Positions 1 to 64,000 of a stretch of 64,000 nt of DNA are shown in pieces. Numbering within the stretch: the stretch's first letter is position 1; each line of letters begins with the position of its first letter. The stretch is from a candidate division WOR-3 bacterium (GTDB lineage: Bacteria; Hydrothermota; Tepidihabitantia; Tepidihabitantales; Tepidihabitantaceae), in assembly GCA_039801085.1 (NCBI GenBank), contig JBDRTY010000002.1:193339-257338 (forward strand). The letters are read 5' to 3'. Both the position numbers and the translations under genes were made by a program. Below the pieces are notes generated by a model that saw nothing but the letters and a program-made list of their open reading frames with translations, was not told the origin of the DNA and did not search any database.

Positions 1-53
1 TTAGACAGCAGAGAAATTCAAAAGGTTTCAGTTTTCGCCTTAAAAACAGAAAA

Positions 54-127
54 TGGGCGATACCTGAATTGAACAGGTGACCTCCTCCTTGTAAGGGAGG
101 CGCTCTCGCCAACTGAGCTAATCGCCC
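54..127 (-). tRNA. tRNA-Val (anticodon TAC)
   Basis: The reverse complement folds as a cloverleaf: a 7-bp acceptor stem (GGGCGAT/ATCGCCC), the D-arm GCTC-AGTTGGCGA-GAGC, the anticodon stem CCTCC/GGAGG with loop CTTACAA (anticodon TAC), and the T-arm ACCTG-TTCAATT-CAGGT. It resembles canonical bacterial tRNA-Val(UAC). CCA is not encoded. Confidence 0.85.
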
Positions 128-389
128 TTGGCTAAATCATAGCGGAGAAAAGGTGGAATGTCAAACCCTTCAGCCGGTTTGTGCCGGACTGACACCGGAC
201 TCGGCAGACAGAAACCGGGGCGGACAGACTCCTGCCCGCGGTGGGGGGAACTGCGGGCAGGGCAGGGATTTCGGGGGTGTGATTATGTAAATATATGATA
301 AAATATAACTTGGATAAACAGGCAGATTAACGGTGAAATCCGGGCGGATTTAAGGCTCTAACTGGATGGAGAACGAAAGGAGGAAAAGT

Positions 390-770
390 ATGAAAAAACG
401 GAATGCACCCGGCATCAGCCGGGTTGAACAGCAGGTGCTCAACTACCTCAAACGGCAGGACCCGGACGATATCGCCCTGCATTTTGCCCGGCAGAGGTCC
501 AGGATGGTGGCAAACTACTACCTGTATGCGATAAAGGCGGACCGGATTTACCGGCTGGTCTGTGAGCTTACCGGACAGGCAGGGGTGGCGCCTCCAGCCC
601 GGCGGCTGTATTACTCCTTTGCCCTGGAGCTGGAAAAGCTGTATCGCACCCGGCGGGACCAGGACCTCGCAACCGAGATTCAGATCCGGCGCTACAAATG
701 GACGGTCCGGGGTCTGGACCCGGAACTGCTGGAGAGGCTGGAAAAATTACTGCGGAGTGAAATCGGGTGA
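390..770 (+). CDS. hypothetical protein (about 126 aa), GC-rich, no recognisable domain
   Basis: An ORF with a strong SD (AGGAGG, 7 nt spacer) precedes the ATG at 390, which is internal to the track ORF 366..770. Its 3' end is convergent with the STAND gene. Confidence 0.5.
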   Translation: MKKRNAPGISRVEQQVLNYLKRQDPDDIALHFARQRSRMVANYYLYAIKADRIYRLVCELTGQAGVAPPARRLYYSFALELEKLYRTRRDQDLATEIQIRRYKWTVRGLDPELLERLEKLLRSEIG

Positions 771-783
771 GAGCAGACGGGTT

Positions 784-2748
784 TTATTCCCCTGACCGCT
801 GAAACCGCTTAATCTTCTTGATTATCTCCTCGGCCAGCAGCTCCGGCTCAAGCTCTATAGCCTTCTGCCAGTCCCGGACTGCCTGCTCCAGCTTGCCCTG
901 ATCTTCATAGGCGTTTCCGCGGTTGAAATAGGCTTTGGGGTAGTCGGGCTTGAGCTTGATTGCCGTTGAGTAGTCCTGGATTGCTGTGTCCAGCTCGCCC
1001 TTCAGGTAATAGGTGGCTCCGCGGTTGTTATATGCTTCGGGGTCGTCGGGTTTGAGCTTGATTGCCTCGGAGAAGTCCTGGATTGCTGTGTCCAGCTCGC
1101 CCTTTTGGTAATAGGCGTTTCCGCGGTTGTTATATGCTTTGGGGTCGTCGGGTTTGAGCTTGATTGTCTTGGAGTAGTCCTGGATTGCTGTGTCCAGCTC
1201 GCCCTTTTTTGCATAGGCGTTTCCGCGGTTGTTATATGCTTTGGGGTCGTCGGGTTTGAGCTTGATTGCCTTGGAGAAGTCCTGGATTGCTGTGTCCAGC
1301 TTGCCCTGATCTGCATAGGCCACTCCGCGGTTGGTGTAGGCATCGGCGTAATCGGGCTTGAGCTCGATTGCCCGGGTAAGCATTTGTATTTCTGCATCAA
1401 CAAGATTTTTGTCTTTAACCGGTCCTGAAGAATGTTCAATCAGAACTGCGGTTGCCAGCGAAAAAAGGAATTCGGTGTGGCTGGAGTTCAGGTTTGATGC
1501 CTTTGCAATTTTTCCAAGATGATTACGGATGGTTTGGTTGCTGAGCCTCAGCCGGTCGGTTATTATTTTTCGAGATATGAATGGGTGCCAGGTGGAAATC
1601 CGGTTTTGGCTCCGGCTGATCACCCGCTTCCTCTCCAGTTCTGCCAGATTTACCTCATTGTCATAAAGTTCAGTGAAAATGTCCTCGGGATAATCTAAAC
1701 CATATCGGTTGACAATCAGGAGCGGGGTCATCAGCTCCTGCTGTTGGGGTGTGAGCGGATTCCAGAAGTCATCAACCGCCTTATCAAATGAAGCTTTGCC
1801 GGTGCTGACGAGCATCACAAGCATCGGGAATATACCCTGCGCAAGGGCAACCATTTCCGGCTTGCCGCGAAACCTCTTAATATAATCCCCGGCTTCGCTC
1901 TCAGTCAGCTGGAGCTCAAATTTTTCAAAATTATATGGAGCGAGATTTTCCCGAACATTAACCTCCCAGACAGCGGTCTGTTCCACCAGTATCAGAGGGA
2001 TATCAAGGCTTTGAGTATGGATGTTGTTGATCAGGCTTACAACCTCATCCTTATAAAGTGCGACATTATCAATGAAAACCAGTTTCTTCTGACCGTTGAA
2101 CTCCGGCTCCTGCAGATAGTGGAGCGCCTTCTGAGCATCGATTTTGCCGTCGCTGATAAAGGGACAGTACTCCTGCTGAAAAAGGTCATAAGCGAGACGC
2201 ATCATCAGGACCGACTTTCCCGAACCGCTGTTCCCCAGGAGGAGGATGTTTTTACCCTTTTTGATGGTATCCAGAATTTTATCTTTCAGCGCCCGTCTGA
2301 TGTCAAAATTATCAATAATGACATTCCAGGTGGGCTTGAAACCGGAGCAGAACTGCTGTTTGTCTGTTTCTGCCCGGCTCCGGTCAATTGTGCTCAGAAC
2401 TGAGGTCAGCGGTTTCAGCCCGCAGGCGGTAATGTAGGATTTCCATTTTTCAGTCAGCTTGTTATAGTCCTGAGTGTATTGTTCAAACTCCTGTTTCAGT
2501 TGATCCAAATTTTTCTGTTCAAGGCTGATTTTTGATTTTTTGCACTGTTCAAAGAAGGAGTAAACAAGCCAGATTGTGCCCAGAAACAGCGGTTGACCGG
2601 CAGTCGCTGCCGGCACAACAATTTTAAAAAAATTTTCAACAAAGGGCTGGTCCAGACCAAGGGCACTGCCGAGTTTTTCAATGCTGTAAATACCGCTTCT
2701 CAGCGTTGTGGCTATACTTTCCTTCAGCGACTGGAATTCAAAATTCAC
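784..2748 (-). CDS. STAND-like P-loop NTPase with N-terminal hydrophobic segment and coiled coil, mid-protein LuxR/GerE HTH and five or six C-terminal TPR repeats
   Basis: Walker A is LLLGNSGSGKSV, followed by a hhhhD box (KLVFIDNV). A LuxR-type HTH (LSNQTIRNHLGKIAKASNL) aligns to GerE helix 2-3. There are 5-6 consecutive 34-aa TPRs (AYNNRGNAY..GELDTAIQDYS..AIKLKPDDP). A 24-residue hydrophobic stretch (IVVPAATAGQPLFLGTIWLVYSFF) lies near the N-terminus. The gene GC (about 47-52%) is well below the backbone. Confidence 0.75.
   Translation of the reverse strand: MNFEFQSLKESIATTLRSGIYSIEKLGSALGLDQPFVENFFKIVVPAATAGQPLFLGTIWLVYSFFEQCKKSKISLEQKNLDQLKQEFEQYTQDYNKLTEKWKSYITACGLKPLTSVLSTIDRSRAETDKQQFCSGFKPTWNVIIDNFDIRRALKDKILDTIKKGKNILLLGNSGSGKSVLMMRLAYDLFQQEYCPFISDGKIDAQKALHYLQEPEFNGQKKLVFIDNVALYKDEVVSLINNIHTQSLDIPLILVEQTAVWEVNVRENLAPYNFEKFELQLTESEAGDYIKRFRGKPEMVALAQGIFPMLVMLVSTGKASFDKAVDDFWNPLTPQQQELMTPLLIVNRYGLDYPEDIFTELYDNEVNLAELERKRVISRSQNRISTWHPFISRKIITDRLRLSNQTIRNHLGKIAKASNLNSSHTEFLFSLATAVLIEHSSGPVKDKNLVDAEIQMLTRAIELKPDYADAYTNRGVAYADQGKLDTAIQDFSKAIKLKPDDPKAYNNRGNAYAKKGELDTAIQDYSKTIKLKPDDPKAYNNRGNAYYQKGELDTAIQDFSEAIKLKPDDPEAYNNRGATYYLKGELDTAIQDYSTAIKLKPDYPKAYFNRGNAYEDQGKLEQAVRDWQKAIELEPELLAEEIIKKIKRFQRSGE
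900..1350. repeat. Four to five near-identical tandem 102-nt repeats encoding the TPR units of the STAND gene
   Basis: The units match at the nucleotide level (gcgtttccgcggttgttatatgctttggggtcgtcgggtttgagcttgattgcct... repeated with period 102). Spurious ORFs 1002..1439(-) and 1105..1428(+) arise from this repeat. Confidence 0.8.
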
Positions 2749-2963
2749 AGTTGGGATATCATATTTTCAGGAGGGGTGCTGTCAATATCCGCAGAAAAAG
2801 GAAAGGTTTTTATCATCAGTTTTCCGGCGAGCTCCTGCTGACATCAGCGGTTTGTTACCGCTTCACTTTAAACAGATCCTGAGGCTTTGCATCTGTGATT
2901 TCGAGTGCAGCGGTCAGCACCTCTTTTTAGTAGTCATTTCTCCCGGCACCTTTTTTATCTCTT

Positions 2964-3074
2964 GTCATTTCGAGCGACGCCCCGAATGGGCGGAGTCGAG
3001 AAATCGCTCCTCTGTATTCATTTTGCATTGCAAAAGGGATTCCTCGACTCGGCTTACGCCTCGCTCGGAATGAC
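2964..3074. repeat. Structured repeat element, copy A: nested inverted repeats, possible operator or small RNA
   Basis: The outer 13-bp stem is GTCATTTCGAGCG...CGCTCGGAATGAC. The inner stem is GAGTCGAG...CTCGACTC. The core palindrome is TTTTGCAtTGCAAAA. It lies in the 620-bp divergent intergenic region between the STAND gene and the ABC transporter. Confidence 0.5.
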
Positions 3075-3140
3075 AGCAAGGAAGAGCACGGCACGGCCGT
3101 AAGATTAAGGCCATCTTAACCGGAGCACTGCCAACATCCG

Positions 3141-3256
3141 GTCATTGCGACCGGAGCGAAGCCGGAGGCGGAGCGGAGTAGAGAAATCGCTTCTCGGTAT
3201 TCATTTTGCCCGGCAAAAGCGATTCTTCGAGCCGGCTGTGCTTCGCCCTAAATGAC
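3141..3256. repeat. Structured repeat element, copy B (paralogue of copy A with compensatory stem changes)
   Basis: It shares GTCATT..., AGAAATCGCTT...AAGCGATTCTT (complementary arms) and the core TTTTGCCcGGCAAAA. The loop TATTCATTTTGC..GCAAAAG is conserved with copy A. Confidence 0.5.
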
Positions 3257-3383
3257 GGAAGGGTGCGAAGTGAACAAGGAATTCCGGATGGAGAATACCG
3301 GCAGGTCATAATGACCGGTTAAATTGAGCTCGGGTTTTTACGGCACAGCTTGCGGGTGCGGGTTTTAATTGTTAAACTTGGGA

Positions 3384-4106
3384 ATGGAGTTTGCGGTTGA
3401 AGTGCGGAGTCTGGTGCGCCGGTTCGGCGCGCTGACCGCAGTTGACAACCTTTCCTTCACGGTCCGGCCCGGTGAGATCTTCGGGCTGATCGGACCGAAC
3501 GGTTCGGGCAAGACCACCACCCTGCGGGTCGTTGCCACCCTGCTTCTGCCCAGCTCGGGCACGGTTGCGGTCTTCGGCAATGATGTGGTCCGGGAGGCGC
3601 AGGCGGTCCGGAGGCTGATTTCCTATCTGCCGGAGGATGCCGGGGCATACAGAAACCTCTCCGGACTGGAGTATCTGCGGTTCATGGCAACATTCTATTC
3701 CGGCGATACGGTGGAGCGGGACCGGCTCGTGGAGCGGGGAATGGAGATCGCCGGTCTGGGCACAAGGATCAAAGACCGGGTGCGGACCTATTCCAAGGGG
3801 ATGGCAAGAAAACTGCTTTTAGCCCGGGCGCTGATGAGCGGACCGAAGCTGGCGATTCTGGATGAGCCGACCTCAGGTCTGGATGTGGAGAATGCGACCG
3901 AGGTCCGGAAGATCATCCGGGATTTCGCCCGCTCGGGCACGACCGTGCTGCTCTCCTCGCACAATATGCTGGAGGTGGAGTTTCTTTCCGACCGGGTGGG
4001 TATCATCCGGCAGGGCAGGCTGATCGCCACCGGCTCACCCGCGGAACTGAAGGCACAGTTCGGGGCGGAAAATCTGGAGCAGGTTTTTCTCAAGGCGGCA
4101 GGATGA
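3384..4106 (+). CDS. ABC transporter ATP-binding protein
   Basis: Walker A is GPNGSGKTTT. The signature is YSKGMARKL. Walker B is ILDEPTSGLD, followed by an H-loop. The ATG at 3384 is preferred over the TTG at 3369. Confidence 0.85.
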   Translation: MEFAVEVRSLVRRFGALTAVDNLSFTVRPGEIFGLIGPNGSGKTTTLRVVATLLLPSSGTVAVFGNDVVREAQAVRRLISYLPEDAGAYRNLSGLEYLRFMATFYSGDTVERDRLVERGMEIAGLGTRIKDRVRTYSKGMARKLLLARALMSGPKLAILDEPTSGLDVENATEVRKIIRDFARSGTTVLLSSHNMLEVEFLSDRVGIIRQGRLIATGSPAELKAQFGAENLEQVFLKAAG

Positions 4107-5362
4107 GGTTTCTCGGGACACTGGTCTGGAAGGAGATGCAGGAGCTGCTGACGGTGCGGATGCTTGTGCCGTTTGTGGCGGTGCTGGTGCTGTTTCTCTT
4201 TATCGGCAGGATGCTGCGCGGTGAGCGGAAGCGGGCAGAGGCACCGCAGCCGGTGCTGGTGGTCAGCGCTGATTCGGGTCCGGTATCCGATCTGATTGTC
4301 CGGCTGCTCGGGCAGAGCGGGTTGACCGCACACCGGTTTTCCGGACCGCTCGATTCGGCGCTGATTCAGAAAAGCGGAAACTGGGTGGCGCTGGTCCGGG
4401 TGCCGGAGAGTGCGGATGTCCGGCTGGAGCGGTTTGAGCCGGTTGGGCTTGAGGTGTATACACCCCTGCGCGGGCTCTCCTTCGGCCAGACGATGCGCGG
4501 GGCAAAGGTGAAGACCGCGCTTGCCCGGCTGGATTCGGTCCTTGCCCGGCAGCAGATTGAACGGCTTGCAGGCGGGCTGGAGCCGGAGGCGGTCCAGCAT
4601 CCGCTGCGGAAGCAGGAGTATGTGGTGCTCAAAGGCAGGGTGGCACCGGGCAGTCCAGAGCAGGCGCAGGGGCTTCTGCTCGGTCAGACCTTTCTGGTGC
4701 CGATCATTCTGCTTTTGGTCATCATCTATGCAAGTCAGATGATTGCTGCCTCAATCGGTCAGGAGAAGGAGAACAAGACCCTGGAGACGCTTTTGACCGT
4801 GCCGGTGAGCCGGGTGCTGATTGTTGCCGGCAAGATGCTCGGGGCGGCGATTGCGGCGGTGGTCATTTCCGCGGTCTTCATGCTGGCGATGGGGTATTAC
4901 ACCACCGGCTTTGCTGAAGGCAGGACCGAGGTGCCATCAGCCGGGATCAGCGGGCTGGGGCTGAGCCTGACAACTGAAGGGGTGGTTGTGCTCGGGATTA
5001 CGCTGTTTCTGGCGATCATGGCGGCGCTGGCACTGGCGACCCTGCTGGCGGTTTTCTCCGAGGATGCCAAGAGTGCGCAGGCAAACATCACCCCGCTGAT
5101 GATGCTCTGCCTGATCCCCTATTTCTTTGTCCTGATGTTTGACATCAGCACCCTTTCCCTGCCCCTGCGGCTGCTGGTGCTGGCGATCCCCTTTTCCTAT
5201 CCATTTCTCGTGCCGCAGGCGCTGATCTTCGGCAATTACCGGCTGATCATCTTCGGCATCGTTTATACCGGGCTGTTTGCGGTGATTCTGGTGCTCCTTG
5301 CCGCCTGGTTTTTCCAGGGGGAGCGGGTTCTGACTGCCCGGCTGCGGCTCAGGCGGCGGTAA
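4103..5362 (+). CDS. ABC-2 type transporter permease
   Basis: Its ATG overlaps the upstream stop (ATGA coupling). It has multiple TM helices and a large extracytoplasmic loop after TM1, as is typical of ABC-2 permeases. Confidence 0.7.
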   Translation: MRFLGTLVWKEMQELLTVRMLVPFVAVLVLFLFIGRMLRGERKRAEAPQPVLVVSADSGPVSDLIVRLLGQSGLTAHRFSGPLDSALIQKSGNWVALVRVPESADVRLERFEPVGLEVYTPLRGLSFGQTMRGAKVKTALARLDSVLARQQIERLAGGLEPEAVQHPLRKQEYVVLKGRVAPGSPEQAQGLLLGQTFLVPIILLLVIIYASQMIAASIGQEKENKTLETLLTVPVSRVLIVAGKMLGAAIAAVVISAVFMLAMGYYTTGFAEGRTEVPSAGISGLGLSLTTEGVVVLGITLFLAIMAALALATLLAVFSEDAKSAQANITPLMMLCLIPYFFVLMFDISTLSLPLRLLVLAIPFSYPFLVPQALIFGNYRLIIFGIVYTGLFAVILVLLAAWFFQGERVLTARLRLRRR

Positions 5363-5366
5363 AGGG

Positions 5367-6743
5367 TTAACGGTTTCTGCCCGGACCGCGGGCAAGCGAG
5401 GCGAAAATTCCCAGAAAACAGAGCAGACTGAAAAGGGCAAAGCCCAGACGGAACACAGGCAGAAGACCGGGTGCATTGCCGGGTTGCAGTTTTACCGGAC
5501 CGACAAAGATGCCCAGCAGCATCATCGCCAGCCCGAGAGAAAGGCTCTGACCGAGCAGGCGCATGGTGGCAAGGATGGCCGAGCCGGTGCTGTAGTCTGC
5601 CGGAGCGAGGGAACCCATGACCGCACTGGTGTTGGGTGCGGAGAACAGGGCAAAGCCGAAGCCCAGAACCAGTAAAGCAGAGATTATCAGCCCGAGCGGT
5701 GTGTCCGGACCGAGCAGGGCAAAAAGTCCGAGCCCGAGAGTTGTCAGTCCCATGCCGACCGAGGCGAGCAGGCGTGGTTCGTGCCGGTCCGCAAGCCTGC
5801 CGGTCAGGGGCGAGAAGAGCGCCATGACCACCGGCTGGCAGACCAGAATCATGCCTGCGGTCTGGACATCAATCTGCCGGAGATACTGGAGATAGAGGCT
5901 GAGCAGAAATCCGACCGCAGCGGTTGCAGCGTAATTGATGAGTGCGGCAAGATTGGAGAAGGTGAAGGTCCGGTTGGTGCGCAACAGCTGAAGGTTCAGG
6001 AGTGGGCTGGCGGTCCGTCTTTCCCAGAACAGGAATGCCAGCAGGCTGAAGGCGCCGGCGATGCTCAGAATGATGGCGGTGCGGTCCGGAATCCGGGTCA
6101 GACCGAAAAGCAGTCCCAGGACACCGGCGGCATAAATCACAGCACCGGTGAGGTCAAATTTCGCAGCACTGCCGGATGCGGAGTCGGGGATTGCCGGGCT
6201 CATCAGCAGGGCGGCAAGGCTGAAGGGCAGATTGATGCCGAACACCATGCGCCAGCCCAGATACCGGGTGATGATACCGCCGAGAAAGGGTCCGAGCGAA
6301 AGGCCGAGATAGGTAACTGCGGTGTTGATGCCCAGTGCCCAGCCCCTTCTTTCCCGCGGATAGACCGCGGTGAGGATGGCGATACCGGTGGCAAATATCA
6401 TTGCGCCCGCAATGCCCTGCAGAAGCCGGCAGATCAGCAGCAGCGTGCCCGAAGGCGCAAGCGTCGCACCGAGCGAGGCGAGCGTATAGGTCCCAAGACC
6501 GAGGTTGAAGATTGTCCGCCGGTGATAGATGTCCGCAAGCCGGCCGAAGGGGAGCAAGAGGATTGCTGAACTTAGAAGTGCGGCAGTGGGCAGCCAGCCC
6601 AGGGTGATCGCATCCAGACCGAGGTCCTTGCCGATTGCAGGCAGGGCGATGTTGATTGATGAGCTCATAAACGGGGTGACAAATGAGCTGATGCTCGTGG
6701 CAACCAGAGTTAAAACCCGGACCCGGGATTCAGTTACTGCCAC
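5367..6743 (-). CDS. MFS transporter (DHA2/EmrB-like, about 14 TMS)
   Basis: TM1 and the conserved ALP(A/T)IGKDLG motif are present, with many TM segments. The track ORF runs to 6971, but its first 70 codons are Pro/Ser-rich and overlap the upstream gene. A GTG at 6743, overlapping the upstream stop by 4 codons, is the likely start. Confidence 0.7.
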   Translation of the reverse strand: MAVTESRVRVLTLVATSISSFVTPFMSSSINIALPAIGKDLGLDAITLGWLPTAALLSSAILLLPFGRLADIYHRRTIFNLGLGTYTLASLGATLAPSGTLLLICRLLQGIAGAMIFATGIAILTAVYPRERRGWALGINTAVTYLGLSLGPFLGGIITRYLGWRMVFGINLPFSLAALLMSPAIPDSASGSAAKFDLTGAVIYAAGVLGLLFGLTRIPDRTAIILSIAGAFSLLAFLFWERRTASPLLNLQLLRTNRTFTFSNLAALINYAATAAVGFLLSLYLQYLRQIDVQTAGMILVCQPVVMALFSPLTGRLADRHEPRLLASVGMGLTTLGLGLFALLGPDTPLGLIISALLVLGFGFALFSAPNTSAVMGSLAPADYSTGSAILATMRLLGQSLSLGLAMMLLGIFVGPVKLQPGNAPGLLPVFRLGFALFSLLCFLGIFASLARGPGRNR

Positions 6744-8115
6744 TGATGACCACAACCTTCTGGAAACGAAAGCGATGGTCCGGGATGAGATAGACACCGG
6801 TGCGGTTGATTCGGACCCGGGTGCCGGCAGGGGTGAAACCGACAAGGGCAGGGTATGCACCGATGTTAACAATCCGGACAGGTTGCTGGCGCTCGGGCTG
6901 GTTGACACCGGTGGCGGGCAGTCTGCCGCCAAGGTAAAACAGGTCGGTGTTGCCGGCGCTGTCCGCAGCAAAGAGAATGTGCAGGGTCCGGTCCCAGGTT
7001 ACGAGCACCGGCTGTTTCACCTCGTGGGTCGTCAGACCGGTGAGCTGCTGTGGTCCGGTCCAGACACCCGCAGACTCCTGGAGGGCAAAGAGCAGCTGTT
7101 TGTGGTCCGGTGAGCCGGCGGTTTTCCCGCACCAGACCGCAGCGCACCGGTTGTTAAAGAGATGGGCGATTGATGGTGATTCCTGATTAAACTGGACATA
7201 ACCGCTGACAGCGGTGATTTCACTCCATCCCGGCGGGCGCCGGCACCGGTAGCAGATCTGATAATAGGGAGAGTTCGCATCATACCCCTGCCAGACGATA
7301 TGCCACCAGTTGTTACCGCCGGCGGTTACTGCCGGTGAATACTGGGCAAGACCGCCGGCAAGCTCTGACACCTGCTCAATCTCCTGCCAGACGCCGCCGA
7401 TCCGGCGCCGGCACAGCACCTGATCACTAAAGCTGCCCAGATCCCTTCCCAGCCAGACAACACACAGATTACCACCGCTGTCCACCGCTACTGACGCATC
7501 CCGGTGATCCGCGGGATAGGCGGTTATCTGCTCTGCCGGCAGCCAGCCGGTGCTGGGCTGATACTCCTTGTGAAACACCTGCGGGACACCGCCGGTATCC
7601 GGATTGCCGTAGTAGACAATATGCAGTGCACCGGTAACCGGCTGGACCGCAACCGCCGGATACTTGAGATTATAGGGCAGGGGTGCGAAAGCGACCAGGG
7701 TTTCGGCAAGCCACCGGCTGGTGGCAGCGTCAAACCGCTTGTACCAGATACCGCGCAGCTGAGGATAGTTCTGGGCGTCAAGGTGCCAGAGGAGGTGGAT
7801 ATTGCCCGCAGGGTCGGCACCGGCGGTCGGCAGATTGAGGTTGATGTCAAACCGGGTGAGCTGAGACTCGGGGAGCCAGATTCCGCTTCCGGCTTCATAA
7901 AGGCGATACCAGATCTGCCGGAAACCGGCACGGCTGTCCAGCCAGAAGACGAAGATATTTCCCTGCGGGTCAACCGCAATGCTTTTCTGATAGCTCAGTC
8001 CGGGCACCTGCACCGCCGGATGGCTCGTGAGCCGGACCAGGCTGTCCCACTCCACCGCCGGACAGAATGAAAAAATGGTAATGACAAGACCAACGCTAAT
8101 CCGGGAGTGCGCCAT
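6730..8115 (-). CDS. Secreted repeat protein (beta-propeller-like; blades with a G-N-I/L-h-V/L-W motif)
   Basis: It has an N-terminal signal peptide (MAHSRISVGLVITIFSFCPA). Recurring blocks are GNIFVFWLD, GNIHLLWHLD, GNLCVVWLG and NNWWHIVWQG. It is co-directional with, and overlaps, the MFS gene. Confidence 0.55.
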   Translation of the reverse strand: MAHSRISVGLVITIFSFCPAVEWDSLVRLTSHPAVQVPGLSYQKSIAVDPQGNIFVFWLDSRAGFRQIWYRLYEAGSGIWLPESQLTRFDINLNLPTAGADPAGNIHLLWHLDAQNYPQLRGIWYKRFDAATSRWLAETLVAFAPLPYNLKYPAVAVQPVTGALHIVYYGNPDTGGVPQVFHKEYQPSTGWLPAEQITAYPADHRDASVAVDSGGNLCVVWLGRDLGSFSDQVLCRRRIGGVWQEIEQVSELAGGLAQYSPAVTAGGNNWWHIVWQGYDANSPYYQICYRCRRPPGWSEITAVSGYVQFNQESPSIAHLFNNRCAAVWCGKTAGSPDHKQLLFALQESAGVWTGPQQLTGLTTHEVKQPVLVTWDRTLHILFAADSAGNTDLFYLGGRLPATGVNQPERQQPVRIVNIGAYPALVGFTPAGTRVRINRTGVYLIPDHRFRFQKVVVISGSN

Positions 8116-8171
8116 CGGTAATAGACTGGCTTGATTAATCAGATTGTCAAGGAAATGACGGGTTATTTTTT

Positions 8172-9473
8172 TTAGCCGCCGGGCTCTTTCTGCTGCAGCT
8201 GTGCCAGGACCGCGCCGGCGAGGTAGAAGGAGCCGGCAACCACAATCGGCATTCGGCCGATCGCCAGTTCACGGACACGGGCAAGCGCAGCCGGGATGTC
8301 GGGCGCAGTCTCGGCCGGGACCTTGAGCCGGGTGAGGATGCCCTTGAGCAGTGCCGGAGCAAGGGCGCGGGGTGATTCGGGCGCAACCGTAATTGCATAG
8401 TCCACATAGGGTGCAACCGGTTCGAGCGTCCGCCTGACCAGTTTGTTGCGGAGCGAGCCGTAGACCAGAATTACCTTTTCCCGGAAGCAGTCGCGCAGGA
8501 CCCGGGCAAGCGCCTGTCCGGATTCGGGGTTGTGGCAGGTGTCAACCAGCAGGGGCGGGTTCTGTTCAATGAGCTGGCACCTGCCGGGAATAACCAGTTT
8601 GCTTAAGCCCTGAAGGACCGGCTCAAATCTGATCCGCGGGTCATTGCGGGCGAGGATGCCGAGGGTGGTGAGGGCGGTGAGGCAGTTTTCAATCTGGTGT
8701 CTGCCCAGAAGTCGGAGCTGAATCCTGCCCGCACCCAGTTCGGTGAAGGCGGAAAAGGCGGTGCCGGTGAGGTCGGTGGATTCATCCCAGTAGCGGGAGT
8801 GTTCCTCGACGAGCACGGGCCGGGCACCGGTCTTTTCTGCCTGCGCCAGCAGTTCTTTTTTTGCCTCGGGCATTTGCGGGGCGATGATCACCGGTTTTCC
8901 CGGGCGCATGATGCCCGCCTTTTCCCGGGCGATTTTGGCGAGCGTACTGCCGAGCACCCTGAGGTGGTCATAGCCGATCCGGGTGATGACCGAGATTTCC
9001 GGGTGGCTGAGGTTGGTGGCGTCCAGCCTGCCGCCGAGTCCGACCTCAATCACCGGATAGTCAAGCCCGCGCCGGGCAAACAGGTCAAGGGCGGCGGCGG
9101 TCAGCAGTTCAAAGTAGGAGACCGGCTGTTTCTTGACCAGCGGCTGGAATTTTGTTATCAGCCGGGCGAACTCAGCCCGGGTGATCCAGCTGCCGTTGAG
9201 CTGAATCCGTTCCCGGACCGAGAGGAGATGGGGCGAAATAAAAAGCCCGGTTCTGAGTCCGCAGGCGCGCAGGCCCGCCTCAATCATATAGGCGACCGAG
9301 CCCTTGCCCTTGGTGCCGGCGATCAGGATGACATTTTTGAGCCGGTCCTGCGGATTGCCGGCAAGCGCAAGCAGGTTGCGGTGCGCATCGAGCTTGAACC
9401 GGTCGCGCGGTCGGGGTTTGCGCTCGTAGTTGACAAGTGCGTCCAGAAACTCAAGCGCGTTTTGGTAGTTCAT
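8172..9473 (-). CDS. folC: Bifunctional folylpolyglutamate synthase/dihydrofolate synthase
   Basis: It carries the Mur-ligase P-loop (IAGTKGKGSV), a FolC-type N-terminus, and a 4-nt ATGA overlap with the lpxA stop. Confidence 0.85.
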   Translation of the reverse strand: MNYQNALEFLDALVNYERKPRPRDRFKLDAHRNLLALAGNPQDRLKNVILIAGTKGKGSVAYMIEAGLRACGLRTGLFISPHLLSVRERIQLNGSWITRAEFARLITKFQPLVKKQPVSYFELLTAAALDLFARRGLDYPVIEVGLGGRLDATNLSHPEISVITRIGYDHLRVLGSTLAKIAREKAGIMRPGKPVIIAPQMPEAKKELLAQAEKTGARPVLVEEHSRYWDESTDLTGTAFSAFTELGAGRIQLRLLGRHQIENCLTALTTLGILARNDPRIRFEPVLQGLSKLVIPGRCQLIEQNPPLLVDTCHNPESGQALARVLRDCFREKVILVYGSLRNKLVRRTLEPVAPYVDYAITVAPESPRALAPALLKGILTRLKVPAETAPDIPAALARVRELAIGRMPIVVAGSFYLAGAVLAQLQQKEPGG

Positions 9474-10249
9474 TGTCCCTCCTGATCAGGTGAACTTTTG
9501 AGCAGAATTCCCCGTTTTGAATTCCGGCAAAATTCCAGCAGGTGCCGGATTTCCGCCTCTGCCGGTCCGGGCAGAAGTTCGGTTTCAATCCGGTTGAGGG
9601 CGGTGTCAAAGAGCAGACCGGAGCGGAAGAGGAGCCGGAAGGCATCGGTGATCAGGGCGATCTTTTCCGGGCTGAAGCCGGCACGCTCCAGTCCGGTGCG
9701 GTTGATGCCCAATATCCGGCAGGGGTTGCCGGCAGCAAGCATGAAGGGCGGGATGTCCTGGTTGACATAGGAGTGGGCACCGACCATCGCCAGTCGGCCG
9801 ATCCGGCAGAACTGATGGACACCGGTGCCGCCGCCGAGGTTGACGCCATCCTCAATCTCCACATGGCCGCCGAGCAGGACACCACTGGTCAGGACACAGT
9901 CGGAGCCGAGCTGGCAGTTGTGGGCGATGTGGACATAGCTCATGATGAAGTTGCGGTCACTGATGCGGGTGATGCTGTCCGGTCCGGTTGCCCGGTGCAC
10001 GGTCGCATATTCAAACAGAATGTTGTCACTGCCGATGATGACCGCGGTGGCTTCTCCCTGATACTTCCGGTCCATCGGCTCACCGCCGATGACCACGCCG
10101 GTTTTGAGCCGGGTGCGGGCGCCGATGGCGACTCTTCCCTCAAGGACACAGAAGGGTCCGATTTCACAATCGGGCGCCAGCCGTGCCTGAGGGCTGATGA
10201 TGGCGGTCGGATGGATCAGCGGACCGCACCGGTGACTGTTGCACTGCAT
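9470..10249 (-). CDS. lpxA: Acyl-ACP--UDP-N-acetylglucosamine O-acyltransferase
   Basis: It has the IHPTAIISPQA N-terminus, left-handed beta-helix hexapeptide repeats, and LpxA length. The ATG at 10249 overlaps the fabZ 3' end by 34 nt, so the start may be slightly downstream. Confidence 0.85.
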   Translation of the reverse strand: MQCNSHRCGPLIHPTAIISPQARLAPDCEIGPFCVLEGRVAIGARTRLKTGVVIGGEPMDRKYQGEATAVIIGSDNILFEYATVHRATGPDSITRISDRNFIMSYVHIAHNCQLGSDCVLTSGVLLGGHVEIEDGVNLGGGTGVHQFCRIGRLAMVGAHSYVNQDIPPFMLAAGNPCRILGINRTGLERAGFSPEKIALITDAFRLLFRSGLLFDTALNRIETELLPGPAEAEIRHLLEFCRNSKRGILLKSSPDQEGQ

Positions 10250-10662
10250 GCGAGTTCTTCACCGACGAGGACCCTGCCTTCAAACTTGAACACGCCGGCC
10301 TTTGCCGAAACGAGCCGGGCGATGATCCGCAGCTGTTCCCCGGGCCGGACGATGCGCCGAAAACGCACCTGCTCGATGCCGGCAAAGAGCGGGGTTTTCC
10401 CCCTGAGTTCAGGCTGCTGGAGCAAAACAAGCAGGATGCCCGCCTGGGCGATCGCCTCCACCATCAGGACGCCGGGCAGGACCGGATTGCCGGGAAAGTG
10501 GCCCGGAAAGTAGAACTCCTCCTGCCGGACGGTCCGGGCGCATTCAATCTCCTGACCGTCAAACCGGACCACCCGGTCAATGAAGAGAAACGGCTCCCGG
10601 TGGGGAAGATACTGTTTGACATCAATCGACGGGTTCAAAATGCCTCCTTTTTTAATTTCCAA
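10216..10662 (-). CDS. fabZ: 3-hydroxyacyl-ACP dehydratase
   Basis: It carries the LPHREPFLFIDRV and FPGHFPGNPVLPGVL(M)VEA(I/L)AQ hot-dog fold motifs. Confidence 0.85.
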   Translation of the reverse strand: MEIKKGGILNPSIDVKQYLPHREPFLFIDRVVRFDGQEIECARTVRQEEFYFPGHFPGNPVLPGVLMVEAIAQAGILLVLLQQPELRGKTPLFAGIEQVRFRRIVRPGEQLRIIARLVSAKAGVFKFEGRVLVGEELACSATVTGAVR

Positions 10663-11396
10663 ACCAGTTTCAGGTTCAGCCGGTGATTCGGATTGTAGGC
10701 GAAAATTTCTGCCCGGAGCGGTCTGCCCAGGAGCGCCAGATCACCGAGCAGGTCCAGAATCTTGTGCCGGCAGGGTTCGGTATCAAAGCGGGGTTTTGCC
10801 GGAAAAAGCCAGCCGGCAACCATTTTTATCCGGAAGGGCAAACGTTCCAAAAGCGGCTGGAGTCCGGTATCTGCCGGTCCGAAGGTCCGAGCCGGTGCGA
10901 TCTCTCGGAGGAAGCGGCCGGGGGTGATAAGAGCGGAGAAGAACTGGGGACCGGTCTGGGGATAGTCAATGAGACAGCTGATCTTCAGGCGCGGAGCGGG
11001 CAGAGCGATGAGAATACCTCCTCCATCTGCCACCGCAACCGGTCCGGTGAGATAAAAGGGCTTGCTGCTGCCGGTGATACCGGCCTGTTGCAGGCGCCGG
11101 GCAAAAAGGAGGCTGCTGCCGTCAGCAAAGGGCGGTTCACCGCGGTCAAGGGTAATGTTGAGGTCGGTGATACCCAGTCCGGTGCAGGCGGCAAGCAGGT
11201 GTTCAACGAGTGCGATCCGGCAGGAATTGTGAGCGAAGGCGGTGGTATGATTTTCCACCCGGGCGTGCCGGATGTCGGCCCGGACTTGGGAGTTGAAGAC
11301 AATGCCAGAGCCGGCAGGTGCGGGAGCGAGCTCGAGCCGGACCGGCCGGCCCTGCCGGTTCCAGCCGTGGATGGTAATCCTTTTTCTGATCGTCAA
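10635..11396 (-). CDS. lpxC: UDP-3-O-acyl-N-acetylglucosamine deacetylase
   Basis: It carries EHLLAA..GLGI and HKILDLLGDLALLG, the conserved LpxC zinc-site region. It is separate from fabZ but overlaps it by 28 nt in another frame. Confidence 0.85.
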   Translation of the reverse strand: MTIRKRITIHGWNRQGRPVRLELAPAPAGSGIVFNSQVRADIRHARVENHTTAFAHNSCRIALVEHLLAACTGLGITDLNITLDRGEPPFADGSSLLFARRLQQAGITGSSKPFYLTGPVAVADGGGILIALPAPRLKISCLIDYPQTGPQFFSALITPGRFLREIAPARTFGPADTGLQPLLERLPFRIKMVAGWLFPAKPRFDTEPCRHKILDLLGDLALLGRPLRAEIFAYNPNHRLNLKLVWKLKKEAF

Positions 11397-12040
11397 TGGT
11401 TTTCTCCAAACTGGTGCCAGAGCCGTGCCCAGAAGCGCTGCATCTGGCGGAGCGGCCGGGCCGGAATTCCCCAGTAATGACTGCCCGGCGGCAGGGAGCG
11501 GAAGACTGCGGATTTGGCATAGATGACGCTGCCTGCGCCGATGGTGATGTGGTCCCGGATTCCGGACTGGCCGGCAATAATTACTCCATCTTCCAGCCGG
11601 GCACTGCCGGCGATACCGCTCTGGGCGGTGATAATGCAGTTTTCGCCGATCCGGACATTGTGGCCGATGTGGACCAGAGCATCAATCTTTGTGCCTCTGC
11701 CGATCCGGGTCTGTCTGCCGGTCTTTGCCCGGGCAATTGAGACCAGCGGTCCGATCTCAACCTCATCCTCAATGATCACCTCACCCTCATGCTCCAGAAG
11801 GTGGTATCTGCCAGCGCGCTGTTCATACCCGAATCCGTGCCAGCCGATGACTGTGCCCGGTCCGATCCGGACATTTCTGCCGATCACCGTTCTGCCGAGG
11901 ATGGTGACATTCGGACCGATGAAACAACCGGCACCAATTTCAACCCCGGCGTCAATGTAGACAAACAGGCTGATGACAGCACTCGGGTCAATTTTTGCGT
12001 GCGGGTCAATCCAGGAGTGGGGGTGCGCTTCAGGGTGCAC
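11393..12040 (-). CDS. lpxD: UDP-3-O-acylglucosamine N-acyltransferase, hexapeptide domain only (lacks the about 100-aa N-terminal UDP-binding domain)
   Basis: It has the GFGY motif, LpxD-type hexapeptide repeats and a C-terminal helical tail. The protein begins exactly at the equivalent of E. coli LpxD residue about 108 (IHPSAVID). Confidence 0.75.
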   Translation of the reverse strand: MHPEAHPHSWIDPHAKIDPSAVISLFVYIDAGVEIGAGCFIGPNVTILGRTVIGRNVRIGPGTVIGWHGFGYEQRAGRYHLLEHEGEVIIEDEVEIGPLVSIARAKTGRQTRIGRGTKIDALVHIGHNVRIGENCIITAQSGIAGSARLEDGVIIAGQSGIRDHITIGAGSVIYAKSAVFRSLPPGSHYWGIPARPLRQMQRFWARLWHQFGENH

Positions 12041-13003
12041 TTAGGGTGTGAGGGCGGAATAGAGAATCTGGATGACACCGCTGACCTTTTCCCGGAGCGC
12101 CTCAATCCGGTCGGCTTCACCCTCCTGGGTGCGGAGCAGCATGCCGGTGCTGACTTCAAGGAGTGAGAGTTTGAACTGGATTTTCCGCTCCCGTTTGGAG
12201 CATTCGCCGAAGATGCAGTAGTCGGCATTGAGCGCCCGGGCAACATCCAGCGCCTGGTCCTGGGTGATCTGCATACCCGCATAGCCCCGGTTCTGGACCG
12301 TCTGATCAACCTTGGCGTCCGGGATGATTTCCACCTGCGTTTTGTCCTTGAGCAGGGCGCCGGCGAACTGCCGGATCCGGGTGCCCAGCCGTTCCCGCTG
12401 CGCCTCATCCGTCGCCTCGTAGACTGGAGCAATGACAAAGACCCGCCTCCGGGTGATTGTGGCGGGCAGCGGGACATACTCCCGGTTGAGCTCCTCAAGC
12501 ACCAGTTCGGTCAGATCCAGTCCGGTTTCACCGTAGACAATTCCCGCCTTGGTGGCATCCAGGACCAGGGCGAACCCTTCAATCTGGGCGATCTTGCGCA
12601 CCGCCGAGTCAATTCGGGTGACGATCGGCGCCAGCAGCTCCTGATTTTTCTGTTCTATTTTCCCCTGGGGACCGTAAATCTCATTCAGGTAGCTGTCATA
12701 CCGTTTCTTTCTTGATTCCACCTCAGCCAGTTTTGCCCGCTTGCCTTCTTCAGAAAGGGTGAGCTGCTGGGATTCGTACTCCTCCTTTGCCTGTTCGTAT
12801 TCGGTCCGGAGTGATTCTGCCTTTGCCTGAAATTTGGCAATAGCATCATTGAGCTGTTTTTTTGCCTCGCTTGCCGCCTCGTAGCGGGCAAGGAGCCGGT
12901 CGGAGTCAATGTAGCCGATCTTGTACTCCCGGGCACCGGCAAGGGCGGTGAGTGTCAGCAGGAGCAGGAGTGCCCGGAACAGAATCAGTCCCTTGGCGTT
13001 CAT
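12041..13003 (-). CDS. Skp/OmpH-family periplasmic chaperone with an about 145-aa C-terminal extension of unknown fold
   Basis: It has a signal peptide, then a coiled-coil OmpH region (KIGYIDSDRLL...). It sits at the canonical skp-lpxD position. The C-terminal half (VFVIAPVYEATDEAQ...) matches nothing I recognise. Confidence 0.65.
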   Translation of the reverse strand: MNAKGLILFRALLLLLTLTALAGAREYKIGYIDSDRLLARYEAASEAKKQLNDAIAKFQAKAESLRTEYEQAKEEYESQQLTLSEEGKRAKLAEVESRKKRYDSYLNEIYGPQGKIEQKNQELLAPIVTRIDSAVRKIAQIEGFALVLDATKAGIVYGETGLDLTELVLEELNREYVPLPATITRRRVFVIAPVYEATDEAQRERLGTRIRQFAGALLKDKTQVEIIPDAKVDQTVQNRGYAGMQITQDQALDVARALNADYCIFGECSKRERKIQFKLSLLEVSTGMLLRTQEGEADRIEALREKVSGVIQILYSALTP

Positions 13004-13045
13004 AGCCGTTCCTCCCTGTTTATATCATAACTTCTTCTGCTCTCG

Positions 13046-14287
13046 TTAGCCGGAGCCGGCATCAATTACTGTCCCTGCCAGCCGGTCTTCATCCGGTTTC
13101 AGCACGAGCCGGACCAGTCTGCCTGCGGGTATTTCAGCGGGGAGCGGTTCACAGGTAAGCCGGAGATAATTGTCAGTGAGTGCCCGGCCGTCGGGTTCAA
13201 GCACCGCCTCCCGGACCGTGCTGATAAACCGGCGGGCATATGCCTGACGCCGCCGGTCTGACCAGTGACGGAGCAGTTGCACCCGGTGCTGCTTCACCGG
13301 TTTCGGGACCGGATCGCCGAGTTCAAACGCCCTGGTCCCGGGCCGGGGAGAATAGGGGAAAACATGCAGGTAATGAAGCGGCAGGGAGTTCAGAAAGTTC
13401 AGAGTGCGGGTAAATGACAGTTCGTCCTCGCCCGGATAACCGACGATCACATCCGCGCCGATGCAGGCATCGGGTTTTACCTGAAGGATTTTGTTAATGA
13501 GCCGGGCATAATCGGCGGTCCGGTAGCGCCGGTCCATTGCCGCAAGCAGCCGGTCGTCACCACTCTGGAGGGGAATGTGGAAGTGACTGCAGATGCGGGG
13601 ATCGGCGATCACCGTCAGCAGTTCATCGGTAAACAGATCCGGTTCAATTGAGGCGAGCCGGAGCCGGAACCGTCCCGGTTGCGCCAGGAGCAGCTGGAGC
13701 AGCCGGGCAAGGTTGCAGTTTCCGCTTTCATACCGGCCAAGGTTCAGCCCGGTGAGGACAATCTCCTGATATCCGGACTGGCGCAGATGCTGAAACTGGC
13801 TGAGCACCTTTTCCGGCTGCACGGCTGCCGGCGCGCCACGCAGCTGGCGGACGATGCAGAAGGAGCAGGTCCGGTCGCAACCGTCCTGAACCTTGAGCAG
13901 GGCACGACTCCGGACCGGTGCCGGCAGAGTGTCTTCCAGCCGGCTTTTTTTCTCCTCCGCGGTCCAGATTTCGTCAATTCCGGGAATGTTTTTCAGGAGT
14001 TCGGGCGCCCGCACCGGCAGACAGCCGAACACAATCACCCGGGGTTTCGGGTTGAGACTGCAGACCGAACGGATGAGCGCCAGCGAACTTTTCTCCGCAT
14101 TGGCGGTTACCGCGCAGGTATTGACAAAGCAGAGATCGGGAGTCGCTCCGGAGTCATTGACGAGCCGGAAGCCCTGCGTCTGCAGCCAGCCGCGCAGCAG
14201 GTCGCTTTCCGCCTGATTGAGCCGGCAGCCGACCGTGGCGATACAGGCGGTGCGCCCCGGTTCAGTGGCGAAGGGCACAGCGGTCAC
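13046..14287 (-). CDS. Radical-SAM methylthiotransferase (MiaB/RimO/MtaB family)
   Basis: It has the N-terminal MTTase Cys triad (C..C..C region ending VFGCLP), the radical-SAM CDRTCSFC motif, and a C-terminal TRAM-like segment. Confidence 0.8.
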   Translation of the reverse strand: MTAVPFATEPGRTACIATVGCRLNQAESDLLRGWLQTQGFRLVNDSGATPDLCFVNTCAVTANAEKSSLALIRSVCSLNPKPRVIVFGCLPVRAPELLKNIPGIDEIWTAEEKKSRLEDTLPAPVRSRALLKVQDGCDRTCSFCIVRQLRGAPAAVQPEKVLSQFQHLRQSGYQEIVLTGLNLGRYESGNCNLARLLQLLLAQPGRFRLRLASIEPDLFTDELLTVIADPRICSHFHIPLQSGDDRLLAAMDRRYRTADYARLINKILQVKPDACIGADVIVGYPGEDELSFTRTLNFLNSLPLHYLHVFPYSPRPGTRAFELGDPVPKPVKQHRVQLLRHWSDRRRQAYARRFISTVREAVLEPDGRALTDNYLRLTCEPLPAEIPAGRLVRLVLKPDEDRLAGTVIDAGSG

Positions 14288-14293
14288 GGGTGG

Positions 14294-15976
14294 TTAAAAA
14301 TCCTTGAAGTCCCGGAGGTGATCCTCAAGTGTAAACCGGTCTAGGGGCCGTTCCGGCGGCAGTTCCTCTTCCTCTTTTTCTTCCGGCTTGGGCTGGAGCG
14401 CTTTCTCGCTCAGAGCGACGCGCCGGTTGTTGAGGTCGATTCTCAAAACCTTCAGTTCCAGCTCCTCGCCGATCTGGTAGTTTTCCCGGACCTTCTTACC
14501 GCCACCCCGGGCGAGCTGACTCAAGGGCACAAACCCCTCAATTCCGTAATTCAGGGCGACCACCAGCCCGGGTTTCGGGATGTCCACAATCCGCGCCCGG
14601 ACAATATCCCCTTCCTTCAGCTCCTGGCTGAGCTTGTAGAACGGGTCCTCCTGAGTCTGCTTTAATCCCAGGGAGATCTTCCGGTTTTCCTTGTCAATTT
14701 CCAGAATGATTGTCTCCACGACCTGGCCCTTGCGCAGCTCCTCGCGCGGGTGTTTGATGCGCTTGGTCCAGGAGATGTCCTGATTATGAATCAGCCCCTC
14801 AATTCCCTCCTCCAGTTCGACAAATGCCCCGAAATCCTTGAGCGACTTGACCTTGCCGGTTACCCGCTGGCCGACCTTGTAGCGTTCATCAATCAGCGAC
14901 CAGGGGTCAGGCTGAGTCTGCTTGAGCCCGAGGGAAATCCGCCGGTTCTCTTTGTCAATGTTAAGTACCACCGCTTCCACCTCCTGGTCAACCGAGAGCA
15001 GCTGTGCCGGGTGGTGGATGGATTTGGTCCAGGACATTTCCGAGATATGAATCAGTCCCTCAATTCCCTTTTCCAGTTCCACAAATGCACCGTATTCGGC
15101 GAGCGTGGTGACCCGGCCCCGGACGCGCGAGCCGATCGGATACTTCTCCTCCACCTTTTCCCAGGGGTGCGGGGTCAGCTGTTTCAAGCCGACGGTAATC
15201 CGGCCGGTATTGGTGTCAGCGGAGAGGACCTTGACCTTCAGTTTTTCGCCCGGCTGCACCACTTCACTGGGATGAACTACCTTGACCCAGGCAAGATCGG
15301 AGATGTGAAGCAGGGCGTCAACTCCGCCGATGTCAATGAAGGCACCGAATTCGGTTACGGTCTTGACCGTTCCTTCAATGATGTCGCCAACCTGGATCCG
15401 CTGCAGGAGTTCCCGGCGCAGCGCCTCCTGCCGTTCCTCAAGCAGTGCCCGGCGGGAAACGACGATATTTTTCTTGTGCCAGTTCACGGAGAGGATTTTA
15501 ACCTCCAGTTCCTGGTTAACCAGGGCATCGAGATTGGGAACGGGCCGGAGGTCAACCTGCGAGCCGGGCAGAAAGGCGTCGAGCCCGAACACATCCACTG
15601 CCAGACCGCCCTTGACCCGGCGCAGCACAACCGCCTTCACCGGTTCACCGCTTTCTGACTTCTGTTTGATGATCTCCCAGGCGAGCTGGAAGTCGGCCTT
15701 TTTCTTGGAAAGGACCGGGAATCCATCCTTGTTTTCCAAAGCGTCAATATAGACCTGAATCTTTCTGCCTTCGACCGCCTCATCGGGATTGCGGAACTCC
15801 TCGAGCGGCAGAATTCCTTCCGCCTTCAGACCGATGTCCACCAGCACCGCATTCTGCACCCGCTTGATGATCGTGCCGGTGACAATTTCTCCCTCGCGAT
15901 AACTGGGGAAAGAGGTGTCGTAAAGCGAGTTGGGTTCTCCGGTATCCGGAGCCGGGTTTGACTGGTAATTATTCAT
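14294..15976 (-). CDS. rpsA: 30S ribosomal protein S1
   Basis: It has six S1 domains, including the typical GEIVTGTI..V.....VDIG repeats. Confidence 0.9.
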   Translation of the reverse strand: MNNYQSNPAPDTGEPNSLYDTSFPSYREGEIVTGTIIKRVQNAVLVDIGLKAEGILPLEEFRNPDEAVEGRKIQVYIDALENKDGFPVLSKKKADFQLAWEIIKQKSESGEPVKAVVLRRVKGGLAVDVFGLDAFLPGSQVDLRPVPNLDALVNQELEVKILSVNWHKKNIVVSRRALLEERQEALRRELLQRIQVGDIIEGTVKTVTEFGAFIDIGGVDALLHISDLAWVKVVHPSEVVQPGEKLKVKVLSADTNTGRITVGLKQLTPHPWEKVEEKYPIGSRVRGRVTTLAEYGAFVELEKGIEGLIHISEMSWTKSIHHPAQLLSVDQEVEAVVLNIDKENRRISLGLKQTQPDPWSLIDERYKVGQRVTGKVKSLKDFGAFVELEEGIEGLIHNQDISWTKRIKHPREELRKGQVVETIILEIDKENRKISLGLKQTQEDPFYKLSQELKEGDIVRARIVDIPKPGLVVALNYGIEGFVPLSQLARGGGKKVRENYQIGEELELKVLRIDLNNRRVALSEKALQPKPEEKEEEELPPERPLDRFTLEDHLRDFKDF

Positions 15977-16814
15977 CTTTTCGTCCTCCTGACATTCTTA
16001 AAATTCGGGCAACTTCTGCCACCACCTTTGCCGGAGTTGACGCACCCGCAGCGATCCCGATCCGGCAGAACCCCTGCCACTCAGCAGGATCGATTTCTGC
16101 CGGGCCGGTGATATGCACAACCCGGCGGCAGTGCGGCTGGATAATCTCCGCCAGGCGGGTGGTATTGGCACTGTTTCTACCGCCAACCACGACTACCGCC
16201 TCGACCCGCTTGGCAAGCCGGACCGCTGCCGCCTGCCGGGCGGTCACTTCAGCACAGATGGTGTTGAAGACCCGGATTTCAGTATAACCAAAATCAAGCA
16301 GGTTGGCAACTGCTGCCTTGAGCCGGTCCCGGCCGATGGTCGTCTGGGCAACGACGCCGATTCTGCCCGACTTCGGGTACCGGCGTGCGGGGGAATAGAC
16401 GGACGCCCGGGGAGCGGCAGCAGCAAGGATCGCCCGGACCTCGGGATGGTTGCGTTCGCCCACAACCACCACCTGATAGCCTTCCGCTGCCAGCTGGCGC
16501 GCCACCTGCTGAACCCGGCGTACATAGGGGCAGGTGGCGTCGATGATTTCCAGTCCCCGAGCCCGGCATTGCGTCAGCACTTCCGGCGGGCAGCCATGGG
16601 CGCGGATGATAATGGCACCATCCCGGACCGCACTGATGCGGGCAGCGATTCTGATGCCCTCGTTTTTCAGTTCGCGCAGGACATCAGGGTTATGGACCAG
16701 TTCGCCATAGGTCCAGACTCTGGGGTATTTTCTTAATGCGTTTCTTGCCAGCCGCAGTGCCCGCTCGACACCGAAACAGAAACCGGTCGGCCGGGCGATC
16801 AGGATGCGGGGCAT
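15969..16814 (-). CDS. ispH: 4-hydroxy-3-methylbut-2-enyl diphosphate reductase
   Basis: It carries MPRILIARPTGFCFGVERA, IIRAHGCPPEV and IDATCPYV. The start is taken at the internal ATG at 16814 (aligned to the E. coli IspH N-terminus), 1 nt after the plsC stop. Confidence 0.85.
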   Translation of the reverse strand: MPRILIARPTGFCFGVERALRLARNALRKYPRVWTYGELVHNPDVLRELKNEGIRIAARISAVRDGAIIIRAHGCPPEVLTQCRARGLEIIDATCPYVRRVQQVARQLAAEGYQVVVVGERNHPEVRAILAAAAPRASVYSPARRYPKSGRIGVVAQTTIGRDRLKAAVANLLDFGYTEIRVFNTICAEVTARQAAAVRLAKRVEAVVVVGGRNSANTTRLAEIIQPHCRRVVHITGPAEIDPAEWQGFCRIGIAAGASTPAKVVAEVARILRMSGGRKDE

Positions 16815-16815
16815 T

Positions 16816-17460
16816 TCAGCCTGCCAGTGTTTGGACCCGTGCCAGGATTTCCCGGGTGAGCTGTTCATAACCGGTCCGGGTGTTGGCAAATCCTTCGGGC
16901 ATTACGGGTGGACCAAACTGCACCGTGATCGGTACACACTGCCGGGGACGGGTGCGCAGCCCCTGCCGGACGAAGTCCCGGTCCACGCACCAGGAAATGA
17001 AGGACTTGTCAACTCCCGCAATGTAACAGGGGATAACCGGCACCGAGTTCCGGACCGCCAGCATTGCCACCCCGGGTTTGAAACTGCCCAGTTTGCCGCT
17101 GCGACTGCGGGTACCCTCCGGAAAGAGCACCAGTGCCTGGCGGTGCCGGAGCAGTTGCGAACAGCGCCGGAGGGCGGTAAGGTCCATTCCGCCCCGCCGG
17201 ACCGGAATGGCATTCCAGCTGGAGATGAGCCAGGCGAAGGGGCGGTAACGGAACAGCTCCTCCTTGGCGAGAAAGAAGATTTCCCGGGCGGCAGCCCAGC
17301 CGAGTATGAGCGGATCGAAGTTGGAGGTGTGATTGGCGGCAATTATTACACCGCGATCTCTTACCATACGGAGGTTTTCCCGGCCTGAGACCCGGAGGCG
17401 CAGCAGCAGCCGGGCAAGCGGGTAGGTGAGACTCCAGGCGAGCCGCCAGCGGAGTTTCAT
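16816..17460 (-). CDS. plsC: 1-acyl-sn-glycerol-3-phosphate acyltransferase (LPLAT)
   Basis: It has the HX4D motif (ANHTSNFDP) and FPEGTRS. The start is the ATG at 17460, directly after the cmk stop. The upstream part of the track ORF is a low-complexity artefact. Confidence 0.8.
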   Translation of the reverse strand: MKLRWRLAWSLTYPLARLLLRLRVSGRENLRMVRDRGVIIAANHTSNFDPLILGWAAAREIFFLAKEELFRYRPFAWLISSWNAIPVRRGGMDLTALRRCSQLLRHRQALVLFPEGTRSRSGKLGSFKPGVAMLAVRNSVPVIPCYIAGVDKSFISWCVDRDFVRQGLRTRPRQCVPITVQFGPPVMPEGFANTRTGYEQLTREILARVQTLAG

Positions 17461-17461
17461 T

Positions 17462-18145
17462 TCAGTCCGGGTCTGCCAGCCGACGCCGGGCAAGGGCGCA
17501 GACGAGCGCCACCTGTTCTTCAATTGTGAGGTGGGTGGTGTCAATGAGAATTGCATCCCGGACCCGGCGCAGCGGACTGTGCCGCCGGCGGGAGTCAATC
17601 CGGTCACGCTCGGCGAGATTTTTCCGTACCTGTTCCAGATTTGCCTTTCCCTTCAGTTCTGCCAGCCGACGCCGCGCCCGCTCTTTCAGATCACAGTCAA
17701 GATAGATCTTGAGCTGGGCATGCGGGAAAACTACACTACCGATGTCCCGGCCTTCGCAGACGACATTTCTACCTGCTGCCAGCCGGCGCTGTTCGGCAAC
17801 CAGTTTTTCCCGCACCGAGCGGATCGCGGACACCGGTGAGACGAGCGCGCTCACCGCTGGCTGCCGGATGGCTTCAGTAACATCCCGTTTATCCAGCAGG
17901 ACCTGCAGCCGGTCATTTTTCCATTTCAGGTCCAGCTGGGTGCTGTCCAGCAGTTGCTGGAGCTGGCGGCGGTTGGTGAGCCGGATTCCCGCCTCGATGA
18001 TTTTCAGCGTGATTGCCCGGTACATCGCACCGGTATCAAGATGAAAGAAGCCCAGTCGCTGGGCAACGAGCCGGGCGGTGGTAGACTTGCCGGCACCTGC
18101 AGGACCATCAATGGCAATAATGAAGCCGGCAGAGTTTTTTTTCAC
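17462..18145 (-). CDS. cmk: Cytidylate kinase
   Basis: It has the P-loop IAIDGPAGAGKST and the Cmk NMP-binding region. Confidence 0.9.
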   Translation of the reverse strand: MKKNSAGFIIAIDGPAGAGKSTTARLVAQRLGFFHLDTGAMYRAITLKIIEAGIRLTNRRQLQQLLDSTQLDLKWKNDRLQVLLDKRDVTEAIRQPAVSALVSPVSAIRSVREKLVAEQRRLAAGRNVVCEGRDIGSVVFPHAQLKIYLDCDLKERARRRLAELKGKANLEQVRKNLAERDRIDSRRRHSPLRRVRDAILIDTTHLTIEEQVALVCALARRRLADPD

Positions 18146-18618
18146 TCGGTTGATTCCCGGAGGGCAAACTGCTGGGCAAGCTGCAGCTGGATGTGGCGCA
18201 GGCGCGAGGCGATCGTCCGGGCAACAAGCCGCATGAGCACATAGCCGAGCCGGGGGTCCTGGTCAAAAAGCCTTTCCAGTTCGGTGACCTCAAACTCCAG
18301 AAAGGTACAGTCGGTCAGCGTTCGGGAGCCGGCGGTGTAGTGCTGGTTACCAACCAGTCCGGACCAGGCAAACATCTGTCCCGGTCCCAGCGTCATAATC
18401 TGATAGGTCTGCTGGGCAACACCGAAGTCAAGGGTGAGAATAACCGCCAGCCTTCCAGAGACGAGGATGTAGAACCGGTCTGCCGGCTGACCCTGAACAT
18501 CAACCGGTTCACCAGCACGGGCAGATTTCAGCTTTCCGAGCCGGGCAAACCGTTCCAGTTCGCTGTCTTCCAACCGTTCAAAACCTTCAATCGTTTTCAG
18601 AAACTCCTTGATGTCCAT
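18142..18618 (-). CDS. Cyclic nucleotide-binding domain protein (no DNA-binding domain)
   Basis: It shows the cNMP-binding beta-roll signature (FYILVSGRLAV...). Confidence 0.7.
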   Translation of the reverse strand: MDIKEFLKTIEGFERLEDSELERFARLGKLKSARAGEPVDVQGQPADRFYILVSGRLAVILTLDFGVAQQTYQIMTLGPGQMFAWSGLVGNQHYTAGSRTLTDCTFLEFEVTELERLFDQDPRLGYVLMRLVARTIASRLRHIQLQLAQQFALRESTE

Positions 18619-18627
18619 TTTCCCTCC

Positions 18628-19317
18628 TTAGAAATGCTCGTTGATGGAGAGGTCAAATACCCGGTTGCGCCGGGTAGCGTCACTGTTTCCAAGCAGGTCC
18701 CGCAGTGCCAGTCCCAAACGGACCCGTTCCTGAAAGGTCCAGGCGATGCCGAAATTGAGCCAGCCACCGCGCCAGCGGTTATCCGGCGGCAAATCATTCA
18801 GCGCCGGGTCATATTCGGCAATGAGCTCAACATTACCGGGGAGCAGCTGATTCAGGACGATGAAGCCGTTAAACCCGCGCCACCAGTTGACGCCGAGTTC
18901 GGCATAGGTACGGCTGGCTTCAATCGTTTTACCGAGGGCAAGATAAACTCCCTTCTCGCGGACGGTGAATTCCTCATTGTCACAGTAGTCATACCCCTGG
19001 CTTTCAAATCCGAATGTCAGGTCCGGCACATAGCCCGCCTCCCGGAAAATTGCCACCCGGGCGAACAGTTCCGGTCTTGGCCTTGATAACTCCGGCGTGC
19101 TGCCGCCGATGATGTGGTTGGCGCTGTAGGACATGCCCATCGTCAGCCGGTCAAACAGTCCGACACCGAACCGGGCGAGAACTCCGCCCTCGCCCCATAG
19201 GCGAAGTCCGGCATAGTATTCACCGTGAGTAAGAGAGATTGGCACCGGGCTGTCAATGTGGTAAAGAATGGCACCAGCCGGGACAACAAGACTCAGAGTG
19301 ATCAGCAGCAGTTTCAT
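18628..19317 (-). CDS. Putative outer-membrane beta-barrel protein
   Basis: The signal peptide MKLLLITLSLVVPAGA starts at the internal ATG at 19317. It has alternating hydrophobic strands and a C-terminal Phe. Confidence 0.5.
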   Translation of the reverse strand: MKLLLITLSLVVPAGAILYHIDSPVPISLTHGEYYAGLRLWGEGGVLARFGVGLFDRLTMGMSYSANHIIGGSTPELSRPRPELFARVAIFREAGYVPDLTFGFESQGYDYCDNEEFTVREKGVYLALGKTIEASRTYAELGVNWWRGFNGFIVLNQLLPGNVELIAEYDPALNDLPPDNRWRGGWLNFGIAWTFQERVRLGLALRDLLGNSDATRRNRVFDLSINEHF

Positions 19318-19438
19318 CAGATGAGCATAAGTCAAACTTGAGCCCAAGTCAAGCCGTTGCGGAGGAAGGCGGTCGTGTCCCAATGAGATCGTATTGACTG
19401 AGCCCTAAAGCAGATTATCTTTGTTGTGGAGGTGCAAG

Positions 19439-22177
19439 GTGAAGCGACTGATTTTAGCTGTTATCTGGGTCAGCCTGACACTGGGTTCAACCCGGGCGTT
19501 ACCGGCGCGTGACAGGCGTCCGCCATTCCGTCCACGGCATCAGCTGAAACAAAGCGGTTTGAATTCAGTCCGGTTCTGGAAGGAGAAATGGTTTGCACAA
19601 AAGCCAAGCAGAGTAACATCAGTGGGGGCGGTTTACAGTCGGATCCGGAAATTTCAGCTCCAGGAATTTCCCTTTGATACCACGGTTGTCCTAGGCCCCG
19701 GTCCCGGGGAAGAGGATTTTGCCGATGTCGCCTTTGATGGTACAAACTTCTTTGTCGTCTGGATGGATTACGAGCAGGGAGAGATTTCGGGTGCCCGCAT
19801 CCGGCCTGACGGGGTGATGATCGACACGACGCCGATTCAGATATCATTCGGCTCCTGGGGCGGAGAGTATCCGGCAGTGGCATTTGACGGCGCAAATTAT
19901 CTGGTGGTCTGGACCGACTGGCGCAATTCTGATCCGGATATTTACGGTGCTCGGGTGACACCTCAGGGCCAGGTGCTGGACCCGGACGGGATTCCGATCT
20001 CCACCGCACCGGAGATGCAGACGTTACCAGCGGTGCTCTTTGACGGGACAAGGTACCTGGTTGCCTGGAGTGATTTGCGGAGTGGCAACTGGGAGTCGGA
20101 TATTTATGCGGCACGGGTGAGCACCGGTGGTGAGGTGCTGGACCCGGACGGAATTCCGGTTAATACTCAGCCCTATGACCAGATTATCTATCACGGTCTG
20201 GCGTTTGACGGCACCAATTACCTTTTTGTCTTTTCAGATGACCGGGATGGCGATCTGTATTACGATGTCTATGGTACCCGGATGAGCACCGACGGTGTGG
20301 TGCTGGACAGTTCGGGTTTTATTATTTCAGCGGAAAATAATGACCAGGCGTTGCCCCGGGTTGGATTTGACGGTACTAACTATCTTGTTGTCTGGTTTGA
20401 TGATCGGGAGGCGGTTGAGGATTACCGGGTTTACGGTGCGCGCATTCAGCCTGATGGCACAATTCTGGACCCGCAGGGTATCAGATTGAGTGATTATTTG
20501 AGTGTTTATCCGGCAGTGGCGTTTGACGGCACCAACTACCTTGTTACCTGGCTGGACTACCGTTCCGGCTGGCAGGCGGATATTTATGGAACCCGGGTGA
20601 GCACTGGTGGTGTGGTGCTGGACAGTGCCGGTATCCCGGTTTCGGCAGAGCCCGAATACGACCAGGTGCTGCCGGCGGTGGTTTTCGGCGGTGGCAGATA
20701 CCTTGCGGTCTGGTCTGATTTCCGGAATTATGAGGGACCGGACATCTACGGTGCGCGAGTTGATACAAGTGGTCAGGTGCTTGACCCGGATGGGGTTCTA
20801 ATTTCCTGGGGAATTATCAGTCCGACCCAGTATGCACCGGTGGCTGCCTTTGACGGCACCAATTATCTGGTGGTCTGGGAGGATTACCGGAACGGAGATG
20901 ATGGGGATATTTACGGTGCGCGGGTGACACCTCAGGGGCAGATTCTTGATCCCGAGGACATTCCGATCGCCACCGGCTGGCAGTATCAGTATTCACCGGC
21001 AATAGCCTTTGACGGAACCAACTTTCTTGTAGTCTGGGTTGATGAGCGGAACGGCTCTCAGGATATTTATGGGGCACGGGTGAGCACTAATGGTGAGGTG
21101 CTGGACCCGGACGGAATTCCGGTTGCAGTTGATGAGTATTACAAGTATCATCCCCAGTCGGGTTTCAACGGTGAAAATTATCTGGTGGTCTATGAGCTTC
21201 ACGACTGGGTCGAAGATAAGCATGACATCTATGGGGTGCGGGTGACACCGGATGGAAATGTGCTGGGAATGGAGGCAATTGCCGGTTTTGACGGCTGGCA
21301 GAGTTATCCTGCGGTTACTACCGGTGCTGAAACTCTGCTTGTTGTCTGGCAGGATGAACGGGATACAACCGGCAGTGCCGACATCTACGGTGCCCGCATT
21401 ACTTCCGATGGTGAGATACTGGATCCGGAGGGGATTCCAGTCAGCACTGCGGAAGATTATCAGTTATTTCCGGATGTGGTTTCCGGCAATGGTGGCTACT
21501 TTGTGGTGTGGACTGATAGCCGGAGCGGTAATTATGATGTTTACGCAGCCCGGGTGACCGCAGATGGCGATGTGCTGGATCCGGATGGTATTGCCATTTC
21601 CAGTAATGAGTATGATCAGTTCTATCCCCGGGTTGAGTATTACAGACCGTTCTGGTTGGTTGTCTGGCGTGATTACTACAATCAGGAAAACATGGATATC
21701 TTTGGTGCCCGGGTTGATTTGAATGGGCGGGTTCTGGACCCGCAGGGGATTGAGCTGATCAACCAGCCGTATGATCGCTACCTTTCCGATATTACAACCG
21801 GCTCGGGCCAGTTGCTGCTTACATTTGACGGCTATGTAGCGGATTATTTCACCAACAAGGCGCTGGGTGCGTTCTGGAATCCGGTTGGAGTTGCCGAAAG
21901 ACCGGAGGGCAGGTCCGCGCGGACTGAACTGCGCCTGCTCGGCAATCCGGTGCGCAATCGGCTGGAGCTGGAGGTGAAATTGCCTCAGACCGGACGGTTC
22001 CGGCTGGAACTGCTGGATGCTGCAGGCAGACAGGTGCGGGTGGTGCACACAGGTGAGCGGAATGCTGGCACGGCAAGAATGAATTTTGATCTCCGGGACC
22101 TGAATGCCGGTGTCTATTTTCTGAAACTGAGCGGTTCCGGGATAAAGTTAAGGCAGCGGTTTACACTGTTGAGGTAA
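19439..22177 (+). CDS. Giant secreted repeat protein (about 16 tandem about 55-aa blades) with T9SS C-terminal sorting domain
   Basis: The GTG start at 19439 has a GGAGG SD 6 nt upstream, followed by a signal peptide. The recurring unit is FDGTNYLVVW.D.R.G..DIYGARV...G.VLDP.GI.VS. The C-terminus (VYFLKLSGSGIKLRQRFTLLR) is a T9SS CTD. Confidence 0.75.
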   Translation: MKRLILAVIWVSLTLGSTRALPARDRRPPFRPRHQLKQSGLNSVRFWKEKWFAQKPSRVTSVGAVYSRIRKFQLQEFPFDTTVVLGPGPGEEDFADVAFDGTNFFVVWMDYEQGEISGARIRPDGVMIDTTPIQISFGSWGGEYPAVAFDGANYLVVWTDWRNSDPDIYGARVTPQGQVLDPDGIPISTAPEMQTLPAVLFDGTRYLVAWSDLRSGNWESDIYAARVSTGGEVLDPDGIPVNTQPYDQIIYHGLAFDGTNYLFVFSDDRDGDLYYDVYGTRMSTDGVVLDSSGFIISAENNDQALPRVGFDGTNYLVVWFDDREAVEDYRVYGARIQPDGTILDPQGIRLSDYLSVYPAVAFDGTNYLVTWLDYRSGWQADIYGTRVSTGGVVLDSAGIPVSAEPEYDQVLPAVVFGGGRYLAVWSDFRNYEGPDIYGARVDTSGQVLDPDGVLISWGIISPTQYAPVAAFDGTNYLVVWEDYRNGDDGDIYGARVTPQGQILDPEDIPIATGWQYQYSPAIAFDGTNFLVVWVDERNGSQDIYGARVSTNGEVLDPDGIPVAVDEYYKYHPQSGFNGENYLVVYELHDWVEDKHDIYGVRVTPDGNVLGMEAIAGFDGWQSYPAVTTGAETLLVVWQDERDTTGSADIYGARITSDGEILDPEGIPVSTAEDYQLFPDVVSGNGGYFVVWTDSRSGNYDVYAARVTADGDVLDPDGIAISSNEYDQFYPRVEYYRPFWLVVWRDYYNQENMDIFGARVDLNGRVLDPQGIELINQPYDRYLSDITTGSGQLLLTFDGYVADYFTNKALGAFWNPVGVAERPEGRSARTELRLLGNPVRNRLELEVKLPQTGRFRLELLDAAGRQVRVVHTGERNAGTARMNFDLRDLNAGVYFLKLSGSGIKLRQRFTLLR

Positions 22178-22209
22178 ACGCCGTAAGAAACCGGGCGCAG
22201 GGCAGGGTT

Positions 22210-22791
22210 TCAGACGCCGAGCCCTTCCTTGATGAACATTATACCCCAGGAGAGGGTGATCAGTCCCATCAGGGTGGAGACTACCTGGAGCGCGGTCTCG
22301 CCGGTGAAGCGGGTGATGCGTGGTGCCTGCAGGAAGATAGCGAGCGTAACCAGCAGGACAATCAGAATGGCGAGCGCGGTAAGCAGTCTTCCATAGTCAT
22401 GGACGCTGATAATTATGGCGGTGATTGATGCCGGACCGGTCAGAAGCGGGGTGGCGATGAGCGAGGCGATCGCCTTCGCCGATTTCTTTGTGCCCATCAC
22501 CCGTTCCGACCCGGCCTGGCCCAGGGACATCTGGATGCCGAGGATGCCGAGGATGATACCGCCGGCAATTTTGAAGTCGTTGATATTTGTATTGAAAAGC
22601 TTCAGAATGCCCGCGCCAAATACCAGGCAGAGCAGAGAGATCCCGATGGCAACGCTGACCGCCAGAATTGCGGTTCTGCGCTTTTCCTGCGGAGTCATGT
22701 CCGCAGTTGCCCCGAAGAACACCACAAAGCTCAGAAGCGGGTCAAAGATGACAAAAAAGAGAATAATCAGCTGGAGCAGGGTATAGACCAT
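22210..22791 (-). CDS. MarC-family (UPF0056) integral membrane protein
   Basis: It has six TM helices and a MarC-like N-terminus (LIILFFVIFDPL). Confidence 0.75.
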   Translation of the reverse strand: MVYTLLQLIILFFVIFDPLLSFVVFFGATADMTPQEKRRTAILAVSVAIGISLLCLVFGAGILKLFNTNINDFKIAGGIILGILGIQMSLGQAGSERVMGTKKSAKAIASLIATPLLTGPASITAIIISVHDYGRLLTALAILIVLLVTLAIFLQAPRITRFTGETALQVVSTLMGLITLSWGIMFIKEGLGV

Positions 22792-22912
22792 CGTGTAGGT
22801 TAGATTATCATACGCAATCTGAAGTTCAAGTCATGTCATATATAACACAATGAATTGACAAGACAAGAAGGGTAGATTATTATAAAATTAAAAATAAAAG
22901 GAGGTTTTAGCT

Positions 22913-23170
22913 GTGCCTAGGAAATCAGTTAAAAGTTTAGGGATAAACGCCAATCTCAGATGTCTTAAAGTTTATCCCTCAGCTCGTACTAAAAAGCAAA
23001 TTCAGGATCTTCAGACAATAGGTATTAAATTGTCTAGAGATCAAGCTTTTCATTTGGCAAAAGCACTTTTGGCTGCTAGCAAAGCATGGAATGAAATCGA
23101 CATTACTGTCTACAGGTTAGAGCCTAGACAGTCGGACGGGACATATCACGTAACAGTGACATCTAAATAA
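22913..23170 (+). CDS. Small hypothetical protein (85 aa), AT-rich
   Basis: An ORF with a GTG start is preceded by AAGGAGG. No domain is recognised. Confidence 0.4.
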   Translation: MPRKSVKSLGINANLRCLKVYPSARTKKQIQDLQTIGIKLSRDQAFHLAKALLAASKAWNEIDITVYRLEPRQSDGTYHVTVTSK

Positions 23171-23204
23171 TTATTATCTCAAGGAAACTGTTATTTTTTT
23201 TCTA

Positions 23205-23903
23205 GTGATGTGTAGTAATTATGTTAATTATGTATTTAATGATATTCAGTACTGTCTGGTACATCAGCTGATACTGGAGGATAATTTTACTGATGAGCGT
23301 GATATCAGGCTGGTTGCCGGTGGTGACGTGGCGTATGAGAAGAATGGAGAGAGACTGGTGGCTGCGGTTGTGGTCTTTGATCTGAGATTGTTTACGGTTG
23401 TGGAACAGGTGATTTGTGCGGGCAGGGCTGAATTTCCCTATGTTCCGGGATTTCTTTCCTTCCGTGAGGGTCCGGTCCTGCTGATGGCGATCAGGAGGTT
23501 AAAAACCGAGCCGGATGTTTTTCTCTTTGACGGTCAGGGGATCGCCCATCCACGGCGGCTGGGAATTGCGAGCCATCTTGGTGTCCTTCTTGACAGGCCG
23601 GCGATCGGCTGTGCCAAATCCCATCTTTTTGGATTTTATGAGGAGCCGGAAAGGCATAAAGGGGCGTTCAGTTTCATCCGGGACCGCGTGGGTAATGCGG
23701 TCGGGCTGGTTCTGCGGACAAAGGATAACACCCGGCCGGTCTTTGTCTCACCAGGACACAGAGTCAGCGTAAAGATGGCAGGCAAGATTATCCTGCGCTG
23801 TGTGAGCAAATACCGGATACCCGAACCGCTCCGCCAGGCGCACATCAGGGCGCGATCAACTGTCAAGGACTCAGTAGGTTGCATTAAAAATCCAGAAAAG
23901 TGA
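23205..23903 (+). CDS. nfi: Endonuclease V (deoxyinosine 3'-endonuclease)
   Basis: It carries DVAY, FPYVPGFLSFREGP, DGQGIAHPRRLGIASHLG and IGCAKS motifs, colinear with E. coli Nfi. Confidence 0.8.
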   Translation: MMCSNYVNYVFNDIQYCLVHQLILEDNFTDERDIRLVAGGDVAYEKNGERLVAAVVVFDLRLFTVVEQVICAGRAEFPYVPGFLSFREGPVLLMAIRRLKTEPDVFLFDGQGIAHPRRLGIASHLGVLLDRPAIGCAKSHLFGFYEEPERHKGAFSFIRDRVGNAVGLVLRTKDNTRPVFVSPGHRVSVKMAGKIILRCVSKYRIPEPLRQAHIRARSTVKDSVGCIKNPEK

Positions 23904-23939
23904 TTGACAGTGACCCGAAAGCTATTAGTATATTTTGGT

Positions 23940-25553
23940 ATGGCACATCCGGCAAATAAGAGGCAAGCGCAGAGATGTTCTATTTGTCAAAATACGGTTT
24001 ATAATGGACTGGGCAAGCACATCATTAATAATCACGGATATGAGTCATTCAAAAGGATAATATTAAAAGCAAGGACATCTGGGGCTTCAGATGCTGAATT
24101 AGGCCAGCGCTTCGGGATTAATTTGCGTCAGCTTGAAAAAATTATCCTCGAATCCTACGGGTTGAATATTTCCGGATTAGTGCAAGTACAAAAGTCGATA
24201 AAGTGCTTGGAACCTAAAGATTTTAAAGAGGAAACAACAACAGTTTGGAGTTTCAAACAGCGAGGAAATTGGGCAACACATAATGGTAAATACCGGGGTA
24301 ACTGGTCGCCTTATATACCGAGAAATGTAATCTTGAAATACTCAAAGCCGGGGGATTTGGTACTGGACTATTTTGCTGGGAGCGGAACGACAGCAGTTGA
24401 AGCTAAGCTTCTTGGCAGAAGATGTATAGCGATAGATATCAATCCGGCATGCGTTGCGCTTACTAAACAACACCTTGATTTCAGTCTACCTTCAAATTTG
24501 TTTTCTGACAAAATATCGGCTTTTGAGCCCGAGGTTCGAGCAGGTGATGCCAGAAATCTGGGCTGGATGTCTGACGAGAGCGTAGACCTTATTTGCGCTC
24601 ATCCTCCTTATGCGGGGATTATAAAGTATGGTTCGGACATCGATGGTGACCTATCAAACTTGGATATCGATGAATTTCTTTTAGAAATCGGGAAAGTTGC
24701 CCGGGAGAGCTACCGGGTGCTCAAGCCTGGTGGTAAATGTGCGATTTTAATTGGTGATACCAGAAGAAAAAAACACATTCTGCCGCTGGGATTTCAGACA
24801 ATCGATGTTTTCCAGAAAGCCGGATTCAGATTGAGGGAGCTGGTGATTAAGCGCCAGCACAACTGTAAAACTACCGGTTTCTGGTATGATAAGAGCGTGC
24901 AATATAATTTCCTGCTGTTGGCACATGAGTACTTGCCGATTTTCGAGAAAGTTCAGGGATCTTTTCCAGCAGTAATGCGAGAAGCCCGTTCAGCTGCTAT
25001 TTCCTCATATGACTGGACGCACAGAAAGTTCCCCGTTGCTAAAGTTAATGAACTTGAGGTCAGCACAGTATGGACTTTTCAGGAAAAAGTGTTGGAGGAG
25101 CAACTGAATGAAAATGTATTTAAGCGTTATGGGAAAGGTAAAGTCCGGCTGACTGTCTATATTAATCCTCTCCCTAGTAATTCCACCTTTTCGGAATTGA
25201 AGGTTAAGAAAAGTGCCGGGTTGCTGTTTATCAAGGCGAATTCACTCCAGCGACCTGAGTCCAGGGTAGAAGTTGAACAGTATATGAAAACGATAGAGGC
25301 GGTTGTTGATCAGCAATTACCGCATATAGCACCTGATGGTTATCTAGTTATTCAAGTGAAAGACGTCAGGGTTACGGGTTACATCGAACCAATGGCTAAA
25401 AACATCATTAGCTTACTTAAGAAAAATCAGCGATTGTGGTTAAAGGAAATTGTTATTGTTGTCGCTAGTAATCAAGACGAAACGAGTCCGAAATCTGATA
25501 GTGCAGAGCTTGAAATTGTGCACCAATACCTGCTGATATATGATGTAAAATAG
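23940..25553 (+). CDS. DNA methyltransferase (N4/N6 amino-MTase, PF01555-like) with permuted motif order, N-terminal C2H2-like/HTH extension and about 200-aa C-terminal domain
   Basis: Motif I is DLVLDYFAGSGTT (about aa 150). Motif IV is ICAHPPYAG (about aa 232), followed by RVLKPGGKC...W.D...........HE. A degenerate second TVWTF block lies at about aa 380. The N-terminus has CSIC-x10-H-x4-H. The start is ambiguous between the TTG at 23904 and the ATG at 23940. Confidence 0.75.
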   Translation: MAHPANKRQAQRCSICQNTVYNGLGKHIINNHGYESFKRIILKARTSGASDAELGQRFGINLRQLEKIILESYGLNISGLVQVQKSIKCLEPKDFKEETTTVWSFKQRGNWATHNGKYRGNWSPYIPRNVILKYSKPGDLVLDYFAGSGTTAVEAKLLGRRCIAIDINPACVALTKQHLDFSLPSNLFSDKISAFEPEVRAGDARNLGWMSDESVDLICAHPPYAGIIKYGSDIDGDLSNLDIDEFLLEIGKVARESYRVLKPGGKCAILIGDTRRKKHILPLGFQTIDVFQKAGFRLRELVIKRQHNCKTTGFWYDKSVQYNFLLLAHEYLPIFEKVQGSFPAVMREARSAAISSYDWTHRKFPVAKVNELEVSTVWTFQEKVLEEQLNENVFKRYGKGKVRLTVYINPLPSNSTFSELKVKKSAGLLFIKANSLQRPESRVEVEQYMKTIEAVVDQQLPHIAPDGYLVIQVKDVRVTGYIEPMAKNIISLLKKNQRLWLKEIVIVVASNQDETSPKSDSAELEIVHQYLLIYDVK

Positions 25554-25565
25554 AAGGAGGCGATA

Positions 25566-26150
25566 GTGATACATGAACCCAGAGTTGGCGATTTCTGGGG
25601 TAGAGGCCGTTTCCGGAAAAAGATTAGAGAAGTAATTACTCTTTCTAACGGTTGGTATCTGATTAAGACCGATGATTCAAAGTCAGAGCGAGATTTCAAG
25701 GTTAAAGTAATTTTTCAGGTTCAACCTTCAAGGTCGATGACTCCCAAACATGCCCACTTTGCGATTGACTTATATGGCAAAATTTGCGCCGATCAGAGTC
25801 GCGCAAGAAAACTCCTTGATGCGATAATTGAAGTATGGGCCGGCAAGGATGTAAGAGAAGTGATTACTAAATACCAACATGACTGTTACGGACTGCCTGG
25901 ATATCCCCTAGAATATGTCCTTCACGCACTGAACTGGATTTTAGAGCAGGAAGACTTGAATTTTACCGGACGCCCGGCAAGAAAACAGGAGGAGCTGGAC
26001 ATTATTTGTGAAAAGCAGGGAATTAATCTCCTTCCAAGCAGGAAAGGGAGTCACTTGGCGATTGCTTTGCTCTGTGATATTATGAATGGTACGCATCCGG
26101 TTGAGGCACTGCTTAAAGCTAATATCGATGTAGCTCCCCGACTGGCGTAA
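25566..26150 (+). CDS. Hypothetical protein (194 aa), co-operonic with the MTase
   Basis: It has a GTG start with an AAGGAGG SD, 12 nt after the MTase stop. A weak D..D-F-K (PD-(D/E)xK-like) pattern is not convincing. Confidence 0.5.
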   Translation: MIHEPRVGDFWGRGRFRKKIREVITLSNGWYLIKTDDSKSERDFKVKVIFQVQPSRSMTPKHAHFAIDLYGKICADQSRARKLLDAIIEVWAGKDVREVITKYQHDCYGLPGYPLEYVLHALNWILEQEDLNFTGRPARKQEELDIICEKQGINLLPSRKGSHLAIALLCDIMNGTHPVEALLKANIDVAPRLA

Positions 26151-26633
26151 ATGCTGAATATGCGGAGGTCCTGGCAGGAGAAATTAAGGAATAGTAAGGA
26201 TTTGCCTAAGGTGGTTGAAATTACGCCGAAGATGGCGGGAAAATGGGGGACAAAGCCGGGTGATACGGTAGTGATTCCGGCGCCGATTGAGGTTGATGAG
26301 ATTATGAGGATGGTGCCGAAAGGCAGGCTCATCACTATTAATCAGATTCGGGAAATTCTGGCAAAGAGGCATAAGGCAACCATCGGCTGTCCGATTACCA
26401 CCGGTATCTTTGCCGCTATTGCTGCCCGCGCGGCTGATGAGATGGCAAAAGAAGGCAAGCGGGATTTTACCCCTTACTGGCGGACACTGAAACAGGGAGG
26501 AGTGATTAACGAGAAATATCCGGGCGGAGCAGAGGCGCAAAAGAAATTCTTGGAAAATGAGGGGCATAAGGTGGTGAAGAAGGGCAGGAAATTTGCTGTA
26601 TTGGATTATGAGCAGAAATTGCTGCGGTTGTAG
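26151..26633 (+). CDS. MGMT/ATL-fold (O6-alkylguanine-DNA alkyltransferase-like DNA-binding domain) protein lacking the catalytic cysteine
   Basis: Its ATG is 1 nt after the previous stop. It aligns to the Ogt/Ada C-terminal domain: VPKGRLITINQIREIL matches IPCGQVMHYGQLAEQL; AARAAD matches AARAVG; TPYWRTL matches VPCHRVI (Cys becomes Tyr, His becomes Trp); KYPGG matches GYAGG; and KKFLENEGH matches KEWLLRHEG. Confidence 0.55.
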   Translation: MLNMRRSWQEKLRNSKDLPKVVEITPKMAGKWGTKPGDTVVIPAPIEVDEIMRMVPKGRLITINQIREILAKRHKATIGCPITTGIFAAIAARAADEMAKEGKRDFTPYWRTLKQGGVINEKYPGGAEAQKKFLENEGHKVVKKGRKFAVLDYEQKLLRL

Positions 26634-26800
26634 TAAGCGGCAAATCGGGGATCAAAGCGAAAAGACAGACGGGTGGTTTACGCTGGTTGACTAAACCCCT
26701 GTTTTCCTTGCAACCTTAGCGGATTTGAATTAGTCTATTTATTATAGATATAACATTTTGTTTTTCGAGGGTTGGATAATTTCTCAAAAAGGAGCAGACT

Positions 26801-27799
26801 ATGGATGAATTGAAGGACGACATCAGACGAATTCACGAAGAGATCGAGCGGGAGAGTCTGTTTGTCCAGACGCTGACCGCGGAAATCGGCAAGGTGATCG
26901 TCGGTCAGAAGTATCTCGTAGAGAGGCTCTTGGTCGGGCTCTTGGCAAACGGGCATATCCTGATTGAGGGTGTGCCGGGTCTTGCCAAGACCTATGCGGT
27001 CAAAAGTCTGGCGGGCGCAATCAGCGCCCGGTTTCAGCGGATTCAGTTTACACCGGACCTGCTGCCGGCCGATATCATCGGCACCCAGATTTACAATCAG
27101 CGCACCGGCGAGTTTACCGCCCGCAAAGGTCCGGTGTTTGCCAATTTTGTGCTTGCAGATGAGATCAACCGGGCACCGCCGAAGGTCCAGAGCGCACTCC
27201 TCGAGGCGATGCAGGAACGGCAGGTAACGATCGGCGAACAGACCTTCAAACTTGAAGAGCCGTTTCTCGTGCTCGCAACCCAGAACCCGATTGAGCAGGA
27301 AGGAACCTATCCCCTGCCCGAAGCTCAGGCGGACCGGTTTCTGCTGAAGCTGAAAGTTGGTTACCCGACAAAGGAGGAGGAAAAGCAGATTGTTGAGCGG
27401 ATGACAAAGGGAGCAGAGCCGAAGACCGCACCGGTGGTTGATCTTCCGACCATTCTCCGCGCCCGGGAGCTGTGCACCAAGATTTATGTGGATGAGAAGA
27501 TCAAGGATTACATCCTGAATCTGGTCTTTGCCACCCGTTTTCCGAAGGAGCACAACCTTGCTGATCTGGCATCATTGATCCGTTATGGAGCTTCACCCCG
27601 GGCGTCAATCTATCTCCTGACCGCAGCGCGGGCGCTGGCATTCCTCAAACGGCGCGGTTTTGTCATTCCCGAGGACATCAAGGAGCTGGCTTATGATGTC
27701 CTGCGCCACCGGATCATCCTGACCTATGAGGCGGAGGCAGAGGAGCTGACCGCTGATGATATCATCCGGCGGGTGCTGGAAGGCGTTGAGGTCCCGTAG
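26801..27799 (+). CDS. moxR: MoxR-family AAA+ ATPase (first gene of the Bat operon)
   Basis: It has Walker A (GVPGLAKT) and the MoxR-typical N-terminus and length. Confidence 0.9.
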   Translation: MDELKDDIRRIHEEIERESLFVQTLTAEIGKVIVGQKYLVERLLVGLLANGHILIEGVPGLAKTYAVKSLAGAISARFQRIQFTPDLLPADIIGTQIYNQRTGEFTARKGPVFANFVLADEINRAPPKVQSALLEAMQERQVTIGEQTFKLEEPFLVLATQNPIEQEGTYPLPEAQADRFLLKLKVGYPTKEEEKQIVERMTKGAEPKTAPVVDLPTILRARELCTKIYVDEKIKDYILNLVFATRFPKEHNLADLASLIRYGASPRASIYLLTAARALAFLKRRGFVIPEDIKELAYDVLRHRIILTYEAEAEELTADDIIRRVLEGVEVP

Positions 27800-27831
27800 A
27801 AAGAAGACTTAATTTGTGAGTACTGCGAGCG

Positions 27832-28734
27832 ATGAACCGGACAGGTGCGCGGGTTGAGCTGAGCAGAATCCGGCAGGTTGAGATCCGGACCAAGCGACTG
27901 GTTAATACCATCTTTGCCGGTGATTACCGTTCCAGTTTCAAGGGCCGGGGTGTGGAGTTTGCCGATGTCCGGGAATATCTGCCAGGTGATGATGTGCGCA
28001 CGATTGACTGGAGTCTGACCGCAAGGTTCGGCAGGCCGTTTGTCAAGCAGTTTGCCGAGGAGCGGGAGCTGCTGGTGCTGCTGCTGGTTGATGCCTCAGG
28101 TTCAAACCGTTTCGGGACTCGGGGACAGTTCAAACTGGAGCAGGCGGCACTTGTTGGTGCCACCCTTGCCTTTTCCGCCATCCGGAACAACGACAAGGTC
28201 GGACTGGTGTTCTTCACCGACCGGATTGAGCGCTTTGTGCCCCCGGCAAAGGGGAGGTTTCATGTCCTGCGGCTTGTCCGGGATATACTGTATTTTGAGC
28301 CGACCGGACTCGGAACTGAACCAATAACCGCACTCAATTTTGTCATGCATATCCTCAAGCGCCGGGCGATTGTTTTTCTGATTTCGGATCTGCTCGGTCC
28401 GGGGTTCAGTCCGGAGCGGATTGAAAAGCCGCTCGGGGTGGTAAGCCGGAGGCATGATCTGATTACAATCAGCATCAACGACCGGGCTGAAGAGGAACTG
28501 CCGCAGCTGGGGCTCGTGGAGTTTGAAGATGCTGAGACCGGCAGACAGCTGCTGGTAAATACGGCGAGCATTCGGACCCGGCAGTATGTAAGCGCGCAGA
28601 TTCAGAAGCGGCGTGAGGCGATGGCAAGACTGTTTCAGCGCTTCGGTGTGGACTGGATTCAGCTCAGGACCGGCGAGGAGTTTACGCCGGTGCTGCACCG
28701 GTTCTTTCAGGAGCGGGCGAGGAGATATCGCTGA
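27832..28734 (+). CDS. DUF58 domain protein (vWA-like)
   Basis: It carries the DUF58 signature FKGRGVEFADVREYLPGDDVRTIDW. Confidence 0.85.
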   Translation: MNRTGARVELSRIRQVEIRTKRLVNTIFAGDYRSSFKGRGVEFADVREYLPGDDVRTIDWSLTARFGRPFVKQFAEERELLVLLLVDASGSNRFGTRGQFKLEQAALVGATLAFSAIRNNDKVGLVFFTDRIERFVPPAKGRFHVLRLVRDILYFEPTGLGTEPITALNFVMHILKRRAIVFLISDLLGPGFSPERIEKPLGVVSRRHDLITISINDRAEEELPQLGLVEFEDAETGRQLLVNTASIRTRQYVSAQIQKRREAMARLFQRFGVDWIQLRTGEEFTPVLHRFFQERARRYR

Positions 28735-29684
28735 TGGTGCTGGTGGCGGTGCTTCTGATTCTGGCTCAGATGCCGTCGGATTCGCTGTTTGCTGACTCAG
28801 CACCCGCAGGTCCGCAACTGGTCGAAAAGGGTCCGGTGCGGGTGGAGTGGCAACTGGTAAGAAAGCCCCGGGTGCTGACGGTTGGTGATCATATCAGGCT
28901 GAGACTGCGGGTGTATCATCCCCGCACGATTGCGGTCTCACCGCCCCTGCCGGCAGACCCGGATGAGGTGGTGGTGCTGGAACAAAAGCATCATATCCAG
29001 TACCGCGGTGATACGGCAGTTGATGTCTATGATCTGACGCTGGCGGTTTTTATGATTGGAGAAAGGAAGCTGGCGCCATTTCTGGTCGGCTATCAGCAGC
29101 AGAACCGGAGCTATCTGGCAGCTTCGGAGTCCATTCCACTAACGGTGCGGAGTCTGATTTCAGAACAGATGCAGGACATCAATGATTTGAAGCCCCAGGT
29201 TACCTTCCCCAATCTGATACCGCTGTGGATTGCACTGGGGCTTGCCGGTGCCGGGCTTGCCGGTTACTTCGGCTGGCGGTTGTGGCAGCGGCACCGGTGT
29301 CGGCAGCAGGCGCTGGCGCCAACTCTTCCTCCCTGGGAGGAGGCGCTGGCGGCACTTGCCAGCCTGCCGGTTGATGATTGGCTGAGTGCCGGTCAGGTCA
29401 AGCGGCTGTATTATACCGTTTCGGAGATTGTCAAGCGCTATCTCACCCGCCGGTTTGAATTTCCGGCGGTTGACCAGACCAGCACCGAAATTGTGCGGGA
29501 ACTGAAGAGCCGGAAGGTAGCGGTCAGCGAGCGATTCGCCACCTTCTTTCTGGACGCAGATCTCGTGAAGTATGCCAAGTATCTGCCCGCCGAGCCTGCT
29601 TCAGTGGTCAATCGGGCGCGGGAGCTGGTGGAACTGACCAAGCCGGCTCCGGAAACGGCGAGCCCGGCAGCGGAGGCAAAATGA
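28734..29684 (+). CDS. Hypothetical membrane protein of the Bat operon
   Basis: Its position is conserved between the DUF58 gene and batA. It has one TM segment and a C-terminal helical domain. Confidence 0.55.
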   Translation: MVLVAVLLILAQMPSDSLFADSAPAGPQLVEKGPVRVEWQLVRKPRVLTVGDHIRLRLRVYHPRTIAVSPPLPADPDEVVVLEQKHHIQYRGDTAVDVYDLTLAVFMIGERKLAPFLVGYQQQNRSYLAASESIPLTVRSLISEQMQDINDLKPQVTFPNLIPLWIALGLAGAGLAGYFGWRLWQRHRCRQQALAPTLPPWEEALAALASLPVDDWLSAGQVKRLYYTVSEIVKRYLTRRFEFPAVDQTSTEIVRELKSRKVAVSERFATFFLDADLVKYAKYLPAEPASVVNRARELVELTKPAPETASPAAEAK

Positions 29685-30661
29685 TGCATTTTGCCAGCCC
29701 GGGATACTTTGCCCTGCTGTTGCTGGTGCCGCTGCTGTGGTGGTGGGAACTGAGGCGGCGGCGGCCGGCGCTGCGCTACAGTGACATCGGGCTGGTGCCG
29801 GAACCGGCGTCCTGGGAACGGGCGCTTAGCCGTCTTCCCCTTGTTCTCTATTCGCTGGCGCTCGTTTTCGGGACGGTTGCGCTTGCGCGCCCCCAGAAGG
29901 GCCGGCAGTTTGAGGAGCTGGAGACCCGCGGGATTGACATCATGCTCTGTCTGGATATCTCCGGTTCGATGCAGGCAATGGACTTTGCCCCGGGCGACCG
30001 GCTTGCCGTTGCCAAGGAGCGGGCAAAGGAGTTTGTCGACAAGCGGCAGGGAGACCGGATCGGGCTGGTTGTCTTTTCGGCGACCAGCCTGACTCAGTGT
30101 CCACTCACGCTTGACCACAGGATTGTCACCGAGATCATTGACCGGCTGCATTTCGGAATGCTGGAGGATGGGACGGCAATCGGCATGGGGCTTGCCAGTG
30201 CCGTTGCCCGGCTTAAGGATTCCAAGGCGAAGGAGAAGGTGATAATCCTTCTGACCGACGGGGTAAACAATACCGGCGACATTGACCCGCTGACCGCAGC
30301 TCAGACCGCAGCGGCACTGGGCATCAAGGTTTACACGATCGGCGTGGGCAGCAAGGGTCCGGTGCCGTTTCCGGTTGACGACCCGATCTTCGGGCGCCGG
30401 TTTGTGCAGGTGGAGGTGGATCTGGATACCGAGACTTTGCAGAAGATCGCCGAGATTACCGGCGGAAAGTTCTTTCTTGCCACCGACCCGCAGGCGCTGA
30501 AGCAGATTTATGACGAAATTGACCGGCTGGAACCGAGTACCTTCAAGACCCGGCGCTGGACGATTTATCAGGAGCTGGCACACAGGCCGCTGTTATGGGC
30601 GCTGGTAAGTCTGCTTGCCGGTGCGGTGGGGAGCATGCTGATTTTCCGGAGGCTGGCGTGA
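29681..30661 (+). CDS. batA: vWA domain protein BatA
   Basis: It has two N-terminal TM segments (LLLLVPLLWWW), a vWA domain with a MIDAS motif (DISGSM), and a C-terminal TM segment. Confidence 0.8.
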   Translation: MMHFASPGYFALLLLVPLLWWWELRRRRPALRYSDIGLVPEPASWERALSRLPLVLYSLALVFGTVALARPQKGRQFEELETRGIDIMLCLDISGSMQAMDFAPGDRLAVAKERAKEFVDKRQGDRIGLVVFSATSLTQCPLTLDHRIVTEIIDRLHFGMLEDGTAIGMGLASAVARLKDSKAKEKVIILLTDGVNNTGDIDPLTAAQTAAALGIKVYTIGVGSKGPVPFPVDDPIFGRRFVQVEVDLDTETLQKIAEITGGKFFLATDPQALKQIYDEIDRLEPSTFKTRRWTIYQELAHRPLLWALVSLLAGAVGSMLIFRRLA

Positions 30662-31659
30662 TCAACTGGGCGCTGCCGGGTTATCTGTGGTTTCTGGCTG
30701 CACCGGTGGTTCTGGTGTTGCTGTGGTTACTTGTCCGGTACCGGCAGGAGCGGCGGCTCCGGCTGGTGCTGGAACCGGTGCTGATCCAGCGGCTGCACAC
30801 CGAGCGCATCCTGCCGGTGGTGGTGGCGCGTTATGGCCTCTTTCTTCTGGCACTCGTCCTGCTGACCGTTGCCCTTGCCCGGCCGCGCTGGGGTGAGCGG
30901 CTGCAGATGTTCAAAGGCAGAGGGATTGCGGTTGTAATTGCACTTGATGCCTCCAAGTCGATGCTTGCTGAGGATGTCAAGCCGAGCCGACTGGCACGGG
31001 CAAAGGCGGAGCTGTCGGCGCTCATTGATGAGCTTGCGGGCAACGCGGTGGGGATCGTCGCCTTTGCCGGCGATGCCCATGCCCTCTGTCCCCTGACCAC
31101 CGACCTGGAGGCGGCGAAGCTGTTTCTTGATATCATCAGCCCGGAGCTGATGCCGGTGCCGGGCACCGATTTCGGCAGGGCAATTGGGGTTGCTCAGGAG
31201 CTGTTTGATCCCAATGCTGCGACCAGGGCGCTGGTTCTCGTCACCGATGGCGAGGACCTGGGCAGAACTACCGAACAGGCGGTGATGGTGGCAAAGGAGC
31301 AGGGTATCCGGATTTATCCTGTGGCGATCAGCACGCCTGAAGGGGCACCGATTCCGGAGTCAGAGGGAACGGGAGTGACCTACAAGAAGGATGCAGGCGG
31401 AAATGTGGTGATTTCCCGGATGGATGAGCGGAAGCTGATTCTTATTGCTCAGGCAACCGGCGGCCGGTTCTTCCGGCTTGAGGGGTTTTCGCCGGAGCGG
31501 CTGCGGGCAGAGCTGGACCGGCTGGAGAAGGAGGAGCTGGGTGGAGGTGAGTTCCGCGGTTATGTGGAGCGCTATCAGGGTTTTCTGCTGGCGGGAATGA
31601 TTATGCTTTTTCTTGCCCTGGTCCTGCCGGAAAGGAAAATTGATTTCAGAAGGTTATGA
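30658..31659 (+). CDS. batB: vWA domain protein BatB
   Basis: The GTG at 30658 overlaps the batA stop. It has a vWA domain (DASKSM). Confidence 0.75.
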   Translation: MINWALPGYLWFLAAPVVLVLLWLLVRYRQERRLRLVLEPVLIQRLHTERILPVVVARYGLFLLALVLLTVALARPRWGERLQMFKGRGIAVVIALDASKSMLAEDVKPSRLARAKAELSALIDELAGNAVGIVAFAGDAHALCPLTTDLEAAKLFLDIISPELMPVPGTDFGRAIGVAQELFDPNAATRALVLVTDGEDLGRTTEQAVMVAKEQGIRIYPVAISTPEGAPIPESEGTGVTYKKDAGGNVVISRMDERKLILIAQATGGRFFRLEGFSPERLRAELDRLEKEELGGGEFRGYVERYQGFLLAGMIMLFLALVLPERKIDFRRL

Positions 31660-32321
31660 AGCGGAGATTCGGACTTTTGCTGTTGATATTCCCGGTATCG
31701 GTGCTGACCGCCGCCGATGTCCGGAGTCTGGTGCGCAGGGGGAACAGCCTTTACCACCGGCAGAAGTTTGAGGAGGCGCTCGCAGTTTACCAGCAGGCGG
31801 AGGTGCTGGAACCGGACAACCTGGGAATTCATTACAATCTGGGCAACACCTATTACCGGCTTAACCGCTATTCGGAGGCAGTTTCCGAGCTTTCGCTGGC
31901 AACGGTCAGTAGAAACCCCAAGGCACGGGCACAGGCGTTTTACAATCTGGGTAATGTCCTTTACCGCGCCGGACAGCTGGACGGGGCGATAAATGCCTAC
32001 AAGCAGGCACTGCTTGCCAATCCAGGAGACCGTCAGGCTAAGGAGAATTTGGAGTTTTGTCTGAAGAAACGGCAACAGCAGAGTCCGCAACCCGATTCAG
32101 CCCAGCAGCAGAAGTCCGGGCAGGACAGACAAAAACCGCAGCAGTCGGCTCAGAACCAGACAGATCAAAAAGCGCAATCTCAGCCTCAAGCCCGGTCCGG
32201 CGGTCAGCTCGACCGTGAGCAGGCGGAGCGGATCCTGCAGGCGGTTCAACAAAAGGAAAGGGAGGCGCAGAAACAGGCGCGCCGGGCAAGGAGACAGAGA
32301 CAGGTGGAAAAGGACTGGTAG
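31656..32321 (+). CDS. batC: TPR protein BatC
   Basis: It has a signal peptide, TPRs and a Gln/Lys-rich C-terminal tail. Confidence 0.7.
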   Translation: MKRRFGLLLLIFPVSVLTAADVRSLVRRGNSLYHRQKFEEALAVYQQAEVLEPDNLGIHYNLGNTYYRLNRYSEAVSELSLATVSRNPKARAQAFYNLGNVLYRAGQLDGAINAYKQALLANPGDRQAKENLEFCLKKRQQQSPQPDSAQQQKSGQDRQKPQQSAQNQTDQKAQSQPQARSGGQLDREQAERILQAVQQKEREAQKQARRARRQRQVEKDW

Positions 32322-32323
32322 AA

Positions 32324-34144
32324 ATGAGCGGTTTTGAGTTCAAAAGACGGCTGACTGCGCTGTCGGCATTAATACTGCTTGCCGGTCTAATCCAGGCAGG
32401 AGAGATCAGTTTCAGCGCCAGTGTTGACCGGACGACGGTCGGGCTGGGCGAGCCCTTTGAGCTGACACTGACGGTGTCCGGGGTAAACATCAGCCGGGTC
32501 CCGCGACCGCAACTGCCGGAGCTTAAGGATTTTGACAATCTCGGTGTTTCCCAGTCCCAGTCCACCAGCATTTCGATCATCAATGGCCGGGTTCAGCAGC
32601 AGACCGCAATCAGCTTTGTCTATACGCTCGTGCCCAGAAAACTGGGAGAGTTGACCATCGGACCGTGCCGGATGGTCTATGATAATACTGAATATACTAC
32701 CGAGCCGATCAGAATTACGGTGGTGAAGTCTGCCACCCGGGCTCAAACCCGAACCCAGCCCCAGCGTCCGATTCCCCCCAGTCCGTTTGACCTGTTTGAG
32801 GAGCCCGAGCCGGAGCCGGCGGGCGGAGATGATGTTTTCCTTGCTGCCGCAGCGGACCGGACCTCGGTTTATCAGGGGGAGCAGGTAACGGTCACCTGGA
32901 CACTCTACACCACCGGTGAGCTTGCCCGCCTGAATCTCAAGGAGACACCAACCCTGACCGGCTTCTGGGCGGATGACATCTATCAGGCACAGGAATTGAG
33001 ATACGAACAGCGGACGGTCCGGGGCAGAGCCTATTATGCAGCAGTGCTGAGAAAGACCGCACTGTTCCCAACCCAGTCCGGAGAACTGCGGGTCGGTCCA
33101 ATGAAGCTTGAGGGTCAGATGGTTACCGGCGGTTTTTTCTTTGGCCGGGCAAGACCGTTCAGTGTCGCATCCGAGCAGTTGAAGATTACCGTCAAGCCCC
33201 TCCCGGAATCGGGCAAACCCGCTTCGTTTACGGGCGGGGTCGGTTCGTTTGAGGTCAGTGCCAGTCTTAGCACCGACCGTTCAACCGGCGGTGAACCGGT
33301 AACGCTGACGATTACGGTCAATGGAACTGGTAATCTCGGACTGCTTACCGCACCGGTTCTGCCTTCGGTGCCGGGTTTGAAAATCCTGACCCCGGAGACC
33401 AAGGATAATTTCAGTTATGCCGGTGGCAGACTTTCCGGTTCCCGGAAGTTTGTTTATCCGGTTCTGCCCACCGCCGATGGCCGATACCGGATTCCGGAGA
33501 TTGAACTGGGCTTTTTTGATCCCAGGACCGGCAGTTACTATGTTAAAAAGACACCGGCACTGGAGTTTGTTGCCACCGATGTGCCGGCAAAATCGGGACC
33601 GGTGGAGACCGCCAGCCCCGGTCTGCGAGTCATCGGTTCGGATATCCGGCACATCAGGGACCGGCTGGTCCGGTCAGCAGGGTGGGAACGGGCTGCCGGG
33701 CTGGAGTTCATTCTTTATCCGCTCGGGCTGCTGCTGCTGATTGGCGGGGTGATTCTGGGAAGACACCAGCGCCGGCTTCAGCTGGACACCGGTTATGCCC
33801 GCAAGAGCCGGGCGTTCCGGCAGGCGCGGCAGCGGCTGAAGCTGGCACAGCGGGCGCTGCGGGAAAAACGGCTTGACGATTTTTACGGTCTGCTCCGTCA
33901 GGCGGTGCTGGGTTTCATCGGTGACCGGACCAATATCGAAGCCGGTGCGCTCACCGGCGCTGAGCTCCAGGCCGAGATGAACCGGTTGGGGGTTGATCCG
34001 GAGCTGGTAAAAGAAATTCTTGAGCTGATTAATCGGTGTGAGATCGCCCGGTTTTCACCCGGGGCGGTGGCGTGTGACCCGGCTGCACTGCTGAGTCAGG
34101 CGGAAAAACTGCTGGGCAGATTTTCAGTGGCAGGTGGCAGATGA
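32324..34144 (+). CDS. batD: BatD (oxygen tolerance protein)
   Basis: It is about 600 aa with a signal peptide and a C-terminal TM segment, in the canonical operon position. Confidence 0.7.
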   Translation: MSGFEFKRRLTALSALILLAGLIQAGEISFSASVDRTTVGLGEPFELTLTVSGVNISRVPRPQLPELKDFDNLGVSQSQSTSISIINGRVQQQTAISFVYTLVPRKLGELTIGPCRMVYDNTEYTTEPIRITVVKSATRAQTRTQPQRPIPPSPFDLFEEPEPEPAGGDDVFLAAAADRTSVYQGEQVTVTWTLYTTGELARLNLKETPTLTGFWADDIYQAQELRYEQRTVRGRAYYAAVLRKTALFPTQSGELRVGPMKLEGQMVTGGFFFGRARPFSVASEQLKITVKPLPESGKPASFTGGVGSFEVSASLSTDRSTGGEPVTLTITVNGTGNLGLLTAPVLPSVPGLKILTPETKDNFSYAGGRLSGSRKFVYPVLPTADGRYRIPEIELGFFDPRTGSYYVKKTPALEFVATDVPAKSGPVETASPGLRVIGSDIRHIRDRLVRSAGWERAAGLEFILYPLGLLLLIGGVILGRHQRRLQLDTGYARKSRAFRQARQRLKLAQRALREKRLDDFYGLLRQAVLGFIGDRTNIEAGALTGAELQAEMNRLGVDPELVKEILELINRCEIARFSPGAVACDPAALLSQAEKLLGRFSVAGGR

Positions 34145-34866
34145 GCAGTCTGGTTTTCATTCTTATTCTCCTGGCCCAGCCGGGGTGGGTTTCAGACTGT
34201 TTTTTGCGGGCAAACGCGGCTTATGAGGCAGGCAGTTATGATGAGGCGATCCGGCTTTACGACTCAACGCTGCTGGGCGTTCAGTCGCCAACGGTTTACT
34301 ATAACCGCGGTAATGCCCATTTCCGGGCAAACCGGATCGGACTGGCGGTCGCCGACTATCTCCGTGCCTGGCGTATGGCGCCCCGGGATCCGGATATCAA
34401 CTATAACCTCAACTTTGCCCGGCAGTTCCGGGTGGACAAAAATCCCGCTCCGGAAGGAGTATGGTCACGGTTGTTCCGGACCATTTTTACCCTGTTCAAC
34501 CCGCCGATTACCAGAATTCTTACCGCATTCAGTTTCTTTCTGAGTGCACTCTTTCTTGCCGGCTATTTTCTCTGGCACCGGTCCGCACTCCTGATTATCG
34601 GGCTGGTGCTGACGGTGCTGTTTCTTTTCGGTCTGGGCTCGGTGCTGTACTGGCGCGGGGCAACCGACCGCAATCTGGCGGTCGTGGTGGTGCCGGAGGC
34701 GGTCCTCCGTGCCGGTCCGGGTGGTGAATACCGGGAGATTGCAGCGGTCCATGACGGGCTGGAGGTGAGGATTGTTGAGCACAGACCTGAGTGGGTGCTG
34801 GTTCAGATTCCGGGTGGACTCGGCGGCTGGATTGAGCGTTCGGCGCTGGAGCGGGTATTTCAGTAG
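34141..34866 (+). CDS. batE: BatE (TPR plus SH3-like domain)
   Basis: It has an N-terminal TPR, a TM segment and a C-terminal SH3b-like domain (WVLVQIPGGLGGWIE). Confidence 0.7.
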   Translation: MSSLVFILILLAQPGWVSDCFLRANAAYEAGSYDEAIRLYDSTLLGVQSPTVYYNRGNAHFRANRIGLAVADYLRAWRMAPRDPDINYNLNFARQFRVDKNPAPEGVWSRLFRTIFTLFNPPITRILTAFSFFLSALFLAGYFLWHRSALLIIGLVLTVLFLFGLGSVLYWRGATDRNLAVVVVPEAVLRAGPGGEYREIAAVHDGLEVRIVEHRPEWVLVQIPGGLGGWIERSALERVFQ

Positions 34867-34876
34867 GCGGTAAAAG

Positions 34877-35797
34877 CTATCTGGTAATTACAATTTTACC
34901 GGCTCTGTTCGCAGCTGATTCCTGCCAGACAAAATAGATACCGGGTACCAATTCCCGGATGCTGTTTACCCCGGGCAGGAGTTCCATCACCTTCCTGCCG
35001 GTGATGTCAAGGAGTGATGCCGGTCCGGTGGAGCGGAGATAGAGCAGATTGCGGGTGATGGTTACGCCGGGTGCAATCTGACGGCCCGGCGACAGCGCGG
35101 TCTGTTCTTCAACCCCGGGACCGCCGTAGAACTGAACGATACGCAGACCCTGTTCACCCGCAGCAAGCAGGGCACAGCCGTTGCTCGTGGCAACTGTGAA
35201 GGCGGTAGGTTCGCCCTAGGTCGTTTCCATCTCATAATCATACCAGCCCGCCTCCTGTGGATATTCAGGGCTGGAGATATCAATAACATCCAGCATCAGC
35301 CAGTCTGCATCAGTCAGATAGGCATAATTGCCAGCCAGGGTTACTCCAACCGCCCAGTTTGGCGTCGGCAGGTGGCTGACCATTTCCGGTTTCTGGGGGT
35401 TGGAGATGTCAATTATTGCAAGTCCGAATTCGCCTGCTGCAATACAGGCATACCCCTCCCGGACTGTAAGCGAATAGCCCCAGTCCGGTAGTTCACATAA
35501 GCCGACCGGCTGCGGGTTGGCAGGATCGGCGATACTGATAATCTGAAGAACACCGTCATCGGTGCCGATATAAGCGAAGCTCTCCTGGGCCGCGATCGCC
35601 AAAGCAACTCCCCTCGTGCGCAACACGCCCACTACCTGTGGCTGGTTGGGATTGGCAATATCGACCATATACAGACTTTCTTCTTCCGTGGCGAAGAGCA
35701 CCAGGGAGCTGCAGCTGGCAACAGATATGGCAGATTTATCCGATTTTATAAGTTTAAAATTTTCATAGACCTGCGCAATTGCACCCCTTGAAACCAT
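34877..35797 (-). pseudogene. LVIVD-repeat protein with T9SS C-terminal domain, interrupted by an in-frame TAG and lacking a signal peptide
   Basis: The frame from 35797 down to 35219 encodes LVIVD-type blades. A TAG lies at 35216-35218. The same frame continues for 113 codons to a typical T9SS CTD (GIYFVWQESAANRAGKIVITR). A TAA sits 3 codons upstream of the first Met, and there is no signal peptide. Confidence 0.6.
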
Positions 35798-35941
35798 ATA
35801 CCCCGGGCAGTTCCCCTGACCGTGGGGTTAAGGGTGGTGAGTGCGGTGCGGGAAGGGGTTGCGGTGTCCGGGTTTTGACTTGTTCAGGTTCCGGATTAAT
35901 ATGGTGGAGCGGAAACGGGTTTGTCCGGAAGGGAGAAAGAG

Positions 35942-36937
35942 ATGAATGAAGCTGCAGTGCAGCTGGTCCGGTTTGTCCTGCCGATCATGTATGCCTGGTT
36001 TGTCATCGGCTTTTTCATCACCGTGTTGTATCATCTCAGTCTGTTTTTTGTCTGGGGTGAGTTTCACAATCCGGATGAGCTGCTTCTGGATTTAGCCTTT
36101 ACTGCGGTCCGGGTCCCGCTCTATTTTTTTGCCTGGCCCGTGGTGCTTTTTTTTGACCGGGGTGCGCTGCACAGTATCAGACTTTTCTGGGAATGGCTGG
36201 AGCCGAAAAACCGGGAGCAGGAGGGTGAGCTGAAGCAGATCCTGGACCAGCGCCGGCTTTATCAGGAGACGAGAAGAAAATATGAGCAGGATGTGGCACG
36301 CCGGGTCAGGCGCAGAAGGGAGCTTCTGAGTGGTGAGGAGAAAAGGCGCCGGACCCGGCAGATCAGGAGTGATGAGCCGGTTCTGGCACAGGTCTGGCTG
36401 ACAATCGGGCTGGGGACGGACAGCAGCGGGGCAAGACAGCTGGTTTTTCTTTTTCCTGAGGCGGTGCTTTCTGAAGAGGTAAAGGAGGCGGCAGGTGATG
36501 AGGTGCGAATCCGGCGGGAGTGGCGGTGTGTGCGCTGCCGGGAGGAGCTGGTACCGGTCCGGATTGAACTGCCCGAGCCCTTTTTTCTTGAGGTGATAGA
36601 TGAGGGTAAGGTGCTTATTTCCGGCTGGGCGTTCGAGGGTGTGTTTCGGGAACGGTTTCCCGACTGCCCGAAGTGTGGCGCGGTGCAGCCGGTTATTGAG
36701 CAACCAGTTACCATCCTGGGCCGGGCGGATGAGGTGGTAACTGCGGTCAAGCAGGGTGCGGGGTTTGCTCCTGAGGAGCCGGAGCCGGTGCTTTCCCGGA
36801 TCATGTACATCCGGGCGGGTGGTGTGGTGCGGGTGCTCGTCGGTCTGCTGGGTCTGATTGCGGTGCTGCTGATGGTCGGGGTGTGCATCTGGGCGGTGGT
36901 TTTCTTTATATTCTACTTTCAGAATCTGGGTGGTTGA
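35942..36937 (+). CDS. Hypothetical membrane protein with CxxC...CxxC zinc-ribbon
   Basis: It has TM helices at both ends, an Arg/Glu-rich coiled coil, and CVRC...CPKCG. Confidence 0.45.
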   Translation: MNEAAVQLVRFVLPIMYAWFVIGFFITVLYHLSLFFVWGEFHNPDELLLDLAFTAVRVPLYFFAWPVVLFFDRGALHSIRLFWEWLEPKNREQEGELKQILDQRRLYQETRRKYEQDVARRVRRRRELLSGEEKRRRTRQIRSDEPVLAQVWLTIGLGTDSSGARQLVFLFPEAVLSEEVKEAAGDEVRIRREWRCVRCREELVPVRIELPEPFFLEVIDEGKVLISGWAFEGVFRERFPDCPKCGAVQPVIEQPVTILGRADEVVTAVKQGAGFAPEEPEPVLSRIMYIRAGGVVRVLVGLLGLIAVLLMVGVCIWAVVFFIFYFQNLGG

Positions 36938-36985
36938 ACCGCAGATTTTGACGGTCGGGAATTTGGCGGTTAGAATTTTCATTCC

Positions 36986-37909
36986 ATGAAGTCGGCAAAA
37001 CCGAAGATCTGCGTTGTCGGCTCACTGATGACGGATCTGGTGTTCCGGGTGGAGCGCCTGCCCAGGCCGGGCGAGTCAATGCCCGGAAAGGAGTTCGGAC
37101 TGTTTCTGGGGGGCAAGGGGTTTAATCAGGCGCTCGCCTGTCACCGGCTGGGTGCGGAGGTTACGATGGTGGGCAGGGTGGGAAAGGACTATTTTGCTGA
37201 ACTGTTTTTCCAGAAACTGACGGAAGAGGGGATGAAAGCTGATTTCATTCTGCAGGATAAGGAGGCTGGGACCGGTGTTGCCTGTCCGATTATTGATGAC
37301 TCGGGTCAGAATGCGATCATCGGGATTGGCAGAGCGAATATGCGGATTGACCTGCGCCAGGTGGAGGCGGCGCGGGAGGAGATTGAGTCCGCAGATGTGC
37401 TGATGCTGCAGTTTGAGATTCCCTATCCGGTTTCCCGGCGGGCGGCGCAGATTGCAAAAGCCTCGGGTGCGCTTGTGCTTCTCGATCCGGCGCCGATTCA
37501 CAACGCCGGGGTGCTGATCAACGAGGAGGTGGATTATATTGTGCCCAATGAGATTGAGGCGGCGGCGCTGGCGCGGACACAGCCGGCTGAGGTCTGGGCT
37601 GAAGCGGAAGTCAAGGCTGGCAGGAGCGGGGTGATCATTTCCCTCGGAGCAGAGGGTGCACTGGTTTTTGATCAGCAGGGACGGCGCCACTTTCCGGCGT
37701 TTCCGGTGCAGCCGGTTGATTCCACCGGGGCGGGTGATGCCTTCCGTGCCGGACTGGCGGTGAGTCTTGCCGAGGGGAAGGGAATTGAGCAGGCGGTGCG
37801 GTTTGCCAACGCCTGTGGAGCGCTTGCCTGCACCGTGCTTGGCGCGGAGCCGTCAATGCCCAGACGGGATGATGTGGAAAGGTTTTTAAAGAGTCAGGAG
37901 TACAGATGA
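36986..37909 (+). CDS. rbsK: Ribokinase / PfkB-family sugar kinase
   Basis: It carries GGKGFNQA and the TGAGDAF anion-hole motifs. Confidence 0.8.
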   Translation: MKSAKPKICVVGSLMTDLVFRVERLPRPGESMPGKEFGLFLGGKGFNQALACHRLGAEVTMVGRVGKDYFAELFFQKLTEEGMKADFILQDKEAGTGVACPIIDDSGQNAIIGIGRANMRIDLRQVEAAREEIESADVLMLQFEIPYPVSRRAAQIAKASGALVLLDPAPIHNAGVLINEEVDYIVPNEIEAAALARTQPAEVWAEAEVKAGRSGVIISLGAEGALVFDQQGRRHFPAFPVQPVDSTGAGDAFRAGLAVSLAEGKGIEQAVRFANACGALACTVLGAEPSMPRRDDVERFLKSQEYR

Positions 37910-38535
37910 TTTTCATTGACAGTGCGGTGAGCAGTGAGGTGGAGCAGGCGGTAGGTCTGGGTTTTGTCCGGGGCTGTACCACCAATCCTGCACTTTTAGC
38001 AAAGGTAAATCAGGAGCCGAAGGCGGTGATTGCGGAGATCTGCCGGCTGGTTCCGGGCCCGGTTTTTTATCAGCTGACCGGCAGAACCAGAGAGGAACGG
38101 GAGCAGGAGGCGCATGAGTTTTATCAGCTGGCACCGGACAAGATCGTGCTCAAGGTGCCGATGACCACTGAGAATATGGCGCTGGTTACCAGACTGACGC
38201 CGGAGATTCCCTGTGCGGCTACTGCGGTTTTCAGTGGCTATCAGACGCTTTTGGCGATTGAGGCGGGCTGCAGCTATGTTATTCCCTATGTCAACCGGGC
38301 AACCAGGCTGCTGGGGGATGGGCTGAAGCTGGTAAGGGAGATGCTTGAGGTGGTGCGGGCGAGCGGCCGGCCGGTGGAGATTGTGGCGGCAAGCATCAAG
38401 ACACCCGAGGAGGCAGGAGCAGCCTATTTAGCCGGTGCTCATCATCTGACCCTGCCGCTTGAGGTGATTGCTGGTCTGGGAAATCATCAGTTTTCCGATG
38501 CGGCGATCGCCGATTTTGAAAAATATCGGCGCTGA
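37906..38535 (+). CDS. Transaldolase-family protein (fructose-6-phosphate aldolase/TalC-like)
   Basis: It has the FIDSA...GCTTNPAL N-terminus, is about 210 aa, and overlaps the ribokinase stop. Confidence 0.8.
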   Translation: MIFIDSAVSSEVEQAVGLGFVRGCTTNPALLAKVNQEPKAVIAEICRLVPGPVFYQLTGRTREEREQEAHEFYQLAPDKIVLKVPMTTENMALVTRLTPEIPCAATAVFSGYQTLLAIEAGCSYVIPYVNRATRLLGDGLKLVREMLEVVRASGRPVEIVAASIKTPEEAGAAYLAGAHHLTLPLEVIAGLGNHQFSDAAIADFEKYRR

Positions 38536-38575
38536 AACCGGTTTGACCAGAGGAGTTCCGGAGTTATACTGAAGT

Positions 38576-39142
38576 ATGAGCATTCAGTGGTTCCCGGGAA
38601 TTGTGATCTTTCTTCTGGGACTGGTTGTTACCTTTTTCGGTTACCGGCTGCTGAAGTTCACGCTCGTCGTGTTCGGTTTCGGGCTGGGGGTTTATCTCGG
38701 CTGGCTGCTGGGAATAAGAATCGGCGCGGTCAAGTGGCTGGTTGTGCTTGCCGGCATCGGGCTCGGGGTTCTGGGTGCGCTGCTCACAGTGTGGCTGTTC
38801 AAGGTGAGCGTATTTCTGCTGGGTGCGGTTGCCGGGATACTGTTGACGCTGATAATCTCCGGGACAACGGGCTGGCACCAGCTGCTGATCGTGCTTGTCG
38901 GAGCGCTCACCGGGGGGATTCTGGCGCTGCTGATTCAGCGGCCGGTTCTGTCGCTGTTGACCGCTTTTGTGGGTGCCTGGGGAATGGTTGCCGGGGTTTT
39001 CAGTCTTTTCGGTAAAACCCGGATCCGGCTCGGTCAAGGTCTGGAGATGCCGCTTCTGGCGATCCTGTGGCTGGGCCTGGGCGGGCTCGGGTTTCTGGTC
39101 CAGTTGCTGAAGACCGGTAAAAAGAAGGAGAAGTCCGGTTGA
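38576..39142 (+). CDS. Hypothetical polytopic membrane protein
   Basis: It has five or six hydrophobic helices and Gly-rich motifs. Confidence 0.5.
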   Translation: MSIQWFPGIVIFLLGLVVTFFGYRLLKFTLVVFGFGLGVYLGWLLGIRIGAVKWLVVLAGIGLGVLGALLTVWLFKVSVFLLGAVAGILLTLIISGTTGWHQLLIVLVGALTGGILALLIQRPVLSLLTAFVGAWGMVAGVFSLFGKTRIRLGQGLEMPLLAILWLGLGGLGFLVQLLKTGKKKEKSG

Positions 39143-39642
39143 TGGCGGATGACAGTGATTTTCAGGAGACGGGCAGAGTGCTGAAGGTAGAGGGTGATCG
39201 GGCAGAGGTGGCAGTAGTACCAACCGGTGGCTGTGAACACTGCGGGGCTGCCGGAATCTGCAACTGGACCGGGAAGCGGGAACGGGTAGTGCTCGCCCGG
39301 AATCTGGCAGGTGCCCGGAGCGGTGAACTGGTGGTGCTCAGGCGCCGGCAGGGGGAAAGTCTTGGTTCAGCGCTCTTGATTTTCGGTCTGCCGGCGATTC
39401 TGATGGTTACGGGAGTTGTGCTGGGTTCGTTATTGGGAAGTGAATGGCTGGCGGTGATATTCGCCGGTGCCGGATTGCTGGCAGGCGGGGGGATTTTAAT
39501 CCTGCTTGACCGGCACCGGAGAGCAAAGCTGCCGGTGATTGTCAGCAGAATAGCAGAATCAAAACAAGGAGGACAGGATGACGAGAGCAATGCTATTATT
39601 CATAACAATAACGGGATTGACCATGGGTGCAGATCAGAATAA
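39139..39642 (+). CDS. RseC/MucC-family protein (SoxR-reducing system / sigma-E regulator family)
   Basis: It carries a GGCEHCGAAGIC cysteine cluster followed by two TM helices. Confidence 0.6.
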   Translation: MMADDSDFQETGRVLKVEGDRAEVAVVPTGGCEHCGAAGICNWTGKRERVVLARNLAGARSGELVVLRRRQGESLGSALLIFGLPAILMVTGVVLGSLLGSEWLAVIFAGAGLLAGGGILILLDRHRRAKLPVIVSRIAESKQGGQDDESNAIIHNNNGIDHGCRSE

Positions 39643-40498
39643 GCCGGAGTTCAAGAATCCGGAACACGGGACCGCAAACTTCTGGCAGGATGTCCGGTTT
39701 GTCCCTGATCCGGGAGATTCCACGGGGAAAAAGGGTGTCTGGAAAGGCTGGTTTCATCAGGACAATGTTGATGTTTCAAAACTGAACCAGGGGCTCATCC
39801 GGGCGAAGGTTGAGGGTCGCTGGCAGGAGTTCCGGGTGGTGGAGCTTCCGGCCGATTTTCTCAAATGGAATTTTGACCGCCGGCTTGCCCAGCTGGGAGA
39901 GATCCGGGAGATGATGAAAAACCGCAGTATGAGTATGCCCGAGATTGCCGGTCCGCACAACGGAATTGTCGCCAGCCACGGCATGAAGCGGCAGGATTCG
40001 TATTTTACGATCAATAATGCGGTCAAGGGAATGGGCTGGCTGCCGAAGCAGGAGAAGCTGGCGGAGCTGATTCAGTTGCTGAAGAAAACCTGGAACGATT
40101 CCACTGAGCGGAAGCTGGCGGTGCTGGAAAGTCTGTATCAGCACGGGCAGGAGATTTTTGACCTGACGAAACAGACCTCACTGGAACTTTATTCCCAGCC
40201 CAATTTTGAAACCCATACCTTCCTTAATCAGATGAGCGACCCCGGTGTGGCGATTGTGTTTCTGGATCTGCCGAAGTCCTATGAACTGCGGGCAATCGCC
40301 CAGATGCTGCATCCGGATGATCCGCAGCTGAGTGAGTATGAAAGACAGGTGGTGGAGTACATCAATCTGGTCCATGACTACTTTCACGGTGAGTCGCCGC
40401 GGAAATCGATCGGTGTCATCTATCACATTGTGCAGGTGTTTGACAATTCGCCGGGCAGGTGGCGCGGACAGCGGATTATGCCGCCGAAGGAGAATTAA
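39578..40498 (+). CDS. Hypothetical secreted protein
   Basis: Its signal-peptide-like N-terminus overlaps the previous gene by 65 nt. The start is uncertain. Confidence 0.4.
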   Translation: MTRAMLLFITITGLTMGADQNKPEFKNPEHGTANFWQDVRFVPDPGDSTGKKGVWKGWFHQDNVDVSKLNQGLIRAKVEGRWQEFRVVELPADFLKWNFDRRLAQLGEIREMMKNRSMSMPEIAGPHNGIVASHGMKRQDSYFTINNAVKGMGWLPKQEKLAELIQLLKKTWNDSTERKLAVLESLYQHGQEIFDLTKQTSLELYSQPNFETHTFLNQMSDPGVAIVFLDLPKSYELRAIAQMLHPDDPQLSEYERQVVEYINLVHDYFHGESPRKSIGVIYHIVQVFDNSPGRWRGQRIMPPKEN

Positions 40499-40545
40499 AA
40501 GGCAATCCAGCGGTTGACAGTTTTGAAAATGTCAATATCCTTATA

Positions 40546-41154
40546 ATGATGCCGGAGAGTAAGGGTCTTCAGGTTGCGGTTCCGGGGTTGCCGGTTTCTG
40601 ATGAGGAGCTGGTGCGGCGGGTTCAGCAGGGCAATATGGAGGCATTTGAGGAGCTGGTGCGGCGCTATGAGCGCAAGGTTTACAACATCACCTACCGGCT
40701 GCTGGGTAATGAGCAGGATGCCACTGAGGCGCTGCAGGACACCTTTCTGCGTGCCTACCGGTTTATGTCCAAGTTTCAGTTCAAGTCCTCATTTTACACC
40801 TGGCTTTACCGGATTGCGACCAATGTGAGCCTGACCCGGTTGCGCCGGCGCAAGAATGTCGAGGTCGTATCACTGGACGCACCGGTCCCGGATACCGATG
40901 ATCTGAAATTTGACCTGCCGGATACCGCCAAGACCCCTGAGGAGGCATTTGCGCAGAAACGGCTGCGCGAGAAACTGGATCAGGCGGTTCGGGAGTTACC
41001 CGAGGAATACCGTAAAGTGGTGGTGCTGCGGGATCTGCAGGGTCTGAGCAATGAGGAGGTGAGCCGGATTCTCAAGCTATCGGTGCCGGCGGTGAAGTCC
41101 AGGTTGCACCGGGCGCGTCTGGCACTTCGGGAAAAACTGGCGGGATATATCTGA
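40546..41154 (+). CDS. ECF-family RNA polymerase sigma factor
   Basis: It has sigma-70 regions 2 and 4 (FEELVRRYERKVYNITYRLLGNEQDA...). The start is taken at the internal ATG at 40546. Confidence 0.8.
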   Translation: MMPESKGLQVAVPGLPVSDEELVRRVQQGNMEAFEELVRRYERKVYNITYRLLGNEQDATEALQDTFLRAYRFMSKFQFKSSFYTWLYRIATNVSLTRLRRRKNVEVVSLDAPVPDTDDLKFDLPDTAKTPEEAFAQKRLREKLDQAVRELPEEYRKVVVLRDLQGLSNEEVSRILKLSVPAVKSRLHRARLALREKLAGYI

Positions 41155-41183
41155 AGTCATGGGGGCAGAGGAAAGGGAGTGTT

Positions 41184-41477
41184 ATGGGTAGAAAAAAGCG
41201 AGACAAAACCACGATTGAACAGGGTTGTGATTGTGCCGAACTTGAGACGCTGGCGCTCCTGTTTGTCGACGGTGAGCTTGAGGATGAGCAGCGCCAGCGG
41301 CTGCTGATTCACATCCAGACCTGCTATCGGTGTGCCCGCATGGTGCGGAGCTTGAAGAGGACCGTTCATTACTGTCATCTCGAGACCGGACCGGAGGTCC
41401 CCGAAACCGCCCACCGGCAGCTGTGGCAGCGTCTGCGGGAGATGCTTAAGTCCAGTAAACCGGGGAAATCAGAGTAA
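41184..41477 (+). CDS. Putative zinc-finger anti-sigma factor
   Basis: It has the HxxxCxxC motif (HIQTCYRCARM) typical of ZAS-family anti-sigma N-terminal domains, directly downstream of the ECF sigma gene. Confidence 0.55.
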   Translation: MGRKKRDKTTIEQGCDCAELETLALLFVDGELEDEQRQRLLIHIQTCYRCARMVRSLKRTVHYCHLETGPEVPETAHRQLWQRLREMLKSSKPGKSE

Positions 41478-41492
41478 CGGGCCAGCTTATCA

Positions 41493-42548
41493 ATGCGGGT
41501 GGTAGCTGCACTTTCTGGAGGTGTTGATTCCGCGGTTGCCGCTGCACTTTTGAAGGCACAGGGATATGAGGTGATCGGGATTCACCTGCTCCTGGCAGAG
41601 TGTGATTCCCTGTGTTGCGGCAGTGCGGGTGCACTCAATGCCCGGCGGGTAGCGGCAGCATTGAATATTCCCTTCTATGTGTTGAATCTGAAAGCCGAAT
41701 TTCAGCGGATGGTGGTCGAGCCCTTCATTGCCGAGTACGGAAGAGGCAGAACGCCCAACCCCTGTATTGAGTGTAACCGGCGGATCAAGTTTGACATTCT
41801 CCGCCACCGGGCAGCCCAGCTGGGTGCCGGTTTGATTGCTACAGGTCACTATGCCCGAATCAACAGGGATGAAAACGGGGTTTTTCATCTCCGGAAAGGA
41901 GCTGATCACAGCAAAGACCAGTCCTATTTCCTTTATACTTTGAATCAGGAGCAGCTGGCAGGTCTGCTGCTGCCACTGGGAGAGTATGAGAAGCAGGAGG
42001 TGCGGCAGCGGGCGCGGGAGCTGGGTCTGCCCAATGCGGAGCAAAAGGAGAGTCAGGAAATCTGCTTTATCCCGGACAACGATTATGCGGGCTTTCTGAG
42101 AAAAAGACAGCCGGAACTTTTCCAGCCGGGTCCGGTCTATGATACTGCAGGCAGACTGCTGGGCGAGCACAAAGGGATTGTGAATTTCACCATCGGTCAG
42201 CGTAAGGGGTTGAGAATGGCGTTTGGTGACCGCCGGTATGTGGTGAAAATTGATGCCCGGCAGCATGCGATTTATCTCGGTGGCGAGGCAGAGGTTTACC
42301 AGACCCGGGTCTGGTCAGAGAATGTTCACTGGGTTGCCGGCAGGCCACCGGTCGGAACGGTGCGGGTCTGGGCGAAGGTGCGGTATCAGGGTGCTGGAGG
42401 TTCTGCGCTGGTTGAGCCTTTACCCGGAGACCGGGTTTATGTAAAATTTGACCAGCCGCAATGGGCACCGACCCCCGGACAGGCGGTTGTTTTCTGGGAT
42501 GGAGATGAGGTGCTGGGCGGCGGTACAATTGAACAGAGTAAGCCCTGA
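41493..42548 (+). CDS. mnmA: tRNA-specific 2-thiouridylase
   Basis: It has the PP-loop SGGVDSAVAA and the MnmA catalytic Cys region. Confidence 0.9.
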   Translation: MRVVAALSGGVDSAVAAALLKAQGYEVIGIHLLLAECDSLCCGSAGALNARRVAAALNIPFYVLNLKAEFQRMVVEPFIAEYGRGRTPNPCIECNRRIKFDILRHRAAQLGAGLIATGHYARINRDENGVFHLRKGADHSKDQSYFLYTLNQEQLAGLLLPLGEYEKQEVRQRARELGLPNAEQKESQEICFIPDNDYAGFLRKRQPELFQPGPVYDTAGRLLGEHKGIVNFTIGQRKGLRMAFGDRRYVVKIDARQHAIYLGGEAEVYQTRVWSENVHWVAGRPPVGTVRVWAKVRYQGAGGSALVEPLPGDRVYVKFDQPQWAPTPGQAVVFWDGDEVLGGGTIEQSKP

Positions 42549-42560
42549 CCAGGAGGTTTT

Positions 42561-44132
42561 ATGGCACTATTAATTTCCCTGTTCTTGGGGATGACCGTTT
42601 CATCCCGGATTGATACCGTGGTTGTCTATCCGAACCAAGTGGTTGTATTCCGCAGTGCTCAGGTTGAGCTCGGCGGTACCGGTGAGCTGGTATTTGCCGG
42701 TTTGCCAGGCGGTCTGGTGGATAATTCGGTCCGGGTCCGGGCACCAGGATTGCGGATCGGTGAGGTTCAGATTAAAAAGGGATATCTGGCCGAGCCGACA
42801 CCCGATGTTCGCCGTCTGGAACAGAGGGTTCGGTCACTGGAGGACAGTTTGAAGATGATGGAGGATGAAGGAGCGGTGCTCAAGGCAAAGGAGGAGTTCC
42901 TGAATTCGGTGAAGCTGGGTGCACCGGAAATTATCTCCAAGGAACTCCAGCAGGGGCGGGTGGCGCCGGAATCCTGGCGCGGGGCGTTGGGTTTTCTGGC
43001 TGATGAACTGACCCGGATCAAAACCCGGCAACTGAGCCTGAAACGGGAGCAGGAAGCGGTCCAAAAGCGGCTGGAGGCGGCAAGGCAGGAGCTCAATTCA
43101 GCCCGCGCGCTGGTTGAAAACCGCAAGGAGCTGCGATTTACGGTTGAGGGTGAACCGGGTTCTTACCGGATAACCTTCTCCTATGTTCTGCCCCGGGCGG
43201 CAGAATGGCGTCCGTATTATGAACTTCGCGCCGACCCGGGAAAGGGCATGGTTAGTATGAGTTATTACGCCCGGCTCAGTCAGCGCACCGGCGAGGATTG
43301 GGAGGATGTCAAGGTGATACTTTCCACTGCGGCACCATCGGCAGCAATTACTCCGCCCGAGCCTGAACCCTGGAGTCTCTATTTGATTGAGGAAACCTTC
43401 CGGGCAAAGGCACTGCCGGCACCGGGTGCTCAGGCAGAAGCGGCGGCATATTATGATGCTGAGACTGAATTGAGAGCAGGAGCACCTCCTGAAGTTATAC
43501 CGGTTGAAACCGGAATTTCACTGCGGTATGTGATCCCGGGAAAGGTAAGTCTGAAATCGGGCGAGGAGGCAAGAAAGTTGAGCCTGACTCAGATTTCACT
43601 GCCCGCAGAGTTTGCATACTACACCCTGCCGCGGATAAGAGAGCAGGTATTTCTTACCGGCAGGGTGCTGAACTCCACCGATTTTGTCCTGCTTGCCGGA
43701 GAGGGGAACACCTATGTTGGTGATGAATTTACCGGTTCAATCCAGATGCCGGCGGTGGCGCCACAGGAGTCGGTGGTGCTCGGTTTCGGCGTTGATGAGC
43801 GGGTGAAGGTCCGGCGGGAGCTGGTAAAGACATTCAAGTCCCGGGTCGGCCTGGGCGGTAAAACTGAGCGGGTGCAGTTTGTCTACCGGACCGTGGTGGA
43901 AAATTATCACCCGAAACCAGTGAAAATCAGGATTATTGAACAGGTACCGGTTTCCCAGCAGCGGGAAATAAAGGTTATAGTGACAAAAATTGAGCCCCGG
44001 TATTCCGGGCAGGATGAGAGCCGGGGTTTTTATGTCTTTGAGCCGGAGATCAGGAGCGGAGAGCGGTTTGAGATCAACCTTGAATATCAGGTTGAATATC
44101 CGGCAGGCCGGCGGGTAAGCGGGCTGTTCTGA
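42561..44132 (+). CDS. Hypothetical secreted coiled-coil protein (DUF4139/DUF4140-like)
   Basis: It has a signal peptide, an N-terminal beta region, a long coiled coil, and a C-terminal beta-rich domain. Confidence 0.45.
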   Translation: MALLISLFLGMTVSSRIDTVVVYPNQVVVFRSAQVELGGTGELVFAGLPGGLVDNSVRVRAPGLRIGEVQIKKGYLAEPTPDVRRLEQRVRSLEDSLKMMEDEGAVLKAKEEFLNSVKLGAPEIISKELQQGRVAPESWRGALGFLADELTRIKTRQLSLKREQEAVQKRLEAARQELNSARALVENRKELRFTVEGEPGSYRITFSYVLPRAAEWRPYYELRADPGKGMVSMSYYARLSQRTGEDWEDVKVILSTAAPSAAITPPEPEPWSLYLIEETFRAKALPAPGAQAEAAAYYDAETELRAGAPPEVIPVETGISLRYVIPGKVSLKSGEEARKLSLTQISLPAEFAYYTLPRIREQVFLTGRVLNSTDFVLLAGEGNTYVGDEFTGSIQMPAVAPQESVVLGFGVDERVKVRRELVKTFKSRVGLGGKTERVQFVYRTVVENYHPKPVKIRIIEQVPVSQQREIKVIVTKIEPRYSGQDESRGFYVFEPEIRSGERFEINLEYQVEYPAGRRVSGLF

Positions 44133-45418
44133 TGGTGATAACCATCATCGGTGCCGGGCTTGCCGGCTGTGAGGCGGCACTGCAATGTGCGCGCCGCGGA
44201 GTCCGGGTTCGGCTGTATGAGATGCGACCGGTTAAGATGACCCCGGCTCATCAGACCGGAGATGTGGCCGAACTGGTCTGTTCTAACTCTCTGAAATCGG
44301 AGGAGCCGACCAATGCCCATGGACTGCTGAAGGCGGAGCTGAAAATTTTAGGTTCGGTTCTCCTGGAGTGTGCGGAGCGTGCCCGGGTGCCGGGCGGTAA
44401 GGCGCTGGTGGTGGATCGGAAACTCTTCTCTCAGGAGGTGGCAGTTGAGCTCCAGAAACTCGGAGTGGAGCTGATCCGGGAGGAGATCACACGAATTCCG
44501 GCAGGGTTGACGATCGTCGCCACCGGTCCGCTGACCTCTGATGGGTTGACGCAGGCTCTGATAAGCATCTTCGGTGACCACCGGCTTTACTTCTATGATG
44601 CGATTGCACCGATTGTCGCTGCTGATTCTCTGAATATGGAGAGGATCTTCCGTGCCTCACGCTATGGCAGGGGAGATGATTACCTGAACTGTCCGTTGAG
44701 TGAAGAGGAGTACAACCGGTTTGTGCAGGAACTGGCAGGAGCTGAGGTTTACCCCGGACACGAATTTGAAAACATTCAGTTTTTTGAGGGCTGTCTGCCG
44801 GTGGAGGAGCTGGCGCGGCGCGACCGGCTGGCACTGGCATTCGGACCGATGAAGCCGGTCGGTCTGGTTGACCCCCGCACCGGCCGACAGCCCTTTGCGG
44901 TAGTTCAGCTGCGGCGTGAGAACCAGGCGGGGACAATGTTTAATCTGGTCGGGTTTCAGACCCGGTTGAAAAGACCGGAGCAGGAGCGGGTCTTCCGGAT
45001 GATTCCCGGGCTGGAGCGGGCGGAGTTTCTGCGTTACGGCAGCATTCACCGCAACACATTTCTCAACAGCCCGGAAATACTTTTGCCGGCATTGCAGACG
45101 AAAATCAGGCAGGACCTTTTCATCGCCGGTCAGCTTGCCGGGGTTGAGGGTTATGTGGAGTCGATCGGCACCGGTCTGGTTGCCGGCATCAACGCTGTCC
45201 GAGTGGTTACGGGCAAAACTCCGCTTACTCTGCCGGAAATGACAATGCTGGGTGCGCTGCTCAAGTATATTACCAGCCCCAACTCCGATTTTCAGCCGAT
45301 GAATGCCAATTTCGGACTGCTGCCCGGTTTGAACCAGCCGGTTCGTGGCATGAGGAAAAAAATGATGCTGGCACACCGTTCTCTGAAGCTGATTCAGGAG
45401 ATACATAAAGAAAGTTAG
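44132..45418 (+). CDS. trmFO: Methylenetetrahydrofolate--tRNA-(uracil-5-)-methyltransferase
   Basis: It has the FAD-binding GAGLAGCEAA motif and is colinear with TrmFO/Gid. Confidence 0.9.
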   Translation: MVITIIGAGLAGCEAALQCARRGVRVRLYEMRPVKMTPAHQTGDVAELVCSNSLKSEEPTNAHGLLKAELKILGSVLLECAERARVPGGKALVVDRKLFSQEVAVELQKLGVELIREEITRIPAGLTIVATGPLTSDGLTQALISIFGDHRLYFYDAIAPIVAADSLNMERIFRASRYGRGDDYLNCPLSEEEYNRFVQELAGAEVYPGHEFENIQFFEGCLPVEELARRDRLALAFGPMKPVGLVDPRTGRQPFAVVQLRRENQAGTMFNLVGFQTRLKRPEQERVFRMIPGLERAEFLRYGSIHRNTFLNSPEILLPALQTKIRQDLFIAGQLAGVEGYVESIGTGLVAGINAVRVVTGKTPLTLPEMTMLGALLKYITSPNSDFQPMNANFGLLPGLNQPVRGMRKKMMLAHRSLKLIQEIHKES

Positions 45419-45457
45419 TCTGGGGTACGGGTTTGTCGCTTAAAGGCGGTTCCGATT

Positions 45458-46849
45458 TCAGGCCGGTTTGCCCAAAAGGAGCCAGGCGAGCGCCAGATAG
45501 ATTGCGGTGCCGAAGATATCGGCAATGGTGGTAATCAGGGGGGTACTGGCAGTTGCCGGGTCTTTCTTAAGTTTCGTAAAGATGAACGGCAGGCTGATGC
45601 CGACTGCACTGCCCACAATAACATTAATTACCATCGCAAGTACAACTACCGGTGCAATTCTGATACCGCCCCGAATGATGCCCATAATTGAGATGCCCAG
45701 ACCCATGGTCAGTCCGAGTGCAGCTGCCAGCAGAATTTCTTTACCCAGCAGATAAATCCAGTCGCGCATCCGAACTGTGCCGACCGCCAGCGCCCGGATC
45801 ACCAGGGTAGCGGACTGGGAGCCGGCATTGCCGGCAGTATCGACAAGTACCGGCAGAAATGTTACGAGGACAACATACCTTGCCAGCAGTTCGGAAAATC
45901 CCTGAATGATACCGCCGGTGATCAGGTCCATTACCAGAAGGGCGAGCAGCCAGACCACCCGGCTGCGATACAGAAGTTTTAACGGGACCTCGCGCAGTTT
46001 GGTGATGAAGGTCAGGTCAATCTTGCCCGGGTGAATACCGGAGATTTTGGTGATGTCCTCAGTCTGTTCCTCACGCAGGATGTCCAGGATATCGTCAATG
46101 GTGACAATCCCGAGCAGTACGCCTTCGCTATTGACTACCGGCAGGGCGAGCAGGTCATAACGCTGCATGATTCTCGCCGCCTCCTCCTGATCGGTGTTGG
46201 CTTCAGCGGAAATGACCTGATTGTCCATCAGGGTCTCAATATTCTCTTCAGGAGCGGCAAGGATCAGTTTGCGCAGGGGGATGTCGTCAATGAGCCGGTT
46301 CTGATCATCGACGACATAAACTGTATTGATGGTTTCCGCATCCACCCCGTTTTTGCGGATGTGTTCCAGTGCCTGCCGCACGGTCCAGTGTGAACGAACC
46401 GCAACATAGTCGGGTGTCAGGAGCCGGCCGACACTGTTTTCCGGGAAGCCGAGGCTCAGGAGGGTCTCACGGCGGTCCTCCGGTGAGAGCAGGTTGAGTG
46501 CGCGCTGGATCAGTTCCGGCGGCAGGTCCTCAAACAGTTCAGTGCGGTCATCCGGAGCCAGTTCTGCCATCAGCGCCTTGACCTGTTCGTCGGTGAGATT
46601 GCGGATCAGGGTAAGCTGGGTGTCAGGGTCAAATTCCGCAAACACCTCGGACTGGAGGTGGCGAGGTAGGAGCCGGAAAAGGATAACTACATCCGGTTCC
46701 CTGAGTGTGGAAATCAGATCGGCGATGTCCGGGGCGGGCCAGAAGGAAAGCACATCCTTGAGCGCATGCCAGTTCTTCTGTCTGATGAGTTCGATGATTT
46801 CCGGTTCCAGCAGCTGGCGGAGGATGTTGACGCGCTTTCTTTCCGGCAT
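45458..46849 (-). CDS. mgtE: Magnesium transporter
   Basis: It has the MgtE N-domain, tandem CBS domains and a five-TM C-terminus. Confidence 0.9.
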   Translation of the reverse strand: MPERKRVNILRQLLEPEIIELIRQKNWHALKDVLSFWPAPDIADLISTLREPDVVILFRLLPRHLQSEVFAEFDPDTQLTLIRNLTDEQVKALMAELAPDDRTELFEDLPPELIQRALNLLSPEDRRETLLSLGFPENSVGRLLTPDYVAVRSHWTVRQALEHIRKNGVDAETINTVYVVDDQNRLIDDIPLRKLILAAPEENIETLMDNQVISAEANTDQEEAARIMQRYDLLALPVVNSEGVLLGIVTIDDILDILREEQTEDITKISGIHPGKIDLTFITKLREVPLKLLYRSRVVWLLALLVMDLITGGIIQGFSELLARYVVLVTFLPVLVDTAGNAGSQSATLVIRALAVGTVRMRDWIYLLGKEILLAAALGLTMGLGISIMGIIRGGIRIAPVVVLAMVINVIVGSAVGISLPFIFTKLKKDPATASTPLITTIADIFGTAIYLALAWLLLGKPA

Positions 46850-46893
46850 AACTGTTATAATAATTGATTATCGGTTGATTGCAAGTTTGATCA

Positions 46894-46922
46894 CTTGACA
46901 AAAGCGCAGTCGGCGGTTATTT
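46894..46922 (+). promoter_or_regulatory. Sigma-70-like promoter (TTGACA-17-TATTTT) about 7 nt upstream of the ATG of the 46930 gene, implying a leaderless or near-leaderless transcript
   Basis: The sequence is cacTTGACAaaagcgcagtcggcggtTATTTTaatccgATG. Confidence 0.35.
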
Positions 46923-46929
46923 TAATCCG

Positions 46930-48399
46930 ATGAGCGGCATTCTGCTGTTCGTGCTGCTGTTATCCAGAGCGGAGGGGTTTTACAAGGATGTCTTTATGGA
47001 TGGCGGAACCGGACTCACCGGTCGCACCCGGCTCTATGCGGCGGAAAGTCTGGGGTTGAGTCTTGAGTTTATCTCCGCACAGGATTCAATCCTGCTGCGC
47101 CGGGTGATCACCGGCTGTTCGCTCGATGATAACGGTTATCTGCTCTATCCGGATGGCGCTCCCCGGTTCCGGGTGATTTTCACCAATGGCGGAGATGCGG
47201 TAACCCACAGCCGGGCGCTGGGTGATTCGGGCCGGCAGCGTATCCGGCAGTTCTTTGCCGCAGGCGGCAGTTACACCGGTGCCTGTGCCGGTGCCTATCT
47301 GGCTTCGCTGTCCAATCAGGATTCCGGTATCTCCCCGTATTTCTATCACCTCTGGCCCGGCAGGACAAAAAATACCGCTATCAGCAGTGCTTGGGTAGGG
47401 AATTTTATCCCTCAGAATTCACCGCTGCTGGCTTACGACTCATTCGGGGGCGATTTCTATATCAGCGGTCTCTATCTCAACGGCGGTCCCTACGCCAATG
47501 AATCGCTGGACTGGCCGGCGGGAACCGAGGTGCTTTTGCGTTACGACACTCTCGGACATCCGGCGCACAACCGTTGTGCGGGCTGGGCCTGGAAGGGCGC
47601 AGATACCAGCGGGCGGGTGGTAGTGATTGGCACCCATCCTGAGGGTTTCAGTTCTGGTGAGCGGCTCCATCTGATGATGACAGTGCTCAGGTATGCGCTG
47701 GATGGGGTCGGGTTGCCACGCTTGAAAGCAGTTCTTCAGTCCGGGGTTCCGCGCATTATGGATCGGGGTATGGAGGCGCCTGAGTTTGCCCGGATCGGTG
47801 ACCGGCAGTATCATCATTTTGCGATTGATGTACCGCCAGGGGCTGAATCGCTCTGCGTGCTGGTTCAGGGAGCGGATTCATTTCAGCTCAACCTTTATCT
47901 GAAATGGAATGGATTTGCCTTTCGCTCCAGCTGTGATTTTGCGGATACTGCGCCCGGAGCCGGTAAATTGATGACGGTCCGGTCTCCTGCCGGAGGCATG
48001 TGGTATATCGGAGTTGAATGTGCTACTACCGTAAACTGCGTTAACGACAGTTTTCCGGTTTATTTCGGCAGAATGGAAGTGCTGAACGGTGTGCCGTACA
48101 GTGTTAATGCCTGGTGGGGAGGAATCGGAATTGCCGAAGACCGCTGGATAACGCTTAAGAAGCAGCCGGGTTTAAGTCCCAATCCGGCAAGGGGTTTTTG
48201 CAATCTGTATCTGCCAGCTGGTAAAGGGGAGATTGCCGTATTTGACCGGATGGGCAGGAAGGTGCAGAATGAACTGGCTGTAATCACTTCTTGCGGTTCC
48301 GGCGTTTACCATCTCCGGTTTGCCCGTTCATTGCCAGCCGGAGTTTATCTGATTACCGGACCGGGTGGATTCCGGAAACCGCTGGTACTGCTGCGCTGA
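46930..48399 (+). CDS. Secreted protein with T9SS C-terminal sorting domain
   Basis: It has a signal peptide and a C-terminal GVYHLRFARSLPAGVYLITGPGGFRKPLVLLR. Confidence 0.55.
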   Translation: MSGILLFVLLLSRAEGFYKDVFMDGGTGLTGRTRLYAAESLGLSLEFISAQDSILLRRVITGCSLDDNGYLLYPDGAPRFRVIFTNGGDAVTHSRALGDSGRQRIRQFFAAGGSYTGACAGAYLASLSNQDSGISPYFYHLWPGRTKNTAISSAWVGNFIPQNSPLLAYDSFGGDFYISGLYLNGGPYANESLDWPAGTEVLLRYDTLGHPAHNRCAGWAWKGADTSGRVVVIGTHPEGFSSGERLHLMMTVLRYALDGVGLPRLKAVLQSGVPRIMDRGMEAPEFARIGDRQYHHFAIDVPPGAESLCVLVQGADSFQLNLYLKWNGFAFRSSCDFADTAPGAGKLMTVRSPAGGMWYIGVECATTVNCVNDSFPVYFGRMEVLNGVPYSVNAWWGGIGIAEDRWITLKKQPGLSPNPARGFCNLYLPAGKGEIAVFDRMGRKVQNELAVITSCGSGVYHLRFARSLPAGVYLITGPGGFRKPLVLLR

Positions 48400-48440
48400 G
48401 GGTTTTGCTTGACACCCGGGTGGAAAGCGGTTAAATTTTT

Positions 48441-48887
48441 ATGTTAATGAGGTTTCTGATTCTGCTTTTACCTCTCAGCGCTGCCTTTCTGCTTTTCTGT
48501 CCGGCGAAGAATAAGACTCAGGTGCGGGAGACCGTACCGGCTGAGAGTCAGGCACCGCTGACAACCGTCCCGGCGCACCAAACTGCTGATGAGTCTTCAC
48601 CACCGGCGCCGAGCGTTTCCTTCCAGCGGGATGTGCTGCCGATTCTCAGGGAGCTGGCAGGTGATTGTCATACAAAGGAGGATATGGCGGGTAATTATGC
48701 GCTGGACTCCTATGAGGCGGTGATGGCAGGAGGCACCGATTCGGTCCCGAATGTAGTCCCGGGCAAGCCGGATTCCAGTCTCCTTTTTATTTATCTGCAG
48801 AAAGGTCATCCCTTCGGCAGAAAACCGGCACCGGAGCAGCTTGAGGTGATCCGGCAGTGGATTCTTCAGGGCGCGAAGAACAATTGA
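48441..48887 (+). CDS. PSCyt1-like (planctomycete cytochrome-C-like) domain protein, secreted
   Basis: It has a signal peptide, and FQRDVLPILRELAGDCH...VPGKPDSSLL...IRQWILQGA matches the PSCyt1 pattern. It has a single Cys-His, not a CXXCH haem site. Confidence 0.5.
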   Translation: MLMRFLILLLPLSAAFLLFCPAKNKTQVRETVPAESQAPLTTVPAHQTADESSPPAPSVSFQRDVLPILRELAGDCHTKEDMAGNYALDSYEAVMAGGTDSVPNVVPGKPDSSLLFIYLQKGHPFGRKPAPEQLEVIRQWILQGAKNN

Positions 48888-48897
48888 AGGAGGGCTG

Positions 48898-49332
48898 ATG
48901 GAAGCAACTGTGCGCTGGACCGGTATGATGCAGTTTGTGGGTATCTCCGGTTCCAGCCACGCGGTGGTTCTGGATACCGGACCGGATCACGGTGGAGCCG
49001 ATACGGCGGCAACACCGATGGAACTGCTGCTGACTGCCCTTGCCGGCTGCACCGGAATGGATGTGGTTTCACTGCTGAAAAAAATGCGGGTCAATTTTAC
49101 CGGTCTGGAGATAAAAGCAAAGGGGGAGCGCAGGGATGAGCACCCGCGCATCTTCACCAGTATTGAACTGGAATATGTGGTTTACGGTAACGGCGTTGAC
49201 CGGGCAGCGGTCCAGCGGGCGGTTGAGCTCTCGCAGGAGAAGTACTGCTCGGTGCGGGCAATGCTCCGTTCTGACTGTCCGGTCAGGTTCAGAGTAGAGA
49301 TTATTGAGAACGCCGGAGAGTCCAATGCTTGA
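48898..49332 (+). CDS. osmC: OsmC/Ohr-family peroxiredoxin-like protein
   Basis: It has the two conserved Cys (LAGCTGMD...C) and OsmC length. Confidence 0.8.
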   Translation: MEATVRWTGMMQFVGISGSSHAVVLDTGPDHGGADTAATPMELLLTALAGCTGMDVVSLLKKMRVNFTGLEIKAKGERRDEHPRIFTSIELEYVVYGNGVDRAAVQRAVELSQEKYCSVRAMLRSDCPVRFRVEIIENAGESNA

Positions 49333-49363
49333 CAACAGTTTACAAAAGTCTAAAATAATTAAA

Positions 49364-49954
49364 ATGAAAAGGAGGACTGCCTTGCGTCGAACATTTTTTG
49401 TTCTTGCGCTCGGTCTGCTGGCACTTGTGCTGCTGCCAGCCTGTCAGCGGGAGAATGCGTTGCGGGTTGTTTCAGTGGATTCACCATATTATGCCGATCT
49501 GGTAGATTACGGACAGGAGCGGGATGAGGAAGGTACTATAACCGAAATTGAAGTTACGCCGATTGATGTTGTGGGAGTGAAATTCCAGTATGTGGAAATC
49601 GGGCCGGGATTGCCGACCTGGACACCCTATCAGGCACATGTGGAGAAGGTAACCATATCCTTCAAGCGCATCGGTGGGGATGAACTTTACCAGCCGCTGC
49701 CTAATATTACCGTGCCGTGCAAGGTGGTAGTGCAGGCTGATCCGACCGGGAAGAAAATCGTCAGCGGTTCGTTTGAGCTTTTCTCCGCCTGGTATAAGGA
49801 AGAATATCTTTCCGGATACGATTATCTGGTTCTGGAGGCAACGCTTAAATTCTCCGGCTATGATGATGCCTCGGGCAAGCCGATCGAGGCGGTAAACAAG
49901 ATGGAAGTTTCGGTTGCGGATTTCTACGACGACCCGACCCGAATCGGACAGTAA
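49364..49954 (+). CDS. Hypothetical lipoprotein
   Basis: It has a lipobox (LLPAC). The start is at the ATG at 49364 or the TTG at about 49382; the latter has a good AAGGAGG SD. Confidence 0.45.
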   Translation: MKRRTALRRTFFVLALGLLALVLLPACQRENALRVVSVDSPYYADLVDYGQERDEEGTITEIEVTPIDVVGVKFQYVEIGPGLPTWTPYQAHVEKVTISFKRIGGDELYQPLPNITVPCKVVVQADPTGKKIVSGSFELFSAWYKEEYLSGYDYLVLEATLKFSGYDDASGKPIEAVNKMEVSVADFYDDPTRIGQ

Positions 49955-50003
49955 GAAGTTTTTTATCAGTCGCAGCAGTTAAATCAAACTCAAAGGAGGT
50001 TGG

Positions 50004-51962
50004 ATGCGCCGTCTGACAGTATTACCTTTAATTTTGCTGGCGGTCTCTGCTTTTGCCTATACCGGATTTGGCGGTGGCAGAGGCCTTTTCCGGGTTCAGG
50101 ATGCCCAGACCGAAGAGGCGGGCCTGAATGTGGCGCTGCATCTTCTGGGCAGGAATCCGTCCTATATTGACACTGTCGGAGATTCAAAGAAAGGTTATAT
50201 TGGGGACCTGCTGGCACCGACCCTGCATTATACTCCGATTTCATCCCGGTATGTGGGAGCAGAAATTTTTGCCACCTGGGGCGGAATTTTCCAGTACGCA
50301 CCCGGGTTTTCCGGTGACCTGCCTTATGATATGGGATTGCACGATCTGAAGGCGGGTGCCAAACTTTCTATCCCTTATCTGCCGGTGCTGAAACTTGGAG
50401 GTATGGCATCTTACACTTTCATCTTCCGGGATCAGACCAGAAACTGGATCGACCCGCAGGCGATTTCAGCTGATACCTTCAGCTGGGCAGGTCTGGCAAC
50501 CCTGCGGTTTCAGGATTTTGTTTCCTCGCTGCCCAATCTTCATCTGAACTATGGCAAATCCGGCTCCTGGACCAATTATGGTGCCGGGCTGGAACTGGCA
50601 GCTGAGGGGCTGGCGATCTTTGCCGAAATGACCTCCCGGCAGGGACCGAACTCGAACGGTATCCTTGATACCGATAACGGACTGGTCCGGTTGACGCCTG
50701 GGGTATCATTCGGCAGCCGGCGCGGTCTGGCACTTTCGCTGGGCTATACCTTCAGTCTGAGCTCAGGTGTTCCGAATGAGGTGATCTTCGGTCTTAATGT
50801 TGCCACGCCGTTCTTCCGCAGGGCGCCGGTGGTTTACGGCGAGTTTTCGGGCAAGGTGATTGACGCGTCAACCCGTGCCCCGCTGGCAGCGCTGGTGGAA
50901 TTTCCGGACAATCCGAAGCTGAAGCCGCTGACCGTTGATGCCAGCGGGCTGTTCCTGCTGAAGAAACTGCCCACCGGTGTCCTCAAGGTCCGGGTGACCG
51001 CCGATGGTTACCGACAGCTTGAGACTTTCGTCAATGTTGAAACGAAACCGAAAGAGCCGGTGCTCTTTGAACTTTATCCGCTGGTGACCTACGGCACGCT
51101 TGCCGGTGCGGTTACCGATGCCAAGACCGGAAAGCCGCTGGCAGCAACAATCGCATTTGCTGAGGGCGGTATTGAGCCGGTGAGCAGTAATCCCGGCACC
51201 GGAGCGTTCCGCAAGGACAACATTCCAGTGGGCACCTATACGATCACCGCCAGTGCGGAAGGCTATTTCCCGTCTACGGTTACGATCCAGATCCGGGAAA
51301 ATCAGATCACCAGTCAGACATTTGCCCTTAATCCGCTGACGGTCAAGTCGGTTCTGACCGGCACAGTGATCGACCGGGGCAGCGAACAGCCGCTCGCCGC
51401 CAGAATCATCCTTCGGGATGCAACGACCGGTAACACGATTACTGAGGTGAACAGTGAACCGGGTACCGGTGTTTATGTCATTGAAGCGCCGGTCGGCGCC
51501 TATTCGGTTACTGCCCAGGCGGAGGGCTACATTGATCAGTCCGCAGCAGTTGTGCTCCAGGAGGGCAAACCGGCGACCCACAACTTCGCACTCGTCAAGG
51601 TGGGAACAACGGTAACGCTCAAGGGGATATACTTCGACTTCAACAAGGCGACGATCAGATTCCCAGAATCGCAGGAGGCGCTGCAGGCTGCCTACAACAT
51701 CCTGAAGGAAAATCCGACGATCAGGGTGGAGATTCAGGGACATACCGACAATGTCGGTTCGGATGAATACAACCAGCGGCTTTCCGAACAGCGCGCCTGG
51801 GCGGTGGTCAATTATCTCGTCCAGCAGATGGGAGTGGATCCGGCCCGGTTGATTGCCAAGGGGTATGGCGAGAGCATGCCCAAGGCACCGAATGACACTC
51901 CCGAAGGCCGGGCGCTTAACCGCCGGGTGGAGTTTGTTGTTATCGGGGAACTGGGTAAGTAA
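50004..51962 (+). CDS. OmpA-family protein with N-terminal beta-barrel-like region, carboxypeptidase-regulatory-like domains and C-terminal OmpA peptidoglycan-binding domain
   Basis: It has an AAAGGAGG SD and a signal peptide. The C-terminus (FDFNKATI...QGHTDNVGSDEYNQRLSEQRA...NRRVEF) is OmpA_C. Confidence 0.8.
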   Translation: MRRLTVLPLILLAVSAFAYTGFGGGRGLFRVQDAQTEEAGLNVALHLLGRNPSYIDTVGDSKKGYIGDLLAPTLHYTPISSRYVGAEIFATWGGIFQYAPGFSGDLPYDMGLHDLKAGAKLSIPYLPVLKLGGMASYTFIFRDQTRNWIDPQAISADTFSWAGLATLRFQDFVSSLPNLHLNYGKSGSWTNYGAGLELAAEGLAIFAEMTSRQGPNSNGILDTDNGLVRLTPGVSFGSRRGLALSLGYTFSLSSGVPNEVIFGLNVATPFFRRAPVVYGEFSGKVIDASTRAPLAALVEFPDNPKLKPLTVDASGLFLLKKLPTGVLKVRVTADGYRQLETFVNVETKPKEPVLFELYPLVTYGTLAGAVTDAKTGKPLAATIAFAEGGIEPVSSNPGTGAFRKDNIPVGTYTITASAEGYFPSTVTIQIRENQITSQTFALNPLTVKSVLTGTVIDRGSEQPLAARIILRDATTGNTITEVNSEPGTGVYVIEAPVGAYSVTAQAEGYIDQSAAVVLQEGKPATHNFALVKVGTTVTLKGIYFDFNKATIRFPESQEALQAAYNILKENPTIRVEIQGHTDNVGSDEYNQRLSEQRAWAVVNYLVQQMGVDPARLIAKGYGESMPKAPNDTPEGRALNRRVEFVVIGELGK

Positions 51963-51982
51963 TACTGCCGTGCAGGATCACG

Positions 51983-52012
51983 GGGGCTCATATTGAGCCC
52001 CCTTTTAATTTT
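51983..52012 (+). terminator. Rho-independent terminator
   Basis: It is GGGGGCTCA-tat-TGAGCCCCC followed by TTTTAATTTT. Confidence 0.7.
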
Positions 52013-52066
52013 ATGCCAAGTTTGACAGTCAGGGGAAATTACCTATGCTGAACTGAAAGGAGGTTA

Positions 52067-52459
52067 ATGGAAGCGAGTATCAGTTCGATTACCGGTGCGG
52101 ACCGGATAAAATCCAACATCCAGGGGATGAAAGGCTGGCTCAAGCTCCTGGGGATCGTGCAGATTGTTGCCGGGATTCTGCAGGCGCTGACGCTTTTCGG
52201 CATCTTCTGGGCATGGCTGCCGATCTGGCTGGGCATTATTCTTAACGGTGCAGCGAACAGGGCGGGTGAGTATGGGGAAAAGGGTGATGAGCAGGCGCTG
52301 GCGGAGTTTACCAGTAAGCTGAAACTCTATTTTATCATCAACGGGGTGATGATGATCATCTCGCTGGCGGTGGTGGCGCTGGCGCTGATGGTGCTTGGTC
52401 TGCTGGCAATTCTGGGGGTGATCAGCCTTCCCAGCCTGATAGAACGTTTCCGGGATTAG
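52067..52459 (+). CDS. Hypothetical small membrane protein
   Basis: It has an AGGAGG SD and three hydrophobic helices. Confidence 0.45.
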   Translation: MEASISSITGADRIKSNIQGMKGWLKLLGIVQIVAGILQALTLFGIFWAWLPIWLGIILNGAANRAGEYGEKGDEQALAEFTSKLKLYFIINGVMMIISLAVVALALMVLGLLAILGVISLPSLIERFRD

Positions 52460-52484
52460 AATCCGGGAACTGTCGGAACCGGCT

Positions 52485-52781
52485 TTATTCAGCAGAGGAG
52501 CGCTGTTCGGCGAGCCAGCGTTCGAGCGTCAGGTGCCAGGATTTTGTCTCATCGCCGATGGTCTCACCGTCCCAGCGGGCAAGAACCCGGTCGCCTTCAA
52601 TTGCCACGACCAGCGGCGGGCTGTCGGTCCAGTCGTAATAGGCAAAGTCGGCAAGATTTTCCACAGTAGCGTTCGGTCCGTCAACATAGCGCACCTGATA
52701 GGGCAGTCCCAGCCGGGCGAGAACCTGCTGTGCCTTGCTGCAAAGTTTACAGCCTTCACGGGCAAAGATGTGAAACTCCAT
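52485..52781 (-). CDS. Glutaredoxin-like thioredoxin-fold protein
   Basis: It has a CKLC (CxxC) motif near the N-terminus in a thioredoxin-fold context. Confidence 0.6.
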   Translation of the reverse strand: MEFHIFAREGCKLCSKAQQVLARLGLPYQVRYVDGPNATVENLADFAYYDWTDSPPLVVAIEGDRVLARWDGETIGDETKSWHLTLERWLAEQRSSAE

Positions 52782-52893
52782 TTTACCTCCTTTTGCTCAG
52801 GATATTTTGTTCAAAATTAACCACGAGGTGACCCAAGTCAAGATAAAATTGATTTTCGGAACCTGAACAATTCGGTTGCCGGTCTAATAAAAT

Positions 52894-53898
52894 ATGATGA
52901 GCGGTATTGCGCTGTTTGCCGGCGGCTGTTTCTGGTGTCTGGAGTATGTGTTTGAATCACTCCCCGGAGTGCTCCAGGTGACATCCGGCTATACCGGCGG
53001 TTCAATCCGCAATCCCACTTACGATCAGGTATGCTCGGGCAGAACCGGTCACTACGAGGCGGTGCGGATTGAATATGATCCGGAACAGATCGGCTATGAA
53101 CGGCTGCTTGAGATATTCTTTCAGAATGTTGATCCGACCGATGATGACGGGCAGTTTGCCGACCGCGGTCCCCAGTACCGGACCGCGATATTTTATCAGG
53201 ATTCACTCCAGCGCCAGCTGGCAGAGGAGGCGGTAAGGCGCCTGGAGGCGGCGAAGATCTTCCGCAAGCGGATTGTCACCCGGATTCAGCAGGCGGGTGA
53301 ATTCTATCCGGCGGAGGAGTATCATCAGGATTTCTACCGCAAATGTCCGGCGCGGTTTCACTCCTATCATCAGAGTTCAGGCAGACCGGTTTATGTGGAC
53401 AGAGTCTGGGAGAAGCATCCCTATTTCCGGCTTTTTCCCGAGCGTTCCGGTTACTGGCGCGGTTACCGCAAACCGGCACCTGAGATACTGAAAGAGATTC
53501 TTACCCCGCTTCAGTTCCGGGTGACCCAGGAGCAGGGAACTGAACCGCCGTTTAATAATGAGTTCTGGAACGAGAAGCGGGCCGGCATCTATGTGGATGT
53601 GGTTTCGGGCGAGCCGCTCTTTTCTTCCCGGCACAAGTTTGATTCCGGCACCGGCTGGCCCAGCTTCTATCAGCCGCTGGTTGCGGAAAATATCGTCACC
53701 CGTGAGGATCGGAGTCATAATCTGCTCCGGACGGAGGTCCGGTCCCGTTATGCCGACTCCCATCTCGGTCATCTTTTTGATGACGGTCCGCCCCCCACCG
53801 GCAGACGCTACTGTCTGAACTCGGCAGCCCTGCGCTTCATTCCCGAGGAGCAGCTGGCACTCTACGGCTATTCCGCCTTCAGTTCCGGCAACAAATAA
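52894..53898 (+). CDS. msrAB: Bifunctional peptide methionine sulfoxide reductase MsrA/MsrB
   Basis: It has the MsrA GCFWC active site and the MsrB C-terminal half ([19 protein letters not shown]). Confidence 0.85.
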
Positions 53899-53902
53899 AG
53901 AA

Positions 53903-53937
53903 GACGGGGCGGAGAAAAACCGCCCCGTCTGGTTTTT
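53903..53937. terminator. Bidirectional rho-independent terminator between convergent genes
   Basis: It is GACGGGGCGG-agaaaaa-CCGCCCCGTC flanked by T and A runs. Confidence 0.7.
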
Positions 53938-53951
53938 ATCCTTTTGACGCC

Positions 53952-54485
53952 TCAGCGCCCGAGGAGGAGCTTCACCGTCTGGCGGTGCTCACCGGCACGG
54001 AACCGGCAGAAGTAGACACCGCCGGCAAGGACCCGACCCGTCTGATCCGCCCCATCCCAGGTCAGCCGGTAGACCCCCGGCATCTGTACCGAGTTGACCA
54101 GTGTCCGCACCACCCGGCCGGAGAGGTCAACGATCTGCAGACTGACCGGTCCGGGTGTTGCCAGCGAGTAGCGGAGCACAGTTCGGCGCTGGAAGGGGTT
54201 GGGTTTCGGCGGATCGAGCCGGGTTACAAGCGGTGTCACCGTCTGCTGCTCCGGTTCGCGGTGCTCCTCCAGCCCGACCGCCGGCTCCGGCTGCCAGAAG
54301 CCGACAAGCGCCAGCAGGTTCGTACCGGTCATCCTGCCGGTAGCGGTCTGAGCGATGGTGGCACCACAGCGGTAATTACCGCTCATAATTCCGCCACTAC
54401 CTGCCACCACCTGCCAGTCACACCGGTAAGGCTGGGCTGAGAGGAACGCTGCCCCCAGCGCCAGTGCCAAAAGCAGCCGTTTCAT
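53952..54485 (-). CDS. Small secreted protein with T9SS C-terminal sorting domain
   Basis: It has a signal peptide and a C-terminal GVYFCRFRAGEHRQTVKLLLGR. Confidence 0.55.
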   Translation of the reverse strand: MKRLLLALALGAAFLSAQPYRCDWQVVAGSGGIMSGNYRCGATIAQTATGRMTGTNLLALVGFWQPEPAVGLEEHREPEQQTVTPLVTRLDPPKPNPFQRRTVLRYSLATPGPVSLQIVDLSGRVVRTLVNSVQMPGVYRLTWDGADQTGRVLAGGVYFCRFRAGEHRQTVKLLLGR

Positions 54486-54487
54486 CT

Positions 54488-56947
54488 TTACCTCACAGTT
54501 TTCGGAGCTTTCATCTGCTCATACCGGGTTCTGCCGGCAGCGGTGCGGAAGTTGATGCCGTCCGCCTTCCCCTCCCGCTCCAGCTGGTCCATACAGCCGG
54601 AGAGGAACTCATCATCCAGCATCCGGCCGGCGAGCGCACCGGTCTTTTTCTGCTCCACCGGCATCAGCCTTCTGATCACCTCGGCTGAGACATCAGCCCG
54701 CTCACCGGTCACGAGCCAGTAGACCCTGGTGCCCGGTCTGCCGCCGATGACAAACCGGTTGCCCTTTACATCCTCAAGGAGATAGACCTCTGAGGTGCCG
54801 ACGCCGGTGAGCTGGACATGGGGGTTGCGGTTGAGTGCGGAGAAGTAGTCGGGCAGGTTGACCTCGGCTCTGCCCGAGGCATCAAGGGTCACCACACCCC
54901 GGTAGATGTTGAGCATCTCCGGACCCTCAACGAAGTAATGGTTGAGGATCTTGCCGTAGGGGTCAAGCGGATGGTCGATCGTAAAGCTGCCGCCTGCCTT
55001 GGACAGGGTGCCGCAGCGGAGCTGGTTGGAGGCGGTGGCGGTCTGGCCGTTGAAGGCGGCGGAGTTGTTGTAGCCGAAAGGCACTACGGAACCGTAGTTG
55101 GTGGTAAAGCTGTAAGGAGCTGCCGAGGTGTCACACCAGCCGCAGGTAACGGCACCTGAGGCACTTGCAACTGACGCGAAACCGCACAGAGCCGCCGAGT
55201 TCATACCACTGGCAGTATTGCGCTCGCCGGCAACCACCGACCAGCTGCCGCTGGCGAGATTGGAACTGCCCCCCAATACGGCTGAATACGAGCCGAAGGC
55301 GTTGTTGTTGGCACCGCCGGTAATACAGGCATAGTTGTTGTTAGTTCTGTTGTTATATCCACCACCGATTGCGGACCAGGAACCAGGGGCGGAGTTGCTG
55401 TCGCCACCGGCAACCACCGCCTCGGTGCCACTAGCGGTATTCCAACGACCGCCGCCGATAAAGGCATCACCACCGCTGGCGGTATTTCGGTATCCGCCAC
55501 AGACGGCTGAATTTACGGCAGAGGCAATGTTTGCACCGCCGCCAGCAACAGTGGAGTTCAAGCCCTGTGCCGAATTGTTCCCACCGCCGCCGACGAATGC
55601 CCCAATATTGCTGGCAGTGTTGTTACTGCCACCACATACGGTTGCGCCCGTATTGCTGGCAACATTGTTCTGGCCTCCGAGAATCGATGCGTAGGGAGCG
55701 GTTGCGATGTTACGGTAACCACCAGCCACAATTACCGCGGTGTCAACGTCATCGTTTCCGGCGACGTTGCCCTGACCGGCGAGGATACCGCCCAGATAGC
55801 CGGTGACGGTATCACCATAGCCGTTGCCGACGAAGCCGTACATCGAGTTGACAATATTGCGGTTACCATTGACCACCGTGGACATGGTGTTCCGGGCTGA
55901 ATTCATGAGGCCGTTGCCGATTAGAGCGTGGTTGCCCTTGGCGGCGTTATTGATACCGCCCAGAACGGTGGAGTACATCATATTGTAGCCGCTCGTCCCG
56001 GTTGTGCAGTAGACGCCGAAGTTGATGTGGGTGTTGCGGGCCAAGCCATGCAGGACATTTCCGGCACCACCCCGGGCAATGCCCAGATACCGGATGGTGA
56101 AGAGCACCGAGTCCTGAGATTCGCGGACCCAGTCCTGATCACCAGTGCCGGTCCCGACACTGTCATTTCTCGGTGCCCAGGCCGAGCCGGTCCACTTCAG
56201 TACCTGCCCGACGGTGGCACCCATCTGGTTGATGTCGGCACCGGTGATCGTGCCATCCTGAATCTTTGCTGAGGTAACGGCATTGTCCGCCAGATCCGCA
56301 GTCTGCACCTGACCGTCGGTGATCATCCCGCTCGTCACCGAGTTTGCCTGTCCCTCGTTCACATACCGGCCATCCAGACCGGTAACGGTGTAACCGCCAA
56401 CCCGCTGCGCACCACCCGCACTGTCAACATAGGTATGGGTGTGATTCGCCCGGGCAAAGTAGGTCGTGTCCCGGCCCTGAAAGAGATCGGCGTTGGCCGC
56501 CCGCTCGGTCAGAAAGGCATAGGCAGAGGAGACGATCCGCAGCCGCGGCGTCAGCTCGGCACCCGCACCCACCTGGAGCGAGAGATAGAGCACTCCCGCA
56601 TCCGGAAGAGAGGTAATCGGGGTGATTGAACCCAGCAGCACCGAGAACAGCCCGTTGCGGACCAGCACGGTCTGTGCCTCGGTCCAGAACGGTGTGCCGC
56701 CGGTCTCCTGGGTGTAGAGCCGGAAGGTGAGCTGGTAGTTGCCATCCGGGACCGGATTGCCCAGACTGTCGGTCAGCCGGCCCTGATAGGAGAGCAGGCG
56801 GGGAATGGTGATCGCATCGGTGTTAGCGATCAGCGGCTCTCTGCCCACGGTAGCCTGAGAACCGGGCACTACTGCCGAAGGCTCACCCGCCTGGACGATA
56901 CCCGCGATCAGGGTGAGCATGAGTGCCAGCATCATTTTTATGTGCAT
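54488..56947 (-). CDS. Secreted tail-fibre-like repeat protein (Gly/Asn-rich beta-helical repeats plus a conserved C-terminal IDHPLDP domain)
   Basis: It has a signal peptide and a long run of about 14-aa repeats (GG..N.AS...A.V.GG). The C-terminal block FTIDHPLDPYGKILNHYFVEGPEMLNIYRG is typical of bacterial 'tail fiber domain-containing' proteins. Confidence 0.6.
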   Translation of the reverse strand: MHIKMMLALMLTLIAGIVQAGEPSAVVPGSQATVGREPLIANTDAITIPRLLSYQGRLTDSLGNPVPDGNYQLTFRLYTQETGGTPFWTEAQTVLVRNGLFSVLLGSITPITSLPDAGVLYLSLQVGAGAELTPRLRIVSSAYAFLTERAANADLFQGRDTTYFARANHTHTYVDSAGGAQRVGGYTVTGLDGRYVNEGQANSVTSGMITDGQVQTADLADNAVTSAKIQDGTITGADINQMGATVGQVLKWTGSAWAPRNDSVGTGTGDQDWVRESQDSVLFTIRYLGIARGGAGNVLHGLARNTHINFGVYCTTGTSGYNMMYSTVLGGINNAAKGNHALIGNGLMNSARNTMSTVVNGNRNIVNSMYGFVGNGYGDTVTGYLGGILAGQGNVAGNDDVDTAVIVAGGYRNIATAPYASILGGQNNVASNTGATVCGGSNNTASNIGAFVGGGGNNSAQGLNSTVAGGGANIASAVNSAVCGGYRNTASGGDAFIGGGRWNTASGTEAVVAGGDSNSAPGSWSAIGGGYNNRTNNNYACITGGANNNAFGSYSAVLGGSSNLASGSWSVVAGERNTASGMNSAALCGFASVASASGAVTCGWCDTSAAPYSFTTNYGSVVPFGYNNSAAFNGQTATASNQLRCGTLSKAGGSFTIDHPLDPYGKILNHYFVEGPEMLNIYRGVVTLDASGRAEVNLPDYFSALNRNPHVQLTGVGTSEVYLLEDVKGNRFVIGGRPGTRVYWLVTGERADVSAEVIRRLMPVEQKKTGALAGRMLDDEFLSGCMDQLEREGKADGINFRTAAGRTRYEQMKAPKTVR

Positions 56948-57070
56948 AGCACCTCCTTTTGGTTTTTAGTTTTAAGGTTTACCTTACTCACCTCTGGTCA
57001 GGGGGGAGTCTGACCAAACCATGGAAATATATCTTTCTAAAATCGGTTGTCAATATTTTTTGGGGGGGCG

Positions 57071-59365
57071 TTACTCCCGGATGTCGTAGACCGCACCGAG
57101 GTTGGTGGCGGCGACACCCTTGAGGGTGAATTTCAGCCCACCGGCGATGAAATGCTCGGGATCATCCATCATCGAGAAAATCTGCAGATGCTCCCGCTCG
57201 TCATTGAAGATCCAGAGCGCCAGCGCCGGTGTATAATCCCGGAGCGTTTTCCGCTGCTGGAAGATTTCCCGGGACACGGTCCGGAAGTCGGTGATCCTGT
57301 CGCCGAAGCCGGCGGTGTCCACTGGCAGAGGCAGGTCAGCAAACGGGATAATAATCGTCTTATAGCGCCGGACCAGTTCCGGGTCCTCGAGCAGCCGGCA
57401 GAGCTGGAGCAGGGTCTGATGCAGCGGAGAACCTTCATACTTCAGCCCCTTGAGCTCAATCAGGGTGTCATGTCTAGCAAAGTAGCAGCGCCGGTCCGGA
57501 TAGCGCAGGGTCAGGGCGGGATTGAAGATGCCGAGGTTCCGGCAGTAGACCACCGGTCCGTCAAGAGTCAGCCGGTTATAGGAAAATCCGTTGCCGAAAT
57601 GATCACAGAAGACCAGTGCGTTGTTCAGGCCCGCCCGCTTCACCGTTTTGTGCACCGTCGCGCTCACCCCGCCGTAGGTATGATACTCGCGCCAGAGCGG
57701 CGGCAGGGCAATTCCCGCAAGAAAGAGCAGGCACAGCACCAGCGCGCGGGGAAAGAACCGGTGCAGGGCGGTTCTTTCTGCCGGCAGACCGAAGGTCCGG
57801 TGCAGCAGTTCGGGCAGGGTTATCAGCCCGCGGGCTCCAAGCAGGAGGAGTGCGGCTGAGGACTCATAAAGAAAGCGCGGTCCGAAGCAGAGGTTGTGAA
57901 ACCAGTAGAAGAAGTAGGCGACAAGCAGGGAAAGGAAGGTGGCAAAAAGGAGTCGGTCATTTCTGTTCTTTGTGCCACGGGCAAGTGGGATGAGGATGAG
58001 CAGCAGGGCAGGAAAGGGCAGTTCAAAGAGAAACTTGTTCAAAAGGTTCAGATTGTTGCCGGTATTCATCAGTCCCTGGTAAGGGGTGTGCGGCGGACCC
58101 CAGCCCGAATGGCCGAAGCCGATCTCATGCCCCGGACCCCACTTGACCACATAGCCGAAGAGCGTCGGACTGCCATTGGCAAGCCAGTTGTAGACAAACA
58201 CCAGGCTGGTCAGGGCAAAGGTGGCGAGAAGTAGAATCAGCAACCGGAGGAAATACCGTCGGGGTGCGCGGAAAAAGATTATCAGGCTGTAAATCGCAAA
58301 CGGCACGCCGAGCGCCAGTGCGGTATAGGGCCGGATATTGGCAACCAGCCCGAGACAGCTGCCGGCAAGGAGCGGATTGAGGGGCGAGGACTGACGGAGC
58401 GTCCGGAAGAAAAACAGCAGAAACAGGCTGGCAAAGAGCAGGGCTGAGGCGTGGTTCATGTACTCCGAGGACATGTTGAAGATGAAGGGCGAGGCGAGGC
58501 CCAGCAGCGCGCCCAGCCTGCCGGTGCGTTCGTCATAAAGCTCCTTTCCCAGAAGATAGATCACCGGCAGGGTCAAGGTGCCGAGGAGCGGATTGAGTAG
58601 CCAGGGCGCTTTCAGAAAGACAAAGAGCATCAGCAGAAAGGAGTGGAGCCAGGGATACTGGGAGTACCACCGGCCGTTGTTGATGATGTGGGTGTAGTCA
58701 AAGAAGTCGGGAAAGGGTGGTGAGGTCAGATGGATTCGGCCGGTGGCAAAGATTCGCGCCTGGAACAGCTGGGAGATTGAATCCTGAACATGGGGCAAAT
58801 GTTCAAAGACAAACCAGGAGATCAGACCGGTCAGGACCAAAAAAAGCAGGCAAACCAGCAGGAGAAACCGGCGGGCAGGCAGGTTCATCAGCCCGCGGTA
58901 GAGCCGGTTGAGGGGTGTGTCGGCAAACCGCAGTCCGGGATACAGGGCAAAGAGCAGGAGCGCAAAGCCGGCGCTGGCAAGTGAAAGGTAGAGCACCAGC
59001 TGGGCGCCGGTCTCATGCTGTTTGGCGGTATCAAAGTCAAACGGGTAGAGGCTGAAAAGGAGCAGGGCAAGGGCAAGGACAAACGGCAGGGCGGTGTCGA
59101 GCCGGCGGAATGGAGCAATGAGCGCCCGGCGGAAACCGGGGAAAGCCAGTCCGAACAGGAGCAGAAGTACCAGCAGTCCGGCAACGAGCCAGAGCACCGG
59201 GAAGTAGTATGCCTCATCCGGTTTCATTCCGGGCAGGCGGAAGAAGACGCTCGGCAGTCCGGTCAGCTGCCAGTGGTCACCCCAGAGCCAGCGTTTGCCG
59301 GTGTAGTTGTTCAGTCCGGCAAGAAAGATAAAGATACCGCCCAGGATGCCGGCTGGTATCCGCAA
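57071..59365 (-). CDS. Large polytopic membrane protein, putative GT-C-type glycosyltransferase (ArnT/PMT-like)
   Basis: It has more than 12 TM helices and an N-terminal region resembling GT-C sugar transferases. The assignment is by architecture only. Confidence 0.45.
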   Translation of the reverse strand: MRIPAGILGGIFIFLAGLNNYTGKRWLWGDHWQLTGLPSVFFRLPGMKPDEAYYFPVLWLVAGLLVLLLLFGLAFPGFRRALIAPFRRLDTALPFVLALALLLFSLYPFDFDTAKQHETGAQLVLYLSLASAGFALLLFALYPGLRFADTPLNRLYRGLMNLPARRFLLLVCLLFLVLTGLISWFVFEHLPHVQDSISQLFQARIFATGRIHLTSPPFPDFFDYTHIINNGRWYSQYPWLHSFLLMLFVFLKAPWLLNPLLGTLTLPVIYLLGKELYDERTGRLGALLGLASPFIFNMSSEYMNHASALLFASLFLLFFFRTLRQSSPLNPLLAGSCLGLVANIRPYTALALGVPFAIYSLIIFFRAPRRYFLRLLILLLATFALTSLVFVYNWLANGSPTLFGYVVKWGPGHEIGFGHSGWGPPHTPYQGLMNTGNNLNLLNKFLFELPFPALLLILIPLARGTKNRNDRLLFATFLSLLVAYFFYWFHNLCFGPRFLYESSAALLLLGARGLITLPELLHRTFGLPAERTALHRFFPRALVLCLLFLAGIALPPLWREYHTYGGVSATVHKTVKRAGLNNALVFCDHFGNGFSYNRLTLDGPVVYCRNLGIFNPALTLRYPDRRCYFARHDTLIELKGLKYEGSPLHQTLLQLCRLLEDPELVRRYKTIIIPFADLPLPVDTAGFGDRITDFRTVSREIFQQRKTLRDYTPALALWIFNDEREHLQIFSMMDDPEHFIAGGLKFTLKGVAATNLGAVYDIRE

Positions 59366-59486
59366 TACGACGGTCAGTGCGCGAGAAAGCCGGGTTGGTG
59401 CGGTGCTTCCCGCCGGCGCAATCTGTCTTTTTTTCTCCTGATGGCGTGCGATGGGGAATTATAGCCGGCAGCCGGTCAGAATCAAA

Positions 59487-59774
59487 TCAGGAGCCGGAAA
59501 CCGGGATGACCGCCGGAACCGGAGTCAGATTCTCAAAATCCACCAGATAGAGTGCGCAGCGAATCCGGCTGTCCGGAAAATCCGGACCGAGGCGCAGCTG
59601 AAGCCGGACTGCGGCGGTGAGCTCGTCAAGATGGTTGTTGATCACCGATTGGGTCGAATCGGCCTTGACCTCACCAATCAGATAATAACATGGAACCGGC
59701 TGTTCGGGGTCAAAAAAGAGGACCTGAAAGGTTTTCATTTTTTTAAATTGCGAGATGGCTGAGATTTTTGCCAT
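59487..59774 (-). CDS. Small hypothetical protein (95 aa) overlapping the 3' end of the nuclease gene
   Basis: It is a GC-rich ORF with no recognisable domain. Confidence 0.35.
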   Translation of the reverse strand: MAKISAISQFKKMKTFQVLFFDPEQPVPCYYLIGEVKADSTQSVINNHLDELTAAVRLQLRLGPDFPDSRIRCALYLVDFENLTPVPAVIPVSGS

Positions 59775-60816
59775 TTAACAATATGCTAAAGTTATTAGAT
59801 TGTGCCTCTTGTTTTAGTAATTTTAAAATATCGCGCTGATGCGGCTTAAGTGCTTGAGGTTTGAATTGACAACCGCTTGTTAGTTTAAGCATAGGGGACG
59901 GTAGATATTTTTGATCCCCGATCCGCACATTTTTAAGATTCACAAGAAGAATCATCTTCAATAACCCATCCTTGATGTCGTCAATAGATGGAATAACGTT
60001 ATTACGGCTGTGCTTGCATTCAATCAACCGTATTTTTCTGTCACGGAGTTCAACTTCATCACAGGTGAAATAATACATCCCCCCAAGGTAATTTCTAATA
60101 GTCAATGTTGCCTTTTTGCCAGAAACTGATTCTTTGGGTTGAATAGTTACGCTTTCTCGATATTGAGCATGCTGAGCCTTGGTCCGTGATGCAGCGATGA
60201 AATTTTCCCGTCCCCTACTTAATTCACTAATTATTTTTTGCGCGCTTTCTGTTGAGTGCATCTGCACCCCAGTTTGTTCAGATATTGTTTTATATGCTCT
60301 TAATGCGCGGTGTGCAATTATGCCAACCTGCTCCAGCTGTTCTAAATTCCAGTGCAAGGCATCGGACTGATATGATAGAAGTTTGTTAATTTCTCGGAGG
60401 ATGTGGTTTATTGCAAAACGCTGGTTTGTAATTTTATTTTTGTAATTTATATTGCGTTCTGCATTATCATAGTAGGAGATTATAACATAAACCCCTAAAA
60501 GACTCATCAAGGAAACGGTATCCCACTGGAGAAAATCCCGGTCACCATCAGCACCCTCATCCTTGTAAACCGGGATTATGGTAATCTTGCGACCCGGGAA
60601 ACTTAATGTATCATATACGCGAGCATAAGGATAAGAGCGGGTTCGTTTTGGTGAAACCCACCAGCTGACCGCTAATTGGTTCTGGCTTTTGAATGTAATG
60701 AGGAAAGCGCCCTGCTGTTTTAACGCTTCGCCAATACTCTGAAACAAGTAAGATTTCAATTCACGGGTAAGATAAGGTTTATATTTAAGTCCGGTGATTT
60801 CAGCTGATACATCCAT
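59743..60816 (-). CDS. Putative Type II restriction endonuclease (PD-(D/E)xK candidate)
   Basis: It overlaps the upstream MTase gene by 17 nt. It is AT-rich (about 38% GC). A candidate catalytic triad is ...TCDEVEL...IECKHS. No other domain was found. Confidence 0.5.
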   Translation of the reverse strand: MDVSAEITGLKYKPYLTRELKSYLFQSIGEALKQQGAFLITFKSQNQLAVSWWVSPKRTRSYPYARVYDTLSFPGRKITIIPVYKDEGADGDRDFLQWDTVSLMSLLGVYVIISYYDNAERNINYKNKITNQRFAINHILREINKLLSYQSDALHWNLEQLEQVGIIAHRALRAYKTISEQTGVQMHSTESAQKIISELSRGRENFIAASRTKAQHAQYRESVTIQPKESVSGKKATLTIRNYLGGMYYFTCDEVELRDRKIRLIECKHSRNNVIPSIDDIKDGLLKMILLVNLKNVRIGDQKYLPSPMLKLTSGCQFKPQALKPHQRDILKLLKQEAQSNNFSILLNGKNLSHLAI

Positions 60817-61711
60817 ACTTTCCGCCTTTGCGTATTATTATTTCAAATGTATCACCATGATGGTCCATTGTCATTTGTCCTGAAAAACCTAACTTTTTTG
60901 ATATTATCGGTAAAAGCGATTTCTTGATTTCAATTCCAATGCTATTACGACCCAACTGCCGTGCAACCTTCATTGTTGTTCCACTGCCGACAAATGGGTC
61001 AAGCACGGTTTCACCAACATAAGAGAAGAGTTTGATAATTCGGTAGGGCAGTTCCTCTGGGAAGGCGGCAATTTCCTTTTCAAGGGGAGAGCCGGGGAGG
61101 ACATTTACCATTTCCCAGAGAGTCATGTACCACTTGTTATCAGAAAATTCTTTTAAATTGATCCGCGATGCTTCTCTGATTTCACGAGGTATTGTTTGAT
61201 AATTAAATTTCCCTTTTTGAAATATAATAATGCTTTCAAGCAGGTTGTCGGGATAAAAATACATGGGGTATGGATTTTGCAGTATTACGCCACTTCTTCG
61301 GCTAATTCGCAAATAGCCGTCAGGTTTTTTCCAAATGATCCGGTCTCGGTATCGGAAACCAACGCTTTGGAATATTTTAATTGCATCAGCGACAATGGGA
61401 AATTTTTCGCCGTTAACAAGCATGTCATCAATGTTTAACACCGCAATCCGACCTTCTTGGAGTACGCGAAAAGTTTCTTTGGCCATTCTTCTGAGTACCC
61501 CCAAATACTGGCCATAGTTTTTAAATAACCCTTTGTAATCAAATGGAGCATTGAAATAAGGTGGCGATGTAACCATTAGATGCACACTTTGGTCGGGGAT
61601 TTCGGGCATTGCCATACAGTTGCCGATGATTAGTTTATGATGGGTTTTGGGGTAAATGTGATCAAACTCAAACTTTGGGGAAACGGTATTATTCTTAGTT
61701 TTAATGTCCAT
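60800..61711 (-). CDS. Beta-class N4/N6 DNA methyltransferase (PF01555)
   Basis: Motif IV (MVTSPPYFN) is N-terminal and motif I (VLDPFVGSGTT) is C-terminal. The middle region is RVLQEGRIAVLNIDD...IIWKK. It is AT-rich. Confidence 0.85.
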   Translation of the reverse strand: MDIKTKNNTVSPKFEFDHIYPKTHHKLIIGNCMAMPEIPDQSVHLMVTSPPYFNAPFDYKGLFKNYGQYLGVLRRMAKETFRVLQEGRIAVLNIDDMLVNGEKFPIVADAIKIFQSVGFRYRDRIIWKKPDGYLRISRRSGVILQNPYPMYFYPDNLLESIIIFQKGKFNYQTIPREIREASRINLKEFSDNKWYMTLWEMVNVLPGSPLEKEIAAFPEELPYRIIKLFSYVGETVLDPFVGSGTTMKVARQLGRNSIGIEIKKSLLPIISKKLGFSGQMTMDHHGDTFEIIIRKGGKYGCIS

Positions 61712-62192
61712 CTTTGATTGTTATTGGGATTATACAAGTCTGTTTTACAGATGTCAATCTGCCCACAGTTAAAATTTGGGCAAGAGCATGAATGGGGCAG
61801 TGTAAAACAGGCTGTTTTAATTGCGCCATTAAATTATTAGAGTCAGCAATCATGATAAATTTAACAGTTGAGCAACGATTCTAGCGGGAAAATTGATTTA
61901 AGATTTTTAATATGAATATATTACAAAATTGGTCTTCTCATTTTTGGGGTATCCCCCCGGCAGTTCCCTATACGGTGGAGGTCAGGGGTTTAGTTGCGGT
62001 GGGGACGGCAGAGGGGTTGGGAATGTAAGTTGCTGTTTTTATTAGCGGTTATGTTTTAGATTATGCCGGGAAATGGCATCTGTTTCCGGTTATGGTGGTT
62101 GTTTGTATCGTTTATTTTTTTATATTTGTGGTATTTGTGGGGATGATATGAGCTTTATAACCGTTTATAACAGCTTTGGTGGTGATGATGAT

Positions 62193-63002
62193 TTAAAATA
62201 TTGGTGATGGTGGAAGGCTGGATGCGGGTGGTGGTGGTTCGGTGGTGGCGATCTCGAGCCGGAACTGTCGGCCATAGGGCTGGTAGCCGACCGCACGGGC
62301 GGTGGCAATCGATGCGGGGTTGAGGTCAGAGGTCAGATAGACCGGTATCCTGCCGGACTTAATCACCGCCCTGGTGGCAAAGGAGAGGCAGGTTTTGCCG
62401 TAGCCTTCGCGCCGTTTTGCCGGAATCGTTCCCGGAACAAGCATCTCCGCAATCTGGTCCTGGAGGTGAGGAACCTCCCAGGTGCCGGCAACCGAGACCG
62501 GAAGGTCCCCTTCAAAGACCGCATAGCAGGTGCCCTCGGCGATGCTTTTGTCAAGGCAGGTGTCGTACAGTCCGGCGTTCCGGAGCGCCGGTATGTCGGC
62601 GGTGGTGAGCGGGCGGCAGGGGTAGAGTTCGACCGCACGGAAGGTGGCGCGGGTGGCAAAGAGGATCGGTCCGGAGAAGGCGCTGACCCGGCCGGAGGCA
62701 TTGAGGGCGCGGGCAACCGTCTCCAGAATCATCCTTCTGCCTTCGGGAAGGTGGAAGATGGTGAGGGGCATGCGGGCGAACAGTTTTCTGAGCGGTGTTT
62801 CCAGTGCCGGCTGGACTGAGATGACACAGCGGCTGCCGGTTGCAATCAGCCAGAGGGCAAAGGGGTTTTCGTAGTGGGGTTCGGGGAGTTCGCGGCGGTT
62901 GGAGGGTATGACCAGTGCCCGGCCCGGAGTGACTTTGGCAAGGTCACATTCCAGGTAAAGGGAGAAGAAGCGGTCGAGGAGGGGACGGACCGTTTCAGAC
63001 AT
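62193..63002 (-). CDS. GNAT-family N-acetyltransferase-like protein
   Basis: The C-terminal half has R-x-x-G-x-G (RREGYGK) and a GNAT-like beta-alpha pattern. Confidence is modest. Confidence 0.45.
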   Translation of the reverse strand: MSETVRPLLDRFFSLYLECDLAKVTPGRALVIPSNRRELPEPHYENPFALWLIATGSRCVISVQPALETPLRKLFARMPLTIFHLPEGRRMILETVARALNASGRVSAFSGPILFATRATFRAVELYPCRPLTTADIPALRNAGLYDTCLDKSIAEGTCYAVFEGDLPVSVAGTWEVPHLQDQIAEMLVPGTIPAKRREGYGKTCLSFATRAVIKSGRIPVYLTSDLNPASIATARAVGYQPYGRQFRLEIATTEPPPPASSLPPSPIF

Positions 63003-63955
63003 TATTCATCAGTTTTTCTGCGGAAGAGGTCAAGGAAACGGTCTTCGTATAAATGGAAGAGTCCCCAGCGGTCCAGTTCCTCCTTGAGTTCCCTGGCCTT
63101 GGAGCGGTCGCGCTGTGCTTCTTCAAAGAGCTGTTCGATGTGTGCCATCAGTTCGTGGGGTTCGGGTTTTTCTGCCGGTTCGGTTCTTTCGCCCGGTTCG
63201 CCCTCATCTTCCGGTTCCTCGTTACGGCGCAGTGCTTCAAGGGCAGCGGCGACCCGGCGTTCAAATTCGCCGAGCATCCGGTCGGTTTCGCGGATGCGCT
63301 CATCCAGTTCGGTCATGTCGATCGTGGTGTTGAGGATTCTGAGGAAGACTTCGATGATCGCCTTGGAGGCTTTGGGGTTGGGCGCTTCAATCGCATACTG
63401 GGGCATGGTGGCGAGGAAGGAGGCGGCAGGGATTTCGCGCGATTTTGCCAGGCCGAGCAGGAGTCCGTTGAGGCCGGAGATTCTGCCCTCCTTGAGCGGT
63501 TCAATGCCGAGGCTGATGAAGCGCTGGCGCATCGTTTCATCGGTGGCAACGCCGAAAACCTTTGAGGGCTGGCGGTAGCTCATGGCGGTGGCAAAGGCGG
63601 CACCGGTGAAGACGGTGCCGATGCCCGCCTGCTGGGCAACATCGAGGAGTTCGCTGGCAATTCTGATTCCGGCTTCGCCGGCGATCTGGGCTTCACCTTC
63701 AAAAATCAATAGCGGCGGTTCGGCAACATAGAAGAGGGTCTGGCGCGGGGGCGGGAGGATGGTGCCGATGCCGTCCCGGACCTCAATTGAGTCGGGCAGG
63801 AAGTAGGGGGTGGCGTCAATCTCGGCATAGGGTTCACCGCCGAGCTTGACCCGCAAATAGCTGGCAGCGAGGATGCCGACATGGCCCATGCCGGGCCAGC
63901 AGGCAATGAGCAGTGGTGCGTGCACCCTTTTTTCGGAATAGAACTTTACCGGCAT
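63002..63955 (-). CDS. PAC2-family protein
   Basis: Its N-terminus (LLIACWPGMGHVGILAASYL) matches the PAC2 (PF09754) family signature. It has an acidic C-terminal tail. Confidence 0.55.
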   Translation of the reverse strand: MPVKFYSEKRVHAPLLIACWPGMGHVGILAASYLRVKLGGEPYAEIDATPYFLPDSIEVRDGIGTILPPPRQTLFYVAEPPLLIFEGEAQIAGEAGIRIASELLDVAQQAGIGTVFTGAAFATAMSYRQPSKVFGVATDETMRQRFISLGIEPLKEGRISGLNGLLLGLAKSREIPAASFLATMPQYAIEAPNPKASKAIIEVFLRILNTTIDMTELDERIRETDRMLGEFERRVAAALEALRRNEEPEDEGEPGERTEPAEKPEPHELMAHIEQLFEEAQRDRSKARELKEELDRWGLFHLYEDRFLDLFRRKTDE

Positions 63956-64000
63956 ACTATAATATTTTAACAGGAAATTACAGTCTTATCAACCAGTTTT

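Follow-up and report, generated by a model that had tools for sequence, protein, structure and literature searches.

AGT and ATL proteins have in common a winged-helix/HTH C-terminal domain fold. AGTs such as hAGT/MGMT (1EH6), E. coli Ogt and Ada-C (1SFE) and SsOGT (4ZYE) carry a nucleophilic cysteine in an I/V-P-C-H-R-V/I motif, a catalytic network that includes His146 and Glu172, and an N-terminal domain. ATLs, represented by Atl1 (3GVA, 3GX4), vpAtl (2KIF) and E. coli YbaZ, are compact proteins of ~100-130 aa without an N-terminal domain, and their acceptor cysteine is replaced, usually by Trp (PWHRV). Every AGT and ATL is described as keeping a Tyr and an Arg finger for base flipping (PMC10779285), and both kinds of protein are known as archaeal fusions with endonuclease V, AGT-EndoV and ATL-EndoV, the AGTendoV of Ferroplasma being one example (PMC10779285). 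Here we describe a divergent protein of this superfamily, ATL160, encoded next to a DNA methyltransferase gene in a 64,000-nucleotide stretch (the window) from a candidate division WOR-3 bacterium. Our analysis leads us to favor a model in which ATL160 is a resident gene, probably encoding a non-catalytic nucleic-acid or damaged-base binder of divergent MGMT/ATL type, and in which its adjacency to the methyltransferase is historical and not functional.

The ATL160 gene lies at 26151-26633 on the forward strand, as do all the features given below, and encodes 160 aa; homologues, hhalign, AF2 and Foldseek all indicate that this ORF, first called in an earlier note on this DNA, is genuine. Its ATG directly adjoins the TAA stop of the preceding gene, p194, and M4 (26160) is a possible alternative start. 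The MGMT/ATL fold proposed by the earlier note was borne out by Pfam, hhalign and AF2 with Foldseek, whose best matches include 3GVA and 2KIF. Pfam PF01035 (DNA_binding_1) matches residues 47-138 over model positions 5-80 of 81 with E=3e-4, although its 21 bits lie below the gathering threshold of 27 bits, and a precomputed PF01035 match exists for roughly half of the close homologues. Comparison of the ATL160 family with typed ATL/AGT sequences by hhalign yields a probability of 92% (E=5.5e-7). The AF2 model (pLDDT 93.9, pTM 0.87) gives Foldseek matches in the PDB of which the best 34 are all ATL/AGT proteins, at a probability of about 1.0 and with TMt values reaching 0.75; S. pombe Atl1 is on top (3gva, E=8e-5; 3gx4, TMt 0.75, rmsd 3.0), and 2kif and Ogt/Ada/hAGT are also among the 34. 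Alignments with AGTs (probability about 1.0, TM about 0.4) span ~95-105 columns and cover the C-domain only, and ATL160 has no AGT-type N-terminal domain. When the PDB was searched by sequence, neither ATL160 alone nor the profile of its family gave a significant match (E=0.5-0.7 for 2kif and 3gva), so it is structure prediction that establishes the fold; by sequence, no solved structure of a subfamily member was found in the PDB. Judged by these profiles and models, ATL160 is a protein of the MGMT/ATL DNA-binding domain fold that lacks the canonical acceptor cysteine.

Conservation in 33 close homologues and 80 diverse representatives defines what remains of the AGT/ATL active site. By HMMER and hhalign, the counterpart of PCHR/PWHR is T107-P108-Y109-W110-R111 (26469-26483), which lines up with PWHR in Atl1 and PWFR in 2kif and confirms the replacement of PCHR by PYWR noted earlier. 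P108, W110 and R111 are kept in 94%, 97% and 96% of the 80 representatives; position 109 is Y in 70%, W in 16% and F in 9%, and a single representative has Cys there. An aromatic residue at the acceptor position is a feature that ATL160 shares with ATLs, as are the Arg of P-x-x-R and the L..E-G helix, whereas the His of the ATL motif PWHR has become Trp. K122-Y123-P124-G125-G126 (26514-26528), identified by inspection and hhalign, parallels together with N120 the N-Y-S-G-G active-site loop of AGTs; this AGT-like Y-P-G-G loop is missing from ATLs. The C-terminal helix Q130...L134..E137-G138-H139 (26538-26567; HMMER and hhalign) places E137-G138-H139 on E172-G173-H174 of hAGT. KYPGG and QKKFLENEGH are not only present in ATL160, as had been observed, but conserved family-wide, at 84-91% for the former and at 95% (L134), 91% (E137) and 89% (G138) of the 80 representatives for the latter. 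The elements that form the pocket survive in the family as P-[Y/W/F]-W-R, the K-[Y/F]-P-G-G loop and the L..EG(H) helix. Compared with AGTs, however, Cys145 and His146 are both missing: W110 stands at the His position and, although E137 provides the Glu counterpart, the catalytic network is gone. Since Tyr114, Arg128 and the AGT N-terminal domain are absent as well, ATL160 cannot be a canonical suicide alkyltransferase.

The residues that flip bases set the family apart from ATLs too. Where hAGT and Atl1 have their base-flipping Tyr (Y114 and Y25, respectively), ATL160 has I63 (26337-26339); HMMER aligns the ATL160 segment "litinei" with "VSTYGEI" of 2kif, hhalign concurs, and the 80 representatives have I, V, T or L at this position and never Tyr. 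For the Arg finger (Atl1 R39, hAGT R128), hhalign points to R93 within A91-A92-R93-A94 (26421-26432). The earlier note had listed this AARA helix as preserved, which is true of ATL160 itself but not of the family: position 93 is mostly E (28%), H (21%) or N (15%) and is R in about 9% of the 80 representatives. In an alternative register, the invariant G85 takes the Arg-finger position instead. With both the conserved Tyr and the Arg finger (PMC10779285) missing family-wide, the designation of ATL160 as an ATL does not hold in the strict sense.

Two further elements distinguish ATL160 from ATLs, with which it otherwise shares the character of a small single-domain protein. The first is a family-specific insertion of 16 residues in the HTH, at about residues 72-90 (26364-26420), supported by hhalign, AF2 and conservation; in the hhalign comparison with ATL/AGT, two gaps of 8 residues fall here, the segment C80-P81-x-T83-T84-G85-I86-F87 within it is near-invariant, and the AF2 model has a single long helix at 81-100. 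The second is an N-terminal extension of 44 aa (residues 1-44; 26151-26282), missing from canonical ATLs, for which the AF2 model gives a helix (8-13), a strand (20-23), a helix (26-32) and a strand (39-42), with W8, K11, L12, P19, T39 and P43 conserved in close homologues. The family is strongly basic (median pI 9.8, net charge +9.5), and by HMMER the similarity of ATL160 to solved ATLs is below significance. The protein had been described as having no Cys, which proved incorrect: C80 (codon 26388-26390), the sole cysteine, caps the long recognition helix at its N-terminus together with P81 (26388-26393). C80-P81 is invariant in the 33 close homologues, and C80 is kept in 89% of the 80 diverse representatives, the substitutes being D, E, S, G and L; nine of the 80 lack C80 and keep P-[Y/F]-W-R.

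ATL160 belongs to a large family, with 7695 homologues in the database and members in at least 589 species-level genomes, and its bacterial and archaeal members are 60-74% identical. Database labels read "MGMT family protein" or "alkylated DNA nucleotide flippase Atl1"; no publication on the subfamily turned up in our literature searches, and ATL160, like p194 and p85, has no match in NCBIfam, PADLOC or PHROGs. In a search for partners, we clustered all ORFs of 80 loci and Pfam-scanned the neighbours at +/-1 and +/-2 genes. No conserved operon partner emerged in the 80 loci, only clade-restricted synteny: with HAD, GIY-YIG and radical SAM genes in Bathyarchaeia, where a small GIY-YIG nuclease lies directly upstream of the homologue in about nine loci, and with an SBF transporter in Thermococci and Methanofastidiosum. 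Metabolic genes of varied kinds make up most neighbourhoods. Distant family members include fusions, namely a tandem duplication and fusions to DUF1963 and DUF1801, which offer no lead on function. Viral occurrence is rare (11 loci in 2.9 million viral contigs), and BFVD holds a single giant-virus MGMT-domain match.

The genes upstream of ATL160 in the window form a co-directional cluster. It begins with p85 (22913-23170), a small protein whose homologues lead R-M or defence-type clusters and which, among the WOR-3 loci compared, is found only in this lineage; a sigma-70-like site (TTGACA-17-TATTAT, 11/12) precedes it at 22855-22883. Endonuclease V (nfi; 23205-23903) is identified by PF04493 (E=3e-72) and by the NCBIfam deoxyribonuclease V model (240.8 bits, cut-off 230). 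The methyltransferase (MTase; 23904-25553, 549 aa) is a type II-like N6/N4 DNA methyltransferase (PF01555, E=1e-32) with an extra region of about 200 aa at its C-terminus and a PADLOC MTase_II match of 314 bits over residues 96-349. p194 (25566-26150, 194 aa) is an uncharacterised conserved partner of the MTase with 425 homologues, which in the contexts read always lie directly after a PF01555 MTase; its AF2 model (pLDDT 92.3) combines a beta N-domain with a helical bundle. A candidate internal promoter lies inside the p194 gene, at 26055-26083.

The earlier note had placed a Cys-less ATL in this operon as a functional part of it, reading the methyl mark written by the MTase or sensing phage modifications. 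Several features are consistent with such an arrangement: the TAA|ATG junction between p194 and ATL160, which is also kept in sister lineage L089, the common strand with a possible shared promoter at 22855-22883, and the variable nuclease- or MTase-type genes that flank ATL160 in WOR-3. The physical adjacency is therefore real in this lineage, but the association is not conserved. Homologues of the MTase, p194 or EndoV were found within 6 kb of an ATL160 homologue in none of the 80 other genomes, and the Pfam families that recur in 290 flanking genes do not include PF01555, whose co-occurrence the earlier note had proposed to survey. The order MarC (reverse strand)...ATL160...MoxR is kept in sister lineages L082-84 (91% identity) and L085/86 (87% identity), where the genes directly upstream of ATL160 are unrelated and the MTase is missing from the slot. 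Conversely, the MTase and p194 occur as a pair with overlapping stop and start, without ATL160, in a distant bacterium and in Caldarchaeum. In sister lineage L089-91, three independent assemblies show ATL160 frameshifted by the loss of 2 bp next to an intact MTase and p194, which indicates that the pair does not depend on ATL160. ATL160 lacks any PADLOC or PHROG match that would tie it to anti-phage defence or phage families, and viral contigs very rarely carry it. The homologues thus stand isolated in ordinary neighbourhoods and have a conserved Cys elsewhere in the alignment, which is largely what the earlier note had said would speak against its reading. Comparative genomics has largely refuted that reading, and we regard it as very improbable; on co-occurrence and co-inheritance, ATL160 is not a component of an R-M-like MTase module.

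The same comparisons suggest how the adjacency arose. The divergence of ATL160 parallels that of MarC and MoxR, and the MTase and p194 have a GC content of 41-45% against 55-60% in the flanks. We envision a scenario in which ATL160 is a vertically inherited chromosomal gene of a large, uncharacterised AGT/ATL subfamily, and in which a low-GC mobile cassette of MTase and p194 inserted exactly upstream of it before this lineage split from one of its sister lineages; the site would lie in a variable hotspot bounded by MarC and the MoxR/Bat operon. ATL160 would then stand beside the MTase because the cassette landed there.

What ATL160 does must be judged from its fold and residues, and here we favor a model in which it binds nucleic acid through its basic surface and its modified, elongated recognition helix and accommodates an altered or extrahelical base, with no chemistry, in the aromatic pocket of Y109/W110, perhaps acting as a damage or structure sensor that passes the site to other repair factors; the base would be reached in another way than in AGTs and ATLs. 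EndoV, which shares a co-directional cluster with ATL160 in three of four WOR-3 lineages (sister loci L085 and L089 also have it), the GIY-YIG genes of Bathyarchaeia and the known AGT/ATL-EndoV fusions hint at a DNA-repair context. As in those fusions, an MGMT-fold protein is genetically linked with endonuclease V in WOR-3, but here ATL160 and EndoV are separate genes with others in between, and their proximity may be due to chance. Neither the EndoV link nor the GIY-YIG link extends beyond a single clade. The absence of the AGT/ATL base-flipping residues counts against the binder model we favor, and a purely non-catalytic model does not explain the conservation of C80 (89-100%). In addition, the HTH insertion sits at the site where AGTs and ATLs contact the DNA minor groove, and so the known DNA-binding mode, or even DNA as the ligand, may not apply. 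A canonical ATL, which like Atl1 or YbaZ flips O6-alkylguanine from duplex DNA and recruits nucleotide excision repair (UvrA/UvrC), is implied by the database labels and would fit the top structural matches, Atl1 in apo and DNA-bound form and vpAtl, as well as the aromatic Y, W or F in place of the acceptor Cys, with the Trp typical of ATLs in 16%. We nevertheless consider it unlikely: the required Tyr and Arg finger (PMC10779285) have given way to I/V/T/L at position 63 and E/H/N at position 93, the motif His is Trp, the HTH insertion and N-terminal extension have no place in an ATL, the PF01035 score is below threshold and the similarity to solved ATLs is non-significant.

There is also a rather small chance that the MGMT-like pocket serves a ligand unrelated to DNA damage, be it RNA or tRNA, a free base or nucleotide, or some other small aromatic compound. 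The high conservation between Bacteria and Archaea would then reflect a universal ligand, and the mostly metabolic neighbours without a conserved repair partner, the loss of the residues that flip bases from duplex DNA, and fusions to DUF1963 and DUF1801 and not to repair domains all accord with this idea; the basic surface and retained HTH-like architecture, by contrast, suit nucleic acid, EndoV and GIY-YIG are neighbours in two clades, and nothing positive points to any specific alternative ligand. C80 raises other options. A cysteine at a helix N-terminus next to Pro has a lowered thiol pKa, and C80, which the AF2 model places in exactly this setting, is the sole cysteine and lies inside the most conserved, family-specific insertion, as might be expected if C80-P81 were a relocated reactive thiolate that had become an alkyl acceptor or that senses redox state or electrophiles. 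We find this improbable, given that nine of the 80 representatives dispense with C80 and keep P-[Y/F]-W-R and that no activating His or Glu partner for C80 was found; moreover, the substitutes D, E, S and G are typical helix N-cap residues, indicating a structural role. Also a long shot is a functionally new branch of the AGT/ATL superfamily that has discarded Tyr/Arg flipping in favor of a C80-P81-x-T-T-G-I-F center at the tip of the elongated recognition helix and is paired with stand-alone nucleases. In such a branch, the center could be a relocated reactive cysteine, serving as alkyl acceptor or electrophile sensor, or a new nucleic-acid probe, and the lesion sensor would work with EndoV in WOR-3 and with GIY-YIG in Bathyarchaeia, in anaerobic Bacteria and Archaea.

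Under the resident-gene model, the link between ATL160 and the MTase is an accident of gene insertion, and the locus would therefore not contain a new epigenetic "reader-writer" pair. Because the residues that define AGT/ATL base flipping are missing from the family, the labels "Atl1 flippase" and "MGMT family protein" probably over-predict function. Biochemistry on one family member would either widen the range of substrates and mechanisms of AGTs and ATLs or correct thousands of annotations. The MTase and p194 are of interest in their own right as a conserved two-gene module. Like type II R-M and orphan PF01555 modules, the MTase matches PADLOC MTase_II and travels with a fixed partner; unlike in type II R-M modules, that partner does not resemble known restriction enzymes, and its confidently predicted structure has no PDB fold match, so the two are not a recognisable R-M pair. 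p194 as a restriction endonuclease completing such a pair, which we considered, is unsupported by this model. We also rejected p85 as the true partner of ATL160, since it belongs to a rare family that heads R-M or defence-type clusters and occurs elsewhere without ATL160; in a Dehalococcoidaceae contig, a p85 homologue lies 26 nt downstream of ATL160.

Our results support the assignment of the 160-residue protein encoded at 26151-26633 (+), here called ATL160, to the MGMT/ATL fold, as the earlier note had claimed. Residues 47-138 match Pfam PF01035 across nearly the whole model, at a score below the threshold of 27 (E=3e-4, 21 bits), and the first meaningful matches of the family profile among PDB sequences are the alkyltransferase-like proteins (ATLs) 2kif and 3gva, which are not significant (E=0.5-0.7). 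When the 33-sequence family alignment was compared by hhalign with ATL and O6-alkylguanine-DNA alkyltransferase (AGT) sequences (Atl1, YbaZ, hAGT, Ogt and Ada-C), the match had 92% probability (E=5.5e-7, 94 columns). The AlphaFold2 model of ATL160 is confident (pLDDT 93.9, pTM 0.87), and in a Foldseek search of the PDB it returned ATL/AGT structures at all places from 1 to 34. Atl1 ranks first (3gva, E=8e-5; the DNA-bound form 3gx4 superposes with TMt 0.75 and rmsd 3.0 Å over 117 columns), followed by vpAtl (2kif), SsOGT, Ada-C, hAGT and MtOGT. Sequence profile and predicted structure thus both identify ATL160 as an MGMT/ATL-fold protein.

ATL160 adds one member to a family to which databases already give homology-based names, "MGMT family protein" at NCBI and "alkylated DNA nucleotide flippase Atl1" at JGI. 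A homologue search gave 7695 matches, of which the best 120, none below 64% identity, belong to WOR-3, Thermodesulfobacteriota, Bacillota, Dictyoglomaceae, Caldisericota, Zixibacteria, Aerophobetes and Thermoplasmatales. An exhaustive search of representatives found 1875 clusters at E<=1e-3 and 1000 at E<=1e-10, and at least 589 species encode a homologue in GTDB contigs (one genome per species). In the GTDB species listed the homologues are 56-74% identical to the window protein; many of these species are Bathyarchaeia, and the others include Thermococci, Archaeoglobus, Methanocella, Methanofastidiosum, Chloroflexota/Dehalococcoidia, Ignavibacteria and Planctomycetota. Viral contigs hardly ever contain a homologue (11 loci in 2.9 million), and ATL160 matched no PADLOC or PHROG model. 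Sequence and literature searches found neither a solved structure of the subfamily nor a paper on it; it is remarkably conserved in both prokaryotic domains, yet without any characterised member. Rare fusions occur in distant family members: the domain is duplicated in tandem in P0160 (first copy PFWR) and joined to DUF1963 in P0191 and to a weak DUF1801 match in P0256. One representative has a Cys at the canonical position (PCWR).

This subfamily is distinct from the described ATLs. The motifs named in the earlier note are all present: T-P-Y-W-R at residues 107-111, aligned with PWHR/PWFR/PCHR, K-Y-P-G-G at 122-126 and Q..L..E-G-H at 130-139. The Y-P-G-G loop is AGT-like and the E-G-H of the C-terminal helix is also kept, whereas PYWR stands in place of the PWHR of ATLs. 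AGTs and ATLs conserve a helix-turn-helix (HTH) with an Arg finger and a Tyr, and ATLs lack the N-terminal domain and usually have Trp in place of the Cys (Tessmer and Margison 2023, PMC10779285). In ATL160 the position of the flipping Tyr (hAGT Y114, Atl1 Y25) is occupied by I63, and throughout the family it is I, V, T or L, never Tyr. The AARA helix had been described as preserved, and hhalign does place R93 at the Arg-finger position; across the family, however, this residue is E, H or N, with R in only about 9%, so the Arg is no family feature. Compared with both ATLs and AGTs, the HTH of the family is some 16 residues longer (two 8-residue gaps in hhalign), and this Cys-Pro-containing insertion holds the family's most conserved block, C80-P81-x-T83-T84-G85-I86-F87. 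There is also a conserved 44-residue N-terminal extension (helix-strand-helix-strand). Without the flipping Tyr or a conserved Arg finger, and with this extension, ATL160 fails several defining ATL features despite the common fold.

Nor is the protein cysteine-less, as had been stated. Its only Cys, C80, lies within ATIGCPITTGIF, and is invariant across 33 homologues (64-91% identity); among 80 representatives (36-62% identity) 89% have it, and the remainder have D, E, S, G or L. Since these substitutes are typical helix N-cap residues and a 20-residue helix begins at P81 in the model, position 80 may plausibly serve a structural role, which would leave the preference for Cys unexplained.

ATL160 lies downstream of four ORFs on the same strand: p85 (85 aa, 22913-23170), endonuclease V (EndoV, 23205-23903), a 549-residue PF01555 DNA methyltransferase (MTase, 23904-25553) and, directly 5', p194 (194 aa, 25566-26150), whose TAA directly adjoins the ATG of ATL160. 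The region's best sigma-70-like match precedes p85 (22855-22883), and the locus is bounded upstream by a divergent MarC and downstream by a MoxR/DUF58/BatA-D operon. The NCBI names of homologues assign the contig to candidate division WOR-3. ATL160 had been taken to be embedded in an MTase operon and translationally coupled to it. Five independent lines of sequence evidence argue that it is not part of one. No homologue of MTase, p194 or EndoV was found by tblastn within +/-6 kb of the ATL160 homologue in 80 genome loci, and PF01555 is not among the recurrent families in a Pfam scan of 290 neighbouring ORFs (150 nearest, 140 second-nearest), the co-occurrence that the earlier note had proposed to survey. 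The commonest neighbour families (HAD 13, radical SAM 12, GIY-YIG 9, SBF 6) reflect synteny inside single clades, and the tightly linked co-directional neighbours, identified by reading sequences, are heterogeneous (transporters, DUF3795, pantothenate/NAD genes, LeuD, MsrA, Maf, QueH-like and others).

Sister WOR-3 lineages supply two further lines. ATL160 occupies the same MarC-MoxR slot with different neighbours in L082-84 (91% identical, between a 216- and a 272-residue protein) and in L085/86 (87% identical, after EndoV and a 323-residue protein with weak PD-(D/E)XK matches). It has diverged in step with MarC and MoxR, which together with the constant slot indicates a resident, vertically inherited gene in a variable hotspot. 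A third lineage, L089-91, has the order EndoV, MTase (78% identical), p194 (85%), ATL160, and its p194 and ATL160 meet at a TAA|ATG junction as in the window. Here the ATL160 orthologue (L089:6586-7063; also L090 and L091) has lost 2 bp (CAGGGAGGAGTG to CAGG--GGGGTG), with a frameshift at about codon 117; three assemblies of different sources (ENA, NCBI, Logan) show the identical deletion, and MTase and p194 are intact. Because codons downstream of the frameshift are still conserved, this copy looks like a recent pseudogene.

The fifth line comes from a distant bacterium (L092) and Caldarchaeum (L094/95), where ATL160 is missing and p194 comes immediately after a PF01555 MTase whose stop overlaps the p194 start; the bacterial pair sits between acpS and a carbohydrate kinase/tuf-rpl cluster. 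MTase and p194 (window 23904-26150 (+); L089-L095) are a conserved two-gene module of their own. Their GC content in the window is 41-45%, against 55-60% in the flanks and an intermediate 47-51% in ATL160. The absent linkage elsewhere, the resident slot, the separate module and the frameshift beside an intact pair point to a cassette inserted precisely upstream of a pre-existing ATL160. The proposed translational coupling is a by-product of that insertion rather than a functional link.

What ATL160 does can be framed more tentatively. The family retains pocket-type motifs (P-[Y/W/F]-W-R, K-[Y/F]-P-G-G, E-G-H), is basic in charge, has lost the catalytic Cys/His and the Tyr/Arg flipping residues, and has gained a new conserved block inserted at the N-terminus of the recognition helix. 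We envision a non-catalytic nucleic-acid binder that would accommodate an extrahelical or altered base in its aromatic pocket, reached by a mode of access different from that of AGTs and ATLs. EndoV accompanies ATL160 in a co-directional cluster in three of the four WOR-3 lineages, and in about nine Bathyarchaeia loci (L017, L022, L029, L042, L046, L049, L052, L057, L066) a small stand-alone GIY-YIG protein (82-99 aa), a possible nuclease partner that appears confined to this one archaeal clade, is encoded on the same strand 30-100 nt upstream. With the AGT-EndoV and ATL-EndoV fusions known in archaea (PMC10779285), these neighbours faintly hint at a role in repair. Because both associations are clade-restricted, we regard the identity of ATL160 and its non-association with the MTase as probably correct, and the mechanism as a possibility that may well prove wrong.

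The alternatives appear less probable. A canonical ATL would suit the fold and the Atl1 label, and is unlikely given the missing flipping residues. A ligand other than DNA is similarly unlikely: ATL160 is strongly basic (pI 10.0, net +14; family median pI 9.8), which fits a nucleic-acid ligand. The conservation of C80 could reflect a relocated reactive Cys, which its replacement by N-cap residues makes improbable. That ATL160 reads the mark of the neighbouring MTase, as the earlier note had suggested, has the slightest chance of all, and we conclude that this reader-writer link is not real.

In WOR-3 genomes the MarC (-) to MoxR/Bat interval (window 22800-26800; L082-L091) forms a variable hotspot, holding, by lineage, p85, MTase and p194, the 323-residue protein, or 272-, 335- and 216-residue proteins that carry no functional label; ATL160, and usually EndoV, stay put while the other genes vary. 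p194 has 425 homologues (55-85% identity), all "hypothetical", and no match in Pfam, NCBIfam, PADLOC or PHROG; its confident model (pLDDT 92.3), a beta N-domain and a 7-helix bundle, found no fold match in the PDB (best E=0.15). About 200 residues at the MTase C-terminus (24950-25553, residues about 350-549) lie outside the PF01555/PADLOC MTase_II match, and are present in the bacterial homologues L089 and L092 and absent from the 319-325-residue Caldarchaeum versions. p85, of very low GC (34-39%) in the window, comes from a rare 22-member family (loci include L064:808-1077 and L096-L102). It heads an operon with a PF01555 MTase, a 354-residue protein and RE_MjaI in L101/102; in L098 it is surrounded by SIR2, NYN and TIR genes, and in L099 PemK, an nSTAND NTPase and transposases are close by. 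It could act as a small regulator of mobile restriction-modification or defence cassettes. Nearby, a highly repetitive secreted protein of 918 residues (19421-22177 (+); repeats FDGTNYLVVW...YGARV), whose sister-locus homologues have a Por_Secre_tail match, and a complete MoxR-DUF58-BatA/B-TPR-BatD aerotolerance-type operon (26801 to about 31700 (+)) have a host-like GC of 55-62%.
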